A stretch of DNA of 63,240 nt, filler included, from Octopus bimaculoides (taxonomy: Eukaryota): the NCBI RefSeq assembly GCF_001194135.2. It is 12 parts of 10 records of this genome, joined end to end, with 100 filler letters (N's around TTAATTAATTAA, not from the genome) between each part and the next. Parts side by side here need not be neighbours in the genome. Positions count along the whole stretch, not along the records: positions 5,763 to 10,780 come from NC_068989.1; 11 more parts are not named here. One strand, 5' to 3'. The notes under the pieces were generated by a model, which saw only the letters and a program-made list of their open reading frames with translations, made no database searches and had not been told where the DNA came from. The position numbers were made by a program, and so were the translations under genes. Shown here piece after piece: positions 1 through 63,240 of this stretch. Position 1 is the first letter of the stretch, and the number at the start of each line of letters is the position of its first letter.

Positions 1-125
1 TTCTGTTGAAGAGCGTAGCTCGAAACGTCAAAGACTTTCCGTATTCCCGAGCGTCATACTAATATATCCTTTTGTTATTTACACCACCTGTCCTCGTCTG
101 TTGTTATTATTTGTATATTCTCCCA
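1..125. mobile_element. Probable Penelope-like element terminus
   Basis: ctgttgaagagcgtagctcgaaacgtc resembles the CTGAAGA...CGAAACGT end motif of PLEs; it is followed by (TA)n. Confidence 0.35.
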
Positions 126-989
126 TATATATATATATATATATATATATGACAAAGTTCCTATTTCATAATATCATAGCAGTTAATCTTTGCTTAGAAT
201 TCCATGTAAATCTATGTATGTCCAAACTTTCAATCAGAATCAGATATCAACCATAATTTGTTCTCCGATTTCGTTTGATATTATATATATTTGAACAGAT
301 TACAGCGTGTATACTCAAGCTCAAAATAAGCCTGAAGATTCGGTTACAAAATTTTTATTATGACATCAACGTTTATATGTGTTGCACTAGCATTACACAA
401 TCTTTATATGTGTTGCACTAGCATATTGTAGAATGCCATGCGGTAATTTTAACAAAGACAATGATTGTCCAACCGTCTATATAACAATTAACGCATAGCA
501 TAGAGGACTACGCTAGTGAAACACGTACAAATATTAGATAGTTCATGATATCATAATAAAAATCTTGTAACTGAATCTCTAGTTTTATTTACACACACAC
601 ACCCTCATACACACACACTCGTACATACAAACATATATCTGTGTAGTTCAAATTCCTGTGAAACATAAATCTTGAACATATCCGCTAACACACAATTTTT
701 AATCCTGAGCAAAACATTTTATCAGCTTGTACTTCTCATCTTTGTTCATTTCTAACTTCAATTTTCGTTTCTCTATATCTCTTAGTCTTCCTACCGATTT
801 CGTAGTCTAAGGATTTCTCTATAGACTTAATCCTGCGGTGTTTTATTCCGGTCTTCTAAGAATTTGTCTAATGTTCTGTATTTTCTCTTCTTCAATCCTA
901 CTACGATTGGTAACTGTTGTGCTTTATTCCAATGCTCACCATTTGTGGTTGCCTAACAATGGTGGATTCCTTTAATCTACTTTAGACAT

Positions 990-1203
990 TGGTTACAAAT
1001 TTTTGCACAAGGCCGACAATTCCGGTGGAGGGAGTAAGTCGATTACATCGACCTCAGTCCTCAACTGGTACTTATTTTATCGACCCCGAGAGGATGAAAG
1101 ACAAAGTCGACCTTGGCGGAATTTGAACCCAAAACGTAAAAACGGACGAAATACCGTAAAGCATTTTGTCTGGCGCGGTAACACTTCTACAAGCTCGCCG
1201 TCT
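990..1203 (-). mobile_element. tRNA-derived SINE, family A (head GGCGGCGAGCTGGCAGAAACG...GTTCAAATTCCGCCGAGGTCGAC)
   Basis: Reverse complement of the copies at 6553, 52149 and 56905; A/B-box-like head plus gcctttcatcctttcggggtcgataaa core. Confidence 0.9.
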
Positions 1204-1899
1204 TGAATCTACTTCTGATGTTGATAAGTAAACGTCTAAATGTTTATTAGATGCCTAGTTTAACTCTACAACCTGACTCCTTGGGTATCTTTGATGAGGT
1301 TCACTCTGTTGCAAACCTTTAGGTCACATTTTCGGTTTGAGGATATCTTCTCCTTTTCCAAGTTTCAGAGACTCTTAAAAGAGCACGTGCACCGCCTTTC
1401 CCTTCTAACTAAATGTAAAAAAAAAAAAAAACACAAAGCACAGAAGATTTCATGTTTGATTTGAATAGTTTAAACGTTTTGTTTTTGTTCGTTTAACGTG
1501 TGATCTTTCTTCACAAAATCTCCAGAGCCATCAAAGTCAAACATGCTTTCCAAGATTCGTTATGCATCTTCCATTCTTCTTGTTGGCGATACTTCCCAGA
1601 AAGCAGATGTCGATATCTCCCAATGATAAACAACTGATTATGACTGTGTTATATATATTTTTTCTAAATTTTAGTTGCTTATATTTTTAGACTTTTTCAT
1701 TTAACCTTATAAACCTTCAGACCAAAGTTCAGTTATATTTTTATTATCATTTGTTCTTTTATACGTTCGTTGATAGAAATGTTACAGAAATTCTGTCCTC
1801 TGCAAAGACCAGGTAGACCGTACAATAATTGAGCGGATTGAGAATAAGTAAATACACACGCTGACAAGTCAATGTCCAACCTACATTTTAACTCTTTTC

Positions 1900-2165
1900 T
1901 CTCTCCCTCTTACGATCGACCTTTACATGATAAATCGTTGACAAGAATGAAAATATTGACATTAGGCACTCATGCCTAATTCTAGTCTTAATTTCAAAAG
2001 ACTCTGACAGTTCTTCTGTACGGATTAGTTTATCTGCCAGGTTCTCGGGCATTTTTTTCAATAAGTGTATCTCTTTTATTCTGGAATTTCATGACGCAGT
2101 AGTTTCCAAAGACTTTCTCTATCCAAGCTGTCAAAAGCTTTTTTCAAAGTCCACAAGGTTGATGC
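1900..2165 (-). mobile_element. Degenerate RTE-type LINE reverse transcriptase fragment
   Basis: Translates to LKKAFDSLDRESLWKLLRH and SESFEIKTRIRHECL (compare F.KAFDS and F.VKTGVRQGC RT motifs). Confidence 0.75.
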
Positions 2166-2468
2166 ACGGTGAAGAATTCTATTCAAATTATTGATTATAT
2201 ATACTGTACACACAGACACACATACGCGCATACATGTGCATATACACTCACACAAATATATGCATGTATGCATGCATACACACAAATGTATATATGGAAT
2301 CATATATATATATACATACATACGTACATACATTTTATATCCGTGTATGTTTGAGCGAGTACTTAATTGAATCCGCTCGTATGCAGTCTACTAAAAGACT
2401 GAACAAATCTTTAGATATGTAACCTTGTCTATTTTGCGAATGGCAGACACATCCACACATGATAAACA

Positions 2469-2516
<48 letters not shown>

Positions 2517-3386
2517 NNNNNNNNNNNNNNNNNNNNNNNNNNNNNNNNNNNNNNNNNNNNNNNNNNNNNNNNNNNNNNNNNNNNNNNNNNNNNNNNNNNN
2601 NNNNNNNNNNNNNNNNNNNNNNNNNNNNNNNNNNNNNNNNNNNNNNNNNNNNNNNNNNNNNNNNNNNNNNNNNNNNNNNNNNNNNNNNNNNNNNNNNNNN
2701 NNNNNNNNNNNNNNNNNNNNNNNNNNNNNNNNNNNNNNNNNNNNNNNNNNNNNNNNNNNNNNNNNNNNNNNNNNNNNNNNNNNNNNNNNNNNNNNNNNNN
2801 NNNNNNNNNNNNNNNNNNNNNNNNNNNNNNNNNNNNNNNNNNNNNNNNNNNNNNNNNNNNNNNNNNNNNNNNNNNNNNNNNNNNNNNNNNNNNNNNNNNN
2901 NNNNNNNNNNNNNNNNNNNNNNNNNNNNNNNNNNNNNNNNNNNNNNNNNNNNNNNNNNNNNNNNNNNNNNNNNNNNNNNNNNNNNNNNNNNNNNNNNNNN
3001 NNNNNNNNNNNNNNNNNNNNNNNNNNNNNNNNNNNNNNNNNNNNNNNNNNNNNNNNNNNNNNNNNNNNNNNNNNNNNNNNNNNNNNNNNNNNNNNNNNNN
3101 NNNNNNNNNNNNNNNNNNNNNNNNNNNNNNNNNNNNNNNNNNNNNNNNNNNNNNNNNNNNNNNNNNNNNNNNNNNNNNNNNNNNNNNNNNNNNNNNNNNN
3201 NNNNNNNNNNNNNNNNNNNNNNNNNNNNNNNNNNNNNNNNNNNNNNNNNNNNNNNNNNNNNNNNNNNNNNNNNNNNNNNNNNNNNNNNNNNNNNNNNNNN
3301 NNNNNNNNNNNNNNNNNNNNNNNNNNNNNNNNNNNNNNNNNNNNNNNNNNNNNNNNNNNNNNNNNNNNNNNNNNNNNNNNNNNNNN

Positions 3387-3625
3387 TGTGTGTGTATATG
3401 TTTGCGTGTCTGTGTTTGTCCCCCCAACATCGTTTGACAACCGATGGTGGTGTGTTTACGTCCCCGTAACTTAGTGGTTCGGCAAAAGAAACTGATAAAA
3501 TAAGTACTAGGCTTCCAAAAAGAATAAGTCCTGAGGTCGATTTGCTTGACTAAAGGCGGTGCTCCAGCATGGCCGCAGTCAAATGACTGAAACAAGTAAA
3601 AGAGTAAAAGAGTAAAAGAGTAAAA
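3387..3625 (+). mobile_element. SINE tail module B (ccaacatcgtttgacaaccg...cgactaaaggcggtgctccagcatggccgcagtcaaatgactgaaacaagtaaaaga)
   Basis: More than 10 similar copies in the window (7270, 10160-, 27170, 39975-, 52475-, 52860-, 54135-, 56520); ends in (GTAAAAGA)n. Confidence 0.9.
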
Positions 3626-3739
3626 AGAGATATATATAATATATATATAAGTAAACTGACCTGAAATGATTGATGTGTGAAGCATCCTGTCCTATTTAAA
3701 AATTTACGTTATACAAAGGTTAAATCCAATTCTCGAATC

Positions 3740-3960
3740 CTCCTTCAGGTGCGGTCTGTTCTATCAACTTTTTCACAACGAATTTCACCTCGTCTATGCT
3801 ATCAAATCGTTGTTCCTGAAAACTGCTCTTCAATGGGCTGAATAGATGAAAGTTTGAAGGTGCCAGATCCAGGCTATACAGTGGGTGAGGAACCACTTAC
3901 TAGCTCAGTTTGCTGACTTCCAGATTAATTACTACTGATTTTGTGTGATTGTGCGATGTC
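3740..3960 (-). mobile_element. Mariner transposase C-terminal remnant
   Basis: The minus strand reads PHPLYSLDLAPSNFHLFSPLKSSFQEQRFDSIDEVK (compare HPPYSPDLAPSDFHLF). Confidence 0.85.
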
Positions 3961-4799
3961 ATGGTGAATATAGCTCGTTTACAGATTCCTGTTCGCTCTC
4001 TTCATCTTGACGGCTTCTTCAAGCTTTCTGAGTGTCTTAATATACAGTTTATACTGAAAAATTTAATGTTATGAAGAAGAACTTTAACCTGATATAATTC
4101 TGACATAATTCTGAAATGTTATATGAATAGAGTTTCTCCAAGATTTTTACACCGATGATTTTTACACATCTGTCGGGATACATAAATTCGCAAAACACTA
4201 TCAGATAGTAACACGAGTAAAAACAACAAGCCAGAATAATAAAAATCTTCATTAATGGGTTAGAGAAAGGCTATTTACACCTATTTATTGAATAATCTTG
4301 ACTAAAATTCTATAAAGATATTCTAACTATTTTGTACCACAACAGAGCATTGAAACAAAGCAGGGATGTTACGCTATTTGACTATGCTTACACCATTTCG
4401 TTTCGCTTAATCATAATGTTTATACTGCCGTTTAATAGTTAGAGAAGTCACTCGACTGTCACATTATACGATATAAAATATATATATATATTCAAGTCCA
4501 ACAAAAGAAAAAAAACCTATTTTTCAATATCCGTTGAGAAAACCAGCAGGTATTCAGCATAATATATCCTTCGGAAATATTTCATATAGCCAAAAACAAC
4601 TCTCTTCACTGAGTTAATCAGTAGCCCACAATGTTTTTTTCTGAATCAATACTCACACCAGTGTCTGTACGAACTGAATTGATGTTAGATGAAATCGAGC
4701 CTATCGTTGTTAAACTATTACTGTCAGAAAATTTCAGGCCAATAATGATACTGCCGCTCTTTTCCTAAAACAAAGTGGCAGAAGCTTAACATAGATTCA

Positions 4800-5290
4800 A
4801 ACATCTTTCGAGTGTTGAATCATATCCCTGGTACAGTCTCAGTAAACCACCAAGTGTTGAAATAAATCGTTGGATTGAGTTGGCGTACATGACATGCAAA
4901 GCATCATGAGAAATGAAAAGGAACTGCTCGGAAAGTATTCTGTTGTTGGTCACTGAGGATACACGTGTGATGAAGTTACAGTGATCTACCACAGTATAAT
5001 ATATTGGGTGTGTGCTTAAGAAGCTCGCTTTGCAAGCACGGGGTTTCAGGTCCAATCTTTCGTCCGGCAGAGGACCGAATATGGAGAAAGGAAACGACCT
5101 AAGAAGAAGCTACGAGATACTGAACTCGAACTAAATTTTTAGATTTGTACCCGTGATCATTGGAGGACTGAAGTATGCAGATAATTGTCTCAGCGCTAAT
5201 CCATAAGGACCTGAGTCTCACAAAACCATAGAAGATACGGATAATTAGGAAATTACAATTAAGAGTCATTAATGAACTGCGAAATTATGT
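4800..5290 (+). pseudogene. Possible decayed RLE-type non-LTR retrotransposon C-terminus, interrupted by a SINE head at about 5000-5055
   Basis: Fragments PWYSLSKPPSVEIN and DLRRSYEILNS..FRFVPVIIGGL resemble restriction-like-endonuclease LINE C-termini; many stops. Confidence 0.3.
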
Positions 5291-5607
5291 ATCAGATTTC
5301 AATATATGTATAAACATAACGTGAATGTACACATGTATAAGTAAAATCATATAAATTAGAACACATAATGGCGCACACACACATGTATATGAATGTATAT
5401 ATACAAAGTGATACATATGTGCGGGAATACATATATATATATATATATATATATACAGACATACACTTGTATACATACAAGACTAAACTTAAGTCCCAGC
5501 ATAAGCTAAATATATTACACACACACATACATACACATATATATTCATACACACATGTACACAGATACATAAATACATAAATATATACACACACATTATT
5601 ACATATA

Positions 5608-5662
<55 letters not shown>

Positions 5663-5762
5663 NNNNNNNNNNNNNNNNNNNNNNNNNNNNNNNNNNNNNN
5701 NNNNNNTTAATTAATTAANNNNNNNNNNNNNNNNNNNNNNNNNNNNNNNNNNNNNNNNNNNN

Positions 5763-5807
<45 letters not shown>

Positions 5808-6054
5808 ATGTGGGTGGAATGTAAATCCAAAGCATACATGAAATTAAATTCATGCACAGACATACACAATTTTACACAACTCACGCATACATCCGCATAC
5901 GATTTTTTGAATGTATTTCTCCGAGTTGAGGCAACCAAGGGAGATAATTCTGTTTTATTTGCGAAAATAGAAAGAAAAAAAGGAAATCGAAACGTGATGT
6001 TTGGCTGGTTGTAAACTTTTGACATGTTTGTAATTATTATCATCAATTTTTTCA

Positions 6055-6250
6055 AATTTTAGCACAAGGCTAGTATTCTTATTAGGTGGTGGTTACTCGA
6101 TTGTGTCGACCTCGGTACTTGACTGTTACTCTATCTTATCGACTCCAAACACACGAAAGTTAAATGTTGAGTTCGATGGGATTTGAACTTCGAACGTAAG
6201 GATCCAAAAGAAATACTGCTAAATATTTTGGCCGATCTGCTACCGATTCG
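6055..6250 (-). mobile_element. SINE family A, degraded
   Basis: gtcgacctcggtacttgactg and gggatttgaacttcgaacgtaag match family A in reverse. Confidence 0.75.
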
Positions 6251-6552
6251 GCCATATATATGCGGATGAAACGGAAACCAAAGATGCTTGAAACAGCCAA
6301 CAGAGTATCATAGATATTTAAATGTAAACACATCAACACATCATTGAAAGATAATTGATAGCAGCATTCGTCCAGTGACAGCATCTCTTCTGGATGTGCT
6401 GTGTTAACAACTCCCATTGATGAGTGCCCCAGTAAATTACCTTTCAGCGGTTTATTTATATGTTAATTGCACATAGCAATAAAACTCGACAACTGTTAGT
6501 AGAATAGAATTCTCTCCCTTGCATCATTTGTTATTTAATATTTAATTACATA

Positions 6553-6915
6553 AAGGCGGCGAGCTGGCCGAAACGTTAGCACGCCGGGCGAAATGCTTAG
6601 CGGTATTTCGTCAGTGTTTACGTTCTGAGTTCAAATTACGCCGAGGTAGACTTTGCCTTTTATCCTTTCGGGGTCGATAACTTAAGTATCAGATGTGTAC
6701 TGAGGTCGATCTAATCGCGTTTGCCTCACCAACTATCGTTCGGAAACCGTTGATGTTTACGTCCCTGTAACTTAGCGGTTCAGTATAAGTGAACGATAGA
6801 ATGTGTACCAAGCTTTACAAAAAGTAGTAAGTACTGAGATCAATTCGTTCGACTAAAATTTTTCAAGGCGGTGCCCCAGTGTGGCCGCAGTCTAATGGTT
6901 AAAACAAGTAAAAGA
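6553..6915 (+). mobile_element. SINE family A head joined to module B tail, CpG-intact
   Basis: Near-consensus head with 12 CpGs in its first ~105 nt, followed by the B tail. Confidence 0.9.
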
Positions 6916-7099
6916 TGTAAGATAAGTATAATGTCTCTACATTATCCAATACAGGTTTCTTTTTTGTTTGTTTGTTTGTTTTTCTTTTCAAGACAGTAAG
7001 GTGTGAATCGAGAAAGGGAGAGACTTAGCTGATATTCCTAGCATATCTATCAAATATGCAGGGAGCTCATTTGTTGACTCTAAATTTTCTGTTATTGCG

Positions 7100-7480
7100 C
7101 TAATAGGCTCAGGTGTGGTAAGAAACTTGCTTCCCAACGACATGGTTTCAGGTTCAGTCTNNNNNNNNNNNNNNNNNNNNNNNNNNNNNNNNNNNNNNNN
7201 NNNNNNNNNNNNNNNNNNNNNNNNNNNNNNNNNNNNNNNNNNNNNNNNNNNNNNNNNNNNNNNNNNNNNTTTGTGTGTGTGTCTGTGTTTATCCCCCCAC
7301 CATCGCTTGACAGCCGATGTCGGTGTGTTTACGTTCTCGTAACTTAGCGGTTCGGCAAAAGAGCCGAAAGAATAAGTACTAGGCTTACAAAGAATAAGTC
7401 CTAGAGTCGAAGTGTTCGACTAAAGGTGGTGCTTCAGCATGGCCGCAGTCAAATGACTGAAACAAGTAAAGGACTAAAAG
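7100..7480 (+). mobile_element. Composite SINE: family C head (gtggtaagaagcttgcttcccaaccacatgg...) + microsatellite/gap + module B tail
   Basis: Head at 7100-7160, N gap, (TG)n, then B tail; same layout at 14870-15250 and 17780-18070. Confidence 0.85.
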
Positions 7481-7828
7481 ACTTAAGATTAATGTGTGTC
7501 TTATTAATTTTTACACTAAGTTTTCTGGAAAGGTCTTACTGCTCATGTACTGTTACATAATTCACGATTTAATCAAGAAAAATTGCAATCATTTATCACG
7601 TGTTACTGGTACATTTATCCGTTCGATTTTAGAAAATTAAAACTAAACAGTTCCAAAGCATGATGGAATGATTTAAAATAAACGTAAGTGAATGAAGTGA
7701 CTCTAGTTTATCTTTTATGACTAGAGACTGTTTCTATGACGTTTTACACAAACATTTGTTTCTATGACACATTGGTTTTTCTTTGTTTTTACCATGGCAT
7801 GCTATTTAATTTTCGAAACGTTTCCATC

Positions 7829-9220
7829 ATGGCAAGAACTTCATATTCTGAAAAGGAATTGTTCACTCGTTTAAGAAGTTCTTCTCCAAGCAGTCTTTCG
7901 TTTCAAGGCATATTCTCGGAAATAAAATCGGGGAAGGTCTTAGGTTATCAACTACAAGTGAAGATAGAAAATGAGCAATTAACAATTACATCTTATTCCA
8001 CAGAAGGTCGTTCTAAAGCAGAAACTATTTCACTATCACATGTTTGCCTGGATATCTTTGATGAAGAGACACGAAGATTTTGTATACATTTTAAAAATGG
8101 CGGATTAAGAGTATTTCAATTGTGTGTCAATAAATCGACGTCTCCAAATTATACCTGGCGAGATCTAGTCACTGTTATAAGACGACTCTCCGTCCGTAAG
8201 GTAAAACCCTTGGTTGGCAAATCTGTTGAGCTTTCAACTCGTATTACTTGCTCGGAAACAGCACCGGGAGCGCTTTTCTCTCGTCATCATATTGATCAGA
8301 ATATTATATTTGAATATTTCTTCGTCGAACTTAATCTCAAAGGTATAGGAATTAATCAGTTGTACCTTGGTCTCACAGACGAGTTTTTTCTTACAGCATC
8401 GCAGACTTTGAATTACTTGACACTTCAAGAACAGATTCCTTTACAAAATGTCACAATTTTTATAATAAGCCATACTTTTCGAAGAATAGGTATTTTTATA
8501 AGAAATGACACTTTCAGAATATTCGAAATGTGTAATTTTAGTGAAAAAGACAAAAACCTGATATACTGGAATCAGCTCGTTGATATTATAAACTTAAAAG
8601 ATCAAGAGGCACCAACCGTTAAACACACATGTTCAGATAAATCCTTATTAACCACTATCCGTTCTAAAGATTCAGGTGTAAACACAGACGGGAATAATAA
8701 CATCTATTTCGGTGATTCAGAAGATCAACCAGATATTGATTTATTAACAGATATTCAATATCTATTTGAACTTCGAGAGGATGAAAGGTATTCTTCAACG
8801 TTTACCGATAAAAAGCCGCAATACTTTGTTGGTGCTTTTTGGAATACGTCACACGAAGCTACTCGCAATTCTATGTTGCGTAAATGGGCATCCTGCCCAG
8901 AAATTCACAAATGTGCTCCAGTGTCAAGGAATATGGTTGAAATGGTGCCTAGTATAACAAAATCATCTTCTTTTACATTTTTAGGCAGTGACAACGAAAA
9001 CTTGAATCTTCACATTCAATGTTCCTACGATAAATTTATAGACGAAATCAACGATAACACCTTGTTGGCCTTGAGTAGAAAGATCATGCTAGTGCAAGGT
9101 TATAAAAAGGATATTAAAAAGGTAAATACCTCTTCATATTCTTTTTATTCTGTTCAGTTGTCTGCACCTTTAACGTGGTTCCACTGTTTATTCCAGCAAC
9201 TGGATGAAAGAAGTGGGTGA
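7829..9220 (+). CDS. Intronless ORF (463 aa from ATG 7829; 494 aa from 7736) with two tandem GARIN/FAM71 (DUF3699)-like PH-fold domains and a low-complexity C-terminal region
   Basis: A 1.48-kb stop-free frame in AT-rich DNA. ATG 7829 has a good Kozak context (catcATGG). Residues 55-151 align to 191-287 at offset 136. Motifs FEYFFVELNLKG, IPLQNVTI, FQLC and YWNQLVDII match my recollection of the GARIN consensus (FESDFIQINRRG...LLPLKFV...LQLC...YWEKLIYLL). The family call is from memory. Confidence 0.75.
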   Translation: MARTSYSEKELFTRLRSSSPSSLSFQGIFSEIKSGKVLGYQLQVKIENEQLTITSYSTEGRSKAETISLSHVCLDIFDEETRRFCIHFKNGGLRVFQLCVNKSTSPNYTWRDLVTVIRRLSVRKVKPLVGKSVELSTRITCSETAPGALFSRHHIDQNIIFEYFFVELNLKGIGINQLYLGLTDEFFLTASQTLNYLTLQEQIPLQNVTIFIISHTFRRIGIFIRNDTFRIFEMCNFSEKDKNLIYWNQLVDIINLKDQEAPTVKHTCSDKSLLTTIRSKDSGVNTDGNNNIYFGDSEDQPDIDLLTDIQYLFELREDERYSSTFTDKKPQYFVGAFWNTSHEATRNSMLRKWASCPEIHKCAPVSRNMVEMVPSITKSSSFTFLGSDNENLNLHIQCSYDKFIDEINDNTLLALSRKIMLVQGYKKDIKKVNTSSYSFYSVQLSAPLTWFHCLFQQLDERSG

Positions 9221-9221
9221 C

Positions 9222-9440
9222 CCCTTCGGTCATGAATGACCATGAGATTGCACCTAGAAAGTTACTCTCCGAGGCACAAATCCGGGCAGGGTTGTTTATC
9301 GAAGACCAGCAGTCACCCATACATATCAGCCTCCCCTCTCCACGCCACTGATGTTATTCAAGGGAAAGGCAAAGGCCGATACAGCTTGGCATCAGTGACG
9401 TCGCAACTCATTTCTACAGCTGATGGAACTGGGGCGACGT
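9222..9440 (-). mobile_element. SINE family D body
   Basis: Reverse complement of 27490-27685 (gaaatgagttgcgac...gctgtatcggcc...ctgctggtcttccataaacaa). Confidence 0.85.
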
Positions 9441-9442
9441 GA

Positions 9443-9950
9443 AATATTATTATTATTATTATTGAGTGAGAGAGCAGTGCATGCCATCAAAGTGACACTG
9501 GGGTAAAATATACGAAGCCCATTATACCCATCATGACTACCTGTCTGATAAGGGTACACCAGGCACATGCATCACAACCATATGTGCGCGACATGGTGAT
9601 CTCATATCAAGATAAACAGCGCATGACCTCGCAGGTGGGGCCCAGTTAGAATTTTCTTCAGATCGAGTAGCTCATTCCGCTCAAAGGGTCCCTGAATAAG
9701 GTTTGTTTAAGGATGTTGAGCAAAACACCCATGTTTCCAAAGGTGAATTATTCAAACCCCAAAGAATTCCTATTAACACATGGCTATGATGCTCCCCAAC
9801 TACTTCTGCTCATGATCAGAGTTGCACATATCGTCAGCCACCAAGGGACATGCTCAACTGGTTAAGGTCAAGCAACTGACAAGCATATCTCTGGTATTAA
9901 ACAGAATATTTGCTGTAGCCCATCCCGCTCAAAAGGTCCCTGAATAAGCA
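9443..9950 (-). mobile_element. Probable LINE 3' end with (TAA)n tail
   Basis: An (ATT)n run followed by about 500 nt of higher-GC non-coding sequence containing an internal repeat (cccgctcaaaaggtccctgaataag twice). Interpretation is inferred. Confidence 0.4.
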
Positions 9951-9964
9951 ACGTGATATAGTGG

Positions 9965-10062
9965 TTTGGGATGGAGAAGAGAAACTGTGTACACGCAACC
10001 CGGTTCGGGAATCGAACTCACAACTTCACGATCGTAAGCTTTAACCACTGAGCCATGCGCCT
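9965..10062 (-). mobile_element. tRNA-like SINE head (family D/E)
   Basis: The minus strand reads ggcgcatggctcagtggttaaagc...gagttcgattcccg, with A and B boxes but no full cloverleaf. Confidence 0.7.
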
Positions 10063-10319
10063 CCACTCCAGCAACTACACCTTATTCAAGATGTTCGCAG
10101 CATCGAGCTCCTTTCTCCACCAGTAATTCCACAAACCACGCTTGGCATTTATCTTTTCGTTTACTTTTACTTGATTCAGTCATTAGAGGGCAGCAACACT
10201 GGTGCACTGCTTTGAAGAATTTTAGTCGAACGAGTCGACACCAAGGCTTATTTCTCCTCTTAAGCCTGCTACTTATACTATCGGTCTTATATGCCGAACC
10301 GCTCAGTTACGGAGATCGT

Positions 10320-10734
10320 GCTTTGTGAATGACCAAGTTCTGAAGACAGTGTACGAGAGATTGTGCTTGGCTGTTGTTCAGCCGTGTCAAATAAGGCTTC
10401 GTCTTCCGCAACAGAAAGTCTTCTTGATCGGGGTTCAGACTAACATTTCTTGAAACGTCTGAACTAGTTTTGTGTCACACGCTCCTTGACAGTTCCCGGA
10501 CCATACAAATCATAAACTTCTTTTGCAGCTATCCTTGCACTCAGTCTTTTCCCTCACAGACAGTGTAAAATGGCTCTAATTGCAATTTTTCAACACTCGT
10601 TATCAATAGTTAAAAAAACCCAAACATAAACAACTCAACAATGATTAGACAAGGTGTGCCAAATTAACGATATTATATGAATATGCAAGTTCTCAAAAAT
10701 CAAGTGGAAATCCGGAAAACTTTTGGCTCAAGCT

Positions 10735-10738
<4 letters not shown>
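10320..10738 (-). mobile_element. Mariner transposase N-terminal (HTH) remnant
   Basis: The minus strand reads LSARIAAKEVYDLYGPGTVKERVTQN*FRRFK (W mutated to stop). Confidence 0.75.
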
Positions 10739-10780
<42 letters not shown>

Positions 10781-10824
10781 NNNNNNNNNNNNNNNNNNNN
10801 NNNNNNNNNNNNNNNNNNNNNNNN

Positions 10825-10836
10825 TTAATTAATTAA
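10825..10836. other. Assembly spacer TTAATTAATTAA inside N gap (not biological)
   Basis: The identical 12-mer, with stops in all six frames, is flanked by Ns at 5707, 10825, 27085, 30658, 40249, 47988, 52722, 55173, 56766, 59035 and 60398. Confidence 0.95.
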
Positions 10837-10880
10837 NNNNNNNNNNNNNNNNNNNNNNNNNNNNNNNNNNNNNNNNNNNN

Positions 10881-11220
10881 CAACCCTCACCTTACTGGCC
10901 GCATCTCTGTACATGGCTCGCACAGCTCTCACTAGCCATTCTTCTATCCCAAGTTTCCTCATTGACCACCAGATAAGGGATCGGGGGACCCTGTCAAAGG
11001 CTTTCTCCATGTCAACGAAAGCCAGGTACAGAGGTTTATCCTTGGCTAGGTATTTCTCTTGCAACTGTCTCACTAGAAATAAGGCATCAGTAGTGCTTTT
11101 ACCTGGCACGAACCCAAACTGCATCTCATCTAAATTGATTCGCTCCCTAATTAGTTGGGCTATGACCCTCTCTGTAACTTTCATAACCTGATCTAACAGC
11201 TTGATGCCTCTGTAATTATT
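10881..11220 (-). mobile_element. RTE-clade LINE reverse transcriptase fragment, frame intact
   Basis: YRGIKLL...QFGFVPGKSTTDALFLVRQLQEKY...AFVDMEKAFDRVPR; truncated by a gap. Confidence 0.95.
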
Positions 11221-11313
11221 TGTATGTATGTATGTATGCATATATCCTTTGAATTCTGATGTTTTATCTGATTATAAAGAAGTTAGCACTTACCTACCTT
11301 TTCTTCTTTTCAG

Positions 11314-11492
11314 AAAGGAAACGGGTATCATTTGGATTTATTTATTGTTGCAATTTGTATAGCTATTTGTTCATTACTTGGATTGCCTTGGTATGTGGCA
11401 GCTACTGTGTCAGCTTTGGCACACATCATGAGTCTGAAACGAGAATCAGAATGTACAGCTCCAGGTGAAAGACCAGCATTCCTTGGTGTGAG
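11314..11492 (+). CDS. SLC4: SLC4 exon: [59 protein letters not shown](R)
   Basis: Acceptor ttcttcttttcag at 11313 and donor gtaaac at 11493; 179 nt, phase 0 to 2. Confidence 0.96.
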
Positions 11493-12856
11493 GTAAACTT
11501 ATTTGGCAATAATTCCCTATATTGTTTTATTTGATAAATATAGATGCTCACTTGGGCTTAATATTTGAGATTACAAATGAAACAAGAAGTATTGTGACAT
11601 TTCAGTCCAACAGTTGAAATTAGAGAGAACGTACAGTTATAAAACAGTTTCTTTCAACATAAATATAAGTAAACATTCCATTTCCATTCTGTGAGAGGCT
11701 TTGTCTCAGGCTTTAAATTTATCTTCTTTAAGACATAAACATTTATTCCATTGTTTGAAGTTTTATATTACTATTTGTTGATGCCATTTCACAATACATG
11801 TTGAACCTCTTTAATTCATTATTTTCTTGTTCGGCAACTCCTATAGTCCAGCACGTTTTGAATCTGCCACCATCAGTTTGTGAATTTGCCACTAGGGCAG
11901 TACTGTTAGGCTCCAGACTTATTTATATTTACCCTGGAACATCAGCTGAGTGCTTGGACACAGTCCTGTTAATTTCACGTATAATGTTACATAGAAGGTT
12001 CTTTCAGTGGTATCTTAAGAATCAGCTTCTATAGTTCAGAATTTTCTGTCATCTGTCACTGGCCAGTTCCCAAGGTTACCAGATATCTGTTGACAATCAG
12101 TAGTTTCCTTGAATTCTACTCAACATTTTTTTATAAACAAATATATAGTTTGCAGACTTAATACACTGCTGCTTTAATGACCTTTGATCTGATTGAACTT
12201 GCCTGCACTTATAAAGCTACTCAATACTCACAGCCAACATGTCCTAAGTTTCAGAATCCATTTTGTAAAACTTTTCTTCTTTGAAATTGGGTCCCTTTTG
12301 AAATATCACTTTACACATTCTACTAACCTGTTGGAAAGTTGAATGACTGAATTGAGGAAGAGGTCAGTGAGTTATAAAATCAACAGCAGTGTATCCATTG
12401 TGTTTAAGTCACTGAACTCTCAAATGACTGTCTGTATGTCCAACGAACAGAAAATAGATACTATTCAGTAGAACATTACTTGTCGTCACTATAAATTGTA
12501 GTTGCAGTAGCACTGTAAAATATTATTATTTTGTTTGCTTTCAATGTTGAGTTCAGTGTTTTTCCCACTGTAAAATTGTCTGCGTTAGACTGGTATCTTA
12601 TCCAGGAGAGATTTTCTTTCATTTACCTAACACTATGGAAACTGAAGATAAACACCACTCATTTGACTGGTAATCTGCAATAATTGAAAGTGAATATTAT
12701 ATCTATTTAATATCTTTTTATTGTATATGGAACTAGCTGTGACTAAAATGTTGGGGTGTTTAATGTCAGTAAATATTTTTTATGGGTTTAAATGACATTA
12801 GCTTTCATTCTGCATTTAATTCTTCAAGAGCAATAAAAATAAGTGCCTGTAATTCA

Positions 12857-12889
<33 letters not shown>

Positions 12890-15769
12890 GTTTAACGTCC
12901 GCTTTCCATGCTACCATGGGTTAAATAATATAATTCATTAAATAAATATATCAAATGAAATTGAGCTAATATTGGTTTCGAATTTTGGCACAAGGTCAGC
13001 AAGTTCACGAGGAGGGTCTGAGTTGATTATATCGACCCCAGTGCTTCAGTGGTACTTATTTTATCGACCTCAAAAGGATGAAAGGCAAAATCGACCTTGG
13101 TGACATTTGAACTCTGGATGCCGAGGTGGACAAAATACTGCTAAACATTTTGCCCAGTGTGCTAACGATTCTACCAGCTCACAGCCTTAAGTTGAGCTGA
13201 TATGAAATCCTCTGTGTGGTTGCTTAATTAGTTAGAAACAACAGCCAAATTGCTCTCTAACCACACTCTAACTTAATAATGTAAAAGCACACATTAAATA
13301 ATGTAATTTAAAATATTTCTAAATAGGCGACGTGGCAATAGTTACTATGTCTTTGGCGAAAATTTGTTTGATCAAGGCTGATTTAGAACTGTTGGAAAGA
13401 CATTGGATGAGAGTGGCCAAGTGGAAGATGGTATGGCATACCTACATAGTTGTGCCCCACACACTCTGTATCAGAATTTAATAATTTTTTTTTTTTCTAA
13501 TTGTTAAAAGCACCCATATGCATACAGACACACGTCACGTATTTTTTGTCAAAATTTCAGGTTTCGTTTTGTAGCTATGTAATATGTGTCAGTATGTATG
13601 AGTGTGCGGTTACCAATTACTTTATTTCATTTTATTCCTACGCCACTTGAAAGGTATTTTGTAGAAAATTTCACTTAAAGATACTAATTTTTTTTCCTGA
13701 AAGTTAACGGGAGAAAAAATCGACTCGTGTGAATTATTCGTAGCTTACTCCTACTCAAACTTCGAAAAAATTTTCACATTGAATTTCCATATAAACGTAA
13801 TCTACACCATCTGAAAGGCATTTGTTGAAAATTTCATTCAAATATCCATTTTCCTGAAAGGAAACAAAGTTGAGATGGGGCAATGCTTATCGAAGTATAC
13901 TTATACTACAATTTGTTGTTGGCACTCCGTCGCTTACGACGTCGAGGGTTCCAGTTGATCCGATCAACAGAACAGCCTGCTCGTGAGCTTAACGTGCAAG
14001 TGGCTGAGCACTCCACAGACACGTGTACCCTTAATGTAGTTCTCTGGGATATTCAGCGTGACACAGTGTAACAAGGCTGACCCTTTGAAATACAGGTACT
14101 ATACTACAATAGCAAATGCTATTAATACAAAGGAGTCACAACTCCTTTATAAGGGGAGAACACTCTAAATTTCATACGCTTTTTCTTTCGTAAATTTCCA
14201 TTCAATGATTATTATGATTTTTCCTACATAGTTGCACTTAGTCACAATAACAGCAATTATTACACATTTCCACTTGACCGTCTCTGAATTTATGCTAATT
14301 TATTGGTAGTATGCTCGAATGACTTCACATGACTTTCCCAGTAATAGAATCATTCATCAGATGTTTCATAATTTTTACAAATTCAATACGTGCCAAATAC
14401 TCTTTCTTCCGTTTGTAACTAAATATATATCAAATTATGCTAAGCTTATATTATTTTTGCTATGAATTCTCTAATTTAGAGTGATTTTTAGTTCTTATCC
14501 TCCCTATAAACCTGTCTACATAATGTGTGTATACGTGCGCGCGCACACATACATACACAATGTATGCCTATGCAGAAACATGCACACACGCGTGCACTTG
14601 CACTAATCTTCTGCACACTTTTTATGTAGCAAATTCCATTCACAAGATAATTGGTCAACCAAGGCTATAGTGGAAGACACTTGTTCAAAGTACTGCAGGC
14701 TGGGATCAAACTCAGATCATTGTTATCGTGTAGCAAACATCCAAACCATTCCCCATGACTATTAAGTCGGAAGTCAGTTTCTTTTATTTCTAGCTTCAAA
14801 TCTTGCTGTAGATGTGCGACAGTCAGACGGTAGACTGGTACTAGATGCTTTATGGATGCAGTGAGGATAAATGATTAAGAAGCTTGCTTTGCAACTAAGT
14901 AGTTTCCGGTTCAGTCTTACTATATGACACCTTAGACAAGTGTCTTCTACTATAGCTGCAGGCTGACTAAAGCCTGCGAGTGAATTTGGTAGATGAACAC
15001 TGTGTGGAAACCCATTGTATATGTGTGTGTGTGTGTATGTACATGCGTGCACATGCACTAGTGTGTTTTTGTGTTCGCCCACCACCACTGCTCAACAACC
15101 GGTGTTGGTTTGCTTATGTCCTCATAACTTAGCACTTCAGCAAAAGAAACCAATATAATAAGTACCAGATTTTAAAAAATTGAGCACTGTGGGGTTGATC
15201 TGTCCAGCTAAAAGAACCTTCTTGCTCAAATCAATGATCAAAGACAATCCACACATAACCATGCCATCTTATTTTTGGACAGTTTATTTTCAGTTTTTTT
15301 TTTTTTTAAGACAGAAGAGTGTGATTGGAATGAAATTTTGTTTGTTAGCTCATGAGAATATGTGTTTAATGTATTGGTTAAGTGTAGGTTAACATACTTT
15401 ATGTAGTGCACCAAAAGTAACTTTTAGTCAATTGAAATTATACTCATAATGAAGGGGAAAATCACTGGCATTAAGAATATTTTTTAAGAGAGGTAAGACA
15501 GAACTTTGAAAGTGAAATTCATTAAAGATTTAATGGTCTTTGATATGTATGATGACAACCCTGGGCATGATTTGGTCTTACCAAGCCTTCTTATTGAAGT
15601 TAAATCCAACATATATTTTTTAAATGATCATAGAATGACTTTGAGAGGGTGTAGACTTTTGGTGGTGATAAGGTCATTGACTGATTAGGCAATTTAAAAG
15701 ACTTCAAACTTTTACTTTGAAACCAGACTATACAACACACAAATGTTAATTTCTTTCACTCAGCTACAT

Positions 15770-15800
<31 letters not shown>

Positions 15801-18800
15801 ATGAAACTTTGCTCTTAGCTCTTTTTTTTTCTTTGTTTTCTTTCTTAACAGAGAACAACGTGTGACTGCATTGATGGTTGGTCTTCTGAGTGGTCTCTCT
15901 GTCCTGTTTACTTCTGTACTCAGTGTGAGTATTTTCCACTTAATCTAATTTCATTAGGTTCAGAATAAATATGATTATCAGTTTGTGAATTTTAATTATT
16001 GTAATTGCTAATATTCTGAGTCTGCACTGAAAATTTATATGATTTAAAAAAAAATTTTCGCAGGTAATTCCAATGGCAGTTCTTTATGGAGTCTTCCTGT
16101 ACATGGGAGTGGCAGCCTTGAAAGGAATGCAGGTAAGGTACATCAGTATTTATGTGTGTTGGCTAGATGTTTCATTGCTAAAAATCTATAAACTTATTTC
16201 ACTACTTAAAAGATCAAAAGGATAAAAGAAGCAAATCTCTTTTTAAACTCTGTTGCATTCATATTTTTAATTTAATACATTGTATTTGTAATAGCATGAA
16301 ATATCAGTATGTTGTATATACACAAGCACATTCGCGCAAATACATTATACATGCATGTTCACATACACGTGTTGTAGTGAAAGACAGAAATAATGGAAAG
16401 AGAGAGAGAGCAGTGGGATAGAGAGAGAGAGTGGGAAAAGTTTTAATTTATTGTGTATTGCTTTAACCTGTGCATTTTTCTTGAGCTACGATTTTGTAAT
16501 TTTAATTTGAATACAACAAATATTCTAGATTTTAGCCTACAGAAGGCTGATTCAGCAATAATAATTATATGAAACCATTTCTTTTTTAAGACAGTATGTG
16601 ATATAAGAAATATTGCTGCCATTTCTAACAGGTCATTTTGACATGTAAAAGCATAGATGGAGAAGCTTTTCAGTATCAGGAATTAATTCCAAGTGCTTCA
16701 GAACCTATTGAGATGCATCCGTCCTGTGAGAAAAGATGATGCTTTAATGTTTACAAATTTTACAAATTGGTGTATAACTTATAATATTAAATTATTGTTT
16801 TAGTGTTAGGGCTTAAGCCATTTTTTTTTACTGTATTTATTTTTAGATATTTTGTTAGTGGGTAGTTTCAAATTTCAATGCAAACAAAATTTTGTCTATA
16901 GATGAGGGTTTCTAGACCCTAATGAAGAAGTTGATAAATTATTCTTGTTTCTGACATGTGCATGTATGTGTGTGCTTCAGGAATACATAAGAATTTATAT
17001 CCAATTGCTTTCTGAAAGTTTAAATACAGTTAATTAAAATGAAAAACAATTTAAATATAAGCAAACAGGCAGTCACATGCTATTCCTAATACTACATCCA
17101 ATAAAATCCAATATTGCTCAAGACAAAGAGGGAACATCTAAACTTCTACAAAGTGCTATGCCCTGCTAGAATTAAGAGCCGAATTTTCCTTAAATAGCAC
17201 TTCACATACACTGCTAAATATTCTTGGGAAAATCTGGGATATTATAGCTGCAAAATATCTGTGTAAGAAATGAAGTTACCTCTGTGAAAAAATACCTCTT
17301 TGCTGAGGTCAGCTTTGCCTTGCATCCTTCCAAGGTGATAAGAATAAAGTACCAGTCAAGTACTAGTTACTTGACTGGTACTTAATTTGATCAACTAACT
17401 CCACCTCCAAATTTCAAGCCTTGTCTCTATGATAGGATTGTCATTATTTTAAGTACCAGTTGTTATTGGTGATTAGTTTAACTCAAGCGTTCTAGTTGTG
17501 ACCATCATGTCTTTTCATAGAATATCTAACATTTTACCGGGCAATATGTGCTTTCCTTTTCTTAAGGCAATAGGATGTAATTTGAGGGATATTTGGCTGC
17601 TATTTCTCTGAGTCTGAATGATGACATAGAAGGTCCCTTGCTGGCTCAGAAGTTCCAGTAAATACATAGGTTGAGTACTTCTTGTGCTCACATAGAAAAT
17701 ATTGTCATACAAAAATAATTTAGATTTTGAACTTGATTTTTGTCTTTCATCAATAAAGTTTTTACCAGTAATAGTCACATAGTTTTGTGGTTAAGAAGCT
17801 TGCTGTGTATCCACACAGTTTTGGATGCAGTTTTACTGTGTGGAACACAGAGCAAGTGCCTTCTAATACAGCCCCAGGAGAAACAACGTCTTGTGAATTT
17901 GGTGGACAGAAACTGTATGGAAGCTCACCAGTGTGTGTGTGTCTTTGTTTTTATGTTCTCTCATATCATTTGACTGCTGCTCTTGGTTTGTTTATGCACC
18001 CCATAACTTAGCAGTTCAGCATAAGAGAACAACAAATTACACTAGCAGACTTAAAATATGAACTACAATCCACTGATGTCTTTCATAGCCCACTTTGTTT
18101 TCTCCCCACATGTCATCTAGGAGGAGAATTTTCTTCAGAGACTATTGTTGTAGCTGTAGGTCTTCTCATGTCCAAACATACTTGAACATATAAAATATGA
18201 CTTTACATGAATATTAAAAAAAAAAAAGATTAATTGCTGTTTCTAATTAGATTTATTTTATTTTTATTTTTCAGTATGTGGATCGGTTTTTGTTGCTGTT
18301 CATGCCAACCAAGTACCAACCTGATCATATATATCTACGCCATGTGCCTACCAAAACAGTTCATTTGTTTACTCTTTGTCAAACTCTGTGCTTAGTTGTA
18401 TTGTGGGTGATCAAGACAATCAAATCAGTTTCCATTGTTTTTCCTATCATGGTAAATTTGTTTTTTTAATAATTCAATTGAAATTTGCTTTTAAATTCTT
18501 TGTTTCTTAATACATATTTTACATTAACTTTTCTATACTAGCATAAAATGAAGATTAATTGGTTTTTATAGCAAAACAACCAAACAGTAACAGAAGAGGA
18601 ACTTGTATTATATCATTCATACGAATTGAGCAAGCAGAGTAATGTGCTTTGCTTGTGGACACAACTGGGGAAAATCAGGGTAATGTACCAAACCCAAGAA
18701 CACTATTAAAGCAAATAAGGGACTCAAATAGGGCAAACAGAATAATGTGTCTACCTTAGGAATGCAGCCAGGACAGATGGAATAGTGTAACTTGATTTAA

Positions 18801-20356
18801 GATATAACAAGAGCAAGCAATCATGTGTCTTCCTTGTTTTTTACAAGAGGAACAAGTATGGCAATGTGCCTTTCTTGAAGTCCCACCATTCTAATAGCAT
18901 GATTATAGCAGTAGCAGTAATGACTATGTGGAGACAAAAGTGCGTATGTATATACACTCACAAACACACACATGTAATGCATATTTGTATATATTTACAA
19001 TGACTTCTGTAAAGTTTCCTCCTTGCAAAATTTCACTTAAAAAGCATGGGTTACCTTGAGGCTAGAGTAGAAGACACTTACCCAAGGTTTCATGCAATGG
19101 GATTGAACACAAAATTATGTGATAGCACAGCAAACTTCTTAACTACAGACATGCTAACATCTCGCTCTCTCTGTAAGCATATATATATATATGAGAAATC
19201 TGATAGCACTTCATCTCCATGTATGATTGCTTATACAAATGTATGTGTGAATGACAAGCAGCAACTGTTAAAAAGGCATATGTATTTACATTTACACAGG
19301 CATCTATACATACATCATCATCATCATCGTCATTTAACGTCCACTTTCCATGCTGGCATAGGTTGGATGGTTTGACTGAGGGCTGGCTCCAATTTTATCT
19401 GCCAAAGTTTCTACAGCTGGATGCCCTTCCTAATGCTAACCACTCCGAGATTGTAGTGGGTGCTTTCTATGTGCCGTCGGCATGAGGGCCAGTCAGGCAG
19501 TACTAGCATCAAGCACACTTAAATAGCGCCTCTTACATGTCACTGGAACCAGACCAGTCAGTTGGCACTGGCAATGACCGGACTCAAATGGTACTTTTTA
19601 TGTGCTACCAGCACAGGAGCCAGTCAGGCTGCACAGGCATTGACCATGCTCAAATGGTGCTTTTTACATGCCAATTAGGTAGTACTGTCATCGGCCAACA
19701 CAATGACTTCATTTGACTCAACAGGTCTTTGCAAGTGTAGTTTATTGCCCAATGATTGAAGGGTACTCTTAAATCGGCCAGTTATGTTGCACTGGCATAG
19801 GCCACAGTTACGGTCTCACTTGGCTTGCCAGGTCTTCTCAAGCACAGCATATCTCCAAAGGTCTCAGTCACTTGTCATTGTGCTTCACCACCTCATCCCA
19901 TGTCTTCCTGGGTCTACCTCTTCCACAGGTTCCCTCTACTGCTTGGGTGTGACACTTTTTCACACAGCTGTCCTCATCCATACATAACACATGACCATAC
20001 CAGTGCAGTCGTCTGTCTTGCACACCACATCTGATGCTTCTTATGTGCAACTTTTCTCTCAGGGCACTTACACTCTGTCGTGTATGCACACTGACATTAC
20101 ACATCCAGCAGAGCATACTAGCTTCAGCCAAAGGTCACGTGACAGTAAATCAAAACTATTTAATTCCAAGATTTATTAATGTTTAGCAACTGAATAAATT
20201 TAATAAAAGCAACTAAATATGAAACATCATGAAAATTGCTCAAACTGAAGTCCTTCTTGAGCGACACATTTTTCCATTTGAGTCAATTACAGAACTACAG
20301 ATAGTATTTATGCAGTTTTAATTTACTGTCGGGTGACTTTTGGCCAAACCTGTATG

Positions 20357-20401
<45 letters not shown>

Positions 20402-20403
20402 CC

Positions 20404-20459
<56 letters not shown>

Positions 20460-20460
20460 C

Positions 20461-20504
<44 letters not shown>

Positions 20505-23500
20505 GCACACACACAATTTAAAACTTTTTTGCTAACCATTTTGTTTTTCTTGTTTGTATTTAAAAGGTGTTAGCAACATGTTTTGTTCGCAAAGCTCTGG
20601 ATTATGTATTCACCCAAAGAGAACTAAAATGGTTGGATGACATTATGCCAGATGCATCAACCCGAGAAAAAGAAGACCGGGAAATTATGAATAGTGAAGA
20701 AGCTGAAGAAGTAAGTTTCTATTTTAATTAGGAAAAGATATTTGATTTTTATTCTTCAGCTACAAAATTAAATTGCAAGGTTATTTCAGCAATGAGGATG
20801 ATGATGATGATGATCATCATCATCATTGTTTAACGTCCACATTCCATGCTGGCATGGTTTAAACAGTTTGCCGGAAGACTGGCAATCCAGGAGGCTGCAC
20901 CAGGCTCCAATCTGATATGGCTAGGTTTCCACAGCTGGATGCCCTTCCTAATGTCAACCACTCTGAGAGTGTAGTGGGTGCTTTTTACATGCCACCAGCA
21001 CAAGGGCCAGTCAGGAGGCACAGGCATCAACCATGCTCAAATGGTACTTTTTATGTGCCACCAGCATGGGTGCCAATCAGGTAGCACTGGCATCAGCCAT
21101 GACTATGATTTCACTTGACTCAACAGGTCGTCTTAAGTACAGCATATTGCCCGACAGTTAAATATTTATCAAAAAATAGAATTGGTATTCACAGCAAGTT
21201 CTATTGCCTCAGTGAACTTGACATATCTCAATGAAAAATTGTTCGAAATAACATAACTCAGCAAAAGATAGATTGATATATAAAACTGCTTTGAAATTTA
21301 ATGTGTAAAAGGGTCAACAATAATCTTTTGTTTTTTTCACATTCAGTTTTTGACATCAGAGTCATTAATATGAATTGATTTATCCTTTAAAGCTATGTGT
21401 CTTCTTTAACCCTTTAGTATTCAGATTAATATGTCAAATTTAATGCTTATTTACTCAAATTCTTTTAAAGACATCATGCATTATCTCATTGCTTTGGAAT
21501 TTCAATGATGTGATTGTTTATTTCACAACCATCGGAGCCTTAAGCACTCATCAAGAAGGCACGTTTGTGAGATGGTTGTGAGATATAAACAGTTTTAAAT
21601 AGGAACCAGAAAGAGAAGTATGAACTTGCAATGCACGTGTGCTCACTGAATTCATAAAACAAGAGAAAAAATAAAAATGCAATGTGCATATCAAAGTAAA
21701 ATGGAGGCAGAGAATAAAACAAGTTATATGATGGTCTGAATGCTATGTCTGATACCACTGTCATGCAGCTTTGCTGCCATTTTCTTGTTTATTAGAATGA
21801 CATTGTCAACCAGATGAGAGGCTGGATCTAGCCAGTTTGATCATAAAACAGATAGAATATTTAGGCTGGATATGGCCAGTTTAAAAGCTAAAGGATTAAT
21901 ATTCTATTCTAAGCAGTGTTATTTCTTACTGTTATTGTTTAACCCCAGGTTAACACTGGTCGAACAAATCCTTATTTGCTTTTATCTTCTATTACATTTT
22001 TATGAACAACAGTGTCATTAGTTACATGTTTGCAATTACCAATTTGCTAGTTTGCTACATTTCTGGCAATGAACATTTGTTACTCACTGCAGAACAAACG
22101 TCACAAGAAACTTAGCTTGAAGATCACTTTTTTGTTTGTTTGCTTTTCATGTTCAATGCTTCACACATGCATACACCATAACATTAGGGACATACTTATA
22201 TATGTGTGTGTATGTGTGTGCATGTATACATATATGAACAACAAGGACAAATACAAGTATATCGAATACCATACAAAATAAATTGTTCATTTAATTAAAA
22301 TTATCTCTGCCGCCAGGGAATGTGTCATAATTACCAAATAGCAATTAAAACCAGCACCATATGAGAAGGGGAGGTAATTTAAAGAATCAAGAATTCTTCA
22401 AAGTTTATATACCTTTGAGAAAAAGGACAAGTTTAATGTCTGAAGATAAGAGGACAGCTGTGGTCACATATTACTACCTCAAAAAGTGTCATCTGCACAA
22501 CAATTGTCCATCCTTATCTCCAGTAGCCAGGGAACTTTGGCATATACAAAAAGAGTGATTTCATCATCATAATCATCTTTTAACGTCTGTTTTCCACGCT
22601 GGCATGGATTGGATGGTTTGACTGAGGTCTGGAGAGCCAGTGGCTGCACCAGGCTCCAATCTGATCTGGCAAGGTTTCCACAGCTGGATGCCCTTCCTAA
22701 TGCCAACCACTCCAAGAGTGTAGTGGGTGATTTTTACATGCCGCCAGCAGAGTAGCCAGTCAGGCAGGCCTGGCATCGATGACATTTGGATAGTGCTTTT
22801 GACGTGCCACCGGCATGGAGCCAGTCAGTGGGTACTGGCATTGGCCATGTTCAGATGGTGCTTTTTACATGCCACCAGCATGGCAGCCAATCAAGAGGCA
22901 CTGGCCACAGCTCTGATATTGGTTTTATTTGACTCAGTGGGTCTTCTCAGACATATCATATCACCCGACACATTAGGGGTACTCTTAACTGGGCCAGACA
23001 TGCATGGCTGCAATCTCACTTTAGTTGCCGGGCCTTCTCAATCACAGAATATCTCCAAAGATCTCGGTCTCCTGTCATTAACTCTGTGAGGCCCAATGTT
23101 CAAAGGTCATGCTTCACCACCTCATCCCATGTCTTCCTGGGTCTATCTCTTCCACAGGTTCCACAGTTAGGGAGTGGTACTTCCTCACACAGCTGTCCTC
23201 ATCCATATGTAACACATGATCATATCAGCACAGTTGTCTCTCTTGCACACCACATTTGATACTTCTTATGCCCAACTTTCCTATCAGGGTGCTTACACTC
23301 TGTCATGTATACACACTGACATTACACATCCAGTGGATCATACTAGCTTCATTCCTTTCAAGCCTATGGATGTCCTCAACAGTCATGGCCCATGTTACAC
23401 TGCCGTGTAGCATAGCAGTTCACACACATACATCATACAGTCTACCTTTCATCCTGAGTGAGAGGCCCTTAGTTGCCAGCAGAGGTAGAAGCTCCCTGAA

Positions 23501-26500
23501 GTTTTCCCAGGCTATTCTTATTCTAGCCGCTACATTCTCAGAACAACCACCCACTTTAAACAAAACGACCAAAGAGAAATAACCCAGAGTAGCTAGCAGC
23601 ATATATTTGAACAATGTATGTATTTACCAAATTCTTCTCAGATGTTAATCAACCAAAGGGTGCACACAAGGTATTGTATGGTGGGATCAAACTTGGAATT
23701 AAGTGGTTGTAGAGTGAATTTCTTAACCATACAGCTATTCCTGACCAAAGGCGTTCAAGCTGTTCTAGCCCATTATATCTAGGACCTTATTATCCAATGT
23801 GTTCTTGTTTTAAAATTTGCCCGATTTCATTGGAATAGATTGTTAATTCTGGGACACTCTGTATATACATATATATATATAAGTGCAGGATTCATGCAGT
23901 GAGAATAAACTTTATAACCTGCTTGTAAAGTGAACTTCTGAACTACAATAATACTGTGAAATCGTTAACCAAAATTCTATTTACAGGGTGTACAGTTGCT
24001 GAGCCGTGATGAAAATGAAAAATTGATGGAAGTTCGAATTCAACATGAAAAGCCCTCTGAAAAGTTTGCCAGCCATTTGTCTAGCAATGATTTAGACAGG
24101 GTGAATATCTCTGAGGAAGTAAATAAAACAGCTATTTGGCTGCAAGTACGAAATGAGAAGGAAAATGCACCCTTAAATTCAGAATCTTCAAGGCAAGTAT
24201 TAATGTTATATGGTAAACCAGTTAATATATATAGTTAATATATACAGTTAATATATATAGTGTGTAAAGTGGCAAGCTGGCAGAATCATTAGCATGCTGG
24301 GTAAGATGCTTAGTGGCATTTTGTCCATCTTTGTGTTCTGAGTTCAAATTCTGATGAAGTGACTTTGCCGTTCATCCTTTCAGGCTCTATAAAATAGGTA
24401 CCAGTGGAGTATTAAGGTCAATTTAATTGACTCTGTCCCTCCTCCTCAAAACTGCTGGCTTTGTACCAAAATTTGAAACCAATATAATGATGACACACAC
24501 ACATTATATTGGTTTCCAAATTTTGGCGCAAAGCCAGCAGTTTTGAGGGAGGGGCAAAGTCAATTAAATTGACCTTAATACTCCACTGGTACCTATTTTA
24601 TAGAGCCTGAAAGGATGGATGGCTGGATTCTGGATTTATTCATTCTGGACTGTTTTATTCTGAACTCTACACTCTCCGGCTGCACCTCTCCTACCCAAGG
24701 ATTACACTGGACCTATCTACTGATTATGTATGTATGTAACAGATGCACACTATAAGGTATTATGTGAAGTTAAGTTATATGCTCAAATTCTAACTACATC
24801 TATTGTTTTATTTAGTTTGAGGAAGAAATTTAGTGTTCCCAGTATTTTTAAGTTTCTCTAAAACTGTTGGATAGTGAGCAGGGTGAAGTTATCATTTCAT
24901 TAAGGGTATGATGTTTAGTCTAATTTTCAATATTGAAATGATATAATTTTGTTTACTTCCCCTACATAGTAAGCTGGAAGTACATATGTAGCTCAAAAAA
25001 TAATAACAATAATCATCATATCATGATGTTATGTAAAATGAGATGCTAACCTGAAAAAGAAACAAACAAATATAATTCCATGACAAGCACAAGGTGCTTG
25101 CCATGAGAGTCACCAAGAATTCTTCATGAGTTGATAGGGCAAAAAAGGTAAGGTAACTTTTAGTATTATTTGGTAGCTTTTGGTACTAAACTCTCAGCAA
25201 AAACATATACCAGTAATATACTGATTCTAATTGCTATAAATTTCCTCTTTCAAAATGAACTTCTAGCATGTCTTGTCATCATCATCATCATCATCATCAT
25301 TTAATGTCTTTGTTCCATGCTGGCATGAATTGGACAGTTTTGAGAGGATTCTATGGGTTCAAAGGACTACATTGTGTTCCAGTATCTGCTTTGGCATGAT
25401 TTCTAATGACTGGATGCCCTTCCTAATGCCAACCTCTTTACTGTGTGTACTGGGTCATTCTTTTGTGCCATTGGCCCTATTGAGGTCACCATGCAGCTCA
25501 TGAGATTACAAAATCCCTGGTGGTAATGGTGGGGGCAGTATTTATGCAATGAGATGTGGGTATTGAATGTGGGAGGATGGAAGGAGAAAAGAAGAAAGCA
25601 AGTTCTTGTGGAGGAGCTACATGGTTATTCACCTTTAAGTAAGGGAGTGAGATTGATCAGTAGAAGCTGCAAGTCCAGGTATCTTCCTAAGATATGAGAA
25701 AAGTAGAATTTGTTGAGACAATGGGACTAGAAGTGTAGGGTAGGGGGAACTTGGTAACAGCTTTAAAGATTGGGTAGGATTGAAAGGTGCATGTTAAGCA
25801 TGATGACCATTGCTGCATGAGTTATGGAAGGTACAGTGGTGTAGGAGGGAGTTGGGGAGAGTGGAAAGACAGACATCATCATCATCATCGTTTAACGTCT
25901 GCTTTCCATGCTAGCATGGGTTGGATGATTTGACTGAGGACTGGTGAGAACAGATGGCTACACCAGGCTCCAATCTGATTTGGCAGAGTTTCTACAGCTG
26001 GATGCCCTTCCTAACGCCAACCACTCAGAGAGTGTAGAGGGTGCTTTTACGTGCCACCGGCACGAAGGCCAGTCAGGCGGTACTGGCAATGGCCACGCTC
26101 AAAATGGTGTATTTTATGTGCCACCTGCACAAGAGCCAGTCCAGGGGCACTGGCAACGATCTCACTTGAAAGTCCTTACACTGGGCACAGGTGCCATCAC
26201 GATTTCGCTTGCCCCAACAGGTCTTCGCAAGCTGAGTTTCGTGTCCAATGAAGGAGACGACGTTGGCATGGGTGCCAGTCGTTGAATTGGCACCCATAAC
26301 TTCACTGCATTAAATAGAAATATATGAATACTTTTTCACATAAGGAATAAATTCATTTCATTATTTTACAGGAGTTCGAGGCGAAAAAGAAAATCGAAAG
26401 ACAAAGACAAGCATTCTAAAGATACAAAAAATGGGGAAGGAAAACATCATGAACGAAAAGCAGTTGATTTTTATATTCAAGAAGCTGATGACCCAGAAAG

Positions 26501-26516
26501 TGAAAGTAAAATGTAA
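11314..26516 (+). CDS. SLC4: SLC4-family Na+-coupled bicarbonate transporter (NDCBE/NBC-like), 3' part: 7 coding exons covering the last TM segments and cytoplasmic C-terminus; 5' exons not seen in window
   Basis: The manually spliced exons give one continuous frame with hallmark SLC4 motifs ([82 protein letters not shown]). All intron phases are consistent. The exact vertebrate orthologue cannot be assigned from memory. Confidence 0.96.
12858..12922 (-). mobile_element. RTE LINE extreme 3' end with (ATG)n tail
   Basis: (CAT)n-cgtttaacgtccgctttccatg, the same terminus as the longer copies. Confidence 0.8.
12965..13190 (-). mobile_element. SINE family A, CpG-decayed
   Basis: Matches family A with many CG to TG/CA changes. 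Confidence 0.85.
13915..14100 (-). mobile_element. SINE family E body, CpG-intact (young)
   Basis: Reverse complement of 44590-44755 (gagtgctcagccactt...cgtgag...ggaaccctcgacgtcgtaa). Confidence 0.8.
14870..15250 (+). mobile_element. Composite SINE C head + (TG)n + B tail, decayed; inverted C copy at about 14620-14745
   Basis: Similarity to the copies at 7100, 49200 and 52335. Confidence 0.75.
15852..15924 (+). CDS. SLC4: SLC4 exon: (R)[24 protein letters not shown]
   Basis: Acceptor tttcttaacag and donor gtgagt at 15925; 73 nt, phase 2 to 0. Confidence 0.95.
16064..16132 (+). CDS. SLC4: SLC4 exon: [23 protein letters not shown]
   Basis: Acceptor ttttcgcag and donor gtaagg at 16133; 69 nt. 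Confidence 0.96.
17780..18070 (+). mobile_element. Composite SINE C head + (TG)n + B tail, decayed
   Basis: gtggttaagaagcttgc...gaatttggtggacagaaactgt...cataacttagcagttcagc. Confidence 0.7.
18275..18451 (+). CDS. SLC4: SLC4 exon: [59 protein letters not shown]
   Basis: Acceptor tttatttttcag and donor gtaaat at 18452; 177 nt. Confidence 0.96.
19313..20125 (-). mobile_element. 5'-truncated RTE LINE (ORF C-terminus + 3' UTR + (ATG)n)
   Basis: Minus [23 protein letters not shown]...[12 protein letters not shown] is a typical RTE C-terminus. Confidence 0.9.
20567..20710 (+). CDS. SLC4: SLC4 exon: [48 protein letters not shown]
   Basis: AAG acceptor (gtatttaaaag) and donor gtaagt at 20711; 144 nt. 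Confidence 0.94.
20812..21155 (-). mobile_element. RTE LINE 3' UTR
   Basis: (CAT)n-tttaacgtcc...cagctggatgcccttcctaatg...gtgccaccagca. Confidence 0.85.
22558..23620 (-). mobile_element. 5'-truncated RTE LINE, longest copy
   Basis: 3' UTR plus ORF remnants [35 protein letters not shown]. Confidence 0.9.
23987..24192 (+). CDS. SLC4: SLC4 C-terminal cytoplasmic exon: [19 protein letters not shown]...[31 protein letters not shown](R)
   Basis: Acceptor ttctatttacag and an open frame. The [12 protein letters not shown] segment resembles the conserved SLC4 C-terminal motif as I recall it. The end is placed at AG|GCAAGT (GC donor); an alternative GT donor lies at 24213. Confidence 0.85.
24265..24617. 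repeat. SINE family A copy with fold-back inverted duplication (arms 24373-24489 and 24502-24617)
   Basis: The arms are reverse complements, with the outer ~60 nt identical; 12-nt loop. Confidence 0.92.
25275..25500 (-). mobile_element. RTE LINE 3' end, decayed
   Basis: (CAT)n-ttaatgtc...ctggatgcccttcctaatgcc. Confidence 0.75.
25876..26275 (-). mobile_element. RTE LINE 3' end, relatively young (CpGs retained)
   Basis: (CAT)n-cgtttaacgtc...acgtgccaccggcacgaagg. Confidence 0.88.
26372..26516 (+). CDS. SLC4: SLC4 terminal coding exon: (R)[47 protein letters not shown]
   Basis: Acceptor ttattttacag. The phase-2 frame matches the GC donor and ends at TAA 26514-26516. C-terminal E-S-K-M fits a class I PDZ ligand (X-S/T-X-hydrophobic). 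Confidence 0.75.
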
Positions 26517-26910
26517 TATGAGATCATCATTATCATTGTTATCATATTCATCTTCACCATCATCATGATGATAGTCTTCATCATCATTATTATCACTATC
26601 ATTATTATTATTGTTATTAATCAACATTATGATCATCACTAACAACAGTAACAACAGCTGAAATCAAAATGATACAGAAATAAGCTGTTTCAATGGCAAC
26701 ATCTATGAGTGTGATCTCAAATTACAAGAGTTTCAAATTAAAATGGTCAGGTAAATTTCAGAAGACCGTCTTCCTTTTGAGAGGATAGTAACAAGATGGT
26801 TACAAACAACTACTTGTGATAAATATATACATATGTATATGTATATTTACACAGACATATCTATGTGTATATAAATAAATATATGCATGTGCGCATATAT
26901 ATATATATAA

Positions 26911-26941
<31 letters not shown>

Positions 26942-26942
26942 A

Positions 26943-26981
<39 letters not shown>

Positions 26982-27140
26982 TTTATATATATATATATAT
27001 ATAATATATTTTATATATATATATATATATAATATATTTTNNNNNNNNNNNNNNNNNNNNNNNNNNNNNNNNNNNNNNNNNNNNTTAATTAATTAANNNN
27101 NNNNNNNNNNNNNNNNNNNNNNNNNNNNNNNNNNNNNNNN

Positions 27141-27179
<39 letters not shown>

Positions 27180-27374
27180 TTGTATGTCTGTGTTTGTCCC
27201 TCCCAACATCGTTTGAAACCGTTGCTGGTGTATTTACGTCCCCGTAAATTTGTGGTTCGGCAAAAGTGACCGATAGAATAAGTACTAGGCTTACAAAAAA
27301 TAAGACCTGGGATCGATTTGCTCGACTAAAGGCGGTGCCCCAAATGAATGAAACAAGTAAAAGAATATGTATAT

Positions 27375-27690
27375 GGCGCAGTTGTTAGTGCATCGTGCTC
27401 GCAATCATAAGGTAGTGAGTCCCATTCTCGGACGGGCCAGTGTGTTGTGTTCTTGAGCAAGTCACTTTATTTCAAGTTGCTCCAGTCACTCACCAGTGGA
27501 AATGAGTTGCGACATCACTGGTGCCTAGCTGTATCGGCCTTTACCCTTCCCTTGGATAACACTGGTGGCGTGAAGAGGGGAGACCGGTATGCATGGGCGA
27601 CTGCTGGTCTTCCATAAACAAGCCTGCAGGGACCTGTGTCTCGGAAGGTAATTTCTAGATGCAGTAACGTGGTCATTCTTGGCCGATATA
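27375..27690 (+). mobile_element. SINE family D, near full length
   Basis: tRNA-like head, cttgagcaagtcactttatttc core, and a body matching 9222-9440 in reverse. Confidence 0.8.
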
Positions 27691-27944
27691 TATATATATA
27701 CACTTTTAACAAATCTGAGCTCATTTGAAAATAGTATATATACGCCTATGCTTGCAGGATCATATTTACCTAAGGTTTGGGTTGTGTACTAGGATCAATG
27801 GATCTGATTCTAAAGAAATCGCTTGCGTTTTCCAGATTTGAACTATTTTTTACACATATGTTCACCCAGGCACCATGTACTAACTGAAGAAATTGCAAGA
27901 AATGAATAAAAGAAAATTGAATAACTTTAATATTAACCAAACAT

Positions 27945-28164
27945 CTATGTTATGCGTCTATATTTTGGTGCGCTGGAAATAACTATGAACCAATTAATTC
28001 TTGAAAATTTCGTGTCGAACATCAGCAAATACGAAAGGAAAATAAGAGACATGGAATAGGTATTGTAAGATAACAATTCTTTCATCAAATTCTGACAGCA
28101 TGAAACTATGCTGCATGAGTTTGGTGTTGAAATGTCTTCTGTTGTTAGCCTTATAAACCGTCTT
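27945..28164 (-). CDS. Hypothetical terminal exon (RRFIRLTTEDISTPNSCSIVSCCQNLMKELLSY...KYRRIT*)
   Basis: Acceptor tttcatattttcttttag. The phase-2 frame stays open for about 72 codons to TAG and is phase-compatible with 28614-28521. ATTAAA lies just downstream on the minus strand. Confidence 0.33.
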
Positions 28165-28520
28165 CTAAAAGAAAATATGAAATGTGACAAAAGCCTTTTC
28201 TGCATTGTATTAGATAAGTTATCATAAAAGGCAAATAATCTACCAATTCATTGATCTACTAATAATTAGAGATAACACGTTCACAAAAAACAAAGTTTAA
28301 TAAAAAATAATAAAGTAAAAACATCATACGTATCGGATCCCTGTTTCGGCAGAAAGACGGCACAAAAAATTAAAAAAACAAAACAATACTGAATATTAAA
28401 ATCCAAAGATAGGACTCCAACATTAGCCGTGCTACATAAGCGAATCTAAAGAACAAAAGAAAAGTGTATATGTACGCACGCATGAGTGTCATGTATTTAT
28501 GTGTGTACATATATACATAC

Positions 28521-28614
28521 AAGAACTTCGTATTGCAGTAACCAATGCATTTATCCTTAAGCAATGGTCTGCTGCCAGACCTCGTCATATACTCAGTAAA
28601 TATAATATGGCTTG
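28521..28614 (-). CDS. Hypothetical internal exon (SHIIFTEYMTRSGSRPLLKDKCIGYCNTKF)
   Basis: Minus-strand poly-T tract plus gcacaccgcag acceptor and a GTATGT donor; 94 nt, phase 1 to 2. Only one frame is open. Confidence 0.35.
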
Positions 28615-28887
28615 CTGCGGTGTGCAAAAAAAAAAAATAAAGAATCACTTCAATATGCAAGGCAGAACAACACAGACACGCGCACCCGACCATACACAAC
28701 CGTATAATGAGACGGGGAGAAAAAGAGAGAGAAATAGATAGATATTATTAATAAATTTAATGTGCAAAGTAACCCAATGGCCAAGAGTTACGTGCATGAT
28801 AGTTATCAAAGAGATAGACGGACATAGAATCATATATTCATAAATATATGTACGTTAGTTAGTCTATCTATTTATCTATCTATCTAA

Positions 28888-28946
<59 letters not shown>

Positions 28947-29038
28947 AACACACACATGTTTATTTATAAATACGTTACTGCTCTATGCTTTACAGCTTGC
29001 TTCTTTTTCGGATATATGATACACTGATTATACATGTG

Positions 29039-29071
<33 letters not shown>

Positions 29072-29519
29072 ATGTGCGTGTGTGTATATACATATACACA
29101 CACATATATATACATATATATATACAACTATATACATAAACATATACATATATATATATATATACACACATACATACCTATATATATATATACATATATA
29201 CATACACATATATACATATATATATATATATATGCATATACATATATTTGTACATATNNNNNNNNNNNNNNNNNNNNNNNNNNNNNNNNNNNNNNNNNNN
29301 NNNNNNNNNNNNNNNNNNNNNNNNNNNNNNNNNNNNNNNNNNNNNNNNNNNNNNNNNNNNNNNNNNNNNNNNNNNNNNNNNNNNNNNNNNNNNNNNNNNN
29401 NNNNNNNNNNNNNNNNNNNNNNNNNNNNNNNNNNNNNNNNNNNNNNNNNNNNNNNNNNNNNNNNNNNNNNNNNNNNNNNNNNNNNNNNNNNNNNNNNNNN
29501 NNNNNNNNNNNNNNNNNNN

Positions 29520-29573
<54 letters not shown>

Positions 29574-30523
29574 ATGCTTATGCGTGTATGTGTGTGAGTG
29601 TGTATAAAGTTTGATTTCCTTCATCTAATTCTTATTCTTATCTTTCATATGGTTAATGTATGGGAGTCTGTTTTCTGTTTTTCCTTCTGTGTTCTTCTAC
29701 GTCATACATTATCCTAGAAGTACATTTTAAGTTCAAATTCATACACACGCTTGCACACTAACACATGTACATATGTATGTATGTATATAGGTATGTATAT
29801 ATTTATGTAGATACACTTATATATACATATACATACAGAGTAATATAAAAGTATATATACATACATACATATTTATATTTATGAGTATATATGAGTGTGT
29901 GTTTGAATGAGTATATATGGGTGTGTGGGTGTGTGTATGGGTGTGCGTGTGTTTGTAGTTATGGACACTTATATGTATGCTTGTATGTTGACATCATTTT
30001 AGGTCTGATTCTGTTCTTTTCCAACACAAGAATGTCATCCACTCATATATTATTTTAACTTTTCTTTTTGTTCATCTTAAACATATAAAGTCAGTTCGTT
30101 TATTTTTCCTCCGTGTTTTTCTTTTGTTTGTTTGTTTGTTTTTGCTTTCCAGAAGACTGAACAATATGTCTAAAACCAGCCAATATGTGCCCATGCCTTG
30201 CAGGTGCATATGTTGCATAGTGGCCAATGTGTATATACACACATACATACATACATACATGCATACATACAAACATACATACATAGACACACACACACAC
30301 ACACGTACTTTGTCCTCGTTGAACATGAACGCCATATCTTTGATTATTCTCTTTCATAGATAAAATTATTGCATGGACAAAATAATTACAAAAGATGAAG
30401 ATAAAATATTGACTGCCTGCACAGCTATTTCAATATATAGGAGGCCATGTTTGTATGTCTTTATATATCAATGTATATCTATCTATCTATCTCTCTATCT
30501 ATCTCCCCCATATATATATATAT

Positions 30524-30556
<33 letters not shown>

Positions 30557-30574
30557 CATATATATATATACATA

Positions 30575-30606
<32 letters not shown>

Positions 30607-30713
30607 GACACGCNNNNNNNNNNNNNNNNNNNNNNNNNNNNNNNNNNNNNNNNNNNNTTAATTAATTAANNNNNNNNNNNNNNNNNNNNNNNNNNNNNNN
30701 NNNNNNNNNNNNN

Positions 30714-30903
30714 CCAGGCAAAATGCTTAGCGGCATTTCGTCCGTCTTTATGTTCTGAGTTCAAATTCCGCCGTGGTCGATTTTGCCTTTCAACCTTTTA
30801 GGGTCGATTAAATAAGTACCATTTGAACACTGAGGTCGATGTGGTCGATTATCTCCCTCCCCCCAAATTTCAGGCCTTATGCCTATTGTAGAAAGGATTA
30901 TTA

Positions 30904-30958
<55 letters not shown>

Positions 30959-30960
30959 GA
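30714..30960 (+). mobile_element. SINE family A with (ATT)n tail; further partial copy at 30962-31110
   Basis: gttctgagttcaaattccgccg core and a long (ATT)n. Confidence 0.88.
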
Positions 30961-32012
30961 AGATGGTGAGCCAGAAGAATCGTTACCACGCCGGGCAAAA
31001 TGTTTCTCGCCATTTCGTCCGTCTTTTGGAGTCGATAGAATAGAGTAGTAGGAGGGAGTCGATGAAATTGTCTTGCTCCGCCCAAGAAATTTCAGCTTTT
31101 GTGCTTATTGGAGATATGAGTAGTGCCGACACCCAAATGATTCTGTAAAGTGGCTGCAATTGATTTGTTAATCATTCTAGAAACATCTGTTTTTACGATT
31201 AGTTGAAACGTCAGTAGTTAGTTCTTGGATGTTTACAAAGAATTTACGTCAAAATACCCAAAGGTATTGGAGTTATTCTTACCATTTCAATACTTCAAAG
31301 GAATGAAAGTTCAATTTCTAGAATATATATTTCTTTTAATTTTCCATTGCGCAGTAATATTTTTTTCTAAATAAATCTGCAATATTGATAAAATTTGTAA
31401 AAAAAATATTTAATCGCAGGCAACGGTGGGTGGTTAAGAAACTCGCTTTACAACCATGTGGCATTGGGTTCGGTTCAACTGCGGTGGCACCTTGGGCAAG
31501 TTTCTTCCATTATTGCCCCGGACTGTATAGTGAATTAATTTGGTAGACGGAAATTGTGTGGAATCCTGTCATATAAAAATATATGTCAGCTTTACCTTTT
31601 GCTCCTTCGGCGTCGATAATATAAAGTACCAGTCATACATTGGGATCGAGTCTATTGACTGTTCCGCTCCGAACAAATCTTGGGCCTTGGCGCCTATGTT
31701 AAACTTAATTCAATGGAACTGATTTCCCTTAATGAAGAACTGTTAATAATGCCAATGATAATTAATTAATTAAATGGAGAAATTTAAGGATTGTTGCTCA
31801 TAACTAATTATACGCCACCACAAGTAGTAGTAGTTGTAGTTGTAGTAATAGTTGTAGTTGTAGTAGTAGTGGGGAGAAGGAATTCTTGTTCTTCCTCTCA
31901 TTTTGTTGATTATTTAATTGTAATTATTGTGTTGAGAAATTGAGTTTATGAAATGCATTAATAGTCCATAATTACAAAATTTACAGGGGACAGACAGACA
32001 GATAGATAGATA

Positions 32013-32050
<38 letters not shown>

Positions 32051-32394
32051 AATTAATATATTTCAAGTATGTCGAGTTAAAAACGTATGTGACTAAATAA
32101 AAATATTTAGATATCTAAAAATATTAAAATTAATATACTTAAATCCAATTAAATTTAATGAAAGAACAAATGAAATTCTTGTAATAAATAAATAAAATAT
32201 AGAATTTAGAAACGGTTGTTTAAAAATGCATTAGTTCTTTGTGCCGCGAGCCAGACAGATCGTTTTCATGCCGACCTTTGGACATGAGTGTTAAAGACTG
32301 GTTATTCTAAGTTCGGTTTTATTTTTGGCTGGTCTAACGTTAAAAATTTATGCTTGAACGTGTCTCTCCAAATATTATTTTAATTAATATCATG

Positions 32395-32857
32395 GCGGCG
32401 AGCTACCAGAAACATAAGCGCGCTGACAAGACGTATAAGTGGCATTTCATCCGTCTTTACGTTCTCAGTTCAGATTCCTCCGGGGTAGACTGCCTTTTTA
32501 TTCCTTCCGAGGTTCGATGAAATGACGTATCAGTTGAGGAATGTGCTTCGTGTAATCGATTTATACCATCCTCCTAAAATTTCTGGCCTCATTGTAAAAT
32601 TTGAAACCATTTAAGTTGGCGAGCAGGCAAAATCGTTAGAATGCCGGGCGAAATACACCTTCACGTTCTGAGTTGAAATTCCGCCGAGGTCGATATTGCC
32701 TTTCTTCCTTTCGGGGTCGATAAAATACGATATCAGTTTAGCACTGGCTCGATGTAATCGACTTATGCACTTCTTTGAAATTGCTGGCCAGAATTTGAAA
32801 TCATTATCATCATCATCATCATCATCACCATCACCATCATCATCATCATCATCATCA

Positions 32858-32928
<71 letters not shown>

Positions 32929-32930
32929 CC
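32395..32930 (+). mobile_element. Two tandem SINE A copies followed by (CAT)n(ATT)n
   Basis: Heads at about 32395 and 32617. Confidence 0.82.
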
Positions 32931-33149
32931 TTGCACTATTCTCCCGCCTCTTTGTGTTCTGATTTCAAACCTACCGAGTTTATCTTCCATCCCTAAAGAT
33001 TTTATTCATTCTTTCATTCCTCTTCATTTTCCCTGCTTCCGTACAAAAGAGCTTGTTCTATATTTTGCAACTGCCAATCCTACTTCTCTGTCCTGCCAAA
33101 ATTACCGTTTCTAAAAATTGCAAAATGTACAAAAGCAAGACAACTCTTA

Positions 33150-33369
33150 CCAGGAGAAGCTGAAAGTTTCTTGTCTTTAAGGCTGTGGCGAAATGCGTGA
33201 TTCGAGGTTCAACCTTCTGGGGGTTTTTACAGGGCTTAGAAAAACTGAAGGACTGCTGCAATATGTGTGTGAATCTGAGAGGGGAATATGTTGAATAAAA
33301 TCATAATTCATTGATCCTCCTGTATTTTCTTTTACCCAAAGCCAGGAACTTTTCAGTTGTCCCTCGTAT
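33150..33369 (+). mobile_element. Mariner-derived MITE (same family as 61818-62038)
   Basis: Shares ttttacagggcttagaaaaactgaaggac...gagaggggaatatgttg; right TIR aggaacttttcagttgtccctcgta. Confidence 0.8.
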
Positions 33370-33392
33370 ATTTAACTTTTCAGAAAATGCTA

Positions 33393-33770
33393 GCTCTGAT
33401 TCTTGCATGCTTCACCGTTAGGAAAAAAATACTTATTTGTATTCTTTGTATAACGGCAAGAAATCTTGCATGCTTGTTTGTCTCTCCTGAAAATTCGGGT
33501 TAGGATTCTTTCTGTATAAGACAGTTTGCATGTTTGGTTGTCTCACTTGAAGATTCTTGTCCGAAATCTTTTATATAAAAATGACAGCTTCCATGTTTGG
33601 TTGTCTACGAAATTCAGAATCAGATTCTTTGTATAAAATACAAGACAGCTTGCATGATTGGCTGTCCCTAAAAATTCCAGTTTGGATTCTTCATTTTGAA
33701 GTCAAGACAGCGTTTGTTTTTCATTTACTTCGAAAATCGAAGAACAGATTCTTGGTATAAAAGCAAAAAT
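33393..33770. repeat. Degenerate minisatellite, about 6 units of 55-65 bp
   Basis: Recurring gacagcttgcatgtttggttgtct...aaattc...gattctt..tataa. Confidence 0.8.
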
Positions 33771-33880
33771 TCCTGGCAGGGGATGATGTGGGGGAAGAAA
33801 TAATAACAAAACTATAAATAAATAAGATATACAAAAAATGTAAATAAATAAATAAATAAACAAATAAATAAGTAAATAGA

Positions 33881-33911
<31 letters not shown>

Positions 33912-33913
33912 AG

Positions 33914-34327
33914 CAGTTGTGACGAATTCCAAAGAATTTATAAATATTGCAGATATGTCATCTTGAAAATCGTTTACCACTTCTCTTCAGGTTAGGTGTG
34001 GAACATATCTAAAAGTTTTTGTCTTTCTTTCCGTTACTCACACGTCACTGAAGACCGGGTCGTTGGATTTTCTTATGCCATATTCCTAGATATTCTTTGT
34101 TGATTCATATGATGTTTTTTTAATATCGCTTTTAATGTAATTTTAAGTTGCATCATTTGGTTTCTCTAGTTCTTAACTATATCAGCCACTAAAATCAGAA
34201 ATGCACACTCATACATACACACACTTATGCATGCACACACATACACACATATACACGTGTGTATACTTATAAACATGTGCCTATATATATATATCTATAT
34301 GCATACATGCGTGTGTGTAGTGTCTAA

Positions 34328-34383
<56 letters not shown>

Positions 34384-34458
34384 CCACATATTTATGCATA
34401 TATATACCCATATGCACATATATATACAAATGCATATAGATAGATAGATAGATAGATT

Positions 34459-34498
<40 letters not shown>

Positions 34499-47099: not shown

Positions 47100-47590
47100 A
47101 CAAATGTTCCTGTGTATGTATAAACTGTAGGTATTGGGGTATCACTACCATGTATGTATATCTCCTATTTAGTTTGGAGGATGTTTCATTTATGAGGGTG
47201 TACTCCTGTATTTGTCTGCGTGTTGAGTCATTCGGGTACTTGGATAAAATGCGGATGTCAAATCGATCCATGTTGGTGTTTGGCATGTTGGTAGAGTATG
47301 GAGGACTGTTTTTTGTCGTCATATTGTCTTAAATGTTCATTTAGTCTCTTCTCAATGCTTCTAGATGTCTCGCCAATGTATGTCATGTTCTTGTCTTTAC
47401 AAGCACCCTGAATGCACCTTATGCTATAGACTACATTTCTAGTTCTACAGTTAATGCTAGGATTAATCTTACATACCATACAATTTTCACTGGTGCATGT
47501 GGTATTCTCAATGGGGTACGTCCTACATAATTGTGATCTGATGGAACTCTCTGGCTTTTCAATGATCTTAATGCTGAGTTTCATAGGGGG
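47100..47590 (-). mobile_element. Penelope-like element GIY-YIG endonuclease remnant
   Basis: CMVC...NVVYSIRC...YIGETSRSIEKRLNEH, continuing after a frameshift as FDIRIL...RRQIQEYTLI. Confidence 0.9.
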
Positions 47591-47799
47591 GAAACTTTAT
47601 TCATTATTCTAAGTCTGCTATCAGTATGCTAATTTTCATGTTGTGTGACAAAGCTGAGTTCTTGTGAACAACATATTTAGAAGCTATGGGATGCATGTAT
47701 TGAGAGTGGAGGAACTACACACTATTTTTCACAGTCTCTAACCAAAGTTCAGTATCAAGGACAGGAGATCTATTATTAGGGTGTCTATTGGAGTAATCT

Positions 47800-47943
47800 A
47801 TCGATACCTTGATGGATGGAGTTGGCTACGTGCTGGATGCTCTCCATTATATCGAGCCCACAACCTACGGGACCTCTTGGTCCACAGCTTCTTCCCCAAC
47901 CCAACCTCCCAACCTGGCTCTTTCCCCTGCTCCCGTCCACGCT
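47800..47943 (+). mobile_element. Second Penelope-like fragment (RT to endonuclease linker)
   Basis: YRAHNLRDLLVHS...PGSFPCSRPR resembles the PLE linker motif NLRDLLV...PC..PRC; cut by a gap. Confidence 0.7.
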
Positions 47944-48214
47944 NNNNNNNNNNNNNNNNNNNNNNNNNNNNNNNNNNNNNNNNNNNNTTAATTAATTAAN
48001 NNNNNNNNNNNNNNNNNNNNNNNNNNNNNNNNNNNNNNNNNNNGAGAGAGAGAGTGAGACAGAGATATGTGTATGTGTGTGTATGTATGTGTATACGTAT
48101 GTATGTAGGTATGTACGTATGAGTGTGTGTGTGTGTGTGTGTATGTATGGTCTCAGTTACAGAATAGATGTTAATGATATAGAATTGGACATTGAGAAAT
48201 AGACAATATGACGA

Positions 48215-48680
48215 TGATGATGATGATGATAGTAGAAGTGATATGGCGGTGGTGGTAGTGGTGGTGGTGGTTATAGTAGTGATGGTGGTGCTTGTGGCAG
48301 TAGTGCTGGCTCTTGGTGGTGGTCGTGGTGGTAATGGAGGCAGCGACGGTAGTGGTGGTGGTGGTGGTGGTGGCTGTTTTGTCGCTTTTGGTTGCGTAGG
48401 TAGAGACCAATAACATTGTTAATAGTGGTTGTACTGCTTGCGTTAATGGCGGCGACGTTGGTGATGGCGATGACAGTGGCGGTGGTTGTGGTGGTGATGG
48501 TTTTTTTTTTGGTGGAGCAATCAATCGGTGGTGATGTGGAGAAACGTCGATAGCAGTGTTGGTCGCGGTTGTAGTCACTGCTGTTAGCGGCGGCGACGGT
48601 GTTGATGTGGACGGTGGTGTTTGTTAGTGATAATGGTGGTGTACGAATACTAATAATAGTGGTGACGATGCTAATCACAC
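48215..48680. repeat. Degenerate (GGT/GAT)n trinucleotide low-complexity tract
   Basis: Directly visible. Confidence 0.85.
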
Positions 48681-48947
48681 TTTGGATTGACTACAGTGCC
48701 ATTAATAAGTCAAGCTTCACCAATTTTGCAAGACAATTATGACATTTCCATATTGCTAAATATGTCTGCCCGCTATTCTTGGTCCACTTCTATGTCGCAG
48801 TTTCCGTTATCACTGACTTAGCTTTTACACCTCTTTCCCGCTCTCTTTCCCCCTATCTCTCTCTCACTATGTATCTATCTGTCTATTTTTCTTTCTCTCT
48901 CTGTCTTTTTCCCTTTCTCTCTTTCTATCTTTCTCTCTCTATATCAA

Positions 48948-48991
<44 letters not shown>

Positions 48992-49137
48992 CATACATAC
49001 ATATATATATATATATNNNNNNNNNNNNNNNNNNNNNNNNNNNNNNNNNNNNNNNNNNNNNNNNNNNNNNGTCTATTTTTCTTTCTCTCTCTGTCTTTTT
49101 CCCTTTCTCTCTTTCTATCTTTCTCTCTCTATATCAA

Positions 49138-49181
<44 letters not shown>

Positions 49182-49199
49182 CATAAATATCGATATATA

Positions 49200-49362
49200 T
49201 ACGACGGGCTTCTTTCAATTTCCGTTTACCAAATCCACTAATAAGGCTTTGGTCGGCCCGAGGCTATAGTAGAAGACACTTGCCCAAGAAGGCCACGCAG
49301 TGGGACTGAACCCGGAACCATGTGGTTGGGAAGCAAGCTTCTTACCACGCAGCCACACCTGT
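49200..49362 (-). mobile_element. SINE family C head, near consensus
   Basis: gggactgaacccggaaccatgtggttgggaagcaagcttcttaccac. Confidence 0.92.
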
Positions 49363-49567
49363 GCGTAAATTTTCCCCGTATCGAAGTTAGATAAGCTGAA
49401 TATAGTTATTTTATAGTCCACGGTTAGCAACTGGGATCGTTGTGTGCCCGAGTAAAAATCCAAATTAGCGAATGGAATATGTAAGCGATAAAAAACCAAC
49501 TAATATATATATAGTATGAAAATAATCACTGTTGACTCTGATAATTTTATATTAGAAGCAGCTAATA

Positions 49568-49990
49568 TACAGGGTGTCCATAAATTCCTGGTGCAATTTA
49601 AAATAGTTGTATCTGTAAAAAGGATATGAAAGAAGAATGATAAATTTTTATTCATCGTGTTAATTTTCAAGATCTCCGCCATTGTTAGTAATACAAAGAG
49701 AAATGCGATTCTGTTGTTCTCGGAAAACATTTACCAGCTAATTTTCAGTAACACCTTCAATCACTTCAATCATCCTTGCTTTCAAGTCTTCTAAAGATCC
49801 AGAATCAATTGAATAAACAGTATTTTTCACATGTCTCCGTAAAAAAGAAATCCAATTGAGTCAAATATGGAGAAGGTGGAGGCCAAAATAATGGTCCCTC
49901 CCTTCCAATTCATCTGTGTGGCAATTTTTCATTTAAAAACTGCTTAAGTTGCAGAGCAAAGTGACAAGGTGTACCATCTTTTTTTTATTC
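49568..49990 (-). mobile_element. Tc1/mariner-superfamily (maT/rosa-like) remnant with TIR
   Basis: The minus strand reads WIGREGPLFWPPPSPYLTQLDFF (compare WPPRSPDLTPLDFF); terminus TA-CAGGGTGTCC. Confidence 0.8.
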
Positions 49991-49999
49991 TTCCACTCT

Positions 50000-50185
50000 A
50001 GGTACAAGGCTCGAAACTTTGGGGTATGGGGGCCAGTCGATTAGACCGACCCCAGTACGCAACTGATACTTAATTTATCGACCCCGAAAAGATGAAAGGC
50101 AAAGTCGACCTCGGCGGAATTTGAACTCAGAACGTAAAGACAGACGAAATACCGCTAAGCATTTTTGCCTGGCGCGCTAACGTTT
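50000..50185 (-). mobile_element. SINE family A, near consensus
   Basis: gtcgacctcggcggaatttgaactcagaacgtaaagacagacgaaataccgctaag. Confidence 0.92.
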
Positions 50186-51522
50186 CACCACCACAACTAG
50201 CACCATAACTACTGCTACAACCTTTACAACCACCGCAAACACTAACTCTACAACTACTACTAGAACATAACCACTACTGCACTCTGTACTAATACACCCC
50301 ATCTACTACCACCACAACCACATTCTCTACAAATGCACATCTACTACCACCTAACCACCACTTCCACATGCTCCGTCACCGCTACAGATGCTACACAACA
50401 ACTACTATACCACAAACGTCTGCAGTCTGCACTAAAGCACCACATGAACTACCACCACAACTGCAACCATATTCTTTACTGCTACACCACGTCTACTACC
50501 ACCCAACCACAATACTCCACCACCATTCATTCAAACTCAATTACCTAACCTGTATTGATAGTTTAATGGCGTTTCGTCACACACCATTGCTTGCAATACA
50601 GCCTCGACACGAATGATTAAACTTATTGACAGTGGTGGTCGTGGTGGTCGCAGTAGCACTAGTAGTAGTGAGGGAGTTGACAGTGGTGGTGGTGGTGGTG
50701 GTGNNNNNNNNNNNNNNNNNNNNNNNNNNNNNNNNNNNNNNNNNNNNNNNNNNNNNNNNNNNNNNNNNNNNNNNNNNNNNNNNNNNNNNNNNNNNNNNNN
50801 NNNNNNNNNNNNNNNNNNNNNNNNNNNNNNNNNNNNNNNNNNNNNNNNNNNNNNNNNNNNNNNNNNNNNNNNNNNNNGTGATTGTAGTGGCGGTGGTGTT
50901 GGTCATAGTGGCGGTGTCGGTCGTGGTGTTGGTGGTGGTAGTGGTGGTGGCAGTGGTAGTTGTTGATGGTGGTTGTGGTGAGAGCAGCCTGTGTTGGAGT
51001 GGTGGTAATTACGATGGCGGCCCCGCTGGCAGTAAATAGTGGTGGTGATGGTGGCTTTGGTGGATGTTGTAGCAGCAGTAGTGGTGACGATTGAGCTAGT
51101 AGTAGTGGTGGGAGCGGCAGTAGTAGTAGTAGTAGCAGCAGCAGTAGTGGTAGTAGTAGCAGCAGAAAAACTAGTAGCGCCTTTGGCGCTATTATGGAGG
51201 CGGGAGGTAGTAGCGCTGATAATTATGTTGTGGCGGTGGTGGAGGTTGTAGCTTGATGATGACGATGGTTATGATTATCTTGATGACTATTTTGACAATG
51301 ATGAGGATGATGTGATGACGGTGGTAGTGGTGGTGATGACGACGATAATGATGATTATGATGATGTGATGATGGTGGTGGTGGTGGTGGTGGTGTTGGTG
51401 GCGCTGGTGGTGGTTGTAATGTCATGATGACGATGATGATGATGGTGGTGGAAGTGATGGGAAATGACGACGACGATGATGAGGATGATGATGATGGTAG
51501 TGATGGTGGTAGTAGTGTTGGC

Positions 51523-51591
<69 letters not shown>

Positions 51592-51765
51592 GTGATGATG
51601 AGGGCGGTCGTGGTCGCGAGGGGGGAGGGGGGCTGATTATGATAATGGTGATGGTGGTGATGATAATGACGTTGATCAAGATTATGATAATAATTATCAT
51701 TATGACGATGATGATGACGACGAAGACGACGCTGCTGCTGCTGCTGATGATGATGATGATGATAA
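50186..51765. repeat. Compound ACC-rich then GGT/GAT/GTA-rich trinucleotide tracts
   Basis: Directly visible; source of the poly-V/T/M/H ORFs. Confidence 0.9.
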
Positions 51766-52148
51766 ATTAACGCTTATCTACATTTATAATTAAATGTTGA
51801 ATCTGATAAATTGTGACAGATACATGTTTTAGGTAGACATAATAAATATTTATAGCAGATGTACAACCAAATACTAAATACAACACAGGGTGTTTTTCAT
51901 TTGTCTTTTTGCTGTTTTGTTGTTGGTTTTGTTACCAATCTGCTTCCATGTTGTGCCAGATGGGTGGACTAACCTCTTTTTTTTGTTATTGCTACTTCAC
52001 CCAACAAACGGAAAACATTTTCCAAATATTTCAAATACTNNNNNNNNNNNNNNNNNNNNNNNNNNNNNNNNNNNNNNNNNNNNNNNNNNNNNNNNNNNNN
52101 NNNNNNNNNNNNNNNNNNNNNNNNNNNNNNNNNNNNNNNNNNNNNNNG

Positions 52149-52677
52149 CTTGCCCTGGCGGCGAGCTGGTAGAAACGTTAGCACGCCGGGCGAAATGCTT
52201 AGCGGTATTTCGCCTGCCGTTACGTTCTGAGTTCAAATTCCACCGAGGTCATCTTTGCTTTTCATCCTTTCGGGATCGATAAATTATGTATCAGTTGCGT
52301 ACTGGGGTCGATCTAATCGACTGGCCCCCTTAGAAATCCACTAAGAAGGCTTTGGTCGGCCCAAGGCTATAGTAGAAGACACTTGTCCAAGGTGCCAATG
52401 CAGTGGGACTGAACCCAGGACCATGTGGTTGGTAGGCAAGCTACTTACCACACAGCCATAATCTTTTACTCCTTTACTTATTTCAGTCATTTGATTGCGG
52501 CCATGCTGGAGCACCGCCTTTAATCGAACACATCGACCCCAAAACTTATTCTTTGTAAGCCTAGTACTTATTATATCGGTCTCTATTGCCGAACCGCTAA
52601 GTTACGGGGTACATAAACATACCAACATCGCGTATCAACTGACGGTGGGGGACAAACAGAGACACACAACCATATAT
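52149..52677. mobile_element. SINE cluster: A (+, 52149-52330), C head (-, 52335-52460), B tail (-, 52475-52670)
   Basis: Matches to the family consensus segments seen elsewhere in the window. Confidence 0.88.
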
Positions 52678-55564
52678 NNNNNNNNNNNNNNNNNNNNNNN
52701 NNNNNNNNNNNNNNNNNNNNNTTAATTAATTAANNNNNNNNNNNNNNNNNNNNNNNNNNNNNNNNNNNNNNNNNNNNAAAAAAAAAAAAAAAAAAAAAAA
52801 AGAAAAAAAGAAAAAGGAAGCCTGATGGCTGATTAATTAACAAGAAACTAAGTATCCCTTATTTGTTTCAGTCACTGGAGTGCGGCCATGCTGGAGCAAC
52901 GCCTTGAAAAGTTTCGTCGAACAAATCAGCCCCCAGTATTTAATTCTAAAACCTGGTACCTATTGTGTTGGATTCTTAAGCCGGACCGCTAAGTTACGCG
53001 GACGTAAACAAACCACCACCAGTGGTAGGTGACAAACATAAATAGAAAGACACAAGATTATTCCGAGGTAGGTTCTGATGTAGCAGGGGCTGAATCAAAC
53101 ACCACGTGTCTACTAAGGTGTAGTGCAATTAAGAAGACTACTTAAATAAATAAGATTAACAGAATTCTACAGATTGGGGTATCCCATCAGATTAACCACA
53201 AAATGCACCGTAACCACGGTTTTTATTTTTATTGAGATATCATCTCTTTCTATCATTTTCATACTTTCCCCTTCTCTCTCTCTCTCTCTNNNNNNNNNNN
53301 NNNNNNNNNNNNNNNNNNNNNNNNNNNNNNNNNNNNNNNNNNNNNNNNNNNNNNNNNNNNNNNNNNNNNNNNNNNNNNNNNNNNNNNNNNNNNNNNNNNN
53401 NNNNNNNNNNNNNNNNNNNNNNNNNNNNNNNNNNNNNNNNNNNNNNNNNNNNNNNNNNNNNNNNNNNNNNNNNNNNNNNNNNNNNNNNNNNNNNNNNNNN
53501 NNNNNNNNNNNNNNNNNNNNNNNNNNNNNNNNNNNNNNNNNNNNNNNNNNNNNNNNNNNNNNNNNNNNNNNNNNNNNNNNNNNNNNNNNNNNNNNNNNNN
53601 NNNNNNNNNNNNNNNNNNNNNNNNNNNNNNNNNNNNNNNNNNNNNNNNNNNNNNNNNNNNNNNNNNNNNNNNNNNNNNNNNNNNNNNNNNNNNNNNNNNN
53701 NNNNNNNNNNNNNNNNNNNNNNNNNNNNNNNNNNNNNNNNNNNNNNNNNNNNNNNNNNNNNNNNNNATAAAGTAAAAAGCAAATATGTTTTCTGAACTCC
53801 AACAACGCTTTATGAGAAAATTAGAAAAGACGTTGGGAACTTCTAAATTTTGAAAGAAAGTAAATCACCCCAAACCATAAAACTCAAGGCCTAGAGTGAA
53901 AAACTTCGCTATCGAAAGAAAGTATAATGAGGTAATATTATCTTATATATTTCTAATCTACAAGTTTTATTCTAGCTAATCGAGGGGAAATATTGTAGTA
54001 AAAAGGGCCCAAAATATCTCAGTTACGCAAACGTAAACGGAATTACTATTTAACCTTAAAGTACATCGTACATATTCAAAGAAAATTCTTGGTGTAGTGG
54101 TACGGAACATTTTTCTGGTATTCTTTTATTCTTTTACTTGGTTCAGTCATTTGACGGTGGCCATTCTGGGGCACCACCCTTTAGTCGAAGAGATTGACCC
54201 CTGGACTTATTCCCTGTAAGCCTGGAGCTTATTCTATGTCTCTTCTGCTGAACAGCTAAATTACAGGGATGCAAACGCACCAACATCGAAACAAAAGTAA
54301 TAATAATGATGAGATTTTCTAAGGTAGGCACAACTCCCAAATTTTTTTAGTGAGAAGCTGTTGTCAATGATATCGACCTCAGTACTTGACTGATCTCCGA
54401 CTTATCGACTTCGGAAGGATTAAAGGTGACGTTGATCTCAGAATTTGAACAAGAAACACGAAAAAGCAGAACGAATGCTACAAGGGAGCTTAGTGAGTTT
54501 CTCTTTTGTCACAAAGAAACGACAGAGAACGCATTACATGAGAAGTTTGCAAAAGGATTTCCTTTCCTTTGCTACAACTGTGACAAATAAAGTGGGTGTT
54601 GATTTTACAGGTCATCGTATGGAAGAGAAAAACAAAACGAAAGTGAAAGTAGACTTAGTATACAATATTCTATAATGTCCTTTGAACCAATTGAGGAGAT
54701 CCACACATCCAACATTAGTCTGAATATCAAGGGTAAATGCACTGAGCTAGTCTTAATTACCATTTTCTAATTATGATGCAACATCTAGAGGCAGAAATAA
54801 TTTTAGTAGCTCAAGAATGTATTTTCTAGGGTATTTATTTCTAGGGTATCTGTTTAAAATTGTCATATCCCAGCCTACCGAACCATGGCATGCAAAGAGT
54901 GGGGCTTAGCCGTTGGGTTACAAATATTGTCTGCCCTTTTGGTAAATCTATTCATTCATACTCAAATATATCCAGATGCATCCATACACAAACACATACG
55001 TACGCACCCACACACACACACTTACACAGGAAACTCAGAAAGTAATGCAATTTTTAAGTTACATATCTTTACACAGACGGGTATATGCATATATGTATAT
55101 ATATGTATATATATATATATATATATATNNNNNNNNNNNNNNNNNNNNNNNNNNNNNNNNNNNNNNNNNNNNTTAATTAATTAANNNNNNNNNNNNNNNN
55201 NNNNNNNNNNNNNNNNNNNNNNNNNNNNATATATATATATATATATATATATACTTCTCAGTATAGTTACTACTTTCATCTCGGAGATTTTCTAACTTAA
55301 TTTGATCAGTTGAAACCAGGCAACTACTTGAGCACCATAGGAAACGTCGAGCGATGCGGAGGTGGTGCTATGCAAGAAATACGCCAATAGCAATAAAAGA
55401 CATTTTATTTTTATACTTTTTTATGTCAATTTTAAATCCAGTAATTATCGATTCGACTAAACAAGTTACTGTGTTATTCTTGAGTCGGTTTTGTCGATAA
55501 AGCTGCTTCCTTTATAATCTTTCGATATCTCTCTGCATGTAGCAGCGAATTAAATTGTTTTCCA

Positions 55565-56000
55565 TTCCTCTGGATTGAAGTTATTCAATATTTCCACTTA
55601 TCTTGGCAGTGAGTTTCATAGTGGCATTAACTGCGAGTCTGAATTCATACAAAGACATGGACGAGCTAGTGTAGTTGTGGTTTCATTGGACAAGTGTGTT
55701 TCACAAGAGGACACAAATTCGGATCTTTAAGTCTCTGGTCTATAGTTACGAGACTTGGGCACTGTCCGGGGCCCTTAGAAGCTACCTGATCTCATTTGGT
55801 ACTAAAATACTTCGTAAGGTTACGTTTGGTCAGATTTTGTATCCAACCAACGACTCTACTAAGAAAGTCGGATGCATCCTGTCACTTGCATGATTCAGAC
55901 GACTATTTGGTCAAGTTGCTCGGTTTAGACGCTGGTTACCATGTTCTTTTGACTGAGGACCTGCTGGGTTGACGGATTGTGTTAGTCGACTACATGCCAC
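55565..56000 (+). mobile_element. Decayed RTE-type LINE ORF fragment
   Basis: YLGSEF...KRTQIRIFKSLV-YSYETWAL...FGTKILRK resembles the RTE post-RT region. Confidence 0.65.
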
Positions 56001-56904
56001 ATAGCCACATCATATGAGGAGGTATTTCATAGAGATGAAGACTAACTGGGACTACAACAAATGACATTTCCACCACGACCTTAGAACAACACACACGCAA
56101 ATATTAGATACACGTCAGTTAGATTGTAGTAGTAATCCAAAGCTTCGACCTTACCCTACTGCCATCACAAGGTGACGTTAATTCTGCTTCAGTAAATACA
56201 TTCAGGTTTCACATGTTTATGGAATGCTCAATGTTTTAGCGAGTAAAAACAATGAGTGTGTCATTCAGTTGGTTGAATAACTGGATTACCATACGCTGCT
56301 CAAGGTAGGAGAGTCCCGCTGTAGCTTTCCACTCATGCGATTTCGAGTTTAGTCTCGTTGTGCGGCGACTTGGACATTATCCTTTATCAATGCCCCAGAC
56401 CAACCAGAACTTTGTGAATGAATCTGGTAGTCGGACACTGCGTGGAAGACCACCGTACAAACACACACACACACTCACACACACGCACACACACAAACAC
56501 ACATCTATGTATTTACGTATACGTTTTCTTTTTGTTTGTCTTCACCTTCGCTACCCATGACTTAACAGTTCAGCGAAAGTGACCGATCGAATAAGTGCCA
56601 GACTTAAAAATAAATACTGAAGTCGAATTGCTCGACTCATCTCTTCAGGCAGTGCCCCAGCATGGCTGCCGTCCAATGTTTGAGACAAATGAATAAAACA
56701 TGAAAACTATACATATATATANNNNNNNNNNNNNNNNNNNNNNNNNNNNNNNNNNNNNNNNNNNNTTAATTAATTAANNNNNNNNNNNNNNNNNNNNNNN
56801 NNNNNNNNNNNNNNNNNNNNNTCTTCTTCTTCTTCTTACTCCTCCTTACTCCTCATTTTCCTTATACTTCTGCTTTTACTCCTCCCCATCTTTATTTTGC
56901 TTCA

Positions 56905-57088
56905 CACCGGGCAAAATGTTTATCGGTATTTTGCCCGTTTCTGCGTTCTGAGTTCAAATTTCACCAAGGTCGATTTTGCTTTTAATCGTTTCGGGTCCAT
57001 AATTTAAGTACGACTGTAACACTGTTGTCGATGTAATCGACTAGTCCCCTTTCCCAAAACTTCAGGCCTTGTGCATTTTGTGGAAAGG

Positions 57089-57135
<47 letters not shown>
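56905..57135 (+). mobile_element. SINE family A with (ATT)n tail
   Basis: gcgttctgagttcaaatt core, same tail as the 30714 copy. Confidence 0.85.
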
Positions 57136-57136
<1 letters not shown>

Positions 57137-57366
57137 GCAGTTGTTTTTGTTGTTATTGCTGATCATTTGCTTCATCTCTCGTGGTATTTTAGCCACTGTC
57201 CGAGTATCCTTCGCTTCATTATTAACAATATGCAAGGCGAGTGCCTTGGCGCAGGATATGAACACCCGACTCTTCCATGTAGAGATCCTCACAATTGTCA
57301 GTCAACTGTTATGTCTCAATATACAGAATTGCTGCTGTTGGCATGAGCAGTAATGGTTTATTGTAT

Positions 57367-57397
<31 letters not shown>

Positions 57398-57514
57398 GGA
57401 TCATCCCATACATTTCCTCTTTTTTTTCATATTTCTTTTATTTTTCAAAGTTGAGATAAACAAAGTTGTTTTTTAGTCCAAAATATACTCTCCTTCACTT
57501 TCAGCAATGTTCTT

Positions 57515-57720
57515 CCGTCCATCTTATAGACTTACAAGGCCCCGTCCAGATTATTTTGAAGACTGCGGAATAAATGATAATCAGATGGTGGGTGGAACTT
57601 CGTTTTCCATTCAAACTGCTCCAGCTTTTGGAATGTCATTGTCGCTGTATGTGGCCGAGCCTTATCATGATGGAAGTACACCTTTCGTCTTTAAACCAAA
57701 GATGGTCGTCTTCTTTCTAG
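57515..57720 (-). mobile_element. Mariner transposase remnant
   Basis: The minus strand reads HHDKARPHTATMTFQKLEQFEW...HP-PSDYHLFRSLQNNLDG. Confidence 0.88.
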
Positions 57721-58280
57721 CGCTGGTGTCGATAAATGGATGAAAAACGAAATCTAAGCTTCTCTGCTATTTCCTCAACAGTTTCGATGGGATATTGTTC
57801 CACAAGGATCATGAAACTTAGATAGGTACCGCGAACACAAAGTAAAAACGCAAGCACTCAGTTCCATCTTTATACATCATGGATTTAACTCTAGTGTCCC
57901 AACATGCCAAGTCAGAATAGTACAGCAGTGAATACATTCAATCGTGTACTAACTGGCTTAAGAATTGAAAAAATTAACTAAATAAATATAAGACAAAAAT
58001 TATTAAAATAATTTATTAGCAGTAGTCATACGACGTAAAATATTTGTTTATAAGAGTGTATAAGTACACGAAGAGAAGACCATCTATAGGACTTCTTACG
58101 TGCTGAAGAGGCAACGGAAATGGCAGAAACTGATGTCAGTCTTGAGAATTTTCGGTGTATATGTTTTCATTTCAGCTCTTATTGCTAGCAATGTAGGTGT
58201 TTTAACACCCTAGTCACATTTCGTGACAATTATACACACACACGCACACCCACACACACACACACACACGCACACACACA

Positions 58281-58350
<70 letters not shown>

Positions 58351-58426
58351 AACATATATATAGAGAGATGGAGAGAAAGAGACACAGGCAATGACGGCAG
58401 AGAATGATAGAGCGAGAAAGAGAGTT

Positions 58427-58457
<31 letters not shown>

Positions 58458-58716
58458 GAGACAGACAGAGATAGAGACAGAGAAAGACAGAGAGAGAGAG
58501 AGAGACAGTGAGGAAGAAAGTAGATAGATTTGTGAATGAATACTCATACAGAAGTACAATCAAACAAGCGCACAAACATCTGCACTGAGGTATATGCAGA
58601 CATATACACACAATATGGTTGGTGATCCAGCTCATTAACACAATATCACGGGGTGCTCACTTTTCTATAACCCCTGCCACCGAGTAATCAACAGTTAGGA
58701 ATTGAGAGAGACAGAA

Positions 58717-58765
<49 letters not shown>

Positions 58766-58789
58766 TATATTTTAACCCGAATATAACAG

Positions 58790-58990
58790 ATGAGCATTAT
58801 TTAGAAAATGATGCCACACGTTATCGAGGCTACCATTCTTTCTGGATGTGCAAAAGGGGATGACGTCTTTATTCCAAGAATTCCTCTTACTCCATCAGGA
58901 GCAGACATTCCTTTTACATTCAGAAGACTACAATTCCCCCTTCGTGTGACTTTTGCCATGTCCATAAACAAATATCAGGGTCAGACACTG
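58790..58990 (+). mobile_element. Helitron Pif1-type helicase C-terminal fragment
   Basis: VFIPRIPLTPS..PFTFRRLQFPLRVTFAMSINKYQGQTL (compare FAMTINKSQGQTL); ends at a gap. A host Pif1 is less likely but not excluded. Confidence 0.85.
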
Positions 58991-59090
58991 NNNNNNNNNN
59001 NNNNNNNNNNNNNNNNNNNNNNNNNNNNNNNNNNTTAATTAATTAANNNNNNNNNNNNNNNNNNNNNNNNNNNNNNNNNNNNNNNNNNNN

Positions 59091-59925
59091 ATGGGAGTGA
59101 AAAAGAAGGGGCAATGACAGGCAAACAGAAGTGTTAATTGTTGCTCATGTGAATAAGAAAGGTAGTGTGTGTGATAGGCAAAGTGAGAAGGAGAAGAGAC
59201 AGAGGGAGGAAGAACGGAAGGGGAGATAGGAAAATAAGAACGAAAGAGAGAGGGGAAAGGGAAGGTAGAGGAGAAAAGTGAGAGAGAGATGAAAAAGAAA
59301 TGAACGGAAGAAAGAGAGAGACAGAGCGATATAAAGCGATGGGGAAAGAGAGAGGGGAGGAAGAAATACAAAGACATGAAAGGAGAGAGAAAGACAGAGT
59401 AAAGCGGTGGAGAGGGGGTCAGACAGTGAGAAAGAGAGAGAAAGGAAGAAAAGAAAAGTGATAGGGTGGAAGAGAGGGAGATAGAGAGACAGGGAAGGAA
59501 AAAGAGAGAGACAGAGTGGGAAAGAAATAAGTAGAGAAGGTTCAGAAATAGAGAGAAAGACAAAGCATGGAGAACGAGAGGGAGAGAGTGAGAGAAACAG
59601 AGCAAGTGTGAGTGAGCGCAGAAGAGAGTGAGAGAGAGAGAAAGATAGAAAGAGTGAAAGAGAGTGAGTGAGAGAGACGAAGAAAGAAAGAAAGACCGGG
59701 AGAGTAAGAAACAGAGAGAGAAGGGGGAGACGAAGGGAGGTAAAAACAATGTAACAGAGAGGGGAAGAGAGAGAGGGTGATCGAAAGAGCGTGGAAGTAG
59801 GAGTGAAAGGGAAAAACGGAAAAGAAAGAGCAGAGAGAAGGGGAGATAAGAGAAGAGCAAGACAATAAAGAGGGGAGAGGAAAAGAGAAAGTGATATATG
59901 TAGATAGATAGAGAGAGGGGGCGGG
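59091..59925. repeat. About 830-nt purine-rich (GA) low-complexity tract
   Basis: The plus strand is almost entirely A/G. Confidence 0.9.
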
Positions 59926-60620
59926 AAAGGCGTGAGAAAGTGAATGGGGGACGGAGGTCTAAACGTCAGTCAACCGCTCTAACCACTCCCACCGACTAAT
60001 TGCTTCCACCTCATGTTTCAAAAGAACTTACACAGACTGGAAAGTATTACGAAGGGGAAACTAAAACTTTGAGGTAAGTTTTTTTTTTTTTAAGGGATCT
60101 GCCTAAGGACCTTTAGTTCTGTCTTTTTTTTCTTTCGACCCTTTCTTTTTTAAGGAACACATTGTTGCCGTCTAAACCCCGGCGATTCTGTTTAAAGTCC
60201 CACATATATACACACTTATGTAATATCTAACAATGTTATGTGTGTGTGTTCCAGTCGTGACCGCCGCTCCTTCGATTTTTAGTTTCCTGACAAGACATTG
60301 ACGTATGTAAACGTCAATGAGTATGTGTCATTATCTATATATGTCTGTATATANNNNNNNNNNNNNNNNNNNNNNNNNNNNNNNNNNNNNNNNNNNNTTA
60401 ATTAATTAANNNNNNNNNNNNNNNNNNNNNNNNNNNNNNNNNNNNNNNNNNNNTATGGAATCATTCAGAAATTTTACGTAATTACAAGTCCACTCAGAAT
60501 TCTTATAATTAATAGGGAGTCTCTCAGAGCATTTCATAATTACTCAGAAGTTTTTCTTTGTTAGTTGTCCACTCAAAAAAATTTTTTTTTCGTTATTATG
60601 CATGCATAATACATACATGC

Positions 60621-60708
<88 letters not shown>

Positions 60709-60996
60709 GCAGTCGTAAACTATGCCAATTCACTTTCCTCTGACATGTCACTATTGCTTCTAGAGATATGTGTTTGAAGGTGAGGAGTTGACTTCAAACA
60801 CTGATTACTCGGGTCTCTCCCGCTAAGAGTGGGGATTAGCGTAACGGCCATTTTAAAGCCACTTAATTTCATAAGCTACCTGTGACGTTTAAGCTTGCAT
60901 GCATCGTACTAATTCCACAAAGCTGAACATTAAACATACACACTTACAAACAACAATATGTATATGTATATATGTATCCATGTCTGTATGTGTGTA

Positions 60997-61042
<46 letters not shown>

Positions 61043-61075
61043 TATATATGCATCAGTATGTATATACATACATAG

Positions 61076-61120
<45 letters not shown>

Positions 61121-61308
61121 CATACATATATACAAATACACTTATACATGCACTGTATATATATATATGTATATGTGTACACACATGCATAAATGCATAC
61201 ATATGCATACGTACATACATACACATATATGCCCATGCAAACACAATAATACGCACACACATCTTTGGGTAAACCTGTTTTTGCATATATGCTTATACAT
61301 GCCCACTA

Positions 61309-61342
<34 letters not shown>

Positions 61343-61405
61343 CTGTGTGTATCTATGTAGCTATGTATATACTTACTGATGCATATATGTGTGCATGTGC
61401 ACGCG

Positions 61406-61437
<32 letters not shown>

Positions 61438-61817
61438 CACGAATGCATAAATATGTACGTAAGTATGTATGTAGTATGTACATGTACATATATAGAAGCT
61501 GTTGCCTGCAGGCAGACGATGCATTTGTGCATGTACACACAAGGATATTAGTTTTAACGGAATTTGGTGGAGTACAGCAGGTAGCCAGGTCTATCTGTAA
61601 ATTGCAGGCCTGGAATATAAGCCTTCTGCACTTTGACTGCCGACCAATAGACATAATACCAGACTATCAATAGAGTGTTCGATGGTTCTCATGTAGTTGA
61701 TGTCGTCGCAATTGGTATTTAACTCCAGTACAAACCTGGTTGAATAGATATATGAACAAGGATGTTTCAGCTAATCCTGAATGAAAAACTCGTCGCAGTA
61801 ACATGGCTCCGACGAAA

Positions 61818-62038
61818 TACGAGGGAGTGCTGAAAAGTTCCTAGTTTTAAGGGTATCGCGAGAGCATGTTGGGAGGCCCAACTTTCCAAGTTCTTTTTAC
61901 AGGGCTTAGAAAAACTGAAGGACCACTGCAATAAGTGTGTGAATCTGAGAGGGGAATATGTTGGATAAAATCATGATTAACTGATCCCTCTGCATCTTCT
62001 TTTACCGAAAGACAGGAACTTTTCGGCACTCCTTCGTA
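61818..62038 (+). mobile_element. Mariner-derived MITE with both TIRs and TA flanks
   Basis: tacgagggagtgctgaaaagttcct ... aggaacttttcggcactccttcgta; the interior reads LQGLEKLKDHCNKCVNLRGEYV (transposase C-terminus). Confidence 0.9.
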
Positions 62039-63199
62039 TAGTTCCATACAGCAGCAGAAACGATTATAGTGACTGAGGACTGATTTTGATATTTTCAATT
62101 TGATATTGAAATTTCTGAGTTCAAATTCCGCAGAGTTCGACTTTGCCTTTAAATACCAGTTGAAAACAGGAATCGATGAAGTCGACTTGTCACTCTCCAC
62201 CCGAACTTATTCGTCTTGTACTAAAATTTCAAACCAAAATTTCATTTAGATTTCAGAGTTGTCGTTCTTGATTCTCTTGACAAGACCGTATCATTAAATC
62301 GAATGCATACCTACATGTATCTTCAATTAGAGAGTAATTCTAATAAATTAAGTATTTAACCTCAGCATTACTATCATGCTATTGCCTCGTTTCCATGTGT
62401 TCATGTTATCATTTTATTTATTTCCTTTCATTTTTTTTATTTTTATTCTTCTCTATTTTTTAGCAGTAACTTCACTCTCGCTGACGTCATCACCTCCTCG
62501 CTTTCACTTCGCGCTCCGAGAGACGTTATCTCCGATTAAAAACACTACAAAACATGTCTTACACTCAGAAACCTTATCAGACATCGTACTCAATTTTACG
62601 ACATTCTTTTATTACATTCTTTATTTCATTTCATTTTCGTTATATACACGTATATATATATATATATATATATATATCTGTTTGTGGTTTTTCTTCTGTT
62701 TTATTCATATATATGCTTACGGTTTTATACATATATATATTCTTGTTTATACATCTGTTTTCTGTATTTTGTTTTGGTCTTTATTTAATTGATTATTTGT
62801 CTATTCGGCATTGTTATCTCAGACGAGATGCCACTTGGAAAGAGCAATTTATGATCCCACTGTGCAGTCACATGAACCGACACATATACACACGTATATG
62901 TATGTATGTGTTTATACATATATAATGTACGTATGTATATATATATATAAATATGCATATATGTATGCGTATCTGCGTGTGTGTACGCACATTCGCACAC
63001 ACACACACACACATATGCACGGGCACATATACATTGTCATGCTTCCCATGTCGACATGTTCAGTGGGAATTAACATGAAGCTCTCTTACTCGTAGCAACA
63101 TAAAGAAATAGGAAATAGATCGTGATATCTGTCTATGAATGTCATCTTACCCCACCTACCTCTCTATGTACTTATATGCACAGGTATATGTATATACAT

Positions 63200-63240
<41 letters not shown>

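What the first reader, a model, noticed from the sequence alone, without database searches (positions are those of the whole stretch)
7829..9220. Intronless gene with two tandem GARIN/FAM71 (DUF3699)-like PH-fold domains
Seen: a stop-free 1.4-kb frame in which aa 55-151 (nt ~7898-8188) aligns almost without gaps to aa 191-287 (nt ~8306-8596) at offset 136. About 23 residues are identical (F56/F192, F60/F196, E62/E198, QL72-73/208-209, E96/E232, I98, L100, V103, RR113-114/249-250, N121, R125, F127, C130/C266, W141/W278, LV). Each repeat ends in a W-x-x-L-V helix, as PH-like folds do. Knowledge: mammalian GARIN/FAM71 proteins are mostly testis-expressed Golgi RAB2 interactors with, as I recall, one such domain (FESDFIQ..RRG ... 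LLPL.FV ... LQLC ... YWEKLIYLL). Inference: this is an invertebrate, domain-duplicated, possibly retroposed relative that could act as a bivalent Rab2 or membrane adaptor in sperm. A mode-2 14-3-3-like motif (RKWASCP, aa 382-388) lies in the tail. The locus is CpG-intact, consistent with a tissue-restricted, germline-unmethylated gene.
Basis: partly seen in the sequence, partly recalled or inferred. Interest (0 to 1): 0.75.

Follow-up and report, generated by a model that had tools for sequence, protein, structure and literature searches.

The report
First exon of octopus RasGEF gene
The long open frame is the large first coding exon of an already annotated but unstudied multi-exon octopus gene for a Ras-type GTPase activator; it does carry a real tandem pair of PH-like domains, but it is neither intronless nor a detectable GARIN/FAM71 relative.

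Summary
The frame is open. The two ~100-residue segments are homologous: Smith-Waterman score 76 against 26±4.4 for shuffles, and hhalign probability 96.9%, E 1.4e-10. AlphaFold2 predicts seven strands plus a C-terminal helix for each. Foldseek matches solved PH and tandem-PH structures.

The window is Octopus bimaculoides LOC106868253 (XP_014768908.1, 1573 aa; UniProt 'Ras-GEF domain-containing protein'). Bases 7829-9121 are coding exon 1, which ends at a conserved AAG|GTAAAT donor. The O. sinensis orthologue has 10 coding exons over about 28 kb, with a Pfam RasGEF domain (E ~1e-22) encoded downstream. So the gene is neither intronless nor retroposed.

No family member or isolated repeat hits PF12480 (GARIN), even at E≤10. 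The exon is under purifying selection (dN/dS ≈ 0.26; no indels against O. sinensis). A tandem paralogue shares the architecture. All close relatives found are octopus proteins or unnamed sequencing-run contigs.

The most likely role is an N-terminal targeting or regulatory module of a REM-less Ras-family exchange factor. This is an ordinary kind of gene with a mildly unusual, lineage-restricted architecture.

The parts
7829..9121 (+). Coding exon 1 (431 codons) of Octopus bimaculoides LOC106868253, a RasGEF-domain gene. ATG 7829 aligns with the start of the paralogues.
   Evidence: 100% identical to gene-model products P0002 and P0007. dN/dS 0.26 against the orthologue P0001. No indels against O. 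sinensis and one 3-nt indel against the L001 species.
7799..7828 (+). Possible 10-codon N-terminal extension (MLFNFRNVSI), used by RefSeq isoform X1. It is in frame and open in all three species. Which ATG is used is unresolved.
   Evidence: The further upstream ATG at 7736 is followed by an in-frame stop in the L001 species.
7901..8197 (+). PH-like repeat 1 (aa 25-123 counted from ATG 7829): seven predicted strands plus a C-terminal helix containing W110.
   Evidence: AF2 model 2, pLDDT about 70-83. Foldseek PH hits. hhalign against repeat 2.
8198..8302 (+). Linker between the two repeats. Low model confidence, with one short helix.
   Evidence: pLDDT 28-56.
8303..8608 (+). PH-like repeat 2 (aa 159-260). 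It is the more conserved repeat, with near-invariant FEYxFVELNLKG, ASQxL, RIG and RIFEMCN motifs.
   Evidence: AF2. dN 0.038 against 0.067 for repeat 1. 43-45% identity to the paralogue copies, against 23-25% for repeat 1. Sub-threshold Pfam PH-type hits for the paralogue's copy.
8609..9121 (+). Tail of exon 1 (aa 261-431). Predicted mostly disordered or helical at low confidence, with short motifs conserved between paralogues (WNTS, LLR..SCP, MxP..KSSS, QCS.D, GY).
   Evidence: pLDDT below 40. Invariant columns.
8879..8899 (+). RKWASCP, which fits the R-x-x-x-S-x-P (14-3-3 mode-2-like, basophilic kinase site) pattern. L, R, S, C and P are invariant in orthologues and paralogues.
   Evidence: Invariant columns L360 R361 S365 C366 P367 in P0007 numbering. 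Binding was not tested.
9122..9127 (+). 5' splice donor GTAAAT of intron 1 (phase 0).
   Evidence: Conserved in three species. The gene models join ...KKDIKK to LWFSQEK..., which is encoded outside the piece. The frame breaks downstream in L001.
8343..8984 (+). Optional internal intron ('exitron', 642 nt = 214 codons) removed in RefSeq isoform X2 and in UniProt A0A0L8HX69. Its removal deletes most of repeat 2 and the conserved tail.
   Evidence: The acceptor AG is conserved in O. sinensis but lost in the L001 species. The region is under purifying selection as coding sequence.
7563..7798 (+). Conserved upstream non-coding block (putative 5'UTR or core promoter), with three clustered TYTATGAC motifs at 7714, 7733 and 7761.
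   Evidence: About 88% identity to L001 but with indels of 7, 11 and 14 nt. Motif count 3 against 0.54 expected in the whole window.
9128..10780 (+). 5' part of intron 1. It carries lineage-specific interspersed-repeat insertions (9203-9446 and 9447-9990).
   Evidence: Segment 9203-10098 is absent from L001. Segment 9447-9990 is absent from O. sinensis. Copies of these repeats are scattered in L002. Exon 2 in O. sinensis lies about 2.9 kb downstream, which is beyond this piece.

Best explanation
Bases 7829-9121 are the first, unusually large coding exon of a multi-exon Octopus bimaculoides gene, LOC106868253 (10 coding exons in the O. sinensis orthologue). The gene encodes a protein of about 1570 residues. 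Its N-terminus, encoded here, is a tandem pair of divergent PH-like domains that arose by an old internal duplication. A mostly disordered, motif-bearing linker follows. Downstream exons encode a RasGEF (CDC25-homology) catalytic domain with no detectable REM domain.

Shown: gene structure, purifying selection, the internal duplication, the predicted PH-like fold and the RasGEF domain.

Inferred: the tandem PH-like module acts as the targeting or regulatory part of the exchange factor. It would place or gate the catalytic domain by binding a membrane or protein partner, as PH domains do in SOS, RasGRF and RalGPS. The conserved R-x-x-x-S-C-P site could add phospho-dependent (14-3-3-type) control.
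For: - Gene identity. The window is 100% identical to O. bimaculoides gene-model products that continue past 9121 into exons outside the piece.
- Catalytic domain. Pfam RasGEF PF00617 scores E 6e-22 to 4e-25 in P0002, P0007, P0009 and P0010. The closest solved relatives are the catalytic domains of yeast Cdc25, RasGRF1, Epac2 and RalGPS1.
- Gene structure. The O. sinensis orthologue maps as 10 coding exons over about 28 kb. The donor at 9122 is conserved and the frame decays beyond it.
- Selection. dN/dS is 0.26, and exon indels are none or in frame.
- Internal repeat. Score 76 against 26±4.4 for shuffles; hhalign probability 96.9%.
- Fold. AF2 gives seven strands plus a helix, twice, at pLDDT about 70-83. 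Foldseek matches FARP1/2 PH-PH, Rtt106 tandem PH and BBS5. Single-domain matches include CERT PH (TM 0.68) and the Exo84 Ral-binding PH (TM 0.65), all at probability 1.00.
- Paralogue. A tandem paralogue has the same layout.
Against: - The fold rests on a shallow alignment of 4-6 sequences and moderate model confidence (mean pLDDT 69, pTM 0.46).
- No Pfam PH family reaches its threshold.
- I saw no cluster of basic residues around the very short β1-β2 turn, so classical lipid targeting is doubtful and the actual ligand is unknown.
- The RasGEF profile is matched only over positions 1-159 of 181. An insert of roughly 800 residues follows, so the completeness and activity of the catalytic domain are unproven.
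- No expression or splicing data could be consulted.
Confidence: 0.85

Rival explanations
1. One reading: an intronless, possibly retroposed, domain-duplicated GARIN/FAM71 relative that acts as a bivalent RAB2 or membrane adaptor in sperm.
For: The tandem repeat is real and PH-like. GARINs do carry an N-terminal RAB2-binding domain (PMC11236154).
Against: No PF12480 hit at E≤10 for the protein, for isolated repeats or for any of five relatives. The frame is exon 1 of a gene with 10 coding exons. The protein carries a RasGEF catalytic domain, which is not part of the GARIN schematic described in PMC11236154 or of GARINs as I know them. No GARIN appeared in three database searches.
Confidence: 0.04
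2. The tandem PH-like module is a small-GTPase-binding unit that gives allosteric or feed-forward control of the exchange factor. The Exo84 PH domain binds RalA-GTP in this way, and Ras-GTP binds an allosteric site on SOS. On this reading it is not a membrane or lipid anchor.
For: The Exo84 Ral-binding PH domain is among the best single-domain structural matches (TM 0.65). I saw no basic cluster at the β1-β2 turn. Repeat 2 is very strongly conserved between paralogues, suggesting a specific protein partner. RalGPS1, which like this protein lacks REM to my knowledge, is among the closest solved catalytic domains.
Against: Foldseek ranks many lipid-binding PH domains equally well (CERT, ASAP1, PKB). 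No interaction data exist. The Foldseek ranking among PH domains is not discriminating at 10-18% identity.
Confidence: 0.25
3. The ORF is a chance open frame, a pseudogene or a transposon-derived ORF within repeat-rich DNA.
For: The flanks and intron are full of interspersed repeats. No Pfam domain is found in the exon.
Against: dN/dS is 0.26, with no or in-frame indels over 1293 nt, while both flanks accumulate frame-breaking indels. The architecture is conserved in a paralogue at about 32% identity. No transposon family hit was found.
Confidence: 0.01

Closest known systems
RalGPS1/2 (REM-less Ras-family exchange factors with a PH domain)
   Same: A CDC25-homology catalytic domain combined with a PH-type domain. 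That RalGPS lacks a REM domain is from my own knowledge. The RalGPS1 catalytic domain is among the closest solved sequences (E 2e-6).
   Different: From my own knowledge, RalGPS has one canonical PH domain at the C-terminus. Here two divergent PH-like domains sit at the N-terminus and the catalytic domain is followed by an insert of roughly 800 residues. Sequence identity is low, and yeast Cdc25 and RasGRF1 score slightly better.
SOS and RasGRF (PH-containing Ras exchange factors)
   Same: PH domain(s) N-terminal to a CDC25-homology domain. The RasGRF1 and Cdc25 catalytic domains are the best PDB sequence matches. SOS DH-PH appears among the fold hits.
   Different: No DH domain, no REM (PF00618) and no IQ or histone-fold domain were detected. 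The PH-like domains are not recognised by the Pfam PH models.
Tandem PH modules of FARP1/FARP2, Rtt106, Spt16/Pob3 and BBS5
   Same: Two consecutive PH-like domains. These are the best whole-model Foldseek matches (E 3e-6 to 1e-4, probability 1.00).
   Different: Whole-model TM scores are low (0.17-0.31) with rmsd of 13-20 Å, so the relative orientation of the two domains is not shared or not predicted. Sequence identity is 9-13%. The biological contexts are unrelated (RhoGEF, histone chaperone, BBSome).
GARIN/FAM71 RAB2-binding domain (Pfam PF12480)
   Same: An N-terminal position in the protein and a link to small-GTPase biology.
   Different: No profile match at E≤10. This protein has two copies, not one, and a RasGEF catalytic domain. 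All close relatives found are octopus proteins or unnamed contigs.

Membership tests
GARIN/FAM71 (Golgi-associated RAB2 interactors) | Sequence match to the RAB2-binding domain profile PF12480 (DUF3699) | tested here: not met
   hmmscan against Pfam-A at E≤10: no PF12480 hit for the window protein, for isolated repeats 1 and 2 of the window protein and the paralogue, or for P0005, P0009 and P0010.
GARIN/FAM71 (Golgi-associated RAB2 interactors) | Binds RAB2A/B; predominantly expressed in testis | not testable with these tools
   No interaction or expression data were available. These features are described for mouse GARINs in PMC11236154.
PH-like fold superfamily | Seven-stranded antiparallel β-sandwich capped by a C-terminal α-helix | tested here: met
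   AF2 secondary structure gives E×7 plus H for each repeat. pLDDT is about 70-83 in the domains and 69 overall. This is a prediction from a shallow alignment, not an experimental structure.
PH-like fold superfamily | Structural similarity to solved PH domains | tested here: met
   Foldseek against the PDB: CERT PH TM 0.68 (rmsd 4.0), Exo84 PH 0.65, ARAP2 PH 0.61, ASAP1 PH 0.58-0.60, all at probability 1.00. Tandem-PH proteins rank at the top.
PH-like fold superfamily | Match to a curated PH-type sequence family above threshold | tested here: not met
   Only sub-threshold hits, all for repeat 2 of the paralogue: Myosin_TH1 E 1e-3, bPH_3 E 0.017, PH_PLEKHM2 E 0.066.
PH-like fold superfamily | Canonical phosphoinositide-binding basic motif in β1-β2 | tested here: inconclusive
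   By eye, the β1-β2 turn is only 2 residues long in repeat 1 (EIK-SG-KVL). Repeat 2 has a single Lys in ELNLKG (for strand limits). No lipid assay was possible.
RasGEF / CDC25-homology exchange factors | PF00617 match above the gathering score in the same polypeptide | tested here: met
   78.7-94.6 bits against a cutoff of 23.1 in P0002, P0004, P0007, P0009 and P0010. The domain is encoded outside the window piece.
RasGEF / CDC25-homology exchange factors | REM (RasGEF_N, PF00618) domain upstream of the catalytic domain | tested here: not met
   No PF00618 hit at E≤10 for P0007, P0009 and P0010 or at E≤1 for P0002 and P0004. From my own knowledge, REM is absent from some bona fide members such as RalGPS, so this does not exclude membership.
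RasGEF / CDC25-homology exchange factors | Complete catalytic domain (including the C-terminal helices) and exchange activity | tested here: inconclusive
   Only profile positions 1-159 of 181 are matched. Deleting the long insert in silico did not extend the match in Pfam or in the PDB search. Activity is not testable here.
Retrogene / intronless gene | The whole coding sequence lies in one exon | tested here: not met
   Gene products continue beyond 9121 into sequence not present in the piece. The orthologue has 10 coding exons.
14-3-3 mode-2-type site | R-x-x-x-[S/T]-x-P pattern, conserved | tested here: met
   RKWASCP at 8879-8899. R, S, C and P are invariant across three aligned proteins and in the six-sequence family. 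Phosphorylation and 14-3-3 binding are not testable here.

The most novel reading that the evidence does not exclude
Octopods carry a lineage-restricted, tandemly duplicated pair of REM-less Ras-family exchange factors. Their N-terminal double PH-like module would be a previously undescribed PH subfamily, invisible to Pfam, that binds an activated small GTPase or another protein partner and so provides feed-forward or allosteric control. An alternatively spliced exitron (8343-8984) would switch the second PH-like domain and the conserved phospho-motif tail on or off.
Probability: 0.15. Interest if true: 0.45.

Novelty: new member of a known kind. Interest (0 to 1): 0.25.

Why it matters
The result corrects a tempting misreading. 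The locus is not a sperm-specific retrogene of the GARIN family. It is the 5' exon of a Ras-family exchange-factor gene that is already in RefSeq and UniProt as an uncharacterised protein.

The modest new content is that its unannotated N-terminal 260 residues form a tandem PH-like module. In the libraries searched, close relatives came only from three named Octopus species and from unnamed sequencing-run contigs, and the gene has a tandem paralogue. This adds a lineage-specific architecture to the large, well-known class of PH-plus-GEF signalling proteins. It could interest people who study cephalopod-specific signalling genes, but it does not open a new kind of mechanism.

Tried and rejected
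- Pfam on the exon product: nothing relevant. The only hit was DnaG_HBD at E 0.09, which I take as chance.
- phmmer of the exon product against PDB sequences: no hit at E≤10.
- Rfam, tRNA and tandem-repeat scans of the piece: only terminal (TA)n arrays.
- Exact look-up of P0002 in the contig index: not on record.
- Literature search for the four LOC identifiers and two accessions: no paper.
- Attempt to show that the conserved C-terminus completes the CDC25-homology domain. I deleted the long insert in silico, but the match did not extend in Pfam or in the PDB search. That idea remains an inference from recalled SOS sequence patterns.
- Upstream ATG 7736 as the start codon: rejected, because the related species has an in-frame stop.
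- A possible splice acceptor at about 7722: it is not conserved in L001, so I did not pursue it.
- A profile-profile test against GARIN sequences could not be run.

Full report
**1. Checking the observation**

The piece 5763-10780 holds one long open frame, 7736..9220 (+), of 494 codons. The W and LV positions follow after a one-residue gap.

The similarity is far beyond chance. The local alignment scores 76, against 26.1±4.4 for 1000 shuffles of the second segment; the best shuffle scored 52. I also built separate six-sequence profiles for each repeat from orthologues and paralogues. These align with hhalign probability 96.9%, E 1.4e-10, over 97 columns. The internal duplication is therefore real.

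CpG observed/expected is 1.02 in the exon and 1.10 upstream. The RKWASCP motif lies at 8879-8899.

**2. What the frame is**

Pfam finds nothing relevant in the translated frame, and in particular no PF12480, even at E≤10. PDB sequences give no hit.

Searches of the large protein libraries return only four relatives of the exon product. One of them, P0002, is 100% identical to the window over 7736-8344 and 8984-9124, and then continues into sequence that is not in the piece. The cluster look-up names it. It is Octopus bimaculoides LOC106868253, known in UniProt as A0A0L8HX69, 'Ras-GEF domain-containing protein'. RefSeq lists three isoforms: X1 of 1573 aa, X2 of 1359 aa and X3 of 1144 aa.

Pfam detects a RasGEF (PF00617) domain well above threshold in every full-length model (E 6e-22 to 9e-27). 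The closest solved catalytic domains are yeast Cdc25, RasGRF1, Epac2 and RalGPS1. No REM domain (PF00618) is detected.

**3. Gene structure**

The exon ends at 9121, at ...GAT ATT AAA AAG|GTAAAT.
- The donor is conserved in O. bimaculoides, in O. sinensis and in a third, more distant species represented by Logan contig L001.
- Downstream of the donor, the L001 species has a 1-nt indel and the protein sequences diverge. Inside 7829-9121 there are no indels against O. sinensis and a single 3-nt indel against L001.
- Upstream, the 7736 ATG is followed by an in-frame stop in L001. The real start is therefore ATG 7829, which aligns with the paralogues' start, or ATG 7799, which RefSeq X1 uses and which is open in all three species.
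- The O. sinensis orthologue LOC118765226 (P0009, 1582 aa) maps onto its chromosome as 10 coding exons over about 28 kb. Exon 2 lies about 2.9 kb beyond exon 1. This explains why exon 2 is not in the piece.

The gene is therefore neither intronless nor retroposed.

**4. Selection and family**

Between O. bimaculoides and the L001 species, dN/dS is 0.26 (dN 0.069, dS 0.26). Repeat 2 is the most constrained part, with dN 0.038.

A paralogue with about 32-35% identity has the same layout. This is LOC106868254 in O. bimaculoides and LOC118765176 in O. sinensis. It has a first exon of about 1.3 kb that encodes both repeats and the tail, followed by a RasGEF domain. It lies immediately downstream on the same strand. 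Both repeats are present in both paralogues, so the internal duplication predates the gene duplication.

Beyond these sequences, the next best hit of the full-length protein is a fungal Cdc25-type RasGEF at E 3e-5. All close relatives found are proteins of three named Octopus species or come from unnamed sequencing-run contigs. The N-terminal module is thus either restricted to this lineage or evolving fast.

**5. Fold**

AlphaFold2 on the 431-residue exon product with four sequences gave low overall confidence (pLDDT 47.8). Both repeats nonetheless showed seven strands plus a C-terminal helix. A second run on aa 18-266 with six sequences gave a mean pLDDT of 69, about 70-83 inside the domains, with the same topology.

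Foldseek against the PDB returns, at probability 1.00:
- tandem-PH proteins: FARP1/2 PH-PH, Rtt106, BBS5, Spt16, CheF and Dok7 PH-PTB;
- single PH domains with a TM score of 0.58-0.68 relative to the target: CERT PH 0.68, Exo84 Ral-binding PH 0.65, ARAP2 and ASAP1.

At the sequence level only sub-threshold PH-type Pfam hits appear, for the paralogue's repeat 2 (Myosin_TH1, bPH_3, PH_PLEKHM2).

The tail (aa 261-431) is predicted to be mostly disordered. It nevertheless carries short motifs that are invariant between paralogues, including L-R-x-x-x-S-C-P.

**6. Mechanism**

Shown: the module is the N-terminus of a protein with a CDC25-homology domain.

Inferred: it acts as the targeting or regulatory part of a Ras-family exchange factor, as PH domains do in SOS, RasGRF and RalGPS (established knowledge). 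I see no basic cluster around the very short β1-β2 turns, so classical phosphoinositide binding is doubtful. A protein partner, possibly a GTP-bound small GTPase as for the Exo84 PH domain, is a reasonable alternative. The conserved R-x-x-x-S-C-P site may add phospho-dependent 14-3-3-type control; this is pattern-level evidence only.

Whether the catalytic domain is complete and active is open. Only profile positions 1-159 of 181 are matched, and an insert of roughly 800 residues follows. Deleting that insert in silico did not extend the match.

**7. Comparison with known families and novelty**

Membership of GARIN/FAM71 was tested through its defining profile and not met. Mouse GARINs are described as sharing one RAB2-binding domain, located N-terminally in GARIN1B and GARIN3 (PMC11236154). 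The architecture here is different.

The protein belongs to the RasGEF superfamily and the exon encodes PH-like domains, both very common kinds. The gene is already predicted in RefSeq and UniProt, but it is uncharacterised, and no paper cites its identifiers.

What is new is small: the recognition of the unannotated tandem PH-like module, and a REM-less architecture that so far appears confined to one lineage. I rate it a new member of a known kind, with low to moderate interest.

Noticed in passing
window 8343-8984: RefSeq isoform X2 and UniProt A0A0L8HX69 splice out 642 nt (214 codons) from inside exon 1, using G|GTATAG and TTTTTAG|G. This removes most of PH-like repeat 2 and the conserved tail. 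The acceptor AG is kept in O. sinensis but lost in the L001 species (TAA|G). It could be a real exitron or an annotation artefact.
   Followed up: partly
window 7714-7768: Three same-strand copies of TYTATGAC lie within 55 nt, just upstream of the start codon. Only 0.54 copies are expected in the whole window (2 of 200 shuffles reached 3). The cores are conserved in the related species. One copy overlaps a CRE-like half-site (ATGACGT). This may be a promoter or 5'UTR element.
   Followed up: partly
window 7794-7796: An out-of-frame ATG in a strong Kozak-like context (accATGG) lies 35 nt upstream of the main ATG. It is present in O. sinensis. In L001 it reads ATGA, so the ATG is kept but the +4 G is lost. 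It could start a uORF if it lies within the 5'UTR.
   Followed up: no
window 9203-10098: This G+C-richer (46%), CpG-poorer (o/e 0.59) block in intron 1 is made of nested interspersed-repeat insertions. Segment 9203-9446 is absent from the L001 species. Segment 9447-9990 is absent from O. sinensis. Copies of both occur elsewhere in the O. sinensis paralogue locus.
   Followed up: partly
window 6534-6717, 6754-6928, 7272-7490, 10164-10315: Short SINE-sized interspersed repeats. The 6534-6717 element has at least 12 copies in the 44-kb locus L002. Segments 6828-6916 and 10099-10256 both match the same stretch of contig L001, on opposite strands, so they appear to be inverted copies of one element flanking the exon.
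   Followed up: no
window 7161-7269: An assembly gap (a run of N) lies about 560 bp upstream of the start codon, so the upstream region is not fully represented.
   Followed up: no
window 5763-5809 and 10738-10780: (TA)n microsatellites lie at both ends of the piece.
   Followed up: no
L003 27057-29342 (O. sinensis orthologue), outside the window: A single 762-codon exon encodes a Ser/Lys/Glu-rich, low-complexity insert that follows the part of the RasGEF domain Pfam recognises. After it comes a C-terminal Cys-rich segment that is strongly conserved between paralogues (W.C..CG.D.CIYADLP...FQ...Y.FQSQ). That segment may complete the CDC25-homology fold.
   Followed up: partly
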